A stretch of DNA of 64,000 nt from Treponemataceae bacterium (GTDB lineage: Bacteria; Spirochaetota; Spirochaetia; Treponematales; Rectinemataceae): positions 2,080,001-2,144,000 of the forward strand of contig CAXXVZ010000003.1 of NCBI GenBank assembly GCA_963678065.2, in the 5' to 3' direction. The notes under the pieces are model-generated. The model was not told where the DNA came from and made no database searches. It saw only the letters and a list, made by a program, of their open reading frames with translations. Position 1 is the first letter of the stretch. Each line of letters begins with the position of its first letter. The translations under genes were made by a program, and so were the position numbers. Shown here piece after piece: positions 1-64,000 of the stretch.

Positions 1-1225
1 AGCCCCTATTAGTATTTTTTTTCATTTTCAGTATTCTTCGCATCATTTCGGTAATTTTTCTTATCGGAAGGGTTATTCGATATGCTTTTCGATTAAGTAA
101 TTGACTTAATTCTTGGTTTAACCGAGCAATTTCATTACTAAAATATGTCTGGTTGCTTTCAATACTACTACAAAGTTGCTTAACAGTGCCTATTCGAGAG
201 GCTACTGAATCCTTATTACTTTGAAGATTATTAAAAATATCTTTAAGAACTTCAGCAAACTGCCTTGAAGACTCTGTCCAATCAATCCAATTCTGTGCTG
301 TCACAGATGCACCATTCTTTAGCTTTTGTAGAAGAGATGGGTCTTCTTTGAGCTTATTTATATAATCAATTACTAGTTTCTCATTATCAGTGGGAACAAC
401 GAGGCTATTATAGCCGTGAACAATATATTCATCATATCCACTTACATCATATACAATTGCGGTTCCACCACAATGAAACATTTCAAGTGGAGGTCCGAAC
501 ATACCTTCAATATAACTGAGTTTCACAATCAAATCACAGGATCGATAAATTGCTCCTACAGTATTTATCGGAACACGACAAAAGACTCTATCGATATTTA
601 GTTCCTCTTCAATCTCAGTCCGTGTCAGCAGCCATATTTCGTCTGCATTCGATTTTTTACATAATTCTATAGTTTTTTTTACATTCTTAAAATCCAGATC
701 CAGAGGTCCTTCAACAAGAATACGGAGTCGACCTTCTTCTCTTTTTTTTACACAGTGGCCCTTCTCAAGAAACAGGCTTTTATCTATACCATTCCTAACT
801 AAAAAAGCATCAACGGCATATTTATCATATATGTATTTTTTGATCCATGAAGCTTCAGTTATTACATGATATCCCAACATATATGTAGCTTCTGCGAGAT
901 ATTTTTGTTGCTCCCCAGGATAGAATCTCGATTCGACAGATTGATTAAAATATACATAATGTCTAGCATTGATCATATCATGTTGGTAGCAAGTTACCCA
1001 AAATGTGGTTACCAGAATATCAAATTCAATTTCGCTACAATTATCCGCTGCAATCCATTTCATTGTCTTTGCTATGTGGTGCCATGATACATCGTGATGT
1101 TTTTTCCCCCCTGGAACGATCATGAATACATCGTTTCTAGTTTTCGCTAGATACCCAGCATGTTCCAATATAACATTCACACCACCACTTATTTCCGTAC
1201 CTGCAAGTAAAAAACCTATTTTCAT
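1..1225 (-). CDS. GT4 glycosyltransferase, WsaF-like; runs off the window edge
   Basis: Not in the ORF track. Manual translation from ATG 1225 gives MKIGFLLAGTEISGGVNVILEHA...VTTFWVT...YFNQSVESRFYP and, further on, EGMFGPPLE (GT-B fold motifs). Frame checked open in the segments translated. Confidence 0.8.
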   Translation of the reverse strand, partial: MKIGFLLAGTEISGGVNVILEHAGYLAKTRNDVFMIVPGGKKHHDVSWHHIAKTMKWIAADNCSEIEFDILVTTFWVTCYQHDMINARHYVYFNQSVESRFYPGEQQKYLAEATYMLGYHVITEASWIKKYIYDKYAVDAFLVRNGIDKSLFLEKGHCVKKREEGRLRILVEGPLDLDFKNVKKTIELCKKSNADEIWLLTRTEIEEELNIDRVFCRVPINTVGAIYRSCDLIVKLSYIEGMFGPPLEMFHCGGTAIVYDVSGYDEYIVHGYNSLVVPTDNEKLVIDYINKLKEDPSLLQKLKNGASVTAQNWIDWTESSRQFAEVLKDIFNNLQSNKDSVASRIGTVKQLCSSIESNQTYFSNEIARLNQELSQLLNRKAYRITLPIRKITEMMRRILKMKKNTNRG

Positions 1226-1240
1226 ATTACTTTTCTTCCT

Positions 1241-3205
1241 TTACCGTTTTGTCAAAATACGCATTACATTATTCAATGAATAAGGGTTTTCTTTATAGTA
1301 TGTTTGAATATATCTTTTTTGCCCTTCCACGGGAAATTTTCCATCCATCCATGAACCATCAAAATGATGGATTGTTTTACATTTTTTGTTTTTGATATCA
1401 ATTGTCAAAATATCCGGGGATAAAACACAAACATCCTTGACATATTGTTTTTTCCCACTAAACTGTAGCCCATATTTTTTTAATATATTCGTCAGCACAA
1501 CAACGTTAGTTACTTGATCCATTGAGCCATCTTCAAATATAAACTTTCTTTCCTCATATGTCTTCAACCATTCATAAAAAAGCCAGAATCGAGGGACACA
1601 CCCCATTACAGCCGTTTGGACGTGGCGCTTGCTTTCGAAACCCAAAAAACATTTTTCCTGAAGTAAATCATCAATACTTTTTTTTGCTTCTACATCAACA
1701 TCAAAATATACCCCACCATATTCATACAGCGCTTTTATCCGAAAATAGTCGGAAACAAAGGCCCATTTCTGTTTCTCATATGCTTCAGAGACATATCTAT
1801 TTTCTTTAATATTACAATTAGTCTCATTCCACTCAACAATTCTGTAATCAGGCATATATTGTTGCCAGGTCGCAATACAGCGATATGCCAGTTCTGATTT
1901 TTCCGTCCCTCCGAACCAACAGATATGGATGATTTTTGGTATTTCAATTTCTCCTTGTAATTTTTTGATATCTGCCTGTAAAAACTGTAAGGACTGTAAA
2001 TAATTTTTTTTATGAAATGTAATAAAATAGCGCGCATCTGTCTTTTTTGCAGATTTATTACAACTATGTGTAATTTTTGCATCATTACAGTAATAAGATA
2101 AACCACCAGATAGCTTGATTTTATGATAAAGCAGATCTTCTTCTAAATATAAAAAAGTCCGATCGTCAAACGCAAAATCATTCCTCTTGACAAAGAGAGG
2201 AGAGAACACTAAAGCAGCACCATGAAGAATTAAATCCCCCCAAATATCATGATCAGGAGCAAGGGGAAAGCCATGCACTATATCGGTATCCATTAATTCT
2301 TTCTTTTTTGACATAAATGTGTACCAGGCTAGTGTCTGAGAAAAACGATTCTCCCAATCAGACAGATTCATCTCTCCGACGTGCATAGGATTTTGATGTA
2401 AATAAGTATCCGGCAGAATGATATCTGGCCCACAAACTGAAAAAAACTGTTTTTTATACTTATTTTCAGTTTCTTTTGTAAAATTGCTATCGGTAAAATA
2501 GGTGTCATTATTTATTATCGCTATAAAATCCATCCCCTTATCCTTAGCGAATTTATAGCCCCGATTATTTGCTTTAGCGAATCCAATATTTTTCCCTATT
2601 ATTAGTATTTCAATATTTGGCTTTTTCGAACAGTATTCTGTTATCGAATTTATATGTTCATCTGATGAACCGTTATCTATAACAAAAATGCTACAACCAC
2701 TGTAGTACTTTTGAATTGATTCCAGACACTTTTTTGTTTCATCGCTCGAATTATATTGAAGAACCACAAAAGCCCAATTATAGGTTTTTTTTAATAAATA
2801 CTTATATGCTATATTTAATAAATTTTCCTCGGAAGTGATTTTTTCATTACTAATTTGGGAACATATTACTATACTATCTTCTTCAATCCTAACATTGGTC
2901 CATTTCATTATTTCTTTCAATGAGAACAACAAATCGACACGATATCGCAAAAAAGAATAACGAGCACGATTCACAAGCATGCCAAACAAAACATCAATCT
3001 GATTCCAGATAAATATTTCTTGATTATCATGGTAGTTAGCACTAGAATGCCTTGGCCTTTTCCTTATTTGCTCAAACCTGTCTTTAAAAGAGACATACAA
3101 ATATAATCCAATTTTATAAACCTGTTTATTCTTTTGAAAAAAAGGAAAGCGCCGGCGAAATCCGTCTTCACAATTCAATAATTTATTTTGATCATAATTC
3201 ATCAT
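1241..3205 (-). CDS. Multidomain glycosyltransferase (GT2 plus GT32/DXD domain)
   Basis: GT2 motifs VVLQYN, IDNGS, NIGFAKANNRG, NND, LYLEED; C-terminal IPKIIHICWFG, WAFVSDYFR, GGVYFDVDVE. Confidence 0.85.
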   Translation of the reverse strand: MMNYDQNKLLNCEDGFRRRFPFFQKNKQVYKIGLYLYVSFKDRFEQIRKRPRHSSANYHDNQEIFIWNQIDVLFGMLVNRARYSFLRYRVDLLFSLKEIMKWTNVRIEEDSIVICSQISNEKITSEENLLNIAYKYLLKKTYNWAFVVLQYNSSDETKKCLESIQKYYSGCSIFVIDNGSSDEHINSITEYCSKKPNIEILIIGKNIGFAKANNRGYKFAKDKGMDFIAIINNDTYFTDSNFTKETENKYKKQFFSVCGPDIILPDTYLHQNPMHVGEMNLSDWENRFSQTLAWYTFMSKKKELMDTDIVHGFPLAPDHDIWGDLILHGAALVFSPLFVKRNDFAFDDRTFLYLEEDLLYHKIKLSGGLSYYCNDAKITHSCNKSAKKTDARYFITFHKKNYLQSLQFLQADIKKLQGEIEIPKIIHICWFGGTEKSELAYRCIATWQQYMPDYRIVEWNETNCNIKENRYVSEAYEKQKWAFVSDYFRIKALYEYGGVYFDVDVEAKKSIDDLLQEKCFLGFESKRHVQTAVMGCVPRFWLFYEWLKTYEERKFIFEDGSMDQVTNVVVLTNILKKYGLQFSGKKQYVKDVCVLSPDILTIDIKNKKCKTIHHFDGSWMDGKFPVEGQKRYIQTYYKENPYSLNNVMRILTKR

Positions 3206-3251
3206 TTCTCGTCCTTTGCTATCATGAAAACATTTTCCCTTGTTTAATAGT

Positions 3252-3280
3252 AAACCACCACCTGCAAAGCAGGTGGGTTT
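3252..3280. repeat. GC-rich intergenic inverted repeat (CCACCTGC-AAA-GCAGGTGG)
   Basis: Perfect 8-bp stem at 3258-3276, extended by AAAC/GTTT, in an AT-rich spacer. Confidence 0.7.
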
Positions 3281-3319
3281 CTTACATTACTAAATTATTC
3301 ATATCAACAATAGATTACG

Positions 3320-4423
3320 TCAATGATTCCTTATAGCACGAAAAGGAGAAGTGAGAATTTTTCCAATTCGAAAACTTAAGCTATTTTTAATAGAAATATA
3401 ATTATTATTAATACTGAAAAGTTCTTCATTTTTCAAATCCAACAAATGCTGCAATTCTTGGTTCAATTCACATAGTTCCTTTATCTTACCATTGCTTTTT
3501 TCGTATCCATTTTTTATTATGGATAATTCACCTTGCCGTCCAGCAAGGTCGATTCCCAAATTTTGTGCCTGCAGACTTAGTTCTTCAACCTTGCTCTGCA
3601 AAGTTGATTTCTCTACAAGTATTTCATTTAGCTTTTTATCCCTATCTTCACTTTGTCTCTTCATTTCTAACAAGCTATTATTTACAGCACCTATTACATT
3701 ATCTTTAGAGGACTCTAGGGAAATCTTAGAGCCCAATGCATAAAAATAATTAATCATGCTAGAATGGTCATTTTGGAATCGTTCAAAAAAGGATTCAATT
3801 CGGTTTTCTTTATTTTGACCATAGTAAATACAACCCAAACCATGGCAAAATGGAAATTCAATGCTGGGGTATTTGTTTTTTATCTCTTCCCAAAATTTCC
3901 ATACGCCAAAGTTTCTTTCTCTAACATTTATATCATGAAATATTACAATACTCCGGTCACTTAGCTTTTCAATCCAATTAGTAAAATCATGACAAACAGC
4001 CTCATACGTATGATATCCATCTATATGTAGCAAATCGATGGAATGATTATCAAAGTACTGCTTTGCATCATCAAAGCTACTTTGAATCAGTCTAGAAAAC
4101 CCTCCATACTCTTGGTCATGTTTTTGCCGTAGCACGGAAAGAACTTCATTTCCATAATAGCCTGTTTGAGCATCTCCGCTCCATAGATCAACCGCATAGG
4201 CCTTTGTATCAAGACGACAATTCTTAATTGCTTGACAAAATGAAAGATACGAGCCACCGGAAAATGTACCTAATTCCACCAAGACTTTCGGCTTCAATAA
4301 TTCAATTAGAAACATGCCAAATGGGATATGCTCTATCCAAGCACACATAGGATCAATATTCATTGGACGAGAGTATGCAATTGGATAATCTAGTGGATTA
4401 AAATCACTTTCACACGAATTCAT
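3320..4423 (-). CDS. Class I SAM methyltransferase (Methyltransf_24-like) with C-terminal coiled coil; WbdD-like glycan capping candidate
   Basis: VELGTFSGGS, AVDLWSGD, IDLLHIDGYHTYE, HD motifs; heptad-rich tail ending SLSFRIGKILTSPFR. Confidence 0.8.
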   Translation of the reverse strand: MNSCESDFNPLDYPIAYSRPMNIDPMCAWIEHIPFGMFLIELLKPKVLVELGTFSGGSYLSFCQAIKNCRLDTKAYAVDLWSGDAQTGYYGNEVLSVLRQKHDQEYGGFSRLIQSSFDDAKQYFDNHSIDLLHIDGYHTYEAVCHDFTNWIEKLSDRSIVIFHDINVRERNFGVWKFWEEIKNKYPSIEFPFCHGLGCIYYGQNKENRIESFFERFQNDHSSMINYFYALGSKISLESSKDNVIGAVNNSLLEMKRQSEDRDKKLNEILVEKSTLQSKVEELSLQAQNLGIDLAGRQGELSIIKNGYEKSNGKIKELCELNQELQHLLDLKNEELFSINNNYISIKNSLSFRIGKILTSPFRAIRNH

Positions 4424-4500
4424 TCAATTCTCCTGAACATATCCGGAAGCAGGAAATATTTAATCATTAATAGATCAAAAACGATACAGTGAAACAAATA

Positions 4501-5250
4501 TCAGCATAAGCGATGGCCTCCCATCTCATTGAGAAAAGAAGAACAAACATCCTCCGTACTACCTATCATTCGCGTAGTACCACTTTCAAGCCATAAAACT
4601 TTATCACAAATATCTTTCACAGTAGATAAATTATGAGATACAAAAATGACAGTGGCTCCATTCTCCATCATCGCCTTCATTTTCATTTCGCTTTTTTTTT
4701 GAAACTGTATATCGCCTACAGAAAGAATCTCGTCAACAATTAATACTTCTGGCTCAACCAGAGTTGCTATAGAAAATGCTAAACGAGCAATCATCCCTGA
4801 TGAAAAATTTTTAAGCGGGACGTCAATGAATTGATTCAATTCAGCAAAATCAACAATTTCATCAAATTGATTTTTAAGAAAGGATCTGTCATAACCAAGC
4901 ACTGCTCCATTTAAAAATATATTCTCTCTTGCTGTAAGATCAACATCGAACCCAGCTCCTAATTCAATGAGAGGGGAAATTTTGCCCGATACAGAGACTA
5001 TACCATTGGTAGGACGTATCACCCCAGCAATGATCTTGAGCAAAGTACTTTTCCCTGCACCGTTCAGGCCGATTATTCCTAGAACCTCTCCAGGATTAAC
5101 TTGAAAAGAAATATTTTTCAAAGCCCAGAATTCATCAAAAAGCACTGTCTGTTTAATTCTCTTAATAAGAAATTCTTTCAAATTAGTGATTTTTTCCCTT
5201 CCAAGATAAAATCGCATAGAAACATCATTTATAATTATCATACTATCCAA
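4501..5250 (-). CDS. wzt: Polysaccharide ABC exporter ATPase
   Basis: GLNGAGKST Walker A, FSSGM signature, VDEILSVGD; 249 aa with no C-terminal extension. Confidence 0.92.
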   Translation of the reverse strand: MDSMIIINDVSMRFYLGREKITNLKEFLIKRIKQTVLFDEFWALKNISFQVNPGEVLGIIGLNGAGKSTLLKIIAGVIRPTNGIVSVSGKISPLIELGAGFDVDLTARENIFLNGAVLGYDRSFLKNQFDEIVDFAELNQFIDVPLKNFSSGMIARLAFSIATLVEPEVLIVDEILSVGDIQFQKKSEMKMKAMMENGATVIFVSHNLSTVKDICDKVLWLESGTTRMIGSTEDVCSSFLNEMGGHRLC

Positions 5251-5257
5251 CTTATAT

Positions 5258-6040
5258 TCAAAAATATAATGTAAATCTATTTTGATTCCTTTTAAAAAGG
5301 ATCAATCCCACAATCAAACTTCCCAACCCAAATCCTAAACAAAACAATACTTGCTTCAGGTCTGGAAAATGATGATCTAGTACAATTGCCCTGAAAAATA
5401 AAATGTATTGGTAGATTGGATTGGAAGAGAGAACCCAAGCTATTCTTTTTGGTATTATACTCTCAGGATAAAAAATAGGAGTCAGATACATCCACATCAA
5501 CATGAATATGCCGTGGAAATGGATCAGGTCTCGAAAAAAAACTGTATAGGTGGCAAGGATGAGAGAAAGTCCAAGAACAAACATAAACAAAGTCAAAAAT
5601 AACAGTGGGGCAGCCACTAATGCTACATTTGGAGATATTCCTGTAGTAAGTGAGACAATTATTAATGCAATCAAAGAGAACCCAAAGTTGACAAAAGCAG
5701 ATACTGTTTTGGCAATGGGGAAAACATATTTCGGTATGTATACTTTATTGATTAGACCTGCATTTCCAAATACGGAATATAGGGCACCATTTGTCGCCTC
5801 TTGCATAAAACCGAAAACAAGAGAACCGCATAAATAGTAAACTAAAAAATTTGGAATTTGAAATCGAAACAATTGAGAAAAAACTATGTCAAGAATTAGC
5901 ATCATAAAAAGTGGATTCAATACACTCCATAGAATTCCTAGCACCGAGCGTTTGTATTTATTTTTAATTTCCCTAACCACTAGTTCATTAAGAAGAAAGC
6001 GGTATTTTAGAAAATTATTGAACCAACCTATGATTTTCAC
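5258..6040 (-). CDS. wzm: Polysaccharide ABC exporter permease
   Basis: KYKRSVLGILWSVLNPL, FRD, YLTPIFYP, NP motifs; adjacent to wzt. Confidence 0.92.
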   Translation of the reverse strand: MKIIGWFNNFLKYRFLLNELVVREIKNKYKRSVLGILWSVLNPLFMMLILDIVFSQLFRFQIPNFLVYYLCGSLVFGFMQEATNGALYSVFGNAGLINKVYIPKYVFPIAKTVSAFVNFGFSLIALIIVSLTTGISPNVALVAAPLLFLTLFMFVLGLSLILATYTVFFRDLIHFHGIFMLMWMYLTPIFYPESIIPKRIAWVLSSNPIYQYILFFRAIVLDHHFPDLKQVLFCLGFGLGSLIVGLILFKRNQNRFTLYF

Positions 6041-6079
6041 TATGAATTCCTTATGCCTGATTAAGCGGGGGAACCAGAG

Positions 6080-7162
6080 CTAGACCGATCCGGACACCAC
6101 TTCGGCGAAACTCCGCAGGAATACGGCCTCCGAGAAGCGCTCCGCGTGTCTACGGATGACATCCGGGTCGACCCATGAGGAATCCGCCTCGAAGCCATCG
6201 ATTGCCCTGTTCAGGGCTTCCGGAGTCGCTTCGTCGAAAAAGAGCCCTGTCTTTCTGTCCTCGACCGATTCGAGAACCCCGCCGCGTCTGAAGGCGATGA
6301 CCGGTTTGCCCGAGGCCATCGCTTCCACGGGGACTATACCGAAATCCTCGACGCCAGGGAAGACGAGGGCTTTGCAACCTGCAAGGAGCCTTTCGATGTC
6401 ACTGTCGGAGGCGTGCCCTATAAATTCAATATTGGGCCCCGCCATCGCACGAAGCGGTTCGATCTCGTACCCCGAACCCGCGACTACGAGGCGCCTCCCG
6501 CTTGACGTGAAGGCTCGTACTGCCAGATCAGGACGTTTATAGCGTATAAGCTGCCCAACCCAGAGGTAGTAATCGCCGGCAGAATGGGAAACCGAAAAAC
6601 GTTCTATGCTGACCGGGGGCGGAATTACTACCGAATCGCGCCTCCAGTATTTCCTGATCCGTTGAGCCACAAAAGAAGAGTTGGCTATAATCCTGTCCAC
6701 CCTCGCGGCGCTTGTCACGTCCCAGATCCTGAGATAATTGAACGCAAGTTTCATGATATTTTTTGTTATAAAATCCTTCCCCACAAGGTATCCCGGATAC
6801 ATATCCCACAGATAGCGCATGGGCGAATGGCAGTAGCAGACATGCAGGCAATCGGGATCGGTTATGACACCTTTGGCAGGACCGGACTCGGAAGAGATAA
6901 CAAGGTCGTAGCCGCGCAGATCCAGCTGCTCGAGGGCGAGCGGCATCAGAAAGAGATAGTGTTGATACCATGAGGCCACCTTCGGCAGATGCTGCACGAA
7001 GGTGGTCGTGATCCTGTGGGCCTTGATCGTCTCGGATATTCCGTCGGGAATGTATACATTTGTGTAGATATCGGCATCGGGGTACATCCTGCAAAGGGCT
7101 TCGAGCACTCGTTCCCCGCCACGCATGCCAACGAGCCAGTAGTGGACTATCGCGACTTTCAT
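6080..7162 (-). CDS. GT4 glycosyltransferase (WbaZ-like, possible mannosyltransferase)
   Basis: HYWLVGMRGGERV, YCHSPMRY, EDFGIVPVEAMASG. Confidence 0.9.
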   Translation of the reverse strand: MKVAIVHYWLVGMRGGERVLEALCRMYPDADIYTNVYIPDGISETIKAHRITTTFVQHLPKVASWYQHYLFLMPLALEQLDLRGYDLVISSESGPAKGVITDPDCLHVCYCHSPMRYLWDMYPGYLVGKDFITKNIMKLAFNYLRIWDVTSAARVDRIIANSSFVAQRIRKYWRRDSVVIPPPVSIERFSVSHSAGDYYLWVGQLIRYKRPDLAVRAFTSSGRRLVVAGSGYEIEPLRAMAGPNIEFIGHASDSDIERLLAGCKALVFPGVEDFGIVPVEAMASGKPVIAFRRGGVLESVEDRKTGLFFDEATPEALNRAIDGFEADSSWVDPDVIRRHAERFSEAVFLRSFAEVVSGSV

Positions 7163-7251
7163 GACAGGACAGCAACCCGATGATCGATTTTCATTGTCAA
7201 TCCTTTCGGAAGGATATCAATATTTCACCACATTCCTGACAATAATGCAAT

Positions 7252-7399
7252 AGAAAACCAGAGACTCCCCTTCAGGAGAGTCCCGGAAGCTTTCGCATCA
7301 CGGTTCGGCACACGCAAGGTGCCGGTGAGCATATGAATCCATGAGGTGCCGCCGAAACAGGCTCCCGTCATGGCCGCCACGGGCGCCGGGCGCTTAGTA
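7252..7399 (-). ncRNA. Putative structured leader or sRNA ending in an intrinsic terminator
   Basis: Several stems, a UUCG loop, and a terminator whose G-U pairs are valid only on the minus strand; promoter directly upstream. Confidence 0.5.
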
Positions 7400-7405
7400 G
7401 AAAAT

Positions 7406-7434
7406 AGCATATCATCATTCCAGTCATTCATCAA
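7406..7434 (-). promoter_or_regulatory. Sigma70-type promoter TTGATG-17-TATGCT with extended -10 TG
   Basis: Read directly on the minus strand; points toward the polysaccharide genes. Confidence 0.6.
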
Positions 7435-7521
7435 TATTAACCCGTGAAAATGACAGAGGCCGGAAAAATGGATTGGGTGCGATCCCTCGCCCACACCCGC
7501 CATCTGTGATACAAGGTAAGT

Positions 7522-7746
7522 ATGTCCGAAGAACAACCGAACAATCCTCTGCATGGAATTACACTGGAGGCGATGCTGACGCGCCTCGTCGACCGCTATG
7601 GATGGGAGTATCTCGCGTCGCGGATCAACGTGCGCGCCTTCAAGTATGATCCGAGCATCAAATCGGCCCTCATTTTCCTGCGCAGGACCCCTTGGGCGAG
7701 GGAAAAACTCGAACGGATTTATCTGCGGACGAGGTTTCGTGAATGA
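7522..7746 (+). CDS. VF530/DUF2132 family small DNA-binding protein
   Basis: [10 protein letters not shown]...YGW...[19 protein letters not shown] family signature. Confidence 0.88.
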
Positions 7747-8864
7747 ACCGGAATGCCTGTGCTTCGGCAGGGAAGGCCCGGGAGCACGGGCGTTCCCGAC
7801 ACTCGATCCGGGGCCGCTCTGTCGGCAGGATGGCAGCGTACGCCGCTGGATTGGTAAGTCTCTGCCTTCTGTCGTCTTGCTATCTCACGACTCAGGGTGC
7901 ACGATATTTGTCCATCGTCGCGACCGCAAAGTCCGCGGAGAAACTTCTCGCCGATCCCGGAACGGACGACGCCACGCGCCGGCTCCTCGAAACCGCCCTC
8001 GACGCGAGGGCCTACGCCATCGGAACCATCGGTCTGCGCACTACGAAGAACTACCGCTCCCTGGCCAAGGTCGATTCGGATCATCTCGTCACGGTCGTCC
8101 AGGCCTGCGCCGAACTGTCCTTCGACCGCTATCTCTGGACGTATCCTTTCGTGGGCAAGCTTCCCTATAAAGGTTTCTTCGACCCGAAAGATGCAGAGGC
8201 CGAGGCAGAACGACTCAAGAAGTTGGGCTACGACGTCATACGGCGACCATCGGACGCTTTCAGCACCCTCGGCTTCTTGGCCGATCCGCTCTTTTCCTTC
8301 ATGAAGTCCTGGGACGAGTATGACATCGTCGAACTGGTGATCCATGAGATGACCCATGCGACTATCTTCCTGCGGGACAGGAAGGCGGGAAATTTTAACG
8401 AAGAACTGGCGACCTTCGTGGGAAGGCAGGGGGCGCTGGACTTCATCGCTTCCCGTCGTGGAAAAGATTCGGGAGAATATGCTTCCGCTCTGGCTGGCAT
8501 CGCGGACGCACAACATTTTTCAGCCTTTCTGCGGGGAACGGCGCAGCGACTGGAGGAGATCTATACCTCGCGGCTGCGCGAGGAGGATAAGCGGGAGGCG
8601 AAGAAGCGCATCATCGGGGAAAGGTCCGTTCTTTTCGGGCACGAATACGCTTCAATCTTTTCTCCGGAGGGCTTCAGTCGCTACCGGGATTATCCCATGG
8701 ACAGAATCAACAACGCCCTCCTCGATCTTTATCGACTCTACGAGGGGGAACCGGAACTTTACAGGGACTACTACGAAAAATCCTGTGGCTCGGATCTCGC
8801 GACTTTCGTCCGGAAGTTGAAAGAGGCAAAGAACCCCGTGCGAGAACTCCGCACGGGGCCATAA
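7743..8864 (+). CDS. Putative zinc aminopeptidase, likely a lipoprotein; start may be further downstream
   Basis: LSSC lipobox-like motif, PYKGFF, AFSTLG, IHEMTH and FNEELATF. Confidence 0.8.
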
Positions 8865-8877
8865 TGCGGGCCTGCCT

Positions 8878-10755
8878 TCAGCCCATCGCGCGATCCGCTG
8901 TCAGCCTGTCCACGAGGGCGGCGAAGCGATCGATGTTCCGACCGACCATCGCGGCACTCGCCTTCCAGAAGTCGGGCACCGTGAGGTCGACGCCGAGGTG
9001 CTTCATGACGAGTTCCTCGACATCCATCCTGCCGGTGTCGCGAAGGAGGGCCGCGTAGGCGGCAGGGAAGCCCTCCCCCATCTGGTCGCGGCGGGCGAGG
9101 ATGCCGAGGCTGAAGAGGTATCCGAAGGTGTAGGGGAAGTTGTAGAAGGACCGTCCTGTCATGTGGAAGTGGAGCTTGGAAGCCCAGAACATCTCGTCGT
9201 ACTCGCAGAGACTGTCGCCGTAGTAGCGCTCCCAGGCTTTTTTCATGAGCTCGCGGAGGGCATCGGGGCCGAGCGGCTTGTCGGCCCTCGCCTCGTAGAA
9301 GGATCTCTCGAAGGCGAAGCGAGCCGGGATGTTGAGGAGGAAGGTCGCGGCGTCCTGGGCGTTGGACCACTCCACATCGAGCATGGCGGCGGGGTCCTCT
9401 CCGGCGCGCTCTGCGAGCATCTCGCCCACGATGGCTTCCCCGAAGGTGCTGGCAGTCTCGGCGAGGCACATCGGATAGCGGGTCTCGGCGAGAGGCAGGG
9501 ACTCGACGATGCGGCCGTGCCAGGCGTGGCCGAGCTCGTGCGCCAGAGTCGAGATGTCGCTCATGCTGCCGCGGTAGACCATGTAGACGCAGGTCCGTCT
9601 CGATTTGGGGAAGCTCGTGCAGTAGGCGCCGGGGCGCTTTCCGGGCATGGACCGGCCCTCGATGCGCTTTTCACGCGCCATTTCGAGGATGAAGTCGCCC
9701 ATGGCCGGCTCGATAGCGCCATAGGCCTCGGCGACGAAGGCGAGCCCCTCATCGAAGGGAAGGAGTTCGGGCTCCGCGCCCTCTGGCACGGGGGCGGAGG
9801 CGATGAGGTCCCAGGGTCCCAAGGCGGGTATACCGAGGAGCCGGGCCTGGAGGGCGAGAGCTCTGCGGCCGATCCCCATGGATTCGTCGACGACCGCCAT
9901 CATGGCGTCCAGAGTCTCGGCCTTGAGGTGGTTGGCGTCGAGGGCGGTGTCCAGATAATGGACTTTCTCGACGCTGGACCGAAGGCGGTTCTCGGTGTGG
10001 CGCCAGCCTGCGATCGCGTTGAGGATGGCGGCGCAGCTTTCGTCCTGGAGCCTGAACGCCTCGTTGATGCCGGCGAAGGCCGCCATGCGCATCTCTCTGT
10101 CACTCTGGCGAAGGATGCTCGCGGCCTGTGCGAGCCCTAGAATCTTTGTGCCCTGTGAAGTTTTCAGGGAGACCTTCATGGTCCCGGTGATGCTGTCGTA
10201 GAGATTACCCCAGGCTGTGTGTCCGTCGGGGCGGAATGAAGACAGCAGTTTTTCTTCGGCGAGCGAGAGTCTGCGTTTGGCAAGCCGGCGATCGCGGCCG
10301 AGTCCATAGGCGAGGGAGATTGTTTCGGGGTTCGCGAGGAAGGCGGCATAGAAAGTTTCGGGCGAGAGCACGAGAACAAGTTCGAGAGCGCCTGAGGCCG
10401 AGTCCAGCGAGGCGCCGAGAACGGTGAGGCTGCCCCTGAGCTCCTTCGCGTGCGCATCGGAACCATCGACCGAGAGTATGCAGTTCACATAGCGACTCAG
10501 GTTGCCGAGAAGAAGTACCGCCCTCTGAACAAGAATGGCGCATTCCTGACACTCCGCAAGAAGTGTAGCGTCCCGGACAGGGTCAAGGCTGGTTGCATCG
10601 TGCAGGCGGGCGGCTATGCGGGCGCTGAAGCTTTCTATGGAAGCGACGAGATCCTTGACTTCTGCGCGGTCAGCTTCGAAAACTGGAGATTCGTAGGATT
10701 CATATTCGTTGGCGAGGTTCCAGGCTGGCCCCTGGATTTCTTCGTGTCTATTCAT
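8878..10755 (-). CDS. M3B oligoendopeptidase F family
   Basis: GKRPGAYC, TLAHELGHAWH, AETASTF, FYNFPYTFGYL. Confidence 0.92.
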   Translation of the reverse strand: MNRHEEIQGPAWNLANEYESYESPVFEADRAEVKDLVASIESFSARIAARLHDATSLDPVRDATLLAECQECAILVQRAVLLLGNLSRYVNCILSVDGSDAHAKELRGSLTVLGASLDSASGALELVLVLSPETFYAAFLANPETISLAYGLGRDRRLAKRRLSLAEEKLLSSFRPDGHTAWGNLYDSITGTMKVSLKTSQGTKILGLAQAASILRQSDREMRMAAFAGINEAFRLQDESCAAILNAIAGWRHTENRLRSSVEKVHYLDTALDANHLKAETLDAMMAVVDESMGIGRRALALQARLLGIPALGPWDLIASAPVPEGAEPELLPFDEGLAFVAEAYGAIEPAMGDFILEMAREKRIEGRSMPGKRPGAYCTSFPKSRRTCVYMVYRGSMSDISTLAHELGHAWHGRIVESLPLAETRYPMCLAETASTFGEAIVGEMLAERAGEDPAAMLDVEWSNAQDAATFLLNIPARFAFERSFYEARADKPLGPDALRELMKKAWERYYGDSLCEYDEMFWASKLHFHMTGRSFYNFPYTFGYLFSLGILARRDQMGEGFPAAYAALLRDTGRMDVEELVMKHLGVDLTVPDFWKASAAMVGRNIDRFAALVDRLTADRAMG

Positions 10756-10761
10756 GAGGCC

Positions 10762-10790
10762 AGCCTAGCACGGCGACCGTGTAGAGGCAA
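10762..10790 (-). promoter_or_regulatory. Promoter TTGCCT-17-TAGGCT, 6 nt from the ATG (leaderless)
   Basis: Read directly; no SD between the -10 and ATG 10755. Confidence 0.55.
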
Positions 10791-10814
10791 GGCAAGGGTG
10801 TTTCGGCCGCTCGT

Positions 10815-11576
10815 TCAGAGTCCGGCTTTGGCCTTCACTCTGTCGCGCCCTGCGACGGCTTCCTCGAAGCGGGGATTGATGGCCAGGGCCTTGCCGAAGG
10901 CGTCGTAGGCGCGCTTGTACTGGCCCTGGGCCTCGCAGGCGAAGCCGAGCCTGTACCACCAGCGGTACATGGTCGATGCCTTTGCGAGAGCCGTCGTGAA
11001 CGCGATGTCGGCGTGGGCGAATTTCTTGAGACGCATGTAGGCTTCGCCCATGTAGTAGTAGGCATTGGGCGCGAGTTCGGCAGAATCCTCAGCGGTTTCG
11101 ATGTATTTCTGAAGGTAACCGAGAGCCTCCTCGTTCTGGCCAAGGAGGTAAGAGGATTCGCCGAGCACTTCGACGATGCGCGGATCGAAAGATATTTTGA
11201 GCGCTTCCTGTCCGTACTTGAGAACATCCTGGTGCTTGCCTAGCCTGAAAAGGCTCCAGCTCCGCACGACGTGGGCGTCCATATCGCGCGAATTGGCCAC
11301 AATGGCCTGCTCGCTCTTGGTCACGGCCTGTGCGTACACGGTCATGGCCGCCGCGGTCTTGCCCTCATACTCGAGATCCCGCCCCTGACGATAGAGAGTC
11401 ATGGCGTCGCGCTGGGCTTGGGCCCCGACAGCCGCGGGCAGAAAGGCGATGCACACGACGACAAGGAAGGTGGCGACGAAACGTGTATGCCTGTTCCCGC
11501 GCACGATCGGGACTGAGACCGCGCGCAAGTCCTCACGACCCGCGCGCATTCCGGAACAGCAGGAACCCGCTTCCAT
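10815..11576 (-). CDS. Exported TPR protein (start uncertain)
   Basis: Hydrophobic signal-like segment followed by TPR-like repeats (AYYYMGEAY, WWYRLGFACE..G.Y..A). Confidence 0.8.
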   Translation of the reverse strand: MEAGSCCSGMRAGREDLRAVSVPIVRGNRHTRFVATFLVVVCIAFLPAAVGAQAQRDAMTLYRQGRDLEYEGKTAAAMTVYAQAVTKSEQAIVANSRDMDAHVVRSWSLFRLGKHQDVLKYGQEALKISFDPRIVEVLGESSYLLGQNEEALGYLQKYIETAEDSAELAPNAYYYMGEAYMRLKKFAHADIAFTTALAKASTMYRWWYRLGFACEAQGQYKRAYDAFGKALAINPRFEEAVAGRDRVKAKAGL

Positions 11577-11578
11577 TC

Positions 11579-13063
11579 TCACTCCTGGAGTATCCTGTTG
11601 ATCTCCGCGGCGGCCCGCCTTCCCTCGCCCATCGCGAGTATGACGGTGGCCGCGCCGAGAACGATATCTCCGCCTGCATAGACGCGATCCATGCTCGTCT
11701 TCTGTTTCTCGTCGACGAGAATGTGCCCCCACTTGTCGACACTTATCGCCTTGGTTGTGCGCGAGATGAGGGGGTTGGACTCGTTGCCTATGGCGACGAT
11801 GACGGTATCGAAGGGAACGATGTGTTCGCTGCCCGCGATGGCCACTGGGCTGCGTCTGCCGGAGGCATCTGGCTCGCCGAGCTCATAGGAGAGGACTTCG
11901 AGGGTCTCCGCTCGCCCTTCAGCGTCGCCGATGACCCTGGTCGGGCTCGCCAGGAAGTCGAAGACGACGCCTTCTTCCATGGCGTGGCCGATCTCCTCGA
12001 CGCGCGCGGGCATCTCTTCCAGTGTGCGGCGGTAGAGGATGTGGACGTCCTCCGCGCCGAGGCGGAGGGCCATGCGGGCCGAGTCCATGGCGACGTTTCC
12101 GCCTCCGAGGACGGCCACGCGCCGGCTCGGGTAGATTGGAGTTGCGGCCTTCGCCTGGTCGTAGGCCTTCATGAGATTGGCGCGGGTGAGATACTCGTTC
12201 GCGCTGAAGACGCCGACGAGGTTTTCGCCGGGAATGTTCATGAACTTGGGAAGTCCCGCGCCGGTGCCGACGAAGACCGCGTCGAATCCATCTTTCTCGA
12301 TGAGGTCGGAGAGTTTCCTGGTGCGTCCGATCAGGTAGTTGAGCCTGAACGTGACGCCCATGGACTCGAGGGCGGCCGCCTCGGCGGCGACGAGGGCCTT
12401 GGGAAGGCGGAACTCGGGAATGCCGTAGACCATGACGCCGCCGGCTTTGTGGAAGGCCTCGAATATGACCACCTCGTGGCCGGCGCGCCTTAGGTCGGCG
12501 GCGCAGGTGAGACCGGCAGGGCCGGCACCGACGACGGCAACGCGCTTCCCTGTGGCGGGCGCGATCTCTGGGTTGGAGACAGTGCCGGAAGCGCGCTCGG
12601 AATCAGCGGCGAAGCGCTCGAGCCTTCCGATCTGGACGGCCTTCTCGATGGAGCCGAGGGATTTGCCGACCGTGCAGGTGAGCTGGCACTGCTTTTCCTG
12701 GGGACAGACGCGTCCGCAGATGGAGGGCAGGAGATTGGTCCTCTTGAGGACGGCGGCAGCTCCGACAGAATCTCCCTCGCGAATTTTCATGATGAAGCCG
12801 GGGATGTCGACCTGGACGGGGCAGCCCTTGGCGCAGGGAGCATTCTTGCAGTTCAGGCAACGCTGCGCCTCGAGGACGGCCTGTTCGGGCGCGTAACCGA
12901 GGGCAACCTCCTGCATGTTGGCGCGCCTGATCGCGGGATCCTGACAGGCCATGTCCTGGACAGGCAAGGCGATACGATCTTTGGGCGAAAGAGTTCTGCC
13001 CTTGATGGACTCGAGTACGACTCCGGCGGCGGCCGCGAGTTCTCCATATCCCTGGGCTCTCAT
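11579..13063 (-). CDS. nfnB: NfnB/SudA large subunit of NADH-dependent ferredoxin:NADP+ oxidoreductase (GltD-like)
   Basis: RCLNC..PC..GCPV, CGRVCPQEKQC, GAGPAG, GGGNVAMD; paired with an nfnA-like gene. Confidence 0.85.
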   Translation of the reverse strand: MRAQGYGELAAAAGVVLESIKGRTLSPKDRIALPVQDMACQDPAIRRANMQEVALGYAPEQAVLEAQRCLNCKNAPCAKGCPVQVDIPGFIMKIREGDSVGAAAVLKRTNLLPSICGRVCPQEKQCQLTCTVGKSLGSIEKAVQIGRLERFAADSERASGTVSNPEIAPATGKRVAVVGAGPAGLTCAADLRRAGHEVVIFEAFHKAGGVMVYGIPEFRLPKALVAAEAAALESMGVTFRLNYLIGRTRKLSDLIEKDGFDAVFVGTGAGLPKFMNIPGENLVGVFSANEYLTRANLMKAYDQAKAATPIYPSRRVAVLGGGNVAMDSARMALRLGAEDVHILYRRTLEEMPARVEEIGHAMEEGVVFDFLASPTRVIGDAEGRAETLEVLSYELGEPDASGRRSPVAIAGSEHIVPFDTVIVAIGNESNPLISRTTKAISVDKWGHILVDEKQKTSMDRVYAGGDIVLGAATVILAMGEGRRAAAEINRILQE

Positions 13064-13926
13064 CTGGCTTCTCCCCTCTGCGATTCAAGCTTTTCAGCGG
13101 CCATTTCGAGGTGGCAGCGGTCGTGATCGGCCGTCTCCTTGCTCTTATAGGCCCGGAGGCGGGACATCATACCCTCCCAATCCACGAGGTGGCCGTCGAA
13201 TTCGGGACCGTCGACACAGACGAACTTGGTCTTTCCGCCCACGGAGACGCGGCATCCGCCGCACATGCCCGTGCCGTCGATCATGATAGTGTTGAGCGAC
13301 ACGAGGGTGCGGACGCCGAAGGGTTTGGTCGTGGCGGCGCAAAATTTCATCATGATGGGCGGCCCGATGGCGACGACGATGTCCGGAGGATTGGCTGAGG
13401 CGCAGAGTTCCTTGAGGGGCTCGGTGACGAGGGCTTTGCGCCCGGCGGAACCGTCGTCCGTGACGACGATGTTGGTTTCCGCGAGGGCGTTCAACTCGTC
13501 CTGCATGATGAGAAGGCTGGCTGTGCGCGCGCCGGAGATGACGGTGACTCTGTTGCCCGCTCTCTTGAGCGCCTCGACGATGGGGTGGAGGGGTGCGAGT
13601 CCGATACCGCCGCCGACACAGACGGCGTGGCCGAAATTCTCGATGTGGGTAGGATTCCCAAGAGGCCCGAGGACGATGAGGGAATCGCCCGGCTCTTTCA
13701 TCGCGAGCTTGTGAGTCGTCGCCCCGACAGTCTGAAAAATCAGACTGATCGTTCCCGCCGCAGGGTCCGCGTGGGCGATAGTGAGCGGAATCCGCTCTCC
13801 ATACTCCGCGTCGACCTGAACAATCACGAACTGTCCGGCCTGCCGTTCGCGTGCAATCTCGGGAGCATTCACTTCCATGCGATAGACATCGTCCGAAAGC
13901 TGCCTTTTCGCGGCGATCGTATTCAT
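13060..13926 (-). CDS. nfnA: NfnA/SudB small subunit (FAD, 2Fe-2S)
   Basis: GERIPLT, GPLG, GGGIG, DGTGMCGGCRV...CVDGPEFD; 4-nt overlap with nfnB. Confidence 0.87.
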   Translation of the reverse strand: MNTIAAKRQLSDDVYRMEVNAPEIARERQAGQFVIVQVDAEYGERIPLTIAHADPAAGTISLIFQTVGATTHKLAMKEPGDSLIVLGPLGNPTHIENFGHAVCVGGGIGLAPLHPIVEALKRAGNRVTVISGARTASLLIMQDELNALAETNIVVTDDGSAGRKALVTEPLKELCASANPPDIVVAIGPPIMMKFCAATTKPFGVRTLVSLNTIMIDGTGMCGGCRVSVGGKTKFVCVDGPEFDGHLVDWEGMMSRLRAYKSKETADHDRCHLEMAAEKLESQRGEAR

Positions 13927-13983
13927 TCAATTCTCCAGGCGGGAATGAGTTTATGCAACTATATACAATTGATAAAAGTTTTC

Positions 13984-14658
13984 CTACTCCTTGAGTCTCG
14001 ATCCGGCAGGGTGGATGCCAAAGACTCTGGAGAGGGGGTGGACCATGCTGCCCGCCCCCAGGATGGTTCCCGGATTCAGGACCGAGTTGCAGCCGATCTC
14101 GCAGCCATCGCCGATGAGAGCTCCGAATTTGGCCAAACCTGTGTCGAACTTCCCCTCTCCGGTCCTGACGGCAACATTTCCCTTGTCGAGTCTGACATTG
14201 GAGACGATGACGCCCGCGCCGATGTGGGCTTTGTATCCGAACACCGTATCCCCTACATAGTTGAAATGGGGCACTTCGGCATTTTTGAACAGGAGGCAGT
14301 TCTTGATTTCGCAGCAGTGTCCGAGGATGGAGCCTGAGCCCGCAATCACGTTCTCCCGGACGTAGAGCCCCTGTCTGAGCATGCAACCCTCGCCGATCCA
14401 GGCGGGTCCCTTGATGTAGACGCCCGGTTCGACAACGCAGCCCGGCCCGAGATAGACCCCCGGACCGACAAAACTCATAGGATGCACATGCGAATGCAGG
14501 CCCGCCGGGTAGTCGGTGGTGAGAAGACGGGCAAGGTATCCCTGAATGCGGGGCGGGACCTCCCAGGGCGCATCGGTGTCGGCGAAGATGGCCGCATGCT
14601 CGGTCATATCGAGGTCGAAGAGTTCGGGCAAACCTTGAATCCGTGAACGGTACATCAT
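13984..14658 (-). CDS. Left-handed beta-helix acyltransferase, GlmU C-terminal-like
   Basis: Hexapeptide repeats, HFNYVGD, GAG...SN.RLD, KFGALIGD..IGCNSVLNPG; ATGA overlap with the upstream gene. Confidence 0.8.
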   Translation of the reverse strand: MMYRSRIQGLPELFDLDMTEHAAIFADTDAPWEVPPRIQGYLARLLTTDYPAGLHSHVHPMSFVGPGVYLGPGCVVEPGVYIKGPAWIGEGCMLRQGLYVRENVIAGSGSILGHCCEIKNCLLFKNAEVPHFNYVGDTVFGYKAHIGAGVIVSNVRLDKGNVAVRTGEGKFDTGLAKFGALIGDGCEIGCNSVLNPGTILGAGSMVHPLSRVFGIHPAGSRLKE

Positions 14659-15614
14659 GAGAGGCTCCACAGAGGGACGGGATATCGCCCCGCCTCGCAG
14701 AGGCGGGCGATCTGGCGGCGGGATTCGTCGAGATCTTCCTTATATGTCAGTCCGAAGAGGGATTCCGAAACCGGAAGGACCTTAACCTGGGCCTGCCCCG
14801 CCCGGACAAGGCTGTCTACGATGCCTGGCAGGAAAAACTCCGCCCTGAGCCTCGCGCCCTCCGGAGCGGAGCGGAGATCCTGAAGGAAGTCCCCGAACAA
14901 TGACCGTCCCGCGTCGAAAACAGCCGGGGTAAAGCCCCACAGATTCATGGATACCGGCTCCGTCCCCGTAAATCTCGCCCGCGTCAGCCCATCAGGGGAG
15001 GCGGAGCGGAACCCTTTCCTCTCACCCTCCATCTCCGCTGCGATTGACAGGTGTTCCTCGATCCCGACAAGGAAGCCATCGCTGTCCGTAGTGCAGACGC
15101 CCCGGGAAACCGGACCGAAGGGACTCGTCGTGTGCGAGAGCCGGTAACCGGCCAGGCAGAAATCGCTCCTGGCCGGGTCGGAAATCGCGAGGAAATCATG
15201 GACGACCGAAAAAGCTTCCCGGCCGTAATAGTCGTCGGCGTTGATCACGGCGAAGGCGACCTGGCCCCCGTTCTCGAGCGCCGTTTGCGCACACAGGAGG
15301 GCGTGGCCTGTTCCCCAAGGTTTTGTCCTGCCGACGAGAAGATTCCCGAACTCAGGCGGAATGAAGCTGTCCTGCGCCTGCCAGGCCAGGGAATAGCGCA
15401 AGGTGGAGGGCAGTCTGGAAAGGATGGTCCGGGAAAAATCTTCCTCGATTTCCTTCCGGACGAGGAAAACGACTTCGTCGAATCCCGCGCCGAGGGCGTC
15501 GAAAACGGAATACTCGAGGATGGACTCTCCCGCGGGACCGACGGGGGCGACCTGCTTGATTCCGCCGAAACGGGACCCTATTCCCGCGGCAAGCACGAGC
15601 AATTTTGTCTTCAT
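14655..15614 (-). CDS. Sugar-phosphate nucleotidyltransferase
   Basis: LLVLAAGIGSRFGGIKQ, KPWGTGHA, VINADDYYG; start at MKTK. Confidence 0.85.
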   Translation of the reverse strand: MKTKLLVLAAGIGSRFGGIKQVAPVGPAGESILEYSVFDALGAGFDEVVFLVRKEIEEDFSRTILSRLPSTLRYSLAWQAQDSFIPPEFGNLLVGRTKPWGTGHALLCAQTALENGGQVAFAVINADDYYGREAFSVVHDFLAISDPARSDFCLAGYRLSHTTSPFGPVSRGVCTTDSDGFLVGIEEHLSIAAEMEGERKGFRSASPDGLTRARFTGTEPVSMNLWGFTPAVFDAGRSLFGDFLQDLRSAPEGARLRAEFFLPGIVDSLVRAGQAQVKVLPVSESLFGLTYKEDLDESRRQIARLCEAGRYPVPLWSLS

Positions 15615-15737
15615 TATGTCATGATTAGGCACTCGCCAAGGCCTGAGGTCAAGTCCGCCGGCATACGCGCGCGGTTCCCTCACGCGCCGGAATACGAAGA
15701 AAAACAGTTCGGTTGTCAGACAGCTTTTTCCCCCGTC

Positions 15738-15766
15738 TTGAATAATTTATTGTCCGAATGTACTAT
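15738..15766 (+). promoter_or_regulatory. Probable PFOR promoter TTGAAT-17-TACTAT
   Basis: Read directly in the AT-rich spacer upstream of PFOR. Confidence 0.45.
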
Positions 15767-15824
15767 TATACAAGCTCCGGACAGAGCCTATCCAAATCCT
15801 CATCCTCTACCAAAAGGAATCACA

Positions 15825-18800
15825 ATGTCGGATACCAAGAACATGGTGATGATTGACGGCAACACCGCGGCTGCCCACGTAGCCCACGCGGTAAGCGAAG
15901 TCATCGCGATTTACCCGATCACCCCCTCCTCCCCCATGGGCGAGCTTTCAGATGAATACTCGGCTCAGGGCAGGAAGAACATCTGGGGCACGGTTCCCCA
16001 GGTGGTCGAAATGCAGTCCGAAGCCGGCGCCGCCGGCGCGGTCCACGGCTCTCTCACCACGGGAGCCCTCACTACTACCTTCACAGCCTCGCAGGGCCTC
16101 CTCCTCATGATCCCCAATATGTACAAGATCGCCGGCGAGTGTACCTCCACCGTGTTCCACATCGCGGCCCGCGCTATCGCGGCCCAGGCCCTCTCGATCT
16201 TCGGCGATCATCAGGACGTCATGGCTGCCCGCCAGACCGGATGGGCGATGCTCGCCTCCAACAATGTCCAGGAAGTCATGGACATGGCCCTCATCTCGCA
16301 CGCTGCCACACTCGAGGCGCGCGTTCCCTTCCTCCACTTCTTTGACGGCTTCCGCACCTCTCACGAAGTCCAGAAGGTCGAGGAGATCTCCTACGCCATC
16401 ATGCGGCAGATGATCTCCGACGAGCTCGTGCGCGCCCACCGCTCGCGTGGACTGTCCCCGGAAAGACCGAGCATCCGCGGCACCAGTCAGAACCCCGACG
16501 TCTACTTCACCGCGCGCGAGGCGGCCAACAATCTCTACACCGCCACGCCCGCCATCGTCCAGAAGGCGATGGATGCGTACGCGAGGCTCACCGGCCGCGC
16601 CTACAAACTCTTCGACTATGCCGGAGCTCCCGACGCCGAGCGCATAATCATCGTGATGGGATCGGGGGCCGACACCGTCGAGGAAGTCGTCTCCCACCTC
16701 ACCAAAAAAGGCGAGAAGGTCGGCGTAGTCAAAGTACATCTCTACCGTCCCTTCTCCGTCGAGCACTTCATGAAGGCGCTTCCCTCCACCGTGAAGTCCA
16801 TCGCGGTCCTCGACCGGACCAAGGAACCTGGCTCGATCGGCGAGCCTATGTACGAAGATGTGCGCACTGCCATCGGCGAGGCCCAGGGTTCCGGAAAGGC
16901 TCCCTTCAAGGGCTGGCCCACCGTCATCGGCGGCCGCTACGGTCTCGGCTCGGCCGAGTTCTATCCGAGCCACGCTCTCGCCGTCTTCGAAGAGCTCAAG
17001 AAGACCGAGCCCAAGAGCCACTTCACGGTCGGCATCAACGACGACGTTTCCGGCTCGAGCCTCTCCTACGATCCCGAGTTCCAGCTCGAAGACGACGGAG
17101 TCAAGGAGTGTCTCTTCTACGGACTGGGCTCCGACGGAACAGTCGGCGCCAACAAGAACTCCATCAAGATCATCGGCGACGAGACGGACAATTCCGCCCA
17201 GGGCTACTTCTTCTACGACTCCAAGAAGGCCGGCACCTACACCATCAGCCATCTCCGCTTCGGACCGAAACTGATCACCAAGCCCTATCTCATCGCCAAG
17301 GCCGACTTCCTTGCCTGCCACAAGTTCTCCTTCCTCGAGAAGCTGGACATGCTCGCCAACTCCAAGGTCGGCGGCGTATTCCTTCTCAACAGCCCTTACC
17401 CGGCTGACAAGGTATGGGACGAGATTCCCGCCGAAGTGCAGAAAACCATCATCGCCAAGAAGCTCCGATTCTATGTGGTAGACGGCATGGCGATCGCCGA
17501 GAAGGCCGGTATGGGCAACCGCATCAACACCATCATGCAGACCGCCTTCTTCAAGATTTCCGGCGTCCTACCCGAAGAAGAAGCACTCAGGCTGATCAAG
17601 AAATACACCGAGAAAACCTACGCCCGCAAAGGCGCCGACGTCGTCGCAAAGAACATCGCGGCCATCGATCTCGCCCTCAACCACATCCACGAGGTCAAGT
17701 ATCCTGCCCAGGTCACGAGCGCTCTCCACATGAAGAGCCCGGTTCCGGCCGACGCGCCCGCCTTCGTCAAGGAAGTCATCGGCGAAATGATCGCCGCCCG
17801 CGGTGAGTACCTGCCGGTTTCCAAGATGCCTCTCGACGGAACCTTCCCCTCCGGAACGACGAAGTACGAGAAGCGCAACATCGCCGAAAAGATCCCCGTC
17901 TGGAACAAGGACCTCTGCATCCAGTGCGGAAACTGCACCATGGTCTGTCCCCACGCCTGCATCCGTCTCAAGGCCTACGATGCCAAGTACCTCGAGGGCG
18001 CTCCCGCGACCTTCAAATCCGCCGACGCCAGGGGCAAGGAACTCGCCGGGCTCAAGGCCACCCTCCAGATCGCGCCGGAAGACTGCACCGGCTGCGGTGC
18101 CTGCGTGAATATCTGCCCCGCGCTCGACAAAGTCAACGCCGGCCGCAAGGCGATCAACCTCGAGCACCAGCTCCCGCTGCGCGAGACCGAGGCGAAGAAC
18201 TGGGACTGGTTCCTCGCGATCCCGAACACCGACGCCAAGCTTCTCAACCTGAGCACGCCCAAGGGTATCGCCATGAAGCAGCCCCTCTTCGAATTCTCCG
18301 GCGCCTGCGCCGGCTGCGGAGAGACTCCCTACATCAAGCTCATGACCCAGCTCTGCGGCGACCACGCCATCATCGGCAACGCCACCGGCTGTTCCTCCAT
18401 CTACGGTGGAAACCTGCCCACGACGCCCTACACCACCCGCGCCGACGGACGCGGTCCGGCATGGTCCAACTCTCTCTTCGAGGACGCGGCCGAGTTCGCA
18501 TACGGAATGCGTCTATCCTCCGACAAGATGGCCCAGTACTCCCGCGAGCTCGTAGCCGCCCACAAGGGCGCCGAGATCCCCGCGGCCCTCGCGGATGCCC
18601 TCCTCGCCAATCCCCAGGACTCCGAGGAAGCCATCGACGCACAGCGCGCCTCGGTCGCGGAGCTCAGGAAAGCCTGCCAGGCCATCGACGCCGAGTGGGC
18701 AAAGGAACTCGTCAACGTCGCCGACGGCCTCATCAGGAAGTCGGTGTGGGCATTCGGCGGCGACGGCTGGGCGTACGATATTGGTTTCGGCGGCCTGGAC

Positions 18801-19388
18801 CACGTCCTCGCCTCCGGACGCAACATCAACGTCCTCGTCATGGATACCGAGGTCTACTCGAACACCGGTGGCCAGATGTCCAAGTCGACGCCCTTCGGTG
18901 CGGTCGCCAAATTCGCCGCGGCCGGAAAGGATATCGGCAAGAAAGATCTCGGCATGATCGCGATGTCCTACGGCTACGTCTACGTCGCCTCAGTCGCCCT
19001 GGGCGCCAACATGACCCAGGCCATCAAGGCATTCCGCGAGGCGGAGAGCTACGACGGTCCTTCCCTCATCATCGCCTACAGCCACTGCGCGATGCACGGC
19101 ATCGACATGATGAAGGGCATGAACCAGCAGAAGCTTTCCGCCGAGGCGGGAATCTGGCCTCTCTATCGCTACGATCCCAGGCTCAAGGCCCAGGGGAAGA
19201 ATCCCTTCCAGCTCGACTCCAAAGAGCCTGATCTCTCCAAGATCGAGACCTTCATGTCGAGCGAGGTCCGGTTCAAGACCCTCGCCTTCTCCGATCCTGT
19301 CCGCGCCGCCGACCTCGCCGGCCGTGAGAAAGCCCTCGTCGAGCGCCGCTGGAAGGAATACAAGTACCTGAGCGAGCGGCCCTTTTAG
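15825..19388 (+). CDS. nifJ: Pyruvate:ferredoxin (flavodoxin) oxidoreductase, single chain
   Basis: YPITPSS, EMQSEAGAAG, two CxxCxxCxxxCP motifs, FEFSGACAGCGE, GGDGWAYDIG; start MSDTKN after an AAGGA SD. Confidence 0.97.
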   Translation: MSDTKNMVMIDGNTAAAHVAHAVSEVIAIYPITPSSPMGELSDEYSAQGRKNIWGTVPQVVEMQSEAGAAGAVHGSLTTGALTTTFTASQGLLLMIPNMYKIAGECTSTVFHIAARAIAAQALSIFGDHQDVMAARQTGWAMLASNNVQEVMDMALISHAATLEARVPFLHFFDGFRTSHEVQKVEEISYAIMRQMISDELVRAHRSRGLSPERPSIRGTSQNPDVYFTAREAANNLYTATPAIVQKAMDAYARLTGRAYKLFDYAGAPDAERIIIVMGSGADTVEEVVSHLTKKGEKVGVVKVHLYRPFSVEHFMKALPSTVKSIAVLDRTKEPGSIGEPMYEDVRTAIGEAQGSGKAPFKGWPTVIGGRYGLGSAEFYPSHALAVFEELKKTEPKSHFTVGINDDVSGSSLSYDPEFQLEDDGVKECLFYGLGSDGTVGANKNSIKIIGDETDNSAQGYFFYDSKKAGTYTISHLRFGPKLITKPYLIAKADFLACHKFSFLEKLDMLANSKVGGVFLLNSPYPADKVWDEIPAEVQKTIIAKKLRFYVVDGMAIAEKAGMGNRINTIMQTAFFKISGVLPEEEALRLIKKYTEKTYARKGADVVAKNIAAIDLALNHIHEVKYPAQVTSALHMKSPVPADAPAFVKEVIGEMIAARGEYLPVSKMPLDGTFPSGTTKYEKRNIAEKIPVWNKDLCIQCGNCTMVCPHACIRLKAYDAKYLEGAPATFKSADARGKELAGLKATLQIAPEDCTGCGACVNICPALDKVNAGRKAINLEHQLPLRETEAKNWDWFLAIPNTDAKLLNLSTPKGIAMKQPLFEFSGACAGCGETPYIKLMTQLCGDHAIIGNATGCSSIYGGNLPTTPYTTRADGRGPAWSNSLFEDAAEFAYGMRLSSDKMAQYSRELVAAHKGAEIPAALADALLANPQDSEEAIDAQRASVAELRKACQAIDAEWAKELVNVADGLIRKSVWAFGGDGWAYDIGFGGLDHVLASGRNINVLVMDTEVYSNTGGQMSKSTPFGAVAKFAAAGKDIGKKDLGMIAMSYGYVYVASVALGANMTQAIKAFREAESYDGPSLIIAYSHCAMHGIDMMKGMNQQKLSAEAGIWPLYRYDPRLKAQGKNPFQLDSKEPDLSKIETFMSSEVRFKTLAFSDPVRAADLAGREKALVERRWKEYKYLSERPF

Positions 19389-19571
19389 GGACGTGAGCGA
19401 AGGTAAAGCCTGAGCGAGCGGCCCTTTTAGGGACGTGAGCGAAGGTAAAGCCTGAGCGAGCGGCCCTTTTAGGGACGTGAGCGAAGGTAAAGCCTGAGCG
19501 AGCGGCCCTTTTAGGGACGTGAGCGAAGGTAAAGCCTGAGCGAGCGGCCCTTTTAGGGACGTGAGCGAAGG
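19367..19571 (+). repeat. Perfect 42-bp tandem repeat, 4 full copies plus 37 bp
   Basis: Unit CCTGAGCGAGCGGCCCTTTTAGGGACGTGAGCGAAGGTAAAG at 19367, 19409, 19451, 19493 and 19535. Confidence 0.98.
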
Positions 19572-19664
19572 CGTAATTCGTCCGGGCGTCGGTTTCAGGG
19601 CCGCGCGGACGGAGAAAAAACCGCCTGGGGCCCGAACGCGGTTCCGGGAGAATGTGCAAATGGT

Positions 19665-19700
19665 GAAAAGGGGTCGGCAATTGCCGGCCCCTTTCTTTTT
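19665..19700 (+). terminator. Intrinsic terminator downstream of PFOR
   Basis: AAAGGGGTCGGC-AATT-GCCGGCCCCTTT followed by CTTTTT. Confidence 0.8.
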
Positions 19701-20085
19701 ACGGTCAGGCGGTATGGATTGGGCGCGGGTTTTATGCCTCATCCGCCATACCTTCGCCGAAGCACGCAGGGGATCGTGGCTCTCCGGCGGCCTTTCCTGC
19801 GCGAGGGATCGGAGCGGAAATCCGCCCGACGCTCAGCGGCATGACCGCCCGGGCTCCTCCGGAGACCGGGCAGGCGGGATGGTCAGGCGTCGGGCGCATT
19901 GAAGCGGAGAGCCCGACGGCGCGGCGCAGGTCGCCGGGGCGCCGGGAGAAATGACTGTCACATGTTCCGGACTGCGTGGATGGGCGCCGCGACGGCGCGC
20001 CCGGCAAAAAAATAGTGAATTACCCTCGTCCTGGATTGCCATCCCGATTTCGGTACAAATATATTGACTGGTACAGGAGCGCCGC

Positions 20086-21273
20086 ATGAATGTTGTCATA
20101 ATCGGCAATGGTGTTGCCGGAATCTCGGTAGCGAAGGAATTGAGACTGCGGGAGGGCGACCCGGGGCGGCTTGCGATCACGGTCATCGCGCACGAGTCCT
20201 ATGACTATTACGCGAGGATCCGTCTGCCGGAGGTATTCGGAGGCGGGGCACTGGGGGCGGAACTTCTCGCGCTGTACAAGCCCGGATGGTACGCGGAAAA
20301 ATCTATCGCCGTGAAGCTGGGGCAGGACGTCGTCGCGATCGACGCGGAGAGGAGACAACTCGTTCTGTCATCGGGGGCGGAAATTTCTTTCGATGCACTC
20401 GTCCTCGCCGTGGGCGCCGATCCGGTGAGACCTGAAATACCTGGCGCCTATCTTCCCGGCGTTTTCACCGTGCGGGAGTACGACGACGCCGCCAGGGTCC
20501 GCAGATCGGTGGAGAGGGATCCCGCCTCCGCCGTGGTCGTGGGCGGCGGGCTTCTCGGGCTGGAGGCGGCGCGGCATCTGGGCGATTTCGGCGTGCACAA
20601 GCTAACCGTACTCGAAGTGGCCACACGTCTCCTGCCGCGACAGATGGACGAGGGAGGAGCGGCGGCGCTCACGGAGGCTTTCCGAGCAATGGGGATCGAA
20701 GTCGCGACGGGTGTCCGCGTGGCGCGTTTCGCGGGTACGGACAGGGTGGAGGCCGTTGAACTTGAGGATGGGCGGAGCGTTCCGGCCGCGACGGTCGTGC
20801 TCTCCATGGGGGTCAGGCCCCGGACCGGGCTCGCAAAAGCCGCCGGCCTCGCCACCGCGCGGGGTATCGTCGTGGATGACTTCCTCAGGACGAACTGCCC
20901 CGGAATCTTTGCGCTCGGAGATTGCGCGGAGCACCATGCCATTTCCCTCGGAATAATCCCGGCGGCCCTGGAACAGGCCCCAGTCTGCGCCGCGGCTATC
21001 CTTGGCGACCTCCTCCATCCCTACAAGGGGACTGTGCCCTCCAACACCCTGAAGGTGGCGGGGCTGGATGTGTTTTCGGCGGGTATCGTGGAGCGCAAGG
21101 AAGGCGACGGCTGCGAGGAAATTCTCGCAAAAACTCCCGCGGGCCGCTACGAACGGTACCTTTTGCGCGACGGAGTCTTGGTGGGCGCGATCGTCATCGG
21201 ATCGAAGGAGAGGGCGCGGGCCGCGGCGCGCATGATGGGTAAGATAGTGGAACGGGAACTGAGGGAACCTTGA
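20086..21273 (+). CDS. FAD/NAD(P)H oxidoreductase (NADH:rubredoxin reductase or NirB N-terminal-like)
   Basis: IIGNGVAG, VVGGGLLGLE, GIVVD..LRT..PGIFALGDCAE. Confidence 0.85.
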   Translation: MNVVIIGNGVAGISVAKELRLREGDPGRLAITVIAHESYDYYARIRLPEVFGGGALGAELLALYKPGWYAEKSIAVKLGQDVVAIDAERRQLVLSSGAEISFDALVLAVGADPVRPEIPGAYLPGVFTVREYDDAARVRRSVERDPASAVVVGGGLLGLEAARHLGDFGVHKLTVLEVATRLLPRQMDEGGAAALTEAFRAMGIEVATGVRVARFAGTDRVEAVELEDGRSVPAATVVLSMGVRPRTGLAKAAGLATARGIVVDDFLRTNCPGIFALGDCAEHHAISLGIIPAALEQAPVCAAAILGDLLHPYKGTVPSNTLKVAGLDVFSAGIVERKEGDGCEEILAKTPAGRYERYLLRDGVLVGAIVIGSKERARAAARMMGKIVERELREP

Positions 21274-21389
21274 GCGCCTTCTCGCTTGAGATTGCAGAAA
21301 AATCGTCTCAGGCGCGATATGATTGACGTGGAGCACATTCCGGAGACCGGTCTGTGCGCTATTCTATGCCTGAAAGGGCGGGAGACGAG

Positions 21390-21698
21390 ATGAAATCGAA
21401 AAAGGCTCTGATGGGAGCGCTGTTGGCGCTGGCTCTGGTACTGCTTCTTTCTTCCTGCCTTCCGGGAGACGGAAGGAACACTGTCGAAAAACCAGCCGGC
21501 TTCTGGACGGGTATCTGGCACGGCTGGGTCGCTCCTGTCTCTCTGGTAGTGGGCATCTTCAACAAAAATGTCCGGATCTACGAGCAGGCGAACACGGGAT
21601 GGTGGTACGATCTCGGTTTTTACATGGCTGTCATCTCGGGATTCGGCGGGCTCGCATTCTCGCGCAAGTCCGCAAAAATGCGCCGAAAGGGAAACTAG
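21390..21698 (+). CDS. Conserved small lipoprotein or membrane protein
   Basis: MKSKK signal with LSSC lipobox; PAGFWTGIWHG...IYE..NTGWWYDLGF; GGAG SD. Confidence 0.75.
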   Translation: MKSKKALMGALLALALVLLLSSCLPGDGRNTVEKPAGFWTGIWHGWVAPVSLVVGIFNKNVRIYEQANTGWWYDLGFYMAVISGFGGLAFSRKSAKMRRKGN

Positions 21699-21780
21699 GG
21701 CCGGGCAGTGCGCGGGGCAGGAGGAAGTGCAGTGCCTCCCACCTCCTGCCCCGCGCCGCCCGACTTTCAGCCTTCACAGC

Positions 21781-22161
21781 TCAACGCGAGGCGATCATCT
21801 CGATCTCGATCGCGGCCCCGCGGGGAAGCCCCGCCACGGCTATAGTCGAGCGTGAGGGGTAGGGTGCGGAAAATTTGGTCGCGTAGACTGCGTTCATCGC
21901 GTCGAAATCGGCCATGTCGGTCAGGAACACAGTCACCTTGACGACATTGGCCTCGTCCAGGCCCGCCGCCTTGAGGACGGAAAACAGATTTCTGAAGCAC
22001 TGCTCGGTCTGGGCGCCGATATCGCCCGTCACGAGAGTTTTGGTTTCAGGATCGAAGGGCGTCTGTCCCGAGAGGAACACGAGCCCCGCCCCGCCCTCCA
22101 CAGCCTGGGAATACGGTCCCACGGTCACCGCGTTTTTCGCCGCAAAAGATTTTCTGGTCAT
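21781..22161 (-). CDS. ridA: RidA/YjgF family reactive-imine deaminase
   Basis: GPYSQAV, FLSGQ, VVKVTVFL.DM.DF..MN.VY, PSRS, LPRGA.IEIE. Confidence 0.88.
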   Translation of the reverse strand: MTRKSFAAKNAVTVGPYSQAVEGGAGLVFLSGQTPFDPETKTLVTGDIGAQTEQCFRNLFSVLKAAGLDEANVVKVTVFLTDMADFDAMNAVYATKFSAPYPSRSTIAVAGLPRGAAIEIEMIASR

Positions 22162-22293
22162 GGCTGGCCCCCTTCCGGTTTCGTACATATATCGTCATAC
22201 TTGAATGTGTGCTCCTCCACTACGCAACCTGCGCAGCCATGGAGGCGTACCGACGATTCTATCATAGATGCCTGGAAAGGCACAGGAGACGAC

Positions 22294-23289
22294 ATGGAAC
22301 CGGTCAGATGGGGTATCCTTCCCGTATCCAAACACTTTGAACTCCGGGTGGCGCAGCCTCTGGGAGCCCTCGCCGAGGCCCAGATCACTGCGGTCGCCTC
22401 GCGCGACGGCGGCAAGGCCCACGCAGCTGGCATCCGGTACAAGGCGAAGAAGGCTTTCGGATCTTACGACGAGCTTCTCGCCGATCCCGATGTCGAGGCG
22501 GTCTATATTTCCCTTCCGAACGACATGCACGCCGAGTGGAGCGTCCGCGCGCTCGAGGCGGGCAAGCACGTTCTCTGCGAAAAGCCATTCAGCCTCGACG
22601 CGAAGCAGGTGGCCACGACAGCGACGGCCGCCGGACGCTCGGGAAAGCTGTTGATGGAAGCTTTCATGTACCGCTTCCACCCACAGTGGCAGAGGGTCAG
22701 GCAGGCGGTAGAATGCGGCGAGATCGGCAAAATACTGGCGACACACTCTTTCTTCAGTTTTTCCAACACGGATCCGGCAAACATACGCAACAAGAAGGAA
22801 GCAGGAGGGGGCGCTCTGTTCGACATCGGATGTTACGCCGTGAGCTCGGCGCGCTTCGTCATGGGACGGGAGCCGCTTTGCGCCATGAGCCTGATGTCGC
22901 GTGACAAGGTTTTCGGAACGGATATGCTGTCCTCGGGCATTCTCGATTTCGGGACAGCGAGATCGACCTTCTCCGTGTCTACTCAGGCGTTTTCTTTCCA
23001 GAGGATGGAAATCCTCGGCTCCGGCGGACGGATCTCCGTTATCCTTCCCTTCAATGCCTATCCTGATGTCCCCCTCGAGCTCGAAATTGTCAACGGGGTC
23101 GGAACCAGGACCTACCGGAGTCCCGCGGTGGATCAGTACGGGCTCATGTTCCAGGCCGTGTCGATGGCGATCCGCTCGGGGACTCCTGCGCCGACACCCA
23201 TGTCCGACGCAGTAGCGAACCAGGCGGTGCTCGATGCCCTCTTCGCATCGGAGTCGAGCGGAAACTGGGAATCGGTGAAAGAGGTCTGA
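22294..23289 (+). CDS. Gfo/Idh/MocA oxidoreductase
   Basis: AVYISLPN..H, GKHVLCEKP, EAFMYRFHPQ, GGGALFDIGCY. Confidence 0.9.
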   Translation: MEPVRWGILPVSKHFELRVAQPLGALAEAQITAVASRDGGKAHAAGIRYKAKKAFGSYDELLADPDVEAVYISLPNDMHAEWSVRALEAGKHVLCEKPFSLDAKQVATTATAAGRSGKLLMEAFMYRFHPQWQRVRQAVECGEIGKILATHSFFSFSNTDPANIRNKKEAGGGALFDIGCYAVSSARFVMGREPLCAMSLMSRDKVFGTDMLSSGILDFGTARSTFSVSTQAFSFQRMEILGSGGRISVILPFNAYPDVPLELEIVNGVGTRTYRSPAVDQYGLMFQAVSMAIRSGTPAPTPMSDAVANQAVLDALFASESSGNWESVKEV

Positions 23290-23422
23290 TCCAAAACAGG
23301 GAAGAGATGAACTGCCTCGGCCCCGCATGCGAATCAGTTTTTCGGACGAATCGAGCCCTGCCTCTTCGACCCGCCAGAGGAGGAGGATCGTCGGGGCCCG
23401 GCGGAGGCGCGGGCAGGAAGTC

Positions 23423-23629
23423 TCAGGACTTTTTCTTTCTCGTAGAAAAGTTGAAGGGAAGGTAGAGGGGACAGAATGCGTTGATCGCATTGAGCGCAAA
23501 AGACGCGGCCAGAATGAGAAGGATGATGGCGAAGGTTCCGTGCACGATTCCGAAGGTGACGATGAGGACAAATATGGCGGCGAAGAACATCCGTATGACG
23601 CGATCGACTTTCCCCATGTTCTTTTTCAT
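23423..23629 (-). CDS. DUF2892 (YgaP-like) membrane protein
   Basis: MKKNMG..DR.IR, two TM segments, FCPLY. Confidence 0.85.
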   Translation of the reverse strand: MKKNMGKVDRVIRMFFAAIFVLIVTFGIVHGTFAIILLILAASFALNAINAFCPLYLPFNFSTRKKKS

Positions 23630-24522
23630 CTGTCCTCCGGATCGAAGGTCTCCACCTCGGCGCGCGTGGGGATGGAAGGCTGTGCTCCCGGCCTTCCGAC
23701 ACAGATGGCGGCGGCGCGGGTCGCGGTAGTGAGTGCGGTGAGAACATCTTTCCCCTCCAGTATGTCGGCGAGGAAAAATCCGGTAAAACAGTCTCCCGCG
23801 GCCGTCGTGTCGACGACCTTGACCTTGAGAGCCGGAACCTGAAGCGAGGAGCCATTCCGCCCCTCGTACCGGACCCCCTGGTCTCCCAGCGTGAGCACGA
23901 TTTCGGTGGCGGGGAATTTCCCGCGGAGAAGGCCCGCGATGCTCTCCACATCGGATGAGCCTGTCAGGGCTTGCCCTTCAGTCTCGTTGAGGATGAGCCA
24001 GTCCGCGCGGCCCACAGGCAGGGAAAGAAGCGATTCGGTGACGGGAGAAGGATTCAGCACGATAGTGAGACCCCGTCGGCCGGCTTCGGCGAGGGCGTAG
24101 TCCATTGAGGATATCTCGTTCTGGAATACCACCATGTCGCCTGAGCCCCAGCCTTCCAGGAAGGAGTCGATGTCGGCCGGGCGTATATCCTTGTTGGCGC
24201 CGGGGGCAAGGAGGATGCAGTTCTGTCCGTCATCCTGAACCTGGATGATCGCGCGGCCCGTCGGGATGCCCGAAACGGCCACCCGCGATGTGTCGACGCC
24301 CGCCCCGGCGAGGGCGTCGAGGATGAAGCGCCCATCCTCTCCGATCTTGCCGGCGAAATACACTTCGGCGCCAGCCCGCGCGAGGGCCATGGCCTGATTG
24401 TCGCCCTTGCCGCCGACATGGCGGGCGTAGGATCGGCATGAAATGGTTTCTCCCGGCCGGACAAACTGTCCGACCGCGAACACGTCGTCGATGTTGATCG
24501 ATCCGATGATAAGAACCCGCAT
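23626..24522 (-). CDS. rbsK: Ribokinase (PfkB family)
   Basis: GSINID, GGKG.NQA.A.ARAG, NETE, DTTAAGDCF. Confidence 0.8.
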   Translation of the reverse strand: MRVLIIGSINIDDVFAVGQFVRPGETISCRSYARHVGGKGDNQAMALARAGAEVYFAGKIGEDGRFILDALAGAGVDTSRVAVSGIPTGRAIIQVQDDGQNCILLAPGANKDIRPADIDSFLEGWGSGDMVVFQNEISSMDYALAEAGRRGLTIVLNPSPVTESLLSLPVGRADWLILNETEGQALTGSSDVESIAGLLRGKFPATEIVLTLGDQGVRYEGRNGSSLQVPALKVKVVDTTAAGDCFTGFFLADILEGKDVLTALTTATRAAAICVGRPGAQPSIPTRAEVETFDPEDR

Positions 24523-24571
24523 CTTTCACCCCTCTCCTTCAGAATTCTCAGTGCTGCCCGGCTGCCGGGAA

Positions 24572-25549
24572 TCAGGAGATGCCCGTGAGGGCCTGGATGT
24601 ACTGGAAGCGCAGATGGGCTGAGGGATCCTCGGCCTTCCACTGTGCGAAACGGCCGCGGAGGGAATCGATGCCGTCGATCCCGAGGCTGTCGAGCCGCGC
24701 GGAGATCGCGGCGCTCATGAGGGAGGCCACGGAGTAGCCTTTCTGGTAGACGACGGAACAGAGCTGCACGGCACTGGCCCCGGCCGCCACGAGCTTGAGC
24801 GCGGCTTCCGCGTCATGGATCCCCGAAGAGGCCGCGAACTGGCAGGGAACACGCTCGTAGAGGACGGAAATCCAGCGGAGGCTGTCGTGGTATTCGCTTC
24901 CCGAACTGCGGATGTGGCCGGGGACCGGCTTCATCGTCGAGAGTTCGAGATCGAGACTGTAGAACCTGTTGAAGAGGACGAGGCTGTCGGCGCCGATTCT
25001 GGCCAGCCGGGCGGCAAGGGCGGCGAGACTTGTCCAGGAAGAGCCCAGCTTGACCGAGAGAGGAAGGCCTGTACGGCTTTTCGCTGTGCTGACGAGAGAA
25101 TAGAGGCGATCTTCGACTGAGCGGGGATCTTCGTCGGTGGAGGAGGCGAGGAATCCGGCGTTGAGTTCGAGGGCCTTCGCTCCAGCCTCGGCGATGCGTT
25201 CGGCAAAATCACCCCACTGGGTCTCGCCGATGCAATTGATGCTCGCGATGACGGGGATACCTGCTTTGGATGACTCTCTCACAAGGGCGGCATAATCGTC
25301 GATGCCCTCCTGCATGCCGGCTCTTCCGAGAAACTGTCCTGCCTCGGCATGAGAGAAGTCGAGACTGGACCCGATCGACGCGATTTCGGCTTTCAGTTGC
25401 TCTTCGAAAAGGGATTTGAGGACGACAGCGCCGAAACCGCCCTCCGCGGCTTTCCGCACTCCCTCGGGGGTGGAAGAAAGACTGCTCGCTGCGAGAACCA
25501 GAGGATTCGCGAGTCTCTGGCCAAGCCAGGTCGTAGAAAGATCTGCCAT
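24572..25549 (-). CDS. Dihydroorotate dehydrogenase-like flavoprotein
   Basis: NPLVLAAS, GAVVLKSLFEEQ, PVIASIN, LVLFNRFY, GASAVQLCS. Confidence 0.85.
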   Translation of the reverse strand: MADLSTTWLGQRLANPLVLAASSLSSTPEGVRKAAEGGFGAVVLKSLFEEQLKAEIASIGSSLDFSHAEAGQFLGRAGMQEGIDDYAALVRESSKAGIPVIASINCIGETQWGDFAERIAEAGAKALELNAGFLASSTDEDPRSVEDRLYSLVSTAKSRTGLPLSVKLGSSWTSLAALAARLARIGADSLVLFNRFYSLDLELSTMKPVPGHIRSSGSEYHDSLRWISVLYERVPCQFAASSGIHDAEAALKLVAAGASAVQLCSVVYQKGYSVASLMSAAISARLDSLGIDGIDSLRGRFAQWKAEDPSAHLRFQYIQALTGIS

Positions 25550-25624
25550 ATCTTCACCTTCCTTTTATTGTCGATGTGTCGGGTCCGGAGCGTCGGTCAT
25601 GGCGCGATGGCGTCAGAGTCACCG

Positions 25625-26059
25625 CTAGCTGGAACAGGGGGCCGCAATCTCATTCATACGCCTGAGGCGGCGCGAAAGGTCGCGGGCGAGATTCATCATC
25701 ATTATGGCGAAGGATTTCTGGTCCGTCTTGAAAATCTCGTGGACAGCCCGGTTGCTGATCGTCCCCACGGTTGTCGGGACGAGTGCCCTGACTGTAGCGG
25801 CGGCGGGCATGATATCCAAGAGCTCCATTTCGCCGACCGTCTCGCCCTCGCCCAGCACTATCAGGACGACGCCATCCTTGACAACCTCGACTTTGCCTTC
25901 GAGTATGAAAAAAATGCTGTCGTTGGGCTTGTTCTGGGAGATCAGGACTTCGCCGGCCGCGTATGTCCGGCTGCCGATGAGGGGTCGTATACGGTCGATA
26001 TCCTGGGTAAGAAGTCCACCGAAGAGTGAGTATTTCTGCAGCGAGGCGGATTCTACCAT
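25625..26059 (-). CDS. Stand-alone cyclic-nucleotide-binding domain protein
   Basis: FFILEGKVEV, GETVGEMELL, ATVRA. Confidence 0.85.
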   Translation of the reverse strand: MVESASLQKYSLFGGLLTQDIDRIRPLIGSRTYAAGEVLISQNKPNDSIFFILEGKVEVVKDGVVLIVLGEGETVGEMELLDIMPAAATVRALVPTTVGTISNRAVHEIFKTDQKSFAIMMMNLARDLSRRLRRMNEIAAPCSS

Positions 26060-26167
26060 TGTTTCTCCCGTTCCGAAAAAAAAGACATATAGTCAAATCT
26101 ATACAAAGGAAAGAAAACAAGTCAACTACACGCAAGGGCGGGAATGCGGGGTGTTTTTCGACTCACG

Positions 26168-26196
26168 TTGACTCGACGCTACTTTCTTATTAGGGT
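26168..26196 (+). promoter_or_regulatory. Promoter TTGACT-17-TAGGGT
   Basis: Read directly upstream of the thioesterase SD (AAGGAGG). Confidence 0.5.
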
Positions 26197-26234
26197 TAAG
26201 AGACAAGCCGAAGGGCGAAGGAGGCTGCAATTCC

Positions 26235-26666
26235 ATGTCAGACACTCAGGCGAGTGAGAGGCTCTCTGTGGGGATGCGCGGAGAGAAAGAGGTTGTCGTC
26301 GGACAGCTCCACACAGCGAGCCATCTGGGCTCGGGGAGTATGGCTGTCTACGCGACCCCGACCATGGTACTGCACATGGAAGAGGCGGCCCTCTCCTGCG
26401 TCGACCCGCTCCTGCCTCCGGGGAAGGCCACTGTGGGCTCGTTCATATCCGTGCGGCATCTTGCGCCGACTCCCCTCGGCATGAGGGTCAGGATCAAGGC
26501 CACACTCACTGCGATAGAGGGCAAGCTTCTCACGTTCTCGCTCGAAGCTTTCGACGATGTGGAGAAGATCGGAGAAGGCAGCCATGTCAGGGCGATAATC
26601 GATACGGGGCGCTTCGCGGAGAGACTCGCGGAGAAGGTCTCGCACGTGTCACAGGTTGTGCGGTGA
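26235..26666 (+). CDS. FlK-type hotdog thioesterase
   Basis: GSG...VYATP.M...ME, H.APTPLG, G.H.RAII. Confidence 0.88.
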   Translation: MSDTQASERLSVGMRGEKEVVVGQLHTASHLGSGSMAVYATPTMVLHMEEAALSCVDPLLPPGKATVGSFISVRHLAPTPLGMRVRIKATLTAIEGKLLTFSLEAFDDVEKIGEGSHVRAIIDTGRFAERLAEKVSHVSQVVR

Positions 26667-27121
26667 ATCCCGCCTTCATGAAAGAGATGCCGCAAAAGGC
26701 GGCACAGGGTCACCTCTGGCATCGCTACCGCTTCTCGCTTGTTGTGGCCTTACTGATCATGGTAGCTGTCCTCCTTCCCGGCAAGACTTTCAACACCATC
26801 CAGTTGAACATCATCGGAGTCGACAAGATCGTTCACTTCCTCATGTTCTTCACATTCTCCCTCGTCTTCTCCATCGAATACCGTAAGGACAAAAAGCGGC
26901 TGCCTCATATCCTTACCCTCATTCTGCTGCTCACCGGCTTCGCGCTGTTCACGGAAACCTCCCAGCTTTTCGCGGAAGGCCGCTCCTTCGATCTATTTGA
27001 CGGACTGTTCGACCTCCTCGGCGCGGTCACGGCGCGCATGGCCGTCGGCCTGTTTCATCGCTTCGGGAAGAAATCGATTTCGCCGGTATTCCGGACGCGG
27101 GGATCCTCCAAAAACAACTGA
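26663..27121 (+). CDS. VanZ family membrane protein
   Basis: DKIVHF.MF, E.SQ.F..GRS...D...D..G. Confidence 0.82.
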   Translation: MNPAFMKEMPQKAAQGHLWHRYRFSLVVALLIMVAVLLPGKTFNTIQLNIIGVDKIVHFLMFFTFSLVFSIEYRKDKKRLPHILTLILLLTGFALFTETSQLFAEGRSFDLFDGLFDLLGAVTARMAVGLFHRFGKKSISPVFRTRGSSKNN

Positions 27122-27192
27122 ATCCCCAAAAACAGTCAGGAATCGGGCCGCCTCGCGTGAGCCGGGCTCGGCTATGTGATACTGTGTTGCCC

Positions 27193-28362
27193 ATGAAAGC
27201 GTCAAAACGCCACACTCTCATGGGCGAAGCGCCCGCCCTCGCCCTGCGCGTTTTTCCGGCCCTCATCGCGGCCATCCTTCTCGAGCTTTTCTTCCCCGGA
27301 GCATTTCGTTTCGAGGGCCTCGCCAGAGGGATAGCCTTCGCGGCCGGCATCGAACTCGCGGCTTTCGGACTCGCGTTCTGGCTCTCGGCGGCCATCGGCC
27401 TCCTGTCCGCGTTCAGGGCCGGAACTCTGGCTACACGGGGGGCCTACGGCCTCTGCCGCCATCCCATCTTCTCGTGGTGGATACTGTTCATCCTGCCGCC
27501 TCTCGCGCTGATCCTGGATTCCTGGATTTTCCTGGCAGTGGCGGTAGTTTTCCGCGTCGTGGCGGGACCGGCAGCGAAAAGAGAAGAGGAGAGCCTCGTC
27601 AAGGGATTCGGAGAAACCTACAGAAAATACGCGTCCAGAGTGCACGCCTTCCTCCCCCTTCCCCATTTCCACCCCTTCGCCGCCCGCAGGTACGCGAAAG
27701 CCGCGGTTTTTTTGGCGCTCTCGGGGGTCTGCGCCATCGCCGCCCTCGTCGTCATCGTGGCCCCGCTCGCGACGAAGCTGGGCACGAGAAATGGAGAGTC
27801 CGAGGCCGCCATGCCTGGCGATTCCGCCATCGCCAGGCCGAAAAACACCTACACACAGGCCATAACTATAATGGTTCCCCCCGCAGAGGTCTGGAAATGG
27901 CTCGTGCAGGTAGGGTATAAACGTGCCGGCTGGTACAATTTCGACGCGATCAACCGCCTTGCAGGCAAGGACTATTTCATCGAAGGCTCGGGATCGGCCC
28001 GGTCCATCCACCCCGAGCTGCAGGGCATACGGAAGGGCGACAAGATTTTCCTCGTTCCACAGCTCGGTCTTGAAATCACCGAACTGGAAGAGAATTCACT
28101 CCTCGTGATGCAGGGCGATCCATTGCATCCGGAGGCGGAATACAATGTCGCCTGGACCTACCTCCTGAAACCGGAGCCTGACGGGTCCACCCGTCTCATT
28201 ACCCGGTTCAGGGGCACCTATCCGCCGGGATTCGTGTCCGCCCTCGCCAACAGCATGGTGAATGTTGTCGGCGGAGCCATCATCCAACAGCCCGCGATGC
28301 TGAGGGGGCTGGCGGATAGGGCCGAAAAGGCCCACAGGGCAGATGCCCGGGGAAATTCCTGA
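27193..28362 (+). CDS. ICMT/PEMT-like membrane methyltransferase fused to an SRPBCC-like domain
   Basis: G.Y..CRHP, EE..L...FGETY..Y; C-terminal PP.EVW.WLVQ.G..RAGWY. Confidence 0.72.
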   Translation: MKASKRHTLMGEAPALALRVFPALIAAILLELFFPGAFRFEGLARGIAFAAGIELAAFGLAFWLSAAIGLLSAFRAGTLATRGAYGLCRHPIFSWWILFILPPLALILDSWIFLAVAVVFRVVAGPAAKREEESLVKGFGETYRKYASRVHAFLPLPHFHPFAARRYAKAAVFLALSGVCAIAALVVIVAPLATKLGTRNGESEAAMPGDSAIARPKNTYTQAITIMVPPAEVWKWLVQVGYKRAGWYNFDAINRLAGKDYFIEGSGSARSIHPELQGIRKGDKIFLVPQLGLEITELEENSLLVMQGDPLHPEAEYNVAWTYLLKPEPDGSTRLITRFRGTYPPGFVSALANSMVNVVGGAIIQQPAMLRGLADRAEKAHRADARGNS

Positions 28363-28366
28363 AACC

Positions 28367-29344
28367 ATGTCCGAATCAAAAAAAACTTTTGCCGCTGCAT
28401 CCTCCGGGATTCCGGGTTCTTTATCCGGGAATGAGGATTCAGACCCGCTGGATCTCACGATTCTGGCCGGAAAAAACCATGCACAGATCATTCCGCAGGC
28501 CGGGGTCGCGGCGGAAGCCTTCGGCAGGCTCTTCGCCATCATCGCGCGGCTCAGGGCCCCGGACGGCTGCCCCTGGGACCGCGAGCAGAGTCTGGAAAGC
28601 CTCCGGGGGAATATCGTCGAAGAAGCCTACGAGCTCGTGGAAGCCATCGACGAGAAGGATCCCGCCCACATCGCGGAAGAGGCTGGCGATCTCTACCTCC
28701 TCGCCACCATGGTGGCCTACATGACCGAAGAGGCGGGGAGCTCCTCAGTCCGCGCGGCTCTGGACGGAGTGGGAGAAAAACTGGTCCGCCGCCACCCTCA
28801 TGTTTTTGGCGAATCGGATGCGGACACACCCGACAAGGTTGTAGAACAGTGGAACGACATCAAGGAGAAGGTCGAAGGACGACGGCCGAAGGATTCCATG
28901 CTGGACGGGATCTCCCGCGCCCTGCCCCCACTTGAGAGGGCCTACAAGATACAGAAGAAGGTCGCGAAAGCAGGATTCGAGTGGGAGACGAGAGAGGAGA
29001 TCTGGGACAAAGTCTACGAGGAGATCGGTGAGGCTCGCGAGGCCTGTGAGGCCATCATCGCCGGCGATGGTGCCGGAACCGGCGCCACGGTGGCGCACCA
29101 GGATCGTGGGAACGCACAGGCCCTGCTCGAGGGCGAAATCGGCGATATCCTCTTTTCCGTCATCAACGTGGCCCGCCGCTACAAGGTCGATCCCGCCCTC
29201 GCCCTCGGAAGGACGGTCGAAAAATTTTCACGCCGGTTCAGACATGTCGAGAAGCGCATGGCGCAGTCCGGATTGCCGATGCAGCCGGGGCACCTGCGCG
29301 AGATGGACGGTTTCTGGAACGAGGCCAAGCGGGGAGAGGCATGA
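28367..29344 (+). CDS. mazG: Nucleoside triphosphate pyrophosphohydrolase
   Basis: GCPWDREQ, EEAYE, EEAGD, KLVRRHPHVF, EIGDILF. Confidence 0.93.
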   Translation: MSESKKTFAAASSGIPGSLSGNEDSDPLDLTILAGKNHAQIIPQAGVAAEAFGRLFAIIARLRAPDGCPWDREQSLESLRGNIVEEAYELVEAIDEKDPAHIAEEAGDLYLLATMVAYMTEEAGSSSVRAALDGVGEKLVRRHPHVFGESDADTPDKVVEQWNDIKEKVEGRRPKDSMLDGISRALPPLERAYKIQKKVAKAGFEWETREEIWDKVYEEIGEAREACEAIIAGDGAGTGATVAHQDRGNAQALLEGEIGDILFSVINVARRYKVDPALALGRTVEKFSRRFRHVEKRMAQSGLPMQPGHLREMDGFWNEAKRGEA

Positions 29345-29485
29345 GAAATCTCAAGGCAGGGTGAGAGCCTCGACAAAGCTCCCGGTCCTGTTTCCCGTAC
29401 CGGAGAACCGGCTGAAGGGGAAAGCCGTCCGCGGCCTGCGGAACCGACTGGCGTCGGTGGACGATTTTTCCTATACTTGCATCCG

Positions 29486-31744
29486 ATGAGTTCGCACCTC
29501 TCCCCTGCCAGGCTGAAATCGGCCCGCAACGCGTATTACGTTTTCAATATCCTCAATTCATTTTCTTTCGTCTTGCTCTCTGGATCCTTCATCACCCTCT
29601 TCGCGCTCCGTCTCGGTGCATCGAATTCCTTCGTCGGACTGCTCAACGCCTTCGGCTACGGCACTTTTTTCTTCCTTCCGTTCGGCAAGAGGCTCGTGAG
29701 GTCATTCCCCATCGTCAAGGTCTTCGGCTACGCCTGGGCGGGCCGATACCTGGCCATGATTCCCGTCCTTGTCGCGCCGCTTTTCGCGGCGTGGGGAAAG
29801 CCCGGAATCGCCTTCGGCCTCATAATCGCCGGTACGGCGGGTTTCAGCGTGTTCCGCGGGGCCGCCCTCATCGGAAACAATCCCGTCCTCGCCCTCCTCG
29901 GAGGAGAAGGCGGTCACGGCAGCGCCGACCGCGGCGCCTTCCTCATGAACATCTCCATCATCAACTCACTCGCGGGAATGGCTGCGAGCCTCCTCGTAGC
30001 CATCATTCTCGGCCGCTCGGCGGAAACCTGGGTGTATGCCCTCTCGATGGGTCTCGGCATCGTCATCGGCCTTATCGGCGTCGGACTCCTTCTCAAGACC
30101 CCCGAACCCGAGGACTACCGCCCCGAAAAATCCGGAAATCTCGTCGCGACGACGATCGAGGCCTTCCGCGATCCTTCTTTCAAACTCTTCATAGTCATCT
30201 TTCTCGTGCTCTCTTTTGTGGGTGGCATGGCCCGCTCTTTCCTTCCTGTCTACGCCAAGGACGTGTTTTCCCAGGGCGACGACGCGGTCATGCTCTTTTC
30301 TCTCGTGGGAAGCCTCGGCTCCGTGGCGATGGGATTCCTCACGCGCAGGATTGTCGACAGGCTGGGCTCCAAGCCGCTCTTCGTGATCTTCACAGCGATG
30401 TCGCTGGCCGGACTCCTGCCGGTCGCCCTCCTGCCAGGGGACAGGCTGGCCTCGGCATCCCCCCTCGTCGTCCTCGCAATCCTCACCTTCATCAATTTCA
30501 TGGTCTCATTCAGCTTCGCGGGGGAGGAAAGCTCCGGGCAGAACTACTACTTCTCTCTGGTACCCAAGGAAAAGACCCTCGACCTCTCCGTCGTGTACTA
30601 TTTTGCCTACGGCCTCGGAGGATCTCTCGGCGCGGGGGCGGGAGGCATCGTTCTCGACGCCTTCGAGTCTCTCGGAATCGGGAACGCCGACACGTACCGG
30701 GTTTTCTATTCGGCCCTGATCCTCATACTGGCATTTTCACTGTTCAGGATGGGCAAACTCAAGCGCTTCGGTTCGGCCTCCGTTCGGGAATCCCTCGGCG
30801 TGATGTTCTCGATCCGGGACCTCCGTGCTTTCGACCTTCTGTCCCGGCTCGACCAGAGCGCCGACCCGGAGCAGGAAGTGAGGCTCATCCACGAGATCGG
30901 CGCCTCGGCGACCAAATCGACCCAGACGGAGCTGGCCCAGTACCTCGCCTCGCCTCGCTTTGAAGTCAGGATGGAAGCCCTCCTGGCCCTGGAGAACATG
31001 CCCTCTCTCGACCCTCCCCTCGTGGAAGCCCTCATCGCGGAAGTCGAGCGCCATCCCTACACGACATCCTACGTCGCGGCCCGTGTCCTCGGGAAACATG
31101 GCGCGCGGTTGGCCCTGCCCTGCCTCCGGAAGGCCATCGGAGCGGAGGATTACATGCTGCAAGGGTCGGCGATGATCTCCCTCGCCTGGCTCGGGGACAA
31201 GGTTTCGCGTCCGGAAATGGAAGCTGTCCTCGATGCGACGCCGAACCCGCGCGTCAGGATTTCCGCGGCTTACGCTCTCGAACTCCTCGGGGAGAGGGAT
31301 TCCCTCCCGGCACTGGTTTCCTGTCTGAGGAAGGACGATCCGCCAGCCTTCGTCTCGGACGAGATCGTCCTCGCCTGCGCGTCGCTGCTCGAAGTCATGA
31401 ACGGATTCTATCCGATGTACAAGGTGTTCTCGGAAAACGCCCCTGCGGGAATCGGTATGCTGACTGAGGCCATAGAAGACGGAGGTAAGGATCAGGCCTG
31501 GAAGTCGCAGTATCTCGGGGCGCTGGACCGGCTGTTTGACGACGAAAATCCCGACAGCGCTCCCATTTCCGCTTTCGTGCTCGGCGCGGGGATGGAGCCG
31601 GCCGCGGAAATCGTCCTCTCCGAGGCCATTCTCGATCCCGCGCTGTCGTATACAGGATTCAGGTTCCTTGTCGCTTCCTATCCGCTGCTTTCGGCATCGA
31701 TGGCTCCGGCAGATCAATCCGGTGCTTCAGCGGATCGGGATTGA
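29486..31744 (+). CDS. MFS transporter with C-terminal HEAT repeats
   Basis: About 12 hydrophobic segments with a DRLGSK loop, then repeated VR..A..AL helices. Confidence 0.8.
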   Translation: MSSHLSPARLKSARNAYYVFNILNSFSFVLLSGSFITLFALRLGASNSFVGLLNAFGYGTFFFLPFGKRLVRSFPIVKVFGYAWAGRYLAMIPVLVAPLFAAWGKPGIAFGLIIAGTAGFSVFRGAALIGNNPVLALLGGEGGHGSADRGAFLMNISIINSLAGMAASLLVAIILGRSAETWVYALSMGLGIVIGLIGVGLLLKTPEPEDYRPEKSGNLVATTIEAFRDPSFKLFIVIFLVLSFVGGMARSFLPVYAKDVFSQGDDAVMLFSLVGSLGSVAMGFLTRRIVDRLGSKPLFVIFTAMSLAGLLPVALLPGDRLASASPLVVLAILTFINFMVSFSFAGEESSGQNYYFSLVPKEKTLDLSVVYYFAYGLGGSLGAGAGGIVLDAFESLGIGNADTYRVFYSALILILAFSLFRMGKLKRFGSASVRESLGVMFSIRDLRAFDLLSRLDQSADPEQEVRLIHEIGASATKSTQTELAQYLASPRFEVRMEALLALENMPSLDPPLVEALIAEVERHPYTTSYVAARVLGKHGARLALPCLRKAIGAEDYMLQGSAMISLAWLGDKVSRPEMEAVLDATPNPRVRISAAYALELLGERDSLPALVSCLRKDDPPAFVSDEIVLACASLLEVMNGFYPMYKVFSENAPAGIGMLTEAIEDGGKDQAWKSQYLGALDRLFDDENPDSAPISAFVLGAGMEPAAEIVLSEAILDPALSYTGFRFLVASYPLLSASMAPADQSGASADRD

Positions 31745-31997
31745 GCCGGTAGAACACAGCCGTGTAGCCGATGAGCCGCACAAGTTCGCTGTCGGTCTTC
31801 TCCGCGAGGGACAGGGCGAGTTCCCGACTGGCTTCCTTGAAATTGCCGAATCTGAGCTTGACGAGTTCGTGGTCAGTCAGCAGGGAATCGAGCCTCGCGA
31901 CGACACCCTCACTCTCTCCGGCCTTGCCGAGAATGACAAGCGGATCGCGGGTCTGCGCGAGGCCGCTCAGAAAACCTCTCTGTTTTGATGTCAGCAC
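31659..31997 (-). CDS. yhbY: YhbY/CRM RNA-binding protein
   Basis: LTSKQR..L...A, GK.G, HELVK, IG...VFYR; GTG start. Confidence 0.88.
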   Translation of the reverse strand: MLTSKQRGFLSGLAQTRDPLVILGKAGESEGVVARLDSLLTDHELVKLRFGNFKEASRELALSLAEKTDSELVRLIGYTAVFYRLNPDPLKHRIDLPEPSMPKAADRKRQGT

Positions 31998-32010
31998 ACT
32001 ATTTCCCTTT

Positions 32011-32604
32011 TCAGAATGGAATGGCCTGGGCGAGACGCACGACAAGCCCGATGAAAGCGCCGCCGGCCGCCCGTAGTATCACAAGCACGATGAAGCCGGT
32101 AAGAAGCCCCTGCAGATAGTCGATGATCTTTCCGCGGTAGATGATCCCATTGATCCTGTGCAGGATGGGATTGAGCATGGCGTCGAGAACGAGGGAAATG
32201 GGATGAAGGCTGTTCCACCGGGCAAAGAATATGATAATCCGGATCAGGATACCCGCCGAGACGAAGGACAGGAGGAAGGAAACGGCAGACCAGGCGGCAT
32301 TGATGAGCAGTCCGATCACGATCCCCACGCTTATGCGGCCGGTGTAGGCTATAGTCGCGAATAGATTGTTGGCGACCGAGAGTAGTGCGAGGGCCACGAT
32401 GGGGGAAAAATCGAACATGCCGGTTCTGAGCCCCGGAAAACGGGCAAAGTAGTGCAGGTAAGGATCGACGATGCTGCCCAGGGCTCTGGAAAACTTTCCC
32501 TGATCGATCTCGGGAGCCCATGAAAGGAAGATCCGTATCGAGCAGAGAATCATGTAAACCGTGACGCCCGCACCCAGAAGTCGGGCAAGAACGGAAATAA
32601 CCAT
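32011..32604 (-). CDS. YggT family membrane protein
   Basis: RIFLSW, DPYL..F, DFSPI; duplicated domain. Confidence 0.85.
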   Translation of the reverse strand: MVISVLARLLGAGVTVYMILCSIRIFLSWAPEIDQGKFSRALGSIVDPYLHYFARFPGLRTGMFDFSPIVALALLSVANNLFATIAYTGRISVGIVIGLLINAAWSAVSFLLSFVSAGILIRIIIFFARWNSLHPISLVLDAMLNPILHRINGIIYRGKIIDYLQGLLTGFIVLVILRAAGGAFIGLVVRLAQAIPF

Positions 32605-32764
32605 GGCTTCCTCCACAGAAATCTGTAGGCTGGGAATTTTTAGGATAACGTTTCAAACCGGAATAGGCAAGATCGACTCTCTGCCCGGCCTGCCACGGCC
32701 GGAGCGCAGCGCCGGTTGCTGCGCGCACGCCGCCGAAGCAGTATACTCGGAGTGGGGAGGGAGG

Positions 32765-33580
32765 ATGGAAACCGGAAAAATCCTCGCTGGCACATGTGGA
32801 TACTCATACGATGACTGGCGAGGCGTCTTCTATCCCGAGACCCTGGCGAAGGATGATTTCCTCCGCTATTACTCGCTCTTCTTCCCCTTCGTCGAACTGG
32901 ATTTTTCCTGGTACGCCATGCCGAAACCGGCTTCCCTCGCGCGGATGAGCGAAAGGACAGGAAGCGGCTTTTGCTTCGCGATAAAGGCCCACCGCAGTCT
33001 CACCCACGAGACCGGTCCCGACTGGAAGGAGCGGGCCGCGGAATTTGCCGCGGCGGCGGAGGCCCTGGCGGTGCGGGACAGGCTCGCGACCATCCTCATC
33101 CAGCTGCCCTACGGTTTTTCCTACACCGAAGACAACAGGCGCTACCTCGCGGCCCTTCTCGGCGAACTCGGCGGATTCCCCCTCGCTGTGGAATTCCGGA
33201 ACGAGTCCTGGTACAGGGAACGGGTCTTCGAGGGGCTCGCCAAACGATCGACGGCGCTAGTGCTCGTGGACAGGCCCGATCTCCCGGGACTGCCCCCCGA
33301 GGCTTCGGTAGTCACATCCTCCATGGCCTACCTCCGCTTCCATGGAAGGAATTCCGGACAGTGGTGGACGGGAGACGCGACGAGCCGATACGACTACCTC
33401 TATTCGGAGGAAGAGCTCGCTCTGCGGATACCGCGGATACGCGATCTTGCGCTCCGGGCGGCGACGGTGCTCGTCGCGTTCAACAATCATGCCGAGGGCA
33501 ATGCCATCGTCAACGCGAAAAGTATCGCCGACATGCTGAAGAGAGACGCAGACGCCGACAAGACCCCCCTCAATCCATGA
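32765..33580 (+). CDS. DUF72 protein
   Basis: GTCGYSY.DW...FYP, AVEFR, YLRFHGRN, YDYLYS, FNNH..G.A. Confidence 0.9.
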   Translation: METGKILAGTCGYSYDDWRGVFYPETLAKDDFLRYYSLFFPFVELDFSWYAMPKPASLARMSERTGSGFCFAIKAHRSLTHETGPDWKERAAEFAAAAEALAVRDRLATILIQLPYGFSYTEDNRRYLAALLGELGGFPLAVEFRNESWYRERVFEGLAKRSTALVLVDRPDLPGLPPEASVVTSSMAYLRFHGRNSGQWWTGDATSRYDYLYSEEELALRIPRIRDLALRAATVLVAFNNHAEGNAIVNAKSIADMLKRDADADKTPLNP

Positions 33581-34001
33581 TCCCGGGCCAGACCCGGTCC
33601 AGGTCATCCTCGAAACGGCGACGATCCGCGAAATCCTCTCCGCGCACTGAGGCCTGGCCTTCGCAGTCGAGCGCCATAAGAACAGCCTTGCTCCAGGACG
33701 GGCGGTTGCGGGACAGGACCTCGAAGGCGAGATCCCGGGACTCAGGATCCCGGCCGCCCCTGATGATCAACTCGAGATAGCCTTCCCCGAACAGCGTCGC
33801 GGCAGTCCAGCCCGTCGCCAGGATGAACTCGGCGACATTTCGCGCTCCGTGCGAGATATCGGGATGTTCGGTCAGCCAGCGATCGTGGAATCCTGAGATC
33901 CTGAGAGTCACTCCAGTCGAAGTGATCCAGAGCGCACCTGGATACAGCCGATAATCCCCCGCGCTCTCGGGCGCGTGCGTGGCCTCCTCTGAAGTCTCCA
34001 T
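33570..34001 (-). CDS. Hypothetical protein
   Basis: ATG overlaps the stop of the upstream pseudouridine synthase (TGATG), with a GGAAGG SD. Confidence 0.6.
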   Translation of the reverse strand: METSEEATHAPESAGDYRLYPGALWITSTGVTLRISGFHDRWLTEHPDISHGARNVAEFILATGWTAATLFGEGYLELIIRGGRDPESRDLAFEVLSRNRPSWSKAVLMALDCEGQASVRGEDFADRRRFEDDLDRVWPGIMD

Positions 34002-34657
34002 CAAGGACCTTCCCTGCCGGCACAATCCGGAAAACGCGCGAGAAATGCGGAAATGTGGTCGGGCATGGGGGATATCACCTCGACGCCCGATGGCAGCCTG
34101 AGGGACCGGGCCCAGAGCATGAGCCTTCTGACGCCATGCGTCTTCCTGACGGATTTGTTGAGCGCGAAATCCCCGTGCCGGTCGTCGCCGAGAATAGGGA
34201 GTCCTATGGAGGCGAGATGGATGCGGATCTGGTGGCTGCGTCCCGTTCCGAGGATAAGCTCGAGCGAGGAAAAGACCTGGCCGCCACCATCGTCGAGGGT
34301 CGAGATGAGACGGTACCGGGTGCTCGCCGACTTCAGCTCGCCCCTCACGCCTACCGGGTCCTCGATTTTTCCCTCGGGGCGCCCAGGAATTCCGCCGCAG
34401 ACCGCCAGGTAAGTTCTGATCACGTCTTTGGAAGCTACCAGCCCCGTCCACTTTTTTGCTCCGGCGGCCGATTTCGCGAAAACCACGCACCCCGCCGTCT
34501 CGCGGTCCAGCCTGTGAACGGGGAAAGCCTTCATGCCGAAATCCCGTTCGAATGCCTCGACGAGAGAAATCCTCACACCTTCTCCCGGCTGGGAAGGCAG
34601 GCCAGAAGGTTTGTCCACGACGACGATTTCGTCGTCTTCATACAGTCGTGCGATCAC
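34001..34657 (-). CDS. RluA family pseudouridine synthase
   Basis: LYED..IVVVDKPSG, VHRLDRETAG, TGRSHQIR.H, PILGD; GTG start inferred. Confidence 0.9.
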   Translation of the reverse strand: MIARLYEDDEIVVVDKPSGLPSQPGEGVRISLVEAFERDFGMKAFPVHRLDRETAGCVVFAKSAAGAKKWTGLVASKDVIRTYLAVCGGIPGRPEGKIEDPVGVRGELKSASTRYRLISTLDDGGGQVFSSLELILGTGRSHQIRIHLASIGLPILGDDRHGDFALNKSVRKTHGVRRLMLWARSLRLPSGVEVISPMPDHISAFLARFPDCAGREGP

Positions 34658-34753
34658 GGTGAGAAAGCATAATGGCCCGACGATTCCGGAACAAGCCATC
34701 GGCGACTGAAGGGCCCCGGATGCGTCAATGCAGCCCTTCCTGTTTGGTTTTGT

Positions 34754-34840
34754 TATGCATAAATATGCAGTTTTTATGCTAATGTCGAATTGAGATACTT
34801 CGCAAAACAATGCGTATTACGCTATTTGATGCTATTTGAT
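34754..34840. promoter_or_regulatory. Candidate operator sites: palindrome TGCATAAATATGCA and direct repeat GCTATTTGAT x2
   Basis: Palindrome at 34756-34769 and tandem 10-mer at 34821-34840, in an AT-rich divergent spacer. Confidence 0.4.
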
Positions 34841-35051
34841 ACCAATAGCAGCAATGATTTCCAGACAACTTTAAATGGAAACGTCATAAAACATCGAATT
34901 TTGCAGAAAAACAAACAAATACTGCACCCAGGTCATTGCGACAAATCATCCGCTTCACTAGCATTGAGAGCATGATCCGGGCCTATTCGGGGACCGGATT
35001 CGACGCAGTTCATGAAGAATTCATGTACACGAAGCCCGCAAGGAGGCCACA

Positions 35052-35951
35052 ATGAAGCTGTCCAGTCTTTTGGATCCGAATCTGATCTGCATCAAGCCGA
35101 AGGTCGACACGAAAGAGCAGGCCATAGACCTGTTGATCCAGAAACTCTACCGTCACTACGCCTTCGAGCTCGACCGCGCAGAGATGGAAAAGAAGGTCGC
35201 GGAGCGTGAAAACCTCGGCGGAACATCCTTTCCCACGGGCATCGCTGTCCCGCACGCGAGGCTCGAGAATTTCAAGGACCTGATCGTCGGGATCATCATC
35301 CCTGAAACCCCCATAAAGACCGAAGCGAAGCCCATCCGCATGCTTGTCCTCATCCTGACGGACAAGTCGTCGTCGACCCTCTACCTCAACACACTGGCCG
35401 CTTTCGTGAAAATCTCCAAGGATGAGGGCAATTTCCTCCGCCTCGTCGACGCCGGGACCCCCCAGGATTTCATCGACACCCTGAAGGGCTTCGACATCAA
35501 CATCAAGAAAGAGCTCACCGTCGCCGACATCATGACGAAAGACCCCGTCACGGTCAAACCCGAGACGAACCTCAAGGAACTCGCGGATATTTTCTACATC
35601 CGCAAGTTCAGCTACGCTCCCGTCCTCGACGCGGCGGGAAGATTCATCGGCGAAGTGAACATCCGCGACATGCTCCGCCTCGGCATTCCCAACTACGCCA
35701 CCATGGTCGGGAGTCTCAACTTTCTCAGCACCTTCGAGCCGCTCGAGGAACTCCTCAAGAACGAGGACAAACTCCTCGTCAGCCAGATAATGAAAAAACC
35801 GTCCATCCAGTTTTCGCCCGACACATCTATCATCGAAGCCGTCCTCGAGATCTCCCAGAACAAGCGGCGCCACATTCCGGTAGTGGAGAATGGCAAGATC
35901 ATCGGCATCATCAGCGTGATGGACATTCTCAACAAGGTCATAAGGGGGTAG
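35052..35951 (+). CDS. PTS EIIA (Ntr/Fru-type) domain fused to a CBS pair
   Basis: ERE...T....GIAVPHAR phospho-His motif; V.DIMT..P and IPVVE.GKIIGIIS..DI CBS motifs. Confidence 0.88.
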   Translation: MKLSSLLDPNLICIKPKVDTKEQAIDLLIQKLYRHYAFELDRAEMEKKVAERENLGGTSFPTGIAVPHARLENFKDLIVGIIIPETPIKTEAKPIRMLVLILTDKSSSTLYLNTLAAFVKISKDEGNFLRLVDAGTPQDFIDTLKGFDINIKKELTVADIMTKDPVTVKPETNLKELADIFYIRKFSYAPVLDAAGRFIGEVNIRDMLRLGIPNYATMVGSLNFLSTFEPLEELLKNEDKLLVSQIMKKPSIQFSPDTSIIEAVLEISQNKRRHIPVVENGKIIGIISVMDILNKVIRG

Positions 35952-35953
35952 GA

Positions 35954-37237
35954 ATGTCAGTCGCCATGTGGATAGGCGTCGGCCTGTTCGTCGTCATATA
36001 CGCGATCATCTCCTCGGAGCTGGTCAACAAGACCATCATCGTCCTCGTCGGGGCCTCGCTTTTCATCGTCCTGCACCTTATCGGAACCGCCGAGGCTTTC
36101 AGCTCCATAGACTGGAACGTCATCTTCCTCCTCATAAGCATGATGATCATAGTCGGAATCACCAGAAAGACGGGCATCTTCCAGTACATCGCCATCAAGA
36201 CCGCCAAGCTCGCGAAGGGCGACCCGATGACCATCCTCATCCTCATGTCCTTCATCACGGCCTTCATCTCGGCCTTCCTGGACAACGTGACAACGGTCAT
36301 GATCATCACGCCAGTGACGATCCTCATCGCCGTCGAGCTCGGCATCAGCCCGATCCCCTTCATCATCACCGAGGCCATCGCCTCCAATGTCGGTGGAACG
36401 GCGACCCTCATCGGCGACCCGCCCAACATCATGATCGGCAGCGCGGCCGGTCTCGACTTCGTCAGCTTCCTCGTCAACCTCACACCCGTCATCCTCGTGA
36501 TCATGGCGGTTCTCTCCGGCGTCTACTACCTGATGTTTTCGAAAAAACTCCACGTCTCGAACGAGCGTAAGGCGCGCGTCATGGATTTCGACGAGAGCAA
36601 ATCGATCACGGACAAGCCCCTCCTCATCAAGTGCGGAGCTGTGCTGGGCCTCGTCATACTCGGCTTCCTCTTCCACGGGCTCATCGATGTCGAAGCCTCG
36701 GTGATTGCCCTGTTCGGGGCCTCCGTCCTCATGATGCTCACGGGTAGCCACGAGGTCGACGAGTTCTTCCACGACGTCGAGTGGGGGACCCTCTTCTTCT
36801 TCATCGGCCTCTTCATCCTCGTCGGCGCCCTCGTCGACCTCGGTGTCATGAAGATCCTTGCCGAGATGGTCCTGAACCTCACAAAGGGGAACATGAAGAC
36901 CACTTCGATAGCCCTCGTCTGGATTTCCGGCTTCCTCTCCGCCTTCATCGACAACATCCCCTACGTCGCGACCATGATTCCCCTCGTGAAGGGCATCGGA
37001 AACACTGTGGGCCAGGCGGCCATCGTCCCGCTCTGGTGGTCCCTCGCCCTCGGCGCCTGCCTCGGCGGAAATGGAACCCTCATCGGCGCTTCAGCCAACG
37101 TAGTTTCGGTCGGACTCGCCAACAAGTCAGGCTACAAGATCACATTCTGGGATTTCACGAAATACGGGGCCGTCATAACCTTCATCAGCATGATCATCTC
37201 GTCACTGTACATCTACCTGCGCTACTTCGTGTTCTGA
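35954..37237 (+). CDS. ArsB/NhaD (P-protein-like) ion transporter
   Basis: SAFLDNVTT, ASNVGG.ATLIGDPPNI, SAFIDNIP, GGNGTLIGASAN. Confidence 0.9.
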   Translation: MSVAMWIGVGLFVVIYAIISSELVNKTIIVLVGASLFIVLHLIGTAEAFSSIDWNVIFLLISMMIIVGITRKTGIFQYIAIKTAKLAKGDPMTILILMSFITAFISAFLDNVTTVMIITPVTILIAVELGISPIPFIITEAIASNVGGTATLIGDPPNIMIGSAAGLDFVSFLVNLTPVILVIMAVLSGVYYLMFSKKLHVSNERKARVMDFDESKSITDKPLLIKCGAVLGLVILGFLFHGLIDVEASVIALFGASVLMMLTGSHEVDEFFHDVEWGTLFFFIGLFILVGALVDLGVMKILAEMVLNLTKGNMKTTSIALVWISGFLSAFIDNIPYVATMIPLVKGIGNTVGQAAIVPLWWSLALGACLGGNGTLIGASANVVSVGLANKSGYKITFWDFTKYGAVITFISMIISSLYIYLRYFVF

Positions 37238-37319
37238 GAAATCCGCTCCGGTCGCATGCCTCACCTGCGCCCAGATCGCTGGCGTGGCCGTTCACCCGGA
37301 CTTGTGGCCGGGCGCAGGT

Positions 37320-37361
37320 AAAAAGGCAGCCCCCTCCTGAGGTGGAGGGGGCTGTTCATTT
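37320..37361. terminator. Probable bidirectional terminator between convergent genes
   Basis: GCAGCCCCCTCC-TGAGGT-GGAGGGGGCTGT flanked by an A-run and T-rich sequence. Confidence 0.75.
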
Positions 37362-37392
37362 CAGGGCCGTCGCGTCAGCGGATCTACCCGCC

Positions 37393-38388
37393 TCAGTGCC
37401 TGTGGGTGGCGTTCCCCACGACGATTCCGCCCGTGACAGGTCCGGCGAGCGTACGCGCCCTCCGGGGCTTGCGATCTCGCATCAGGAAGGCTCCGAGAGC
37501 TCCGCTCGAGGAGCACAGCGCAACGATTATCAGGAAGGCGCTGGGATTGTCTTCGAAGGGGACCTTGACGTTCATGCTGAACATACTGACCACGAGGGTC
37601 GGTATCATGAGCACGATCGATATGACCGTGAGGCGCTTCATGACGATGTTCAGGTTGTTCGAGATGACAGATGCGAAGGCGTCCATCATGCCCGAGAGGA
37701 TGTCGGAGTAGATGCCCGACATCTCGATGGCCTGTTTGTTGTCGGTGAGGACGTCCTCGAGGAGTTCGGTTTCATCTTCAGAGAAGCGAATGGCGCGGGT
37801 CGTCGGGAATTTTTCGAGAAGAATTTCGTTGGATTTGATGCTCGTCGTGAAGTAGACGAGAGACTTCTCGATCGACAGGAGTTGGGTCAGCTCGTGATTC
37901 TTGACCGAACGCTGAAGTTCTCCCTCGATGATCGCTGTCCTGCGGTTGATGTCCTTGAGATAGCGCAGGTAGCAGATCGCAGCCCGCGAGAACAGGTGGA
38001 GGATGAAGGCGCTCTTGTTCTTGAGGTCGAGGCCCTTGACCCGGCCGTTCCGGATCTCATCGAGGACCTCGTTGTCGTACTGACATACGGTGATGATTCT
38101 GTCGGGGAAGAGGAGCACGCCGCAGGGCACCGTGAAATAGCAGACCTCGAACCTGGCATCGTAAACGGGAAGGCGGCAGATGATGAGCGTGTACTCGTCT
38201 TCTTTTTCGATTCGCGACTGCTCGTCGATATCCATGATGTCGAGGAGATGGTCGGGATTGACTTTGTAATCCCGTTCGAGGGCGGCGAGTTCTTCTTTGG
38301 AAGGATCGACCACGTCGATCCAGGCGAATTTACCCGGTCTCTCGACCAGGGCGAGGCGTGTGCCGTCGCTGATGCGGTATTTGACCAT
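37393..38388 (-). CDS. corA: CorA family Mg2+ transporter
   Basis: WIDV..P, D.DE..R.E, IEKSLVYF, SNNLN.VMK.LT, SMN in place of GMN; start MVKY after a GGAG SD. Confidence 0.9.
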   Translation of the reverse strand: MVKYRISDGTRLALVERPGKFAWIDVVDPSKEELAALERDYKVNPDHLLDIMDIDEQSRIEKEDEYTLIICRLPVYDARFEVCYFTVPCGVLLFPDRIITVCQYDNEVLDEIRNGRVKGLDLKNKSAFILHLFSRAAICYLRYLKDINRRTAIIEGELQRSVKNHELTQLLSIEKSLVYFTTSIKSNEILLEKFPTTRAIRFSEDETELLEDVLTDNKQAIEMSGIYSDILSGMMDAFASVISNNLNIVMKRLTVISIVLMIPTLVVSMFSMNVKVPFEDNPSAFLIIVALCSSSGALGAFLMRDRKPRRARTLAGPVTGGIVVGNATHRH

Positions 38389-38403
38389 GACAAACTCCAG
38401 AAA

Positions 38404-38436
38404 GGGCAGCACACGCAGAATACGGAAATGCTGCCC
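38404..38436 (-). promoter_or_regulatory. Hairpin GGGCAGCA...TGCTGCCC just before the corA SD
   Basis: Perfect 8-bp stem followed by TTTCT and then GGAG. Confidence 0.55.
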
Positions 38437-38481
38437 GGCCGGGCCCCGCACGCGACAGTCGGGGACTCGGGCCTGGAGGCT

Positions 38482-38559
38482 CTAGTCCGATTGTCCGCGC
38501 CGGGGCGTACGTATGAATGGGGATGGTGGTTCCGAATGACTAGGGTCGGAATCCGGCAT
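38482..38559 (-). CDS. Putative Pro-rich leader peptide MPDSDPSHSEPPSPFIRTPRRGQSD
   Basis: AAGGAGG SD 6 nt before the ATG; 6 of 25 residues are Pro; lies between the corA promoter and the corA start. Confidence 0.7.
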   Translation of the reverse strand: MPDSDPSHSEPPSPFIRTPRRGQSD

Positions 38560-38623
38560 GTACGTCCTCCTTCGCGGAATAGCCTTTTCCTGACTGGAAA
38601 TGGCGGCATGTAAGCCGTAGCTG

Positions 38624-38652
38624 AGTATAGCGACAGAGCTGGAAAAGGACAA
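38624..38652 (-). promoter_or_regulatory. corA promoter TTGTCC-17-TATACT
   Basis: Read directly on the minus strand. Confidence 0.65.
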
Positions 38653-38691
38653 GAGTTTAAAGGAAATTAACGGATCGAGAGGAAATGCCGG

Positions 38692-39681
38692 CTATGACCG
38701 CATCGGTCTCGCTGGGGCGCTACGCTCTGGAGCCGTGGCGAGAAAAACGCCTGCGACCGCGACGAGGCCGCCGGCGAGCTGCGTCGGCCCGAGCCTCTCC
38801 CCGAGAAGAATGTAGGCGGCGACCACCGAAACGACTGGTATGAGGTTGATGAACACGCTCGACTTCGCGGCTCCGAGGGTCTCGAGGGTGATGACGTAGA
38901 ACCAGTAGCCGATCGCGGAGGCGAAAATGCCCAAATAGAGTACGTTGAGCCACACCGCCAAGGGCGACGCGGGCGGCATGACAGGGAGCAGATTCGAGGC
39001 TGCTGCCGGCAGAGCCGAAGCCTGACCGGCAGACAGGGAACTCGCGACGACAGTCTTGCCTGCCCCCGCGGTCAGGTTTTCGTACAGCGCGAAGGGAATG
39101 CAGCCGAGCATTCCGAAAAAGATCTGCCAGAAGGTCACGGCGAGAAGGCCATACTTTCCGGAAAGCGGCTTTGTGAGAAAGGTGTAGGCGACCCATGAGA
39201 GTGCGGCCCCACCCATGAAGAGGTAGCCGGGGAGCGAAGAGGCTCCGCCCTTGGATTGAGTCACGATGAGCGCTACTCCCGCGAAAGACGCGATGACGCC
39301 CGTATATACCCTGAGGCCGTGCTTCGTTCCGAAGATGGCGCGCTCGGCCAGAATGGTCACGACGGGAATGGCGCCGATTATCAGGGAAGACTCAGAGGCC
39401 GAGAGCCTGAGGATACCGTTGTTCTCGAAAAAGAAATACAGCGTGACGCCGACAAGCCCGGCTGCGGCCAGGAGAGGAAGGTCACGGGGGCGCACGGCAA
39501 GCTTTTCCTTGAGCAGGAAGGCGATCAGGGGCAACAAGGCAGAGGCGACCATAAACCGCGACAGAGCGAGAGTCATGGGCGAAAGCCCCGTGAGGGCGAC
39601 CTTGATGGAGAGGAATGTCATTCCCCAGAGAAATGCGACCGCGAATCCGAGGGCGGTCGCTGTCCTGTGTGACCGGAGCAT
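38692..39681 (-). CDS. EamA/DMT family transporter
   Basis: LWG.TF..IK.AL....P..L...RF, about 10 TMs, NLIPV......LLGE; start MLRSH. Confidence 0.88.
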   Translation of the reverse strand: MLRSHRTATALGFAVAFLWGMTFLSIKVALTGLSPMTLALSRFMVASALLPLIAFLLKEKLAVRPRDLPLLAAAGLVGVTLYFFFENNGILRLSASESSLIIGAIPVVTILAERAIFGTKHGLRVYTGVIASFAGVALIVTQSKGGASSLPGYLFMGGAALSWVAYTFLTKPLSGKYGLLAVTFWQIFFGMLGCIPFALYENLTAGAGKTVVASSLSAGQASALPAAASNLLPVMPPASPLAVWLNVLYLGIFASAIGYWFYVITLETLGAAKSSVFINLIPVVSVVAAYILLGERLGPTQLAGGLVAVAGVFLATAPERSAPARPMRS

Positions 39682-39739
39682 GGCGAACACTAGCGCCAAA
39701 CCCGTTTCTCGTCCACTGGGTCGATGGTATACTGGGGAG

Positions 39740-41308
39740 ATGAATATATTGCCCATCGACGGATCTTCCCTCGATCTGGAAAAAGTCAGCCTTGTGGCCC
39801 GCAAGGGATATGGAACCGAGCTCACGCCCGAAGCGCTGTCGCGGATGGCGCGGTCGAGGAAGATAGTCGACGACTGCGTCGAAGGAAACCTTGTCCGGTA
39901 CGGAATCACGACGGGCTTCGGCAAGTTTTGCGACGTCGTCATTTCCCGGGAGGAAAATGACAGCCTCCAGGAAAACCTCATCATGAGCCACGCCTGCGGC
40001 GTCGGGGAACCCTTCGCGGAAGAAATTGTCCGCGCGATGATGCTCCTCAGGGCGAACGCGCTCGCGGTCGGCCACTCTGGCATCCGCCCCTCGACGGTCC
40101 AGGCTCTCATCGCCATGCTCAACGCCGGAATCCACCCGGTCATCCCCGAAAAGGGCTCGCTCGGCTCCTCAGGAGATCTCGCCCCCCTCGCCCACATGGT
40201 CCTCGTCCTCATCGGGAAAGGGGAAGCCACCCACAAGGGCAGACGGATGGACGGGAAAACTGCTCTCGCCCAGGCGGGCCTCGCTCCGGTCAGGCTCTCC
40301 GCCAAAGAGGGACTCGCCCTCATCAACGGGACACAGGCGATGACGGCTGTCGGCGGTCTCGCCTGCCGCGACGCCCTCGCCCTGGCGCGCATCGCGGATC
40401 TGGCGGCCGCGCTGAGCGTCCAGGCCCTGTCCGGCATCACCGACGCTTTCGACGCGCGCGTCCACGCCTTGAGGCGACAGCCCGGGCAGATCGCCTGTGC
40501 GGCCACGCTCCGAAGCCTCCTCGAGGGCTCAGGCTTCACCACGCGTCAAGGCCAGGAGAGGGTGCAGGACGCCTACGCCCTGCGCTGCACGCCCCAGGTG
40601 CACGGAGCCAGCCGCGACGCGGTCGGATACGCGGCCGCCACGACGGAGCGCGAGTTCAACGCGGTCACGGACAACCCGATCATCTTCGACCCGGATCCGG
40701 AAATGGATGGAGCGACGGGCGGCATTATCTCCGGCGGCAATTTCCACGGCCAGCCCATGGCGCTGGCGATGGACTTCCTCGGCATCGCCTGCGCGGAGTA
40801 CGCGGATATCTCCGAACGCCGCATCGAGCGACTCGTGAACCCTGCCCTCTCCAATGGCCTACCCGCTTTCCTCTCACCAAGAGGCGGCCTCAATTCGGGC
40901 TTCATGATCACACAGTACGCGGCGGCGGCCCTTGTCTCCGAAAACAAAATCCTTGCGCATCCGGCGAGCGTGGACTCCATCCCCTCCAGCGCCAATCAGG
41001 AAGACCATGTATCCATGGGCACCATCGCGGCCCGCAAGGCGCGGAGCATCATCGCCAACGCGACGAGCGTGCTCGCCATCGAACTCCTCGCGGCCTGCCA
41101 GGCCCTGGACCTGCGCGCCCGCGCGAAAGGCCGGGCGGGAAAAACCGCGGAATTCCTTTCCGGGCGGACGCGGCCGGCCTACGAACTCATCCGCTCGGCC
41201 GTTCCCGAACTCGGCGACGACAGAGTCATGTATCCGGACATGGAGGCCGTGCGGAGGCTTGTCACGGACGGAAGTCTCGAGAAAACAGTCGATTTCATTG
41301 CGTTATAA
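39740..41308 (+). CDS. hutH: Histidine ammonia-lyase
   Basis: YGITTGFG, NLIMSHACG, GS.GSSGDLAPL, KEGLALING, QDAYALRC, SGGNFHG, NQEDHVSMG. Confidence 0.93.
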   Translation: MNILPIDGSSLDLEKVSLVARKGYGTELTPEALSRMARSRKIVDDCVEGNLVRYGITTGFGKFCDVVISREENDSLQENLIMSHACGVGEPFAEEIVRAMMLLRANALAVGHSGIRPSTVQALIAMLNAGIHPVIPEKGSLGSSGDLAPLAHMVLVLIGKGEATHKGRRMDGKTALAQAGLAPVRLSAKEGLALINGTQAMTAVGGLACRDALALARIADLAAALSVQALSGITDAFDARVHALRRQPGQIACAATLRSLLEGSGFTTRQGQERVQDAYALRCTPQVHGASRDAVGYAAATTEREFNAVTDNPIIFDPDPEMDGATGGIISGGNFHGQPMALAMDFLGIACAEYADISERRIERLVNPALSNGLPAFLSPRGGLNSGFMITQYAAAALVSENKILAHPASVDSIPSSANQEDHVSMGTIAARKARSIIANATSVLAIELLAACQALDLRARAKGRAGKTAEFLSGRTRPAYELIRSAVPELGDDRVMYPDMEAVRRLVTDGSLEKTVDFIAL

Positions 41309-41408
41309 ATCATTACAAACCGGAGGCTTCGCTTGCGGATGTTGAATGTCTAGTCATTCGGATGCCTGATCGGTATCATAATATCCAATTTGTCTCCGGA
41401 GGTACCCC

Positions 41409-44400
41409 ATGTCTGTCAAGCGTGACTTCGGTCTCAGACTCAATCGGCTCTCCCCCCAGGAGCGCGGACGCCTGATCGCCTATATCAATATCAAACTCGC
41501 GAGCCTCGGACTTCCCGTCTACAGCAGAGAAGGGACGAGCTTCGTGGAACTGGCGAGCGACATGCTCGCGACCTTCCGTGAGAAGGACAGGCTTCTGTCC
41601 AATTACCTCCCCCCCGCCGACCAGAGAATCCAGGATTTCCTCGACTCCTACCTCGGCGATCTCGGTCTGCAGACTCTTCCGAGGCTGCCCTCCAACACCC
41701 TTGTCCTCGACCGGTATGGCATGGCCCGCGAACTCTCCCTCGCGCCCAACGCCCACAAATTCGTCTCACCGATAATGACTTCGTATCGCCTCAGGAATGG
41801 AATTTTGCACAATCCCGCCAACGACAGACGCACGACGGAAGGCGTCTTCCATGTCGCCGAGGGAGGCCTTCCCATTCCGCTTGACAAGAAGGCCGTTCCC
41901 AAGCTTGCCTTCGCGCGGCTGCTCCAGGCCGCCATGAATCCCCCTCCCGAACTCATGGAGCTGCCCTTCACCGCGGGCGAACCACAGAAGGCCCATGTCT
42001 TCCTTTCTGCCCTGCTCAAACCCATGGTCAGGCCCGACGTGCCCGGCTTCTGCGAGGAGCGATCCATGGAAGTCCGCTTCTTCGCTCCCGGCTCCCTCGC
42101 GGCCAGCCTCGACTTCGTCGAGAGCATCTTCGGCAACTCCGGCGATCCCTACGTTCCGGAGAATGATTGTGCCCTCGACCCCGTCCACTGGACCGGAACG
42201 ACCGGCTGCATCGTTCTCGCCACCCACCTTACGGCCCTCACCAAAAAGGAGCTGGGCCTGCCCCATTACGACCAGGCGACGGAGCGGCAGAAGCGCGATG
42301 GCATGTGCTGGAAGGAACCGGGCGAGCGATACAACAACGGAAAACCCTTCAAGATCTGCGCGCGGGACGAGCGCGGCGTCATCGTCACCCTCATCGCGGA
42401 CAACTATTTCGGCTACTCAAAAAAAGAGATCAAGACCCAGATATCCTATTCGGCCAACATTCTCGGACTCGCGGAGGAAGAGCATTCGGGCGGAGCCCTC
42501 GTGTTCCCCTCCTACAATCACGGCATGCGGTTCCTTCCCGACACCAATCTCAAGAGCAGGGGCCACAACTTCGAAGGCGTCATAGAGCTCCTGAAGGGCC
42601 GCATCGACGTCAAGCCCGAGGGTTATGCGATCGACCTCACCTTCCCCAACATCGTCTACATCCCCGAGGATGCTGTCATCTCGCTCGAAGACCAGCAGAT
42701 CCGCTGGACCTGGGAGGGTCAGCCCCGCAGCCTCAGAGTCCTGCCGCACGAAGTCTATGTGAATCCCACCGGATACCGGATCAGGATGGAACGACACCCT
42801 GGTTCCGGAGCCTGGCGCCTCGTCGGCACGGTCGCCGAAGGCCTTTTATGCCACAAACCCTGCACCGTTTCGGGTGGAGGCAAGTCGGAGATAGCGAAAT
42901 CCATCTCTGACGCCATCAGTTTCTCACCCCTCACGATCGGCGACTACGAGCAGGACCTCAAGGCGGTCCAGGAAATCATCGACAGGGACTACGGCAACCG
43001 GTTCCGCGACCCCGACGAGAACCATGGCCTGGACGCGCGCAAGATCCTCTCGCCCAAACGTTCGCTCGGCTCCGTCATCAAGCTCCTGACGCCTTCGCCC
43101 CTCTACACCGACGAGTACAATGCCTGGCTCAGGACCATCCCCGAGCGCATAAAGTCCCTCGTATTCCTCGTCAAGCGATTCTACAACCCCGAGTGGGCTG
43201 ATGGCTGGATCAAGCGATTCACCGTCGATGCGGTCAACGGCACGACAGGCAACATTCTCAAATACGACGGCCGCCCCGTCCAGGGATCCTACCTCCGCGT
43301 CGGCCGAGATGCGCATGGCATGCGCAGGACGTTCAAGCTCCGGCAGGACTTCATGCCCGCCGAAAAGCGCCAGTGGGAGGACGACATCACAGGCTCGGTC
43401 ATCGCACCCGTCTCCGCCCTCAAGTACCTTCCGGCCTGGGCCGAAAAGATGGACAGCCTCAAATTCTGCAAAAACATCGAGGCCCGCTTCTTCCAGCGGC
43501 CCGATGACGCCGTCATCAGAGGTTACGACAAGCAGGCCGAAAAAGACCTCTCCCGGCAGGACAATTTCATCTCCAATTTCGAACCCCTCACGAGGGCCCG
43601 CGCCTCCGAGATCATCGAGAAGACCATTCAGTTCTCGGAGTACTCGGATCCCATGCGCACCTTCATCGAATCAGCCGAGGCCGATCCCCACTTCGAATAT
43701 TTCGTGGCCTCCGACCATCCCCGCATGGTCGACGGCGCCCCATCAAAGAATCCCCGCTACCTCCAGCTCGACCCGAACTACACCGACACCATCGGCCGCT
43801 ATCTGGCTGACCTTGGGCCCAGGCTCTACCGCAGGATACCGGCCGATATGGCCGTCCTCCATCCCGTCGGTGCCGTTCTTCCGGGAAGGCGCAACAACCC
43901 GATCGACAGGAAGGCGGGCATCCGGCCCCTCGCGGTCTACAGCCCCATCCACTATCAAGACCTTCCTGAGCTTTTCATGGATTTTGTCTGTTCGCTGACG
44001 GGGAAGAGCCCCTCCACCACAGGGGCCGGCAGCGAGGGCGCCCTCACGAAGGGACCATTCAACGCGCTGACACCGACCACGGACCTGAACAACTCGATGC
44101 TCTCCTTCATCCTCTCAGGATATGGCGGATTCACGACTGCGGCCGGCCACATCGGTTCGGGATACAAGATGGAGCACGACATCTCCCTTCTCGTGCCCGA
44201 ACTGTGGTCGCGGTTGACACCCGAAGAGCGGGACCCCGAATTCCTCAAAAGTCACGGCTACCTCGAAGAAGTGAAGGACTTCGAATACGAAGGCCGTCTC
44301 ATTCCGGCGAGCCGCCTCGGATGGCGCATCACTCCCCTGTTCGCCGCGACCTATCTCGGGCGAATCTTCGATACGCCCGCCGCTGTCTTCACCGAAGATA

Positions 44401-44867
44401 TTCTCCGGCCCGAACTCCAGTCCCTGCCCGAATTCGTCGACGGTGTCGAAAATATCGCCACGGCGATGGCGAAGGCAGCCCGAGACTATCTCGATGACGG
44501 CTCCATCGAGGCCGCGATTCCGCCCCTCCAGGCCGTCCTCTACGTCATGGCTACTGGCAGCTACAAGGGCAAGAGCATCCACGACCCTGAAATCCGCAGG
44601 CTCTTCGACCGCGAATACGTGATCTCCTCCGAGTGGTACAAGGAGAGGCTCGTCCGCTATCGCGACCACGAGATCGATTTCGTGAAAAAATCCATGGATT
44701 ACATCCGTCGGTTCCTGGCCGAAAAAGCTCAGACAGGGACGCCTACGGCCAGGAAGGCCCAGACCGAGTTGGTAAAAGCTCAGGAAAGGCTGAACGCGCT
44801 CAGGGAACCGGGTTACCTCGAGATCATCAAGGGAACACTGGGCCTCGACCCGCTCTACAGAGGCTGA
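41409..44867 (+). CDS. Pyrophosphate-dependent phosphoenolpyruvate carboxykinase
   Basis: 1152 aa; LHNP..DRRTT.GVFH, DNYFGY.KKE, HKPCTVSGGGKSEI.KS, FQRPDDA, GKSPSTTGAGSEGALTKGPFN. Confidence 0.87.
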   Translation: MSVKRDFGLRLNRLSPQERGRLIAYINIKLASLGLPVYSREGTSFVELASDMLATFREKDRLLSNYLPPADQRIQDFLDSYLGDLGLQTLPRLPSNTLVLDRYGMARELSLAPNAHKFVSPIMTSYRLRNGILHNPANDRRTTEGVFHVAEGGLPIPLDKKAVPKLAFARLLQAAMNPPPELMELPFTAGEPQKAHVFLSALLKPMVRPDVPGFCEERSMEVRFFAPGSLAASLDFVESIFGNSGDPYVPENDCALDPVHWTGTTGCIVLATHLTALTKKELGLPHYDQATERQKRDGMCWKEPGERYNNGKPFKICARDERGVIVTLIADNYFGYSKKEIKTQISYSANILGLAEEEHSGGALVFPSYNHGMRFLPDTNLKSRGHNFEGVIELLKGRIDVKPEGYAIDLTFPNIVYIPEDAVISLEDQQIRWTWEGQPRSLRVLPHEVYVNPTGYRIRMERHPGSGAWRLVGTVAEGLLCHKPCTVSGGGKSEIAKSISDAISFSPLTIGDYEQDLKAVQEIIDRDYGNRFRDPDENHGLDARKILSPKRSLGSVIKLLTPSPLYTDEYNAWLRTIPERIKSLVFLVKRFYNPEWADGWIKRFTVDAVNGTTGNILKYDGRPVQGSYLRVGRDAHGMRRTFKLRQDFMPAEKRQWEDDITGSVIAPVSALKYLPAWAEKMDSLKFCKNIEARFFQRPDDAVIRGYDKQAEKDLSRQDNFISNFEPLTRARASEIIEKTIQFSEYSDPMRTFIESAEADPHFEYFVASDHPRMVDGAPSKNPRYLQLDPNYTDTIGRYLADLGPRLYRRIPADMAVLHPVGAVLPGRRNNPIDRKAGIRPLAVYSPIHYQDLPELFMDFVCSLTGKSPSTTGAGSEGALTKGPFNALTPTTDLNNSMLSFILSGYGGFTTAAGHIGSGYKMEHDISLLVPELWSRLTPEERDPEFLKSHGYLEEVKDFEYEGRLIPASRLGWRITPLFAATYLGRIFDTPAAVFTEDILRPELQSLPEFVDGVENIATAMAKAARDYLDDGSIEAAIPPLQAVLYVMATGSYKGKSIHDPEIRRLFDREYVISSEWYKERLVRYRDHEIDFVKKSMDYIRRFLAEKAQTGTPTARKAQTELVKAQERLNALREPGYLEIIKGTLGLDPLYRG

Positions 44868-44882
44868 AAGGCAGGAGAAACC

Positions 44883-46142
44883 ATGAGGGGCAGCGGAGAC
44901 CTCGCGATAATCAACATATCCGAATGCCTCACCCCGAAGGGCTCCACGGCGCGGTGCGGCGCCTCCATGGCCGATATCGAAACCATTCCGGACGCGGTCA
45001 TCCTCATCCGGAATGGCCTCATCGCCTACGCGGGGCCCGCTTCGGGCATTTCCGCGGCTTCTTTCGCCGGAATGCCCATCCTCGACTCAGGCGGGAGACC
45101 GGCCATCCCGGGATTCGTCGACAGCCACACTCATTTCATCTTCGCAGGCTACCGGGCCGAAGAGTTCTACTGGCGTGCGGGCGGCATCCCTTACATGGAA
45201 ATCCACAAGCGCGGAGGTGGTATCAGGCGCAGCGTGGATGCCACCCGCGCGGCGTCCCTCGAGGAACTCGTCGCCCTGGGCAAGAAACGGCTTTCCGCCA
45301 TGACAGCCTCGGGGATCACGACCGTCGAAGGTAAATCGGGCTATGGTCTCGACCTCGGGACGGAGCTGCGGCAGCTCGAGGCGATGCGCGCGCTTGGCGA
45401 TGATCCCTCGGTCGCCGTCGACATCGTGCCGACATTTCTCGGCCCGCATTCGACTCCGCCGGAGTTCGTCGGGAACCCATCCGCCTACATCGACTACGTC
45501 ATCGCGACGGTTCTGCCCGAGGTCAGGGCGCGGAAGGCCGCCGTTTTCTGCGACATCTTCTGTGAAAAAAACGTCTTTGAGCTGGAGGATTCCCGTCGCT
45601 ATCTCGAAGCCGCCCGATCGCTCGGTTTCCGGCTCAAGCTTCACGCCGACGAAATCGAGAGGATCGGGGGAGCGGGACTGGCTGCCGAAATGGCCGCGAC
45701 GAGCGCCGACCACCTCCTCAAGGCTTCGATGGAAGACCTGGGAGCCATGGCGCGAGCCGGAGTCATCGCAACCTGCCTCCCCCTCACCGCCTTCACCCTG
45801 CGAGAGCCCTATGCCGACGCGCGAGGCATGATCGACGCGGGGCTCGCCCTCGCCCTCGCATCCGATCTCAATCCTGGCTCCTGTTTCTCCCAGTCCATTC
45901 CCCTCATCTTCGCCCTCGGGGTCCTGTATATGAAGCTGCTGCCTGAAGAAATACTGACAGCCCTGACCCTCAACGGTGCAGCCGCCCTGGGATTGGCCGG
46001 GAAGACGGGATCGATCGAAGCAGGGAAGCAGGGAGACATCGTCCTTCTCGACGCTCCCTCATGGAAGCATCTCGCGTACAATGTAGGCGCGAATCCTGTC
46101 TCCTGCGTCGTAAAGAACGGGATACCCGTCTGGGGTTCCTGA
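44883..46142 (+). CDS. hutI: Imidazolonepropionase
   Basis: PGFVDSHTH, GGGI..SV.ATR, EGKSGYGL, KLHADE, SADHL, SD.NPG. Confidence 0.93.
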   Translation: MRGSGDLAIINISECLTPKGSTARCGASMADIETIPDAVILIRNGLIAYAGPASGISAASFAGMPILDSGGRPAIPGFVDSHTHFIFAGYRAEEFYWRAGGIPYMEIHKRGGGIRRSVDATRAASLEELVALGKKRLSAMTASGITTVEGKSGYGLDLGTELRQLEAMRALGDDPSVAVDIVPTFLGPHSTPPEFVGNPSAYIDYVIATVLPEVRARKAAVFCDIFCEKNVFELEDSRRYLEAARSLGFRLKLHADEIERIGGAGLAAEMAATSADHLLKASMEDLGAMARAGVIATCLPLTAFTLREPYADARGMIDAGLALALASDLNPGSCFSQSIPLIFALGVLYMKLLPEEILTALTLNGAAALGLAGKTGSIEAGKQGDIVLLDAPSWKHLAYNVGANPVSCVVKNGIPVWGS

Positions 46143-46161
46143 GTACCCCGGCCGGCTTAGC

Positions 46162-47766
46162 TCACATGATGGGGCGGGCGACCCGGAATCCGGAATAGTT
46201 GAGCGCGAGGGAAGGTCCGAAAGCCCCCCGGTAGGTCGGCTTGCATGCTGCCTCGTCGCTCGCGTAGCTGCCACCGCGGAGCACCCGGTGTGTGCCGGAT
46301 TCGGGTCCGCGAGGATCGGTCTGTGCCCCTGTCGGATACGCGCCATACCAGTCCAGACACCATTCCCACGCGTTGCCGGAAAAATCATACAGGCCCAGTT
46401 CATTCGGATTCTTTGTCCCGATGGCGTGGGTCCGGTTGTCGGAATTGCCATAGTACCAGGCGGCAAGCCGCACATCCACGGAACCGGCGTAGGCCGAACC
46501 GCGCGAACCCCTCCCGCCGCGCGCGGCATACTCCCACTGCGCTTCGGTGGGGAGCCGGTAGCCGTTGCGGGTCCAGTCGACGTAGTAGGAATCGGCCAAT
46601 GCCCGGTAAGCCGGCTGGAGCCCCTCTTTCCATGAAAGCCAGTTGCAGTATTCCGCAGTGTCGTTCCAGCTCACCACGGTGACGGGATCCCTCTCCGTCT
46701 GGACAAAGCCAGGATTCATCCAGGTCACATTCTTGTCGCGCTTCCACTCCCTGCCGGTCCAGACATAGCCTCCGCCGGAGAGTTCGGCCTGGGTTCTGTA
46801 TCCTGTCGACTCTACGAAGGCGCGGAACTCCCCGACCGTGACCTCGAACTTCCCTATGAGAAAGGAGGGGAGTGTGACCTGATGTACGGGTTTCTGGTCA
46901 TCTTCACCGCCAAGTGCACCCATCTGGAAGCTCCCTCCCTCGACCGTCACGATCTGCCAGGTATCTCTGGCCGTCTTCAGGGAACTGAGACCATCAGCCA
47001 GCCGCACTCCGGGATCGCGGGTATAGAACATGAAGGAAGTCTTCGCACCTTCATCCCGGGCGAGAAGCCTGCCTGTGGCCTTGTGGACTATTTTTACTGC
47101 TTTGATCTCCACCAAATACGTTCCCGAACCTTTCCGAGTCACAGAATAGTCGGCTTCCCCCGCGAGGGAATTCGTCTTGACGAGGCTGTCGAAGGCTGTA
47201 TATGTGGCGCCGATATCGCTCGCCCCGGCGATGGAGTAGCGGAAGCTGGATTTGAAAAGAAAATTGGGATCCGGCGATTCCACGGTTATCGGCCAGTATT
47301 TCAGATTTCTGTCGAAAGAACCAACAGTCAGCTTGACCTGGGGAGCCCCGATAGTGAAGATTTTGCGTTCCAGCTTCGCTATCGCCTCGACTTCCTCAGC
47401 AGCCAGTCGCTTCATGAAATCATCGTAGTTTTCCCAAGGTTTGGCCTCATCGGGCCAACCGACCCTTCTCAGTCGCGCAATCTCCGCAAGCGCCGATTCG
47501 AGAAGACTGATATCGGTGGAATGGACAGCGGAATACCCGCTGTCCGGGCTGCCCATCGTGGAGGGAAGCACCGGATTTGCCGATGCCGGAGCCGTCACCG
47601 CGGAAGGCTGCATGGTAGTCGTTGTGGTCGATGCGACAGCCGGAATTGTGGACCCTGGCGCTGTAGTAGGGCCTGAGGGTGCACTGTCGGTGGATTGAGC
47701 GTAGAGGACTGCGGAACCTGCCACAAAGCACAGCGCCAATATCCCTGCTTTTATCGTTTTTTTCAT
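46162..47766 (-). CDS. Exported FGE-sulfatase (SUMF1/C-type lectin fold) domain protein
   Basis: Signal peptide, S/T/P-rich linker, GG.F.MG, PV..VSW, RLPTEAQWEYAARGG, GNAWEWC, RGGS, GFR. Confidence 0.88.
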   Translation of the reverse strand: MKKTIKAGILALCFVAGSAVLYAQSTDSAPSGPTTAPGSTIPAVASTTTTTMQPSAVTAPASANPVLPSTMGSPDSGYSAVHSTDISLLESALAEIARLRRVGWPDEAKPWENYDDFMKRLAAEEVEAIAKLERKIFTIGAPQVKLTVGSFDRNLKYWPITVESPDPNFLFKSSFRYSIAGASDIGATYTAFDSLVKTNSLAGEADYSVTRKGSGTYLVEIKAVKIVHKATGRLLARDEGAKTSFMFYTRDPGVRLADGLSSLKTARDTWQIVTVEGGSFQMGALGGEDDQKPVHQVTLPSFLIGKFEVTVGEFRAFVESTGYRTQAELSGGGYVWTGREWKRDKNVTWMNPGFVQTERDPVTVVSWNDTAEYCNWLSWKEGLQPAYRALADSYYVDWTRNGYRLPTEAQWEYAARGGRGSRGSAYAGSVDVRLAAWYYGNSDNRTHAIGTKNPNELGLYDFSGNAWEWCLDWYGAYPTGAQTDPRGPESGTHRVLRGGSYASDEAACKPTYRGAFGPSLALNYSGFRVARPIM

Positions 47767-47870
47767 ATTCCAGGCTCCTTGTCGCGGACTCTGAATATCA
47801 TTTTAACATCCATTCACCGGCTAAACAAGTTTTTGCTCGGGAAAATGATCGCTTGGACCGACCGCTCACA

Positions 47871-48767
47871 TCACGCCGCCATCTTTCCCCTTGCATGCGT
47901 GGCCACGTACACGACGACGGCGGCAATAACGGAAAAGATGGTGATGATGAGGGGCTTTTCCGGCCTCTCTCCGTACACAAGAACACCGAGTGCGAGCTGA
48001 AGGCTTGGCGAAAGATATTGGATGAACCCCATGCGCTGAAGCGATATGGAATTGGCTGCGGTCGCGAAAAGAATCAGCGGTATCGCCGTCATCACGCCCG
48101 CGAAGGCGAGCAGAAAAGAAACGACCGGCCCCGCGGAGAGGAATGCCGCGGTTCCTGCCGACTGGCGGAATATGAGGTACATGATCGCTAAAGGCGAAAC
48201 GATGAGAGTCTCGACCGCCAGACCCGCCATTGGATCGAGTCCGGCCTTTTTCTTTAAAAGCCCGTAGAGGCCAAAACTCAACGCGAGTATGAGGGAAACC
48301 CAGGGAACCGACCCGTAAACCAGGGCTGCACCGAGAATCCCGAGCGCCGCGATCGAAACGGAAATCCCTGTCCATAGATCCATCTTTTCGCCGGCAAAAG
48401 CCGCCCCGAGAGCCACGGACACGAGCGGATTGATGTAGTATCCGAGCGCGCTCTCCGTAACCCTGCCCGAATTGACAGCCAGGATGTATACCCCCCAGTT
48501 AACCGTGATGAGGAGGGCGGCGGGCACAATGAGGCTCATCTGCCTTCGGTTCGCGAATATCGACCTGACTTTTTCTAGCTTTCCCGAGAAACCGAGCACA
48601 AATAGACAGAAGACTGCGGCCCACACGAAGCGGTGCCCCAGAATCTGGAGGGAATCGACCATTTTCAGCTGTTTCCAGTACAATGGAAACAATCCCCAGA
48701 TCCCGTATGCGAGGAAGGCCGCCAGCGTTCCCCTGGCCGTCCTGTCAACCTTTGTGTCGCCACTCAT
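47871..48767 (-). CDS. rarD: RarD (EamA family) permease
   Basis: AY..WG.FPLYWK, NW..YI.AVN, SALGYYINPL, GFIQYLSP. Confidence 0.9.
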   Translation of the reverse strand: MSGDTKVDRTARGTLAAFLAYGIWGLFPLYWKQLKMVDSLQILGHRFVWAAVFCLFVLGFSGKLEKVRSIFANRRQMSLIVPAALLITVNWGVYILAVNSGRVTESALGYYINPLVSVALGAAFAGEKMDLWTGISVSIAALGILGAALVYGSVPWVSLILALSFGLYGLLKKKAGLDPMAGLAVETLIVSPLAIMYLIFRQSAGTAAFLSAGPVVSFLLAFAGVMTAIPLILFATAANSISLQRMGFIQYLSPSLQLALGVLVYGERPEKPLIITIFSVIAAVVVYVATHARGKMAA

Positions 48768-48915
48768 GGAATCATACTAACCAGGGTGTAGATATTAGTC
48801 GATAGAGAGGTCGATGAATATTCAGATCGCGCCGGTTTAGCCGGTGGATTGCGCAACTTTATGCATGATCCAGTATGATCGCGCTCCATACAGCCCAATG
48901 GCCCGCGCCCCCTCG

Positions 48916-49620
48916 CTATATCCCCAGATAGGCGGTTTTTACCTCGGGCTTGCTCGCTATTTCCCTGGCATCGCCCGAAAGAACGATATTCCCCGTCTCG
49001 AGGACATAGGCGCGATTCGCTATGGAAAGGGCCATCTGTGCGTTTTGCTCCACGAGGAGAATACTTGTGCCCTGTTTATTGATCTCGACTATTATCTTGA
49101 AGATTTCCTCCACGAGTATAGGCGAGAGTCCCATCGAAGGTTCATCGAGCAAAAGGAGGCTCGGCTGAGACATAAGGGCTCGAGCCATCGCGAGCATTTG
49201 CTGCTCGCCGCCCGAGAGAGTGCCGCCATACTGGCTTTCGCGCTCCTTGAGACGTGGAAAACTCTTATACGCGCGCTGAAGCGTGGCTTGGATCTCGGCC
49301 TGGTCTTTTCGCGTGTAAGCCCCCATCATGATGTTTTCCTTGACGGTGAGCGGAGCAAAGATCCGGCGACCTTCAGGGACATGACTCATGCCCATCTTGA
49401 CGATCTTCTCGGCCGGGACCGTGGTGATCTCCTCGCCGTTAAAGGTTATCGAGCCCTCTCGAGGCCGCAGGATTCCTGAGAGGCTCCTGAGTATGGTCGA
49501 TTTACCGGCGCCATTCGCACCGATGAGGGTGACGATCTCGCCCTTATCGACGTTGAACGACACGCCATGGAGGGCATGGATCGCGCCGTAGAATACGTGA
49601 AGATTCTCAACTCGCAGCAA
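48916..49620 (-). CDS. livF: Branched-chain amino acid ABC ATPase
   Basis: GANGAGKST, VPEGRRIF, LSGGEQQM, DEPSMGL, VEQN. Confidence 0.93.
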   Translation of the reverse strand: MLRVENLHVFYGAIHALHGVSFNVDKGEIVTLIGANGAGKSTILRSLSGILRPREGSITFNGEEITTVPAEKIVKMGMSHVPEGRRIFAPLTVKENIMMGAYTRKDQAEIQATLQRAYKSFPRLKERESQYGGTLSGGEQQMLAMARALMSQPSLLLLDEPSMGLSPILVEEIFKIIVEINKQGTSILLVEQNAQMALSIANRAYVLETGNIVLSGDAREIASKPEVKTAYLGI

Positions 49621-50410
49621 TTTTGCCGGCTCCTTTCCCGAGGTATGCCTCGATGACCATCGCGTTCGATTGTATCTCCTTGGGCGTGCCCCGCGCGATG
49701 ACCTCGCCGAAGTCCATCACAGTGAGATACTCGCAGATACCCATCACGATGCGCATCTGATGCTCGATGAGAAGTATCGTGAGATCGAAGCGATCCTTGA
49801 CGAAATGGATGAGGTCCATCAGTTCGATGATCTCGCGGGGATTCATGCCCGCAGCAGGTTCATCGAGCAAGAGGAGGCTCGGGTTGCAGGCCAGGGCTCG
49901 CGCTATTTCGACGCGGCGCTGTTGGCCATAGGGAAGGTTTCGTGCGATTTCGTCCGCTATGTTCTCTAGCTTGAATATCGAAAGGAAATCGAGGGCCTTC
50001 TCGGTGAGCTCTTTCTCCCCCTTGGCATATCGCCTCGATCGGAGAATGCTGTCGCCTAGCGTGTAACCTGCATGGTAATGGTACGCGATGCGAACATTGT
50101 CGAGAACCGAGAGGTTGGAGAAGAGGCGGATATTCTGAAAGGTCCGGGCGATGCCCGAGCGGGTGACCTCAAAACTCTCAAGGCCATCGACGCGCTCACC
50201 TTTGAATTCTATCGAGCCCGACGTAAGGGGGATGATCCCCGTGATGAGGTTGAAGGCAGTGGTCTTGCCCGCCCCGTTAGGACCGATGAGGCCCTGAAGG
50301 CTGCCCTTTGGAAGGCTCAAGTTGAAGTCCTTGACTGCAAGAAGGCCGCCGAAGGCCTTAGTTACGTCATTCATCGCGAGGATAGTCGCGCCTTTTTTCA
50401 AGTCTGCCAT
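49607..50410 (-). CDS. livG: Branched-chain amino acid ABC ATPase
   Basis: GPNGAGKTT, ARTFQNIRLF, LPYG.QR, DEPAAGMN. Confidence 0.93.
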   Translation of the reverse strand: MADLKKGATILAMNDVTKAFGGLLAVKDFNLSLPKGSLQGLIGPNGAGKTTAFNLITGIIPLTSGSIEFKGERVDGLESFEVTRSGIARTFQNIRLFSNLSVLDNVRIAYHYHAGYTLGDSILRSRRYAKGEKELTEKALDFLSIFKLENIADEIARNLPYGQQRRVEIARALACNPSLLLLDEPAAGMNPREIIELMDLIHFVKDRFDLTILLIEHQMRIVMGICEYLTVMDFGEVIARGTPKEIQSNAMVIEAYLGKGAGKIAAS

Positions 50411-50411
50411 T

Positions 50412-51776
50412 TTATTTCCTCGCCCTCTTCGACTTTGCCGATAGTGCGGCTTTGATTTTGCCGCCTATGCCCTCGTCCCGGAAGAATCCCCATTCCACTG
50501 TGCCAAGGAGACCTTGAGGTCGGACGAGCATGAGCAAGAGAAGAGTGATCGGATAGAGAACGAAACGCCACGAGGGCGCGTCAGTCCCGAACTGGCCGAG
50601 GAGTACGCGCAAGAAGCCTTCGAGGAAAAATATCCAGCCGAATGCCGCCGCTATCGTGCCGGTCATGGAGCCAAGGCCTCCGAATACTACGATGATGAGC
50701 GGGTTGAAGCCCGAAATGAAGTCGAAAGTATTCGGCGAGAGGAATCCGATGTAATGGGCGTAGATACCGCCGCCTATGCCCGCAACAAAACTGCCGACGA
50801 CGAAGGCGAGGAGTTTGTTGTCCGCAACATTGATGCCCATCGCCCTGGCCGCTATTTCGTCCTCACGAACCGCCAACGTAGCACGACCCGTGCTAGACCG
50901 TATGAAATTTCGTATGAGTACTACGACAAAGAGAAGGAAAAAGAAGGCCCAGGCCCAATTTGTGAGCTTGGGTATACCGATCATACCCCGTCCGCCCTTC
51001 ATCTCTTGGAAGGGTAGGATCGTATCCGAATTGACGAGAAGGGTCTTCACGACGATGGCGAAGCCAAGTGTCGCGATACCGAAGTAGTCGGAGCCGAGGC
51101 TGAGCACAGGGAGACCGAAGAGGAAACTCACTTCAGCGGCGAAGGCTCCCGCAAAAATAACGGAGAGGAAGAACACCGCCTGAAGCGCAATGAACGATTT
51201 AAGAGGCCCGGGTGCGTCAGGAGTGCCGAACAGCGGAGTGCACATCGGTGATAGGATTTTACCAAGCCACACCGAGAGGAAGCCTACGGCGACGATCGCG
51301 AAGAGGTAAAATGTAAAGGCCGACAGCACAGGTACGCCACGCTTGCGCTTGAGGAACCGGCCCACGCCGAGGATAGTCAAGGCACCGAGTATAACGCCGA
51401 GGCCCACGACAATGAGTCCGCTCGCGTCGCCGTTCGTCCAGCGGTATGTGATATCGGCCGAGCAATAAGCCCCGATGCCGTAGAATCCCCACTGTGCTAA
51501 GCTGAACTGTCCATTGAAACCGTAAATGAGGTTGAGGCCGAGGGCCACCATTGTCATGGTGATGGCCTGGAACAATAATCCCTGGTCAAAAGCCGAAAAA
51601 AGGGCGAAAGAGCCTATCTTGGTAAGAATGATGGCCTGAATAACCCCGAAGGCCAGGACAATGGTAGCCGCTTTCTCCCAGAGCCTCTTGCGTCCGAGGC
51701 CCCAGAGCAATCCGTATATCCAAGCCATAAGGGCGACCATCTTTACAATGGTACTGACGAGGTATCCGAGTTCCAT
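50412..51776 (-). CDS. livM: Branched-chain amino acid ABC permease
   Basis: GLNL..GF.GQFSL, DYFGIATLGF, GR...AVREDEIAA, GGLGS. Confidence 0.9.
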   Translation of the reverse strand: MELGYLVSTIVKMVALMAWIYGLLWGLGRKRLWEKAATIVLAFGVIQAIILTKIGSFALFSAFDQGLLFQAITMTMVALGLNLIYGFNGQFSLAQWGFYGIGAYCSADITYRWTNGDASGLIVVGLGVILGALTILGVGRFLKRKRGVPVLSAFTFYLFAIVAVGFLSVWLGKILSPMCTPLFGTPDAPGPLKSFIALQAVFFLSVIFAGAFAAEVSFLFGLPVLSLGSDYFGIATLGFAIVVKTLLVNSDTILPFQEMKGGRGMIGIPKLTNWAWAFFFLLFVVVLIRNFIRSSTGRATLAVREDEIAARAMGINVADNKLLAFVVGSFVAGIGGGIYAHYIGFLSPNTFDFISGFNPLIIVVFGGLGSMTGTIAAAFGWIFFLEGFLRVLLGQFGTDAPSWRFVLYPITLLLLMLVRPQGLLGTVEWGFFRDEGIGGKIKAALSAKSKRARK

Positions 51777-51786
51777 AATCCTCTCC

Positions 51787-52917
51787 CTATGCCTTTTCCA
51801 ACGATGGCTCACCGAACAGGCCAGTCGGCTTCACAAGGAGTACGATGATGAGGATTGTGAAGGCCACTGCATCGCGCATGGGCGTCGAGATGTAGCTCAT
51901 CGTCAGGGACTCGGCCTGCCCCATGATGAGGGCGCCAACGAAGGCTCCCGGGATGCTGCCAATCCCCCCGAGAACAGCTGCCACGAAGGCTTTGAGACCA
52001 GGGAGAGTGCCTAGCTGGGTCCAGATCGAGGAGTACGCTATTGCGTAGAGCACTCCTCCCAAACCCGCGAACGCTGCGCCGATGGCGAACGTGAAGGAGA
52101 TGACCCGATCCACATTGATGCCCATGAGCCGCGCCGTCGATTTGTCGTAAGAGGCTGCACGCATCGCTATGCCGATTTTTGTATGCTTGACAATAAACTG
52201 CAGAAGGATCTGCACAAGGATGGAGGCAGCGGCGATGATGAGAAATATATTGGAGAAAGAGATCGTATTGTCTGGTGAGGCCTGCCCCGAAACGATGGGG
52301 TGTATTCCGTCCTGAATGTACCAGGCTGTTGTGGGGAAGGGCGATTTATAAGGAATGAAGCGCCCTGAAAAGACGAAAGGCAGGGCACCGAAAAATTCGA
52401 GGAAAAACGAGACACCGATCGCGGTAATGAGAGCCGCGATACGCGGGGCATCGCGGAGGGGCTTGTATGCAACCCGCTCTATGGTTACCGCAAGGATGAC
52501 GCAGACCGCCATGGAGAAGAGGACTACCGTGAGCGAACCGATGATGAGCGAGAAAGAGGGAGCGATGCCGGGAAAGACAGCCTGTGGCCACTTGTGGAGG
52601 TTGAAGCGGCTGACCGCGTAGAAACTGGTGAAAGAACCCACCATGAAAACATCGCAGTGTGCAAAGTTAATGAGCTTGACTATGCCGTAGACCATCGTAT
52701 ATCCGAGCGCGATAAGGGCATATACGAAGCCGAGCTTGAGTCCGTCGAGCAGGTTCTGTATGAAAAGGATAGGATTGGACCATGCTTTACTCGTGATGTA
52801 GGCCACAGTCACGACGCCAAGGAGGATAATAAAAGCCCAGCCGACCCAGGCGAGAGGCGGTCCGCGACGCACCCTGGCGCTCTTCGCGGCTTTTGTTGTT
52901 TCGGTGCTAGCTGGCAT
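51787..52917 (-). CDS. livH: Branched-chain amino acid ABC permease
   Basis: YALIALGYTMVYGI..LINFAH, ER.AY.PLR, KAFVAAVLGGIG. Confidence 0.92.
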   Translation of the reverse strand: MPASTETTKAAKSARVRRGPPLAWVGWAFIILLGVVTVAYITSKAWSNPILFIQNLLDGLKLGFVYALIALGYTMVYGIVKLINFAHCDVFMVGSFTSFYAVSRFNLHKWPQAVFPGIAPSFSLIIGSLTVVLFSMAVCVILAVTIERVAYKPLRDAPRIAALITAIGVSFFLEFFGALPFVFSGRFIPYKSPFPTTAWYIQDGIHPIVSGQASPDNTISFSNIFLIIAAASILVQILLQFIVKHTKIGIAMRAASYDKSTARLMGINVDRVISFTFAIGAAFAGLGGVLYAIAYSSIWTQLGTLPGLKAFVAAVLGGIGSIPGAFVGALIMGQAESLTMSYISTPMRDAVAFTILIIVLLVKPTGLFGEPSLEKA

Positions 52918-52947
52918 TCGTGCTACCTCTTCGATGGACGATTCAAA

Positions 52948-52979
52948 GAGAGAGGACAAGCAGAAGCTTGCCCTCTCTC
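52948..52979 (-). promoter_or_regulatory. Intercistronic stem-loop after the binding-protein gene
   Basis: GAGAGAGG-ACAAGC-AGAA-GCTTGC-CCTCTCTC on the plus strand; typical mRNA-stabilising or partial-termination element. Confidence 0.65.
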
Positions 52980-53000
52980 CGTTTTTATCAAGAAGTGGGA

Positions 53001-54137
53001 TTAAGGCTGGACGACGGAGTCGAAGACGATCTTGTCAGCCTTGACGGCGAGGATAGTCAGGGACTTCACCGGGTTGTGAAGCTTGTCCATCGTGATTATG
53101 CCCGAGACACCATTGAAGCTGATCTTCTCAAGGGCGGTCTTGACAGCAGTAGTATCGGCCTTACCCGCGCTCTGGATGGCAGTCAGAAGAAGATTCGTCG
53201 CGTCGTAGGCGAGAACGGCGAGAGCGTCAGGAACTTTGGCCTTACCGTCATCGGTCTTGTATGCGGCACCATAGGCCTTGAGGAGACCCTGGACTTCCTT
53301 CCGAGGATCATCAGGCGCGTAGTGATTGGTATAGTATCCGCCCGCCGCCGCTGCCTTGTCGAGGTCGGGAGAATCCCAGCCGTCGCCACCAACGAAAGGA
53401 ACGGAAATACCTTTCTCCTTGGCCTGCTTGGTCACGAGGTTGACGATGTTATAATAATCGGGAAGAAGCACGACTTCAGGCTTCGCATCCTTGATCTTGG
53501 CGAGAATGGCGGAAAAGTCGGTATCGGTCTTGGTGTAGGTTTCCTTTCCAACGATCTTGCCGCCGAGTTTCGTGAACTGCGATTCGAAGGCGGTCGCGAG
53601 GCCGATCGTATAATCATTGCCCTGATCATACAGGATAAAGGCTTTCTTCGCCTTTAATCTGGAGAAGGAGAACTGGGCGAGGATGCCGCCCTGGAAGGGA
53701 TCGATATAGCAGGCGCGGAAAATATAGTCCTTGGTCTTCCCGTCCTTGTCCACAGTGACATTGGGGTTCGTGGATGTCGGGCTGATCTCGAGGATCTTCG
53801 CGGGATTGGCGATCTCCGAGACGGGGATCGTGGCGCCGGAGCAGACTTCGCCGATGATAAATTTTACGCCATCCTGATTGATGACCTTGTTTGCGGCGTT
53901 GACAGCGGCATCGGCCGCGCATTGGCTGTCCTCGACGATGGGAACGATTTTCATCTTGAGGACTCCACCCTTGGCGTTCCACTCGTTGATGGCAAGCAAG
54001 GCGCCTTCTTTGGTCGAGAGGCCGAACGAGGGCACCGCGCCGGACAGGGGAGCCAAGATGGCTACCTTGAGGTCAGCGGCTCCGGCCGTGAAGACAGCCA
54101 GGACCAGGACGAGAGCGATGATCAGAACACGCTTCAT
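53001..54137 (-). CDS. LivK/LivJ-type ABC substrate-binding protein
   Basis: Signal peptide, PLSG, N..GG, SPTST, FR.C..D..QG, GGDGW, AYDA. Confidence 0.92.
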   Translation of the reverse strand: MKRVLIIALVLVLAVFTAGAADLKVAILAPLSGAVPSFGLSTKEGALLAINEWNAKGGVLKMKIVPIVEDSQCAADAAVNAANKVINQDGVKFIIGEVCSGATIPVSEIANPAKILEISPTSTNPNVTVDKDGKTKDYIFRACYIDPFQGGILAQFSFSRLKAKKAFILYDQGNDYTIGLATAFESQFTKLGGKIVGKETYTKTDTDFSAILAKIKDAKPEVVLLPDYYNIVNLVTKQAKEKGISVPFVGGDGWDSPDLDKAAAAGGYYTNHYAPDDPRKEVQGLLKAYGAAYKTDDGKAKVPDALAVLAYDATNLLLTAIQSAGKADTTAVKTALEKISFNGVSGIITMDKLHNPVKSLTILAVKADKIVFDSVVQP

Positions 54138-54165
54138 ACCTTCCTCCTAGAAAATAGATTCAATA

Positions 54166-54193
54166 AATATACCTTTCAAAATAAGGCTGTCAA
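54166..54193 (-). promoter_or_regulatory. liv operon promoter TTGACA-16-TATATT
   Basis: Read directly; AGGAGG SD downstream. Confidence 0.6.
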
Positions 54194-54298
54194 GTGCAAC
54201 CATCATTTTCGATTCATGATTCCTTCACGTATTTGCAGTGATTACTTCGACTTGTAACTCCGCACGGAGAATCTCGAAAGAAATTTCCTCAAGGATAT

Positions 54299-54721
54299 TT
54301 ATGCAAGGACTTTTGTCACGCTTCTGGCGGTGAGCCTCTGGCGAACCTCGGGCAGTTCGCAATACCAGATCTCGAAGCTCGAAAAAAGCATCGCGGCAAA
54401 CGCAATTGAAAGGTATGTCCAGTTCGCGCGCTGAGCCCCGCCCTCGACCGTGACGGTGGCATGGGACAATACCATCAATATTCGGCTGATAATATTGAAT
54501 CCCTGCGAAAAGGCGAGGAGATACCAAGGCCAAGAGGCTATGTTCCGACGCAGGAGTACCTGTATGAGCGATATCACGGTCAGCAGCGTGAGGAAGACGG
54601 GGAGCCACCATTCTTGCGTCGTTATGTTGTAGATATTGAGGGGAAAAACGATAAGAGGAAGGATCTGAAGACACAAAATGACCGGAATCATTGCCCGGTT
54701 CGTGATGAATTTACGGAACAT
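54299..54721 (-). CDS. Hypothetical 4-TM membrane protein
   Basis: Hydrophobic ORF with TTGACA-17-TAACAC 6 nt upstream of the ATG. Confidence 0.7.
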   Translation of the reverse strand: MFRKFITNRAMIPVILCLQILPLIVFPLNIYNITTQEWWLPVFLTLLTVISLIQVLLRRNIASWPWYLLAFSQGFNIISRILMVLSHATVTVEGGAQRANWTYLSIAFAAMLFSSFEIWYCELPEVRQRLTARSVTKVLA

Positions 54722-54964
54722 TGTAAAGTGTTATCATCGATAGAAGCACTTGTCAAGCCAATATCGATATCGAGGCCTGAACGCAAAAACGATGAGGATT
54801 CAGCGGGTGATTCAAGGGATTGACATGATTGGAAACCGATGGGTTGCCTTGAATAAAATGATATCATCGATACAGCCCATTTTCTGCTTTGCTTCATGTA
54901 CTCGCGCCCGGTCACATATCGGCATATCTATACAGAAGGGAGCCTCGGCCTATACACTGGCGCG

Positions 54965-56470
54965 GTGAAGAAAAGCCTCTTTCTGTTATATGTTTTCATC
55001 GCCTCCTTCGGCGCTGGTCTGTATGCCCAATCAGAAGCCTCCCTGCCAGAATTTTCTCCTCCCGAATGGAAGTATGGAATGATAGGACAAGGCGATATCG
55101 TGAAGACAAAGGTCGTAGCAACCAACCGGGCTGCCCTGTCGGTGAAATTGACCTTCGTGCCCACTTGTACCTGTTTGACTGTTTCGCCCGAGACACAGAC
55201 AATTGCGCCGGGAGGTTCGGCGACATTCGCCCTGAGCTTCGACTCGAAGGACTATGAGGGAAAAACACAACGCGCATATATCGTAAAAACCGACGTCTCC
55301 GGCGCGAAGCCCCTTTATTATCTCTTGAGCGGCGTAGTGCGCGTAGACAGACCGGCGAGCAACGAAACTCCCCTATCAGACAACGCTGGAGTGAGACCGG
55401 CGAGCACGAATTCGATCGTGGCACAATATTATTATACGCTTGGCTGCCATTCCTGTGAGGATTTTCTCTCCGTCGAGATTCCGAATTTCGAGGCGCGGTA
55501 CGGAATCCGCATATCGCTTGATCGACGCGATCTTTTGGACCCGTCGGTCTACGAAGAGCTCGCTGCCTTCGCCTCGTCCAGAGGAGTCCCGATAAAAGCC
55601 ATACCTGTGCTTCGGATCGGAAATGAGCTCCTACAAGGAGAAGAGGAGATTCGCGATCGTCTGCCAGGCCTGCTTTTGTCGCGAAACACTAAGGCAGCTT
55701 CCGAGGTCTCAGGCGGCACATCCGCCCTCACCGAGACCTCAGCCTCGGCGCAGGGAATTTCAGCGAGCTTGGCCGCTCTTCCCGTAATGGCTGCTGGTCT
55801 CATCGATGGCGTCAATCCCTGCGCTTTTACAACCCTCGTCTTTCTTCTTGCATCTCTCGCCCTCGCAGGGAAGGGCCGACATGAGATCCTCATCATTGGC
55901 GCCCTCTTTTCGTTAGGCGTCTTTTTGACCTACATGGGCATAGGATTCGGCCTTTTCGCTGCGCTGCGGGCAGCAGGCGCTGTCGCTCTCGTATCGACTA
56001 TCATACGTTGGGTACTTGTCACGGCCCTTGTCATGTTGGCAGCCTTGAGTGTCTACGATTATACACGAATAAAGGCAGGCAAAGCCTCCGAGATTCTGCT
56101 CCAGCTCCCGAACTCACTGAAACTCAAGATCCACGCGTCGATCCGTACCAGGGTCAGAACGGCCGCCCTCGCTGGTTCCTCCTTCGTCTTAGGTTTCTTC
56201 GTGTCGATATTTGAGTTCGCCTGTACGGGACAGGTTTATCTGCCGACTCTCGCATACCTCGCGCGAACGAAGGGAAAATCCAATTCTGTTCTCCTCCTCG
56301 TTCTATACAACCTATGCTTCATCGCACCACTCCTCGCCGTATTTGCGGCGAGTTATCTCGGGGTAAGTTCGAAGAGGATAGGAGCGGTTTTCCAGAAGCG
56401 CATGGGAGCGGTTAAGCTGGGTCTGGCCATCGTGTTTCTCGGTCTCGCTGCGCTGACACTGTTCAGTTAA
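54965..56470 (+). CDS. DUF1573 Ig-like + thioredoxin-like + CcdA/DsbD-type membrane protein
   Basis: GTG start with signal peptide; PTCTC, CHSC, DGVNPCAF and EFACTGQVY motifs. Confidence 0.78.
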   Translation: MKKSLFLLYVFIASFGAGLYAQSEASLPEFSPPEWKYGMIGQGDIVKTKVVATNRAALSVKLTFVPTCTCLTVSPETQTIAPGGSATFALSFDSKDYEGKTQRAYIVKTDVSGAKPLYYLLSGVVRVDRPASNETPLSDNAGVRPASTNSIVAQYYYTLGCHSCEDFLSVEIPNFEARYGIRISLDRRDLLDPSVYEELAAFASSRGVPIKAIPVLRIGNELLQGEEEIRDRLPGLLLSRNTKAASEVSGGTSALTETSASAQGISASLAALPVMAAGLIDGVNPCAFTTLVFLLASLALAGKGRHEILIIGALFSLGVFLTYMGIGFGLFAALRAAGAVALVSTIIRWVLVTALVMLAALSVYDYTRIKAGKASEILLQLPNSLKLKIHASIRTRVRTAALAGSSFVLGFFVSIFEFACTGQVYLPTLAYLARTKGKSNSVLLLVLYNLCFIAPLLAVFAASYLGVSSKRIGAVFQKRMGAVKLGLAIVFLGLAALTLFS

Positions 56471-56534
56471 TTCAGGCGCTCAGCCGTTCCGGGGAAACTT
56501 CGAGACACGCTTTTTGCACAGTCGGACTGGTGTG

Positions 56535-56572
56535 AAAAAAAGGGCCGCAAGATTTCCCTTGCGGCCCTTTTT
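56535..56572. terminator. Bidirectional intrinsic terminator ending the spc/alpha operon
   Basis: AAAAAAAGGGCCGCAAG-ATTTCC-CTTGCGGCCCTTTTT. Confidence 0.92.
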
Positions 56573-56627
56573 GCGCTGACGCTTTCGTGGCATCAGGCAG
56601 AAGATATTCCGGATGACGCCTGGCAGA

Positions 56628-56798
56628 CTATTTTGCGTTGGCGAGTGTGGCTTTGCAGACCTTGCAGATCTTGGTCTTTTTGCCTTCTACTTCCTGTTCG
56701 TACAGGACCTTGACGCCTTCCCTCTTGCAGACCGGGCAGGTAGCGCGACCGGAAGCGGGGGTCTGCCTGAGGCCTTTCCCACGATGGGCTTTAGACAT
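56628..56798 (-). CDS. 56-aa basic zinc-ribbon-like protein, last gene of the alpha operon
   Basis: MSKAHRGKGLRQTPASGRATCPVCKREGVKVLYEQEVEGKKTKICKVCKATLANAK; AGGAG SD 7 nt upstream. Confidence 0.85.
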   Translation of the reverse strand: MSKAHRGKGLRQTPASGRATCPVCKREGVKVLYEQEVEGKKTKICKVCKATLANAK

Positions 56799-56820
56799 GC
56801 TGGTACTCCTCGAGGCCCGA

Positions 56821-57255
56821 TTACTCGGCCTTGTTCGTGGCCGCTTTGGCCTTTTTCTCAGTCTTTCGCTTTTCGCGATCGGCTTTCTTGTCGTCTTCCT
56901 TGCGGTCCACGAGCTCGAGGATCACCATGTCGGCTGCATCGTGCTTGCGGAATCCCACTCTGAGGATGCGAGTGTAGCCACCGTTGCGCTCCTTGAAGCG
57001 CGGGCCGATATCCGTAAACAGCTTGGCAAGGATGGCTTCATCCTGGATTTTTTTCGCGGCAATGCGGCGGTTGTGGACGGAATCCTCTTTTGCCCTCGTG
57101 ATCATCTTTTCCGCGGCTCTCCGGGCTTCGATAGCCTTGGCTCTCGTGGTGACGATCCGCTCGTGTTTAAAGAGCACAGTCATCATGTTCCGGATGAGGG
57201 CCTTCCTGTGGGCCGGTACCCGGTTCAGCTTGTTAAACCCGATCTTATGCTTCAT
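56821..57255 (-). CDS. rplQ: 50S ribosomal protein L17
   Basis: HRKAL, I.TT..KA, R.GGYTRI, D.A.M..LELV. Confidence 0.97.
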
Positions 57256-58300
57256 CGGTCTCTTCCTTCTTCATCGAGAGTTTCAGATAACTTCTGAGGG
57301 CCGAATAATCCGTCATGCCGAGACCGAGGTTCCACTCGTTGAGTTTGTCCTTGATCTCCTGGAGGGACTTCTTGCCAAAATTGCGTGTCTTGGCGATATC
57401 GTCCTCTGTCTTTCTGGTAAGATCGCCGATGGACTTGATGTTGGCGTTCTTGAGGCAGTTCGAGGACCTCACCGAGAGTTCCAACTCCTCCACCGGAGTA
57501 TTCAGGATCTGTCTGACGCGCTCTTCGATCTCATCGTTCTGATCGTCGCCACCGAGCTCGCCTTCGTCGAAGTTGACGAAGATAGCAAAATGATCTTTTG
57601 CTATCTTGGCGGCCTCCGCGAGAGCATCTTCCGGCTTGACCGACCCATCAGTCCAGATTTCGAGCACGAGTTTGTCGTAATCGGAACGCTGTCCGACCCG
57701 GGTGGGCTCGACGCTGTACTTCACTTTCTTGACAGGCGAAAAGATCGAGTCCATGGGAATGGTTCCCACGATCTCGATATACTTCTCGTTGACTTCGGAC
57801 GGCACATAGCCGCGTCCCAGATCCACCTGTATTTCGATATCCAGATGGGCTTCTTTCATGAGTGAAGCTATCTTGATGCCGGGGTTGAGTACGTCAAGAT
57901 TCTTGTCTTTTCCAAAGAACTCGCCCGTGAGCGTCTCCATCCCCTTTATTTCATAAAGGAAAGTGGCCTGTTCTTCGTCGTTCGGAAGGCGAATCCTGAG
58001 CTGTTTGAGATTGTTGATAACTTCGATCGTGTCTTCGACGACTCCCGGAATCGTCTCGAACTCGCTCGTAACAACATGCTGCGCGCCCTCCGCATCGTAG
58101 CGAACTATCCGGACTGCCGAAATAGCGTAGCCCTGGATCGAAGAGAGGAGGATGCGGCGCAGCGTATTGCCTACGGTGGTACCGTAGCCGGGCTCGAAGG
58201 GATATGCGAGGAACTTGCCGTAGTCGGGTCCCGACTCGCTCTGCTCGTACGTTATGCCTTTCGGCCTCTTAAAACCCTTCAGTAGGTTCTTCCGCGCCAT
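57245..58300 (-). CDS. rpoA: RNA polymerase alpha subunit
   Basis: [41 protein letters not shown]. Confidence 0.97.
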
Positions 58301-58309
58301 CACGGCTCC

Positions 58310-58945
58310 TTATTTCGAATAGAGCTCAACTACGAGCTGCTCGCGGATATCCGCCATATCGGTGATGTCCTGGCGATGCGGATACGCACAGAGTTTTCCG
58401 GTCATATTGTCGACGTCTACCTCAAGCCAGGGCATAACACCGGAACGTCCGACTTCCTGGAGAGCATCTTTGATGAGGTCCATCTTCTTCCCGGAGGCGA
58501 GGATACCGAGCTTGTCTCCTTCCTTGACGGAATAGGAGGGGATGTTCACGCGTTTTCCATTGACCGCGACATGTCCATGCAGGACAAGCTGCCTGGCCTG
58601 AGCCCTGGAGGAAGCGAAGCGGAGTCTGTACACCACGGTATCGAGCCTGCGCTCGAGAAGAATGAACAGATTTTCGCCGGTTTTGCCTGGCATGCGGAGG
58701 GCTTTCTGGAAGGTATTGCGGAACTGAGCCTCCATAAGGCCATAAGACCGCTTCAGCTGTTGCTTCTCGCGCAGCTGCACGGCGTAGTCCGATTTCTTTC
58801 CGAGACGCGCCTTCGGGGCCTTCCCCGGCGGGAGGGCTTTCTTGTTGATGGGGCACTTGTCGCTCTTGCAGCGAGCACCCTTGAGAAACAATTTCTTCTG
58901 CTCGGTGCGGCAAAGCCTGCACACGGGTCCAGTATAACGGGCCAT
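58310..58945 (-). CDS. rpsD: 30S ribosomal protein S4 (Cys-containing N-terminus)
   Basis: MARYTGPVCRLCR, QLREKQ, LERRLD, ARQLV.HGH. Confidence 0.97.
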   Translation of the reverse strand: MARYTGPVCRLCRTEQKKLFLKGARCKSDKCPINKKALPPGKAPKARLGKKSDYAVQLREKQQLKRSYGLMEAQFRNTFQKALRMPGKTGENLFILLERRLDTVVYRLRFASSRAQARQLVLHGHVAVNGKRVNIPSYSVKEGDKLGILASGKKMDLIKDALQEVGRSGVMPWLEVDVDNMTGKLCAYPHRQDITDMADIREQLVVELYSK

Positions 58946-58962
58946 TCTCTATACCCCCTGAC

Positions 58963-59343
58963 TCAGATACGACGGGCTTTGCGGGGCCGGCACCCGTTGT
59001 GGGGAATGGGCGTGACGTCGTTGATCGTCTTGACTTTGAGACCGAGGGCGCCGAGCTGCCTGATGGCAGACTCGCGACCGATTCCAGGTCCCTTGACATA
59101 GACGTGGACTTCACGAAGACCCACAGTGAGCGCTTTCTGAACCGCGGTTTCAGCTACGGTTTGCGCGGCGAAGGGGGTGGACTTCTTTGCGCCGCGGAAT
59201 CCATGTCCGCCCGAGCTCGACCACGATATCGCGTTGCCCTTCAGATCCGTAATGGTGATGATGGTATTGTTGAAGGTCGCCTGGATGTAGACGTTGCCTT
59301 CATATACACTCTTTTTCTCTTTCTTCTTCTTTGCGACTGCCAC
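58963..59343 (-). CDS. rpsK: 30S ribosomal protein S11
   Basis: [26 protein letters not shown]. Confidence 0.97.
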
Positions 59344-59358
59344 TTTACGCCCCTTTGG

Positions 59359-59730
59359 TTACACGGCCTTCTTCTTGTTGGCCACGGTCTTTCTCTTACC
59401 CTTACGGGTGCGGGCGTTGGTCCTGGTCCGCTGACCATTGACCGGCAGGCCCCTGCGATGCCTCAAGCCCCTGTAACAACCGATGTCCATGAGGCGCTTG
59501 ATGTTGAGCGCCGTGAGCGAGCGAAGCCGACCCTCAACCATGTAATCGCTCTCGATCACCTTGCGGAGTTCGTTGACTTCCTCGTTCGAAAGATCATTGA
59601 TCTTTTTCGCGGGGTCAATCTTTGTGGTCTCGCAGATCTTGCGGGCGCTGGTCCTTCCGAGCCCGAAGATGTATGTCAATGCGATTTCCACGTGCTTGTT
59701 CGGGAGGTCTACTCCCGCTATACGTGCCAT
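59359..59730 (-). CDS. rpsM: 30S ribosomal protein S13
   Basis: [29 protein letters not shown]. Confidence 0.97.
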
Positions 59731-59746
59731 GAGCTACCTCCTCCCC

Positions 59747-59860
59747 TCAGCCTTGCTTCTGCTTGTGCTTGGGGTTTTCGCAGATGATGCGGACGATACC
59801 GTCGCGCTTTATCACCTTGCACTTGTCGCATATCTTCTTGACGCTAGTCCTAACTTTCAT
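59747..59860 (-). CDS. rpmJ: 50S ribosomal protein L36 (Zn-binding type)
   Basis: Manual translation [37 protein letters not shown]; below the ORF-track length cutoff. Confidence 0.97.
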
Positions 59861-59913
59861 GGGTTCCCCCTACGCGCGCATCGCGCCATTAAATACCATT
59901 TGGACGAAAGATT

Positions 59914-61236
59914 CTACAGGTTGCGGGATCGTATGTGCCCCTTGCGCACGAGGCCGTCATGATGGTGCATCTTGAGAAGCGCCTCAATCTGGGACATCGT
60001 GTCGAGGTCGACACCGACCAGGATCAGGAGCGAAGTACCTCCGAGGAGGTAGGCAAGCTGGCTCGGAAAATTGAACAGCTTCTGCACGAGACTCGGTATC
60101 AGCGCGATGAGCGCAAGGTACAGGGCTCCGGGCAATATGATCCTGTTCAGTATCCTCGTGAGGTGCTCTTCCATCTTGTCGCTTCGGATTCCCGGAATCG
60201 AACCGCCGTTTTCACGGATGTTCTTTGATATTTCCGCCGGATTCAACGAAACCTGCGTGTAAAAATAGGCGAAGAAGATGATGAAAGCGACATCCAGCGC
60301 GCTGTACCAGAAGCCCTGGGGTCTCAGCCAGTACGCGAAATCCCTGAGCCACTTCGCGTTTACGCCGAAACTCTGCGCGATCTGAAGCGGGAAAGTCAGA
60401 ATGCTCGAGGCGAAGATGACCGGGATAACTCCGGAAGGATTGATCTTGAACGGTATGTAGGTATTCTGGGCGCCGTACATCTTCCTGCCGACAACGCGTT
60501 TGGCGTAATTGACGGGAATCTTCCTCTGCCCCTGCTGTTCCATGACGACGAGGGCGACGACCGCCACGAACATCGCGATGACGACGATGGCATAGATGGC
60601 GTTGATTTCCCCATTCTGGATTTTCTTGATCAACTCATAGAAGGCATTGGGGAGCCTGGCTACTATTCCGGCAAAAATCAGAAGAGAGATTCCGTTTCCG
60701 ATCCCCCTCTTGGTGATCTGTTCGCCGATCCAGATCAGGAACATGGTGCCCGTCGTCACCGTAATTACGGCGACTATGGTATACATGAGCCTGGAGTTCA
60801 TCGCTATCGCGTTCGGGATCCTGTCGGCCCAGACAGTAACGGAGTAGGCCTGAATGATGCAGACTCCGATGGTGCCGAGCCTCGTCCAGCGGGCGATCTT
60901 CTTGCGACCGCCTTCCTCTTCCGCAACGCGCTTGAGCTTCGGGAAGACGATGAGCATGAGCTGCATGATGATCTGCATGCTGATATAGGGCATGACGCCC
61001 ATCATGAAGAGGGAGAAGTTCTTGAACGCGCCGCCGGCGAAGAAATCGAGATAGTCGGTAATCCCGCCAGAGCCGCCTGCCTGGCTGGCAAAATAGGACT
61101 GCAGCGCGCTCGCATTGATTCCCGGAATGGGAAGGAAAGCGCCGAGTCTGAATACTCCCAGCCAGAAAAGCGTGAACAGAATCCTTTCCCGGAGTTCCTT
61201 GATGCGGAAGATATCGGAAAGCGGATTGCCAGCCAT
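59914..61236 (-). CDS. secY: Preprotein translocase SecY
   Basis: GVMPYI, GIGNGISLLIF, GVIPVIFA, IPGIR, GGTSLLI.V. Confidence 0.97.
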   Translation of the reverse strand: MAGNPLSDIFRIKELRERILFTLFWLGVFRLGAFLPIPGINASALQSYFASQAGGSGGITDYLDFFAGGAFKNFSLFMMGVMPYISMQIIMQLMLIVFPKLKRVAEEEGGRKKIARWTRLGTIGVCIIQAYSVTVWADRIPNAIAMNSRLMYTIVAVITVTTGTMFLIWIGEQITKRGIGNGISLLIFAGIVARLPNAFYELIKKIQNGEINAIYAIVVIAMFVAVVALVVMEQQGQRKIPVNYAKRVVGRKMYGAQNTYIPFKINPSGVIPVIFASSILTFPLQIAQSFGVNAKWLRDFAYWLRPQGFWYSALDVAFIIFFAYFYTQVSLNPAEISKNIRENGGSIPGIRSDKMEEHLTRILNRIILPGALYLALIALIPSLVQKLFNFPSQLAYLLGGTSLLILVGVDLDTMSQIEALLKMHHHDGLVRKGHIRSRNL

Positions 61237-61260
61237 GCTAAGCCTACCTTACGTTGCACA

Positions 61261-61719
61261 TCAGACGTTGACGTCGGAGGGTGTCTCCACCTTTCCGCCA
61301 GCATTCTCGATCTTGGCCTTCGCCGGAGCCGACACCTTATCAACCTGGAAGGTAAGGCCCACCGACAACTCGCCGTTGCCGAGAATCTTGATGAGTCCGG
61401 AAGCTTTTTTTACCAGCCCCTTCACGAGAAGAGAGGCCCCATCGACGATCTCTCCGGCTTCATAGCGGCCATCGATGTCGCAGAGGTTAACGACCTGCCA
61501 GTCTTTCTTGAAGATGTTGGTGAATCCGCGGTGGGGCAGGCGTCTGTAGAGAGGCATCTGTCCACCCTCGAATCCAGGGTAAGTCTTTCCGCCGGAGCGG
61601 GACTGCTGGCCTTTATTGCCCTTGCCGGCCGTGGTTCCGAGTCCGGAACCCTGACCACGCCCCACTATCCGTTTGCGCTTGTTGGCTCCCTCGGGAGCAT
61701 GGAGCATGTAATCGGACAT
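61261..61719 (-). CDS. rplO: 50S ribosomal protein L15
   Basis: GRG.GSG.G.TAGKG.KGQ.SR, FEGGQMPL.RRLP; TAATG overlap with rpmD. Confidence 0.97.
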   Translation of the reverse strand: MSDYMLHAPEGANKRKRIVGRGQGSGLGTTAGKGNKGQQSRSGGKTYPGFEGGQMPLYRRLPHRGFTNIFKKDWQVVNLCDIDGRYEAGEIVDGASLLVKGLVKKASGLIKILGNGELSVGLTFQVDKVSAPAKAKIENAGGKVETPSDVNV

Positions 61720-61904
61720 TAGTCGATCTCCTTGCATGAGACGAGGTGCTGGACCCTGGCCACCATTCCGAGAATGGCGGGGTTGGCATCCTTGATCGTC
61801 TTGGAGCTGATCTTCCTGAGGCCGAGCGAACGCACGGTCGCCCGCATCTGGGGTTTCTGGTGGATCGTGCTCTTAACCAGTGTGATTTCAATTTTCTTTG
61901 CCAT
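61719..61904 (-). CDS. rpmD: 50S ribosomal protein L30
   Basis: ITLVKS.I, LGLRK, GM...V.HLV. Confidence 0.95.
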   Translation of the reverse strand: MAKKIEITLVKSTIHQKPQMRATVRSLGLRKISSKTIKDANPAILGMVARVQHLVSCKEID

Positions 61905-61907
61905 GAC

Positions 61908-62420
61908 TTAGCCCCACAGATCCTTCAGCGTCTTGCCGCGGTTTTTCGCGACAGCCTTGGCATCCATCAGCTTGCCCACTCCGTCGAATACGGCGCGGAC
62001 AATATTCATGGAGTTCCGGGATCCGACGCACTTGGAAAGGACATCGGTGACGCCGCCCGCTTCCATGATGGCGCGAACGGGGCCTCCGGCGATGATTCCG
62101 GATCCAGGACAAGCCGGTTTGATGAGCACTTTGGTAGCCTTGTATTCGCCGACGATTTCGTGCGGAACGGTACCAGCCTTTACGGGCATTTTGACCATCG
62201 CCCTCTTGGCTTTTTCAATGCTCTTCCTTATGGCTTCGGTGACGTCGTTCGCCTTACCGAAACCGAAGCCCACATTGCCGGAACGGTCGCCGACGACGGT
62301 CAGGGCGGAGAAGGAAAATCTCCGTCCACCCTTGACTACCTTAGCGGTCCTGTTCAGCTTGACGAGCTTCTCTACATTGTTGTCGCGCGATTGCGCGTCG
62401 TCTCTTCTATTCCTGTCCAC
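61908..62420 (-). CDS. rpsE: 30S ribosomal protein S5
   Basis: KVVKGGRRFSFSAL.VVGD, GIIAGG. Confidence 0.97.
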   Translation of the reverse strand: MDRNRRDDAQSRDNNVEKLVKLNRTAKVVKGGRRFSFSALTVVGDRSGNVGFGFGKANDVTEAIRKSIEKAKRAMVKMPVKAGTVPHEIVGEYKATKVLIKPACPGSGIIAGGPVRAIMEAGGVTDVLSKCVGSRNSMNIVRAVFDGVGKLMDAKAVAKNRGKTLKDLWG

Positions 62421-62432
62421 GAGGAGCTCCTC

Positions 62433-62798
62433 CTAGAATTGGATCCCGGCCTTGCGGGCGCCATCGGCTATTGCCTTGACGATGCCGTGATACTTGTATC
62501 CATTGCGGTCAAAGACCACGACGGAAACATTCTTTTCCTTGAGCCGCTTGCCGATCTCCTCGCCCAGTTTCGCTCCACCTTCAACAGTCCGCTTGATGTC
62601 CTTGAGCGCGGGCTCGAGGGTGCTGGCGGACACGATTGTGTTGCCGACGGAGTCGTCGATAACCTGGACGTAGAGATAGCGATTGGATTTGAAAACAGTC
62701 ATCCGCGGCTTCTCGGGAACTCCCTCGATATTCTTGCGGACGTGGATCTTCCGTTGCTCGCGTTTGCGAAGCTTATCGTTCAGTTCTTTAACGCTCAT
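62433..62798 (-). CDS. rplR: 50S ribosomal protein L18
   Basis: PR..VFKSN, VVFDRNGY.YHG. Confidence 0.97.
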   Translation of the reverse strand: MSVKELNDKLRKREQRKIHVRKNIEGVPEKPRMTVFKSNRYLYVQVIDDSVGNTIVSASTLEPALKDIKRTVEGGAKLGEEIGKRLKEKNVSVVVFDRNGYKYHGIVKAIADGARKAGIQF

Positions 62799-62808
62799 GC
62801 CTGCCGCC

Positions 62809-63351
62809 TCACTTCACACCGGTCTTGCCGACTTTCTTGCGGATCTTCTCGTCCTCGTACCTGATGCCCTTGCCCTTGTACGGTTCGGGAAGACGCAGAC
62901 CCCTGACTTCGCTGGCGAACTGTCCGACAAGCTGACGATCAAAACCGACGATAACAACCTTCTGGTTGTTCGCTTCGGTGGTCACAGTGAGCCCATCCGG
63001 AACGGCCACCACGAAATCGGTGGAATATCCGAGGCTCATGACAAGGAGCTTGCCTTGCACTTCGGCACGGTAGCCGACGCCGTTGATCACCAGGACTTTC
63101 TTGAAACCCTGGGAGACGCCTAACACCATGTTGTTGATCAGGTTACGATAGAGCCCATGGAAGGCCTTGGCCTGCTTGGTATCGTTCTTCCGGGTCACAA
63201 CGACGGTTCCGTCTTTGACGGCGATTTCGACTTCAGGAACGTAATCTTGGGACAACTTTCCCTTGGGCCCCTCGACGGTTACCTGGGTGGGATTCACAGT
63301 GACTTTCACACCCTGGGGAACCAGGACCGGCCGTATTCCGATTCTCGACAT
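62809..63351 (-). CDS. rplF: 50S ribosomal protein L6
   Basis: [27 protein letters not shown]. Confidence 0.97.
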
Positions 63352-63366
63352 GTATAGTACCCTCGG

Positions 63367-63765
63367 TTACCAAACGGTGCAGATAAGCTCGCCGCCGACT
63401 TTCTTCTCGACAGCCTTGCGTCCGGTCGTCACTCCCACAGAAGTGGAAACGATGAGGGCGCCATAGCCATTGAAGACGCGGGGAAGCTCTTTATACCCCG
63501 AATATACGCGGCGGCCGGGTTTGGAAACCTTGTCCACCCCGTGAAGGATGGGCTCGTTCGCTTCGTCGTATTTGAGGAATATGCGGATGACATTGGATCC
63601 CTCCGCCTGGATCTTCTTGAAGTTCTTGATAAAACCCTCAGTCTTGAGGATCTTGACAATTTCGAGCTTAAGCTTCGAGGTCGGAATATCGACCTTCTCA
63701 TGCCGTGCCGCGCTCGCGTTGCGGATTTTTGTCAGCATGTCCGCGATGGGATCGGAAACGCTCAT
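63367..63765 (-). CDS. rpsH: 30S ribosomal protein S8
   Basis: [27 protein letters not shown]. Confidence 0.97.
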
Positions 63766-63774
63766 CGCTACCTC

Positions 63775-63960
63775 CTACCAGCTCGACTTCGTCACGCCGG
63801 GAATCAGACCCTCGGAAGCAAGCTTCCGGAAGCAGATTCGGCACATATCGAACTTGCGTAAATACCCCCGCGCCCTGCCGCAAACCTTGCAGCGCCGGAC
63901 CGTGCGGGTCATGTATTTCGGCTTCTTCAAAGCCTTAAGAATCATCGCCTTGCGCGCCAT
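63775..63960 (-). CDS. rpsN: 30S ribosomal protein S14, zinc-binding (type Z)
   Basis: RCKVCGR...CRICFR...G.IPGV.KSSW, 61 aa. Confidence 0.97.
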
Positions 63961-63971
63961 TTAAGCCTTCC

Positions 63972-64000
63972 TTACTTCCTGAAGGGCATGCCCATCTTGG
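63972..64000 (-). CDS. rplE: 50S ribosomal protein L5, C-terminal fragment
   Basis: ...KMGMPFRK* at the expected operon position. Confidence 0.85.

Follow-up and report, generated by a model that had tools for sequence, protein, structure and literature searches.

What is encoded by the short open reading frame (ORF) that follows rplQ in this Treponemataceae bacterium, and does its product belong to the ribosome? The window, the whole stretch of 64,000 nucleotides that was analysed, carries the ORF at positions 56628..56798 of the minus strand. Its 56-amino acid product was placed by translation, homology and modelling in the TP0214/PF27208 family, in the four-cysteine (C+) form, and is a candidate ribosomal protein. 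It has 10 lysines and 4 arginines against 4 glutamates and no aspartate (pI ~10), a basic amino-terminal tail and the cysteine pattern C21-x2-C24-x20-C45-x2-C48, in agreement with the basic CxxC-X20-CxxC protein with 14 Lys/Arg and 4 Glu given in the preliminary description. Most of the residues invariant in the family are basic or glycine. The ORF is a real gene. Among 39 copies from the same order the differences per codon position are 0.30/0.22/0.59, which identifies the sequence as protein-coding; its codon usage is uninformative, as 19% of random 56-codon windows reach an equal score. Two plus strand ORFs (56613-56963 and 56638-57297) overlap the region of the ORF and rplQ and were taken as antisense shadows. 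When the whole genome, cut into 74,591 six-frame segments, was scanned with a profile, no paralogue of the protein came to light.

The gene occupies the last place in the alpha operon. The sequence bears out the reported start 22 nt past the stop codon of rplQ (bL17; 56821..57255, minus strand; PF01196, E 8e-37; TIGR00059) and the presence of a Shine-Dalgarno sequence, which reads GAGGAG (56806..56811, minus strand) and is located 7 nt before the ATG. Further upstream on the same strand are the ORF that we take, from its sequence and position, to be rpoA (RNA polymerase alpha; 57245..58303), rpsD (uS4; 58310..58945), assigned by matches to uS4 chains of the PDB (best E 1e-65), and a segment (58963..59860) with what are presumably rpsK, rpsM and rpmJ, then secY and the spc cluster, named by recognition of their sequence or position. 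An intrinsic terminator-like hairpin (56535..56572; 11-bp stem, GAAA loop, U7 tail) begins 55 nt past the ORF end, as found by inspection of the sequence and folding. The 113-nt stretch that includes it folds strongly (z = -5.7; none of 200 shuffles reaches an equal fold), supporting the terminator that had been proposed downstream of the ORF; the hairpin is absent from the list produced for the window by a consensus terminator scanner. T-runs are found on both sides of the hairpin, which makes it usable as a terminator for the convergent gene at 54896-56470 as well. We predict that the hairpin terminates the ribosomal-protein operon and that gene, which probably shares it. The convergent gene (plus strand) codes a membrane protein of 524 amino acids. 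This protein contains a DUF1573/Ig-like domain and a CxxC motif, and its carboxyl-terminal half is hydrophobic. Co-transcription of the ORF with the alpha operon, as previously suggested, is judged probable, making it the candidate last gene of the operon. Two 151-nt lake-metatranscriptome contigs span the rplQ-ORF junction and were not counted, being strandless, no proof of a single transcript and possibly derived from DNA.

The protein is not an orphan. A single-sequence search retrieved 361 homologues, and PF27208.1 (Pfam name TP_0214; Atlas score 0.98) is annotated on the query and on all 120 homologues among the matches listed. Our local Pfam copy, which is older than PF27208, gives no match over cut-off. 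The query is 59% identical over 56 residues (E 1e-22) to the copy of genome G094, whose sequence is identical to that published for Treponema pallidum Tp0214, and it is the orthologue of TP0214. The latter follows rplQ (TP0213), as does TDE0793 of T. denticola (after TDE0792). The family and its position after rplQ were already known; the candidate function and the comparative evidence are new. Prior assignment to a characterised family had been named as an outcome that would speak against a novel ribosomal protein: the family does exist, and it is uncharacterised. Many treponemal homologues have long acidic carboxyl-terminal tails rich in Ala, Glu and Pro; the query copy has none.

Published data on the family, taken from the available parts of the sources, are scattered. 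Tp0214 had the top NSAF in one T. pallidum proteome (PMC5015957), did not stand out for high abundance in a later one (PMC10600179) and was detected by mass spectrometry in three of three in vitro samples (PMC11077495). Its transcript is listed together with those of ribosomal genes as higher in rabbits (PMC8525777), and TDE0793 changes together with rplQ in one condition (PMC3914990). A literature search whose coverage left out most subscription papers and some supplements found no paper giving the TP0214 family a function or an association with the ribosome.

Conservation of the gene position is strict within the order of the host and ends there. rplQ lies directly upstream of the TP0214-family gene in 40/40 same-order loci, which together with the two treponemal examples above substantiates the suggestion that similar proteins follow rplQ in treponemes. 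The same arrangement is found in none of 102 other loci (0/46 from other Spirochaetia, 0/32 from Cloacimonadota, 0/24 from Bacillota and Chloroflexota), so that the synteny envisaged across the Spirochaetota finds no support among the Spirochaetia loci outside the host's order. A sigma-70-like promoter of its own precedes 40 of 45 other Spirochaetia copies (shuffle mean 1.95) and only 1 of 40 same-order copies. This contrast, combined with the confinement of the rplQ linkage to one order, indicates that the gene probably joined the alpha operon once, in a single capture. In 9 of the 40 same-order loci the ORF begins before rplQ has ended, with an overlap of 17 nt. Elsewhere the gene mostly stands alone or, in part of the Cloacimonadota, directly precedes ksgA. 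Stand-alone copies in other Spirochaetia are found near an M48 peptidase gene in 12 loci (L106-L136) and near a Mur ligase gene in 10 (L099-L138). Of the 32 Cloacimonadota loci, 14 have ksgA at a distance of 49-122 nt downstream and another has it at 1.5 kb, a linkage that according to the family tree probably represents one lineage. Neighbours of the gene in Bacillota are unrelated to translation.

The distribution of the family was examined with two profiles. A narrow profile finds matches in 49 of the 301 genomes that represent the phylum, including all 40 of the host's order; outside the class it gives three weak matches only, of which one is real and two (G049, G056) were dismissed as chance. 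With a broad profile the family is found in 228/301 Spirochaetia, nearly always once per genome. Whole Spirochaetia families lack it, including the Borrelia-type family f6 (0/31), so named because its genome G158 encodes the bL38 of the PDB. Members were also found in Clostridium, Metabacillus, Anaerolineae and Cloacimonadota loci and among Paenibacillus proteins. Counting in each case the seed genome, matches are present in 60/81 genomes of the Cloacimonadota (seed G558), 2/201 of the Chloroflexota (G555), 17 of 145 scored genomes (six unscored) in the family of G557 and 21/251 in the class of G556. The TP0214 family is therefore near-core in two lineages and sporadic in Bacillota and Chloroflexota, and the earlier designation as spirochaete-specific has to be abandoned. 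Several Bacillota have two matches per genome (G559, G855, G903, G1003, G1059, G1159, G1222). The copy of Bacillus sp. FJAT-29814 (L081:4001-4105) looks frameshifted near its start.

Comparison to known ribosomal proteins shows likeness without identity. The protein is absent from PDB entries, as assessed by PDB searches, and has no Pfam or NCBIfam match over cut-off to eL43, eL37, eL24 or bL33, in line with the statement that it matches no standard ribosomal protein; eL43 chains of the PDB reach E 0.4-2.7 over ~20 residues only. Residues 21-55 are predicted by modelling to form a treble clef (zinc knuckle, beta-hairpin and helix) around one zinc ion, a topology that replaces the zinc ribbon initially proposed. 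The model has a weak structural match to bL28 (PF00830) over 38 residues. The two proteins may share a treble-clef-like core; they show similar divergence and both exist in C+ and cysteine-poor (C-) forms with the same kinds of replacement (C-x-x-T/S, S-x-x-A/G). They differ in the long internal basic hairpin of bL28, which is absent from the query and in place of which the query has its amino-terminal basic tail; accordingly, 20 residues separate the cysteine pairs in the query (C24 to C45) and ~41 in the bL28 that the host genome separately encodes. The profile comparison that had been advised was carried out and led us to reject homology to bL28 at the sequence level (hhalign probability <3%, equal to the null, also when the columns of the bL28 hairpin were removed). 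bL28 was likewise outside the top 25 of the scan of the 74,591 six-frame segments. The bL28 of several Spirochaetia families has a ~12-residue Gly/Lys-rich insertion in its hairpin (L170, L172, L183-L187, L239-L246), seen in C+ forms and in the Borrelia-type C- form.

Precedents are bL38 (BB0162) and bS22 of Borrelia, small, basic and long unannotated like the TP0214 family; according to the available text it took mass spectrometry and the density of cryo-EM maps to find them (PMC10618245). The protein is not bL38 itself (1.3 bits against the bL38 family profile): the two are unrelated in sequence, and a bL38 homologue is encoded separately in the host genome (E 2.4e-10). That homologue (L350:2056-2226, plus strand; G000:C3:1090056-1090226) has four cysteines and no local Pfam match. 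bL38 was present in 9/9 Spirochaetia tested and was not found with a bL38 query in one Cloacimonadota genome. The main text of the Borrelia paper, in its available part, does not mention zinc for bL38 (PMC10618245). The genes for bL38 and bL28 share a strand in two genomes, with bL38 upstream by ~230 nt in G447 (L352, L228; G447:C94:57489-58052) and by ~930 nt in G094 (L351, L180; G094:C1:383917-385175).

The family varies in its cysteines. In 6 of 140 grouped copies the four cysteines are replaced by C-T-S-G, C-T-S-A or C-S-S-A; Tp0214 itself carries C-T-S-G where the query keeps all four. A change between C+ and C- forms is a known pattern of zinc ribosomal proteins (PMC3087516, available part). 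The state of bL28 was read in 60 hand-chosen genomes, enriched for C- cases and for genomes lacking the TP0214 family, with some states settled by eye (G282, G015, G029, G302, G445 and G455 as C+, G094 as C-T-S-G). Both proteins are C+ in 27 genomes and both C- in 13; one genome combines a C- copy with a C+ bL28 (G094) and one a C+ copy with a C- bL28 (G455). The states thus agree in 40 of these 42 hand-picked carriers. The gene is absent from 12 genomes with C- bL28 and from 6 with C+ bL28. A Fisher test on the 27/1/1/13 table gives p 7e-9, a value to which we give no weight, given that the genomes are related and hand-picked. bL38, the only proven ribosomal protein of the spirochaete type, likewise occurs in spirochaetes as C+ and C- forms: it retains one cysteine in 6/6 tested genomes in which both proteins are C- (C-/C- genomes), four in G000, G029 and G094 and two in G325. 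Both G430 and G534 have C- forms of bL31 and bL32, bL33 is C- in G430 only, and uS14 remains C+. Among the control proteins read in five C-/C- genomes, ClpX and DnaJ have intact ligands and the primase DnaG has lost cysteines in four, so that the switch is not exclusive to ribosomal proteins. The DnaG zinc-binding domain (SPF...YCFS/A) has lost cysteines in G309, G447, G534 and G430 (L329-L332), four of the five zinc-sparing genomes. A species tree (930 columns, FastTree) places the C-/C- genomes in two groups, one of them weakly supported, and the family tree unites all 14 C- copies; the switch probably took place in one or two evolutionary events. Judged by sequence, the TP0214-family protein appears to follow the pattern shown by abundant zinc ribosomal proteins in the zinc-sparing lineage.

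Four other readings were weighed. The protein might be a nucleoid-associated or general nucleic-acid binder, for instance a dimer resembling Lsr2 or a finger resembling GATA, whose co-expression with ribosomal proteins would merely reflect a demand that scales with growth. A 2026 modelling study matched Tp0214 to Lsr2, at a confidence that its authors call low in the available text (PMC13749626); identity of the query to the Lsr2 dimerisation domain is 7%, with no stated counterpart of the four-cysteine site. Capture by the alpha operon, linkage to ksgA and a cysteine switch common to bL28 and bL38 are explained more simply by a ribosomal role, and we regard such a binder as doubtful. A second alternative is a transient factor in ribosome assembly, maturation or hibernation, perhaps acting on the 30S subunit near the KsgA step. 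This would suit the ksgA genes directly downstream in Cloacimonadota, an Era-like GTPase encoded within 6/142 loci, the patchy occurrence in Bacillota, expected of an accessory factor, and the Tp0214 intensities, which in the available rows of PMC11077495 are 0.19-0.70 times those of bL32 in 3/3 samples, such intensities comparing poorly between proteins. However, the ksgA link probably reflects one lineage, ksgA was not found in 86 spirochaete TP0214-family loci, and the size, tail and C+/C- forms would fit a structural ribosomal protein better; an assembly factor is unlikely.

The preliminary description had also considered an RNA-polymerase-associated zinc protein. The gene lies two places after rpoA in the 40 same-order loci, and automatic labels on some homologues read 'RPABC4/Spt4' or 'Elf1', but the labels are inconsistent, other homologues being called L37AE, L33 or L24. 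RPABC4/Spt4 and Elf1 are zinc ribbons, at odds with the knuckle-hairpin-helix topology of the model. Outside the host's order, the immediate neighbours that were inspected (by eye, and with Pfam for a subset) included no recognisable rpo gene. Nothing was found in favour of a polymerase role except nearness to rpoA, and it is very unlikely. Least credible, to the point of being barely tenable, is a cationic antimicrobial peptide or simple zinc store. Tp0214 was ranked 14/68 among predicted antimicrobial peptides, and the available part of the same prediction table has no signal-peptide entry for it (PMC9200625). The gene has a single-copy, slowly evolving housekeeping pattern, and C- forms persist, which shows that zinc binding is not the essential function and argues against storage.

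The reading that we favour, with a probability of about 0.58, is that the gene encodes a structural ribosomal protein, dispensable and restricted to certain lineages. The idea of a candidate ribosomal protein is thus retained as the best explanation of a family that is small, basic, nearly always single-copy in Spirochaetia and Cloacimonadota and conserved in the manner of ribosomal proteins. In such a role the amino-terminal tail (K3, R6, G7) together with R18, K30 and K46 would grip the rRNA backbone, and one copy per ribosome would stabilise a contact of the rRNA, a role like that of bL38 and bS22 in the lineages that have them; the 50S subunit is slightly favoured. The gene may have started as a stand-alone unit with its own promoter and, in the host's order, have been captured by the alpha operon as its last gene. 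One group of Spirochaetia would have turned to zinc-poor ribosomal proteins, and there three of the four zinc ligands, or the gene itself, may have been lost. The wider proposal, which we hold somewhat more probable than its negation, is that PF27208 is an undescribed ribosomal protein of most Spirochaetia, Cloacimonadota and scattered Bacillota and Chloroflexota, of the C+/C- type, which shed its ligands with bL28, bL31, bL32 and bL38 in the zinc-sparing lineage and was lost where it was not converted. It would have been missed as a ribosomal protein because no carrier's ribosome has been solved: the only spirochaete recognised among the uS4 matches of the PDB is Borrelia (8fmw), of a lineage without the family.

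The comparison suggests a cheap screen, in which small basic proteins whose cysteines switch alongside bL28 are taken as candidate ribosomal proteins; bL38 is an example. If the proposal holds, extra density is expected in any treponemal or Cloacimonadota ribosome map, and the inventory of the bacterial ribosome would gain a new protein present in at least two deep lineages. Its carriers would include the syphilis and periodontal treponemes, and one conserved hypothetical protein of T. pallidum would have its function named.
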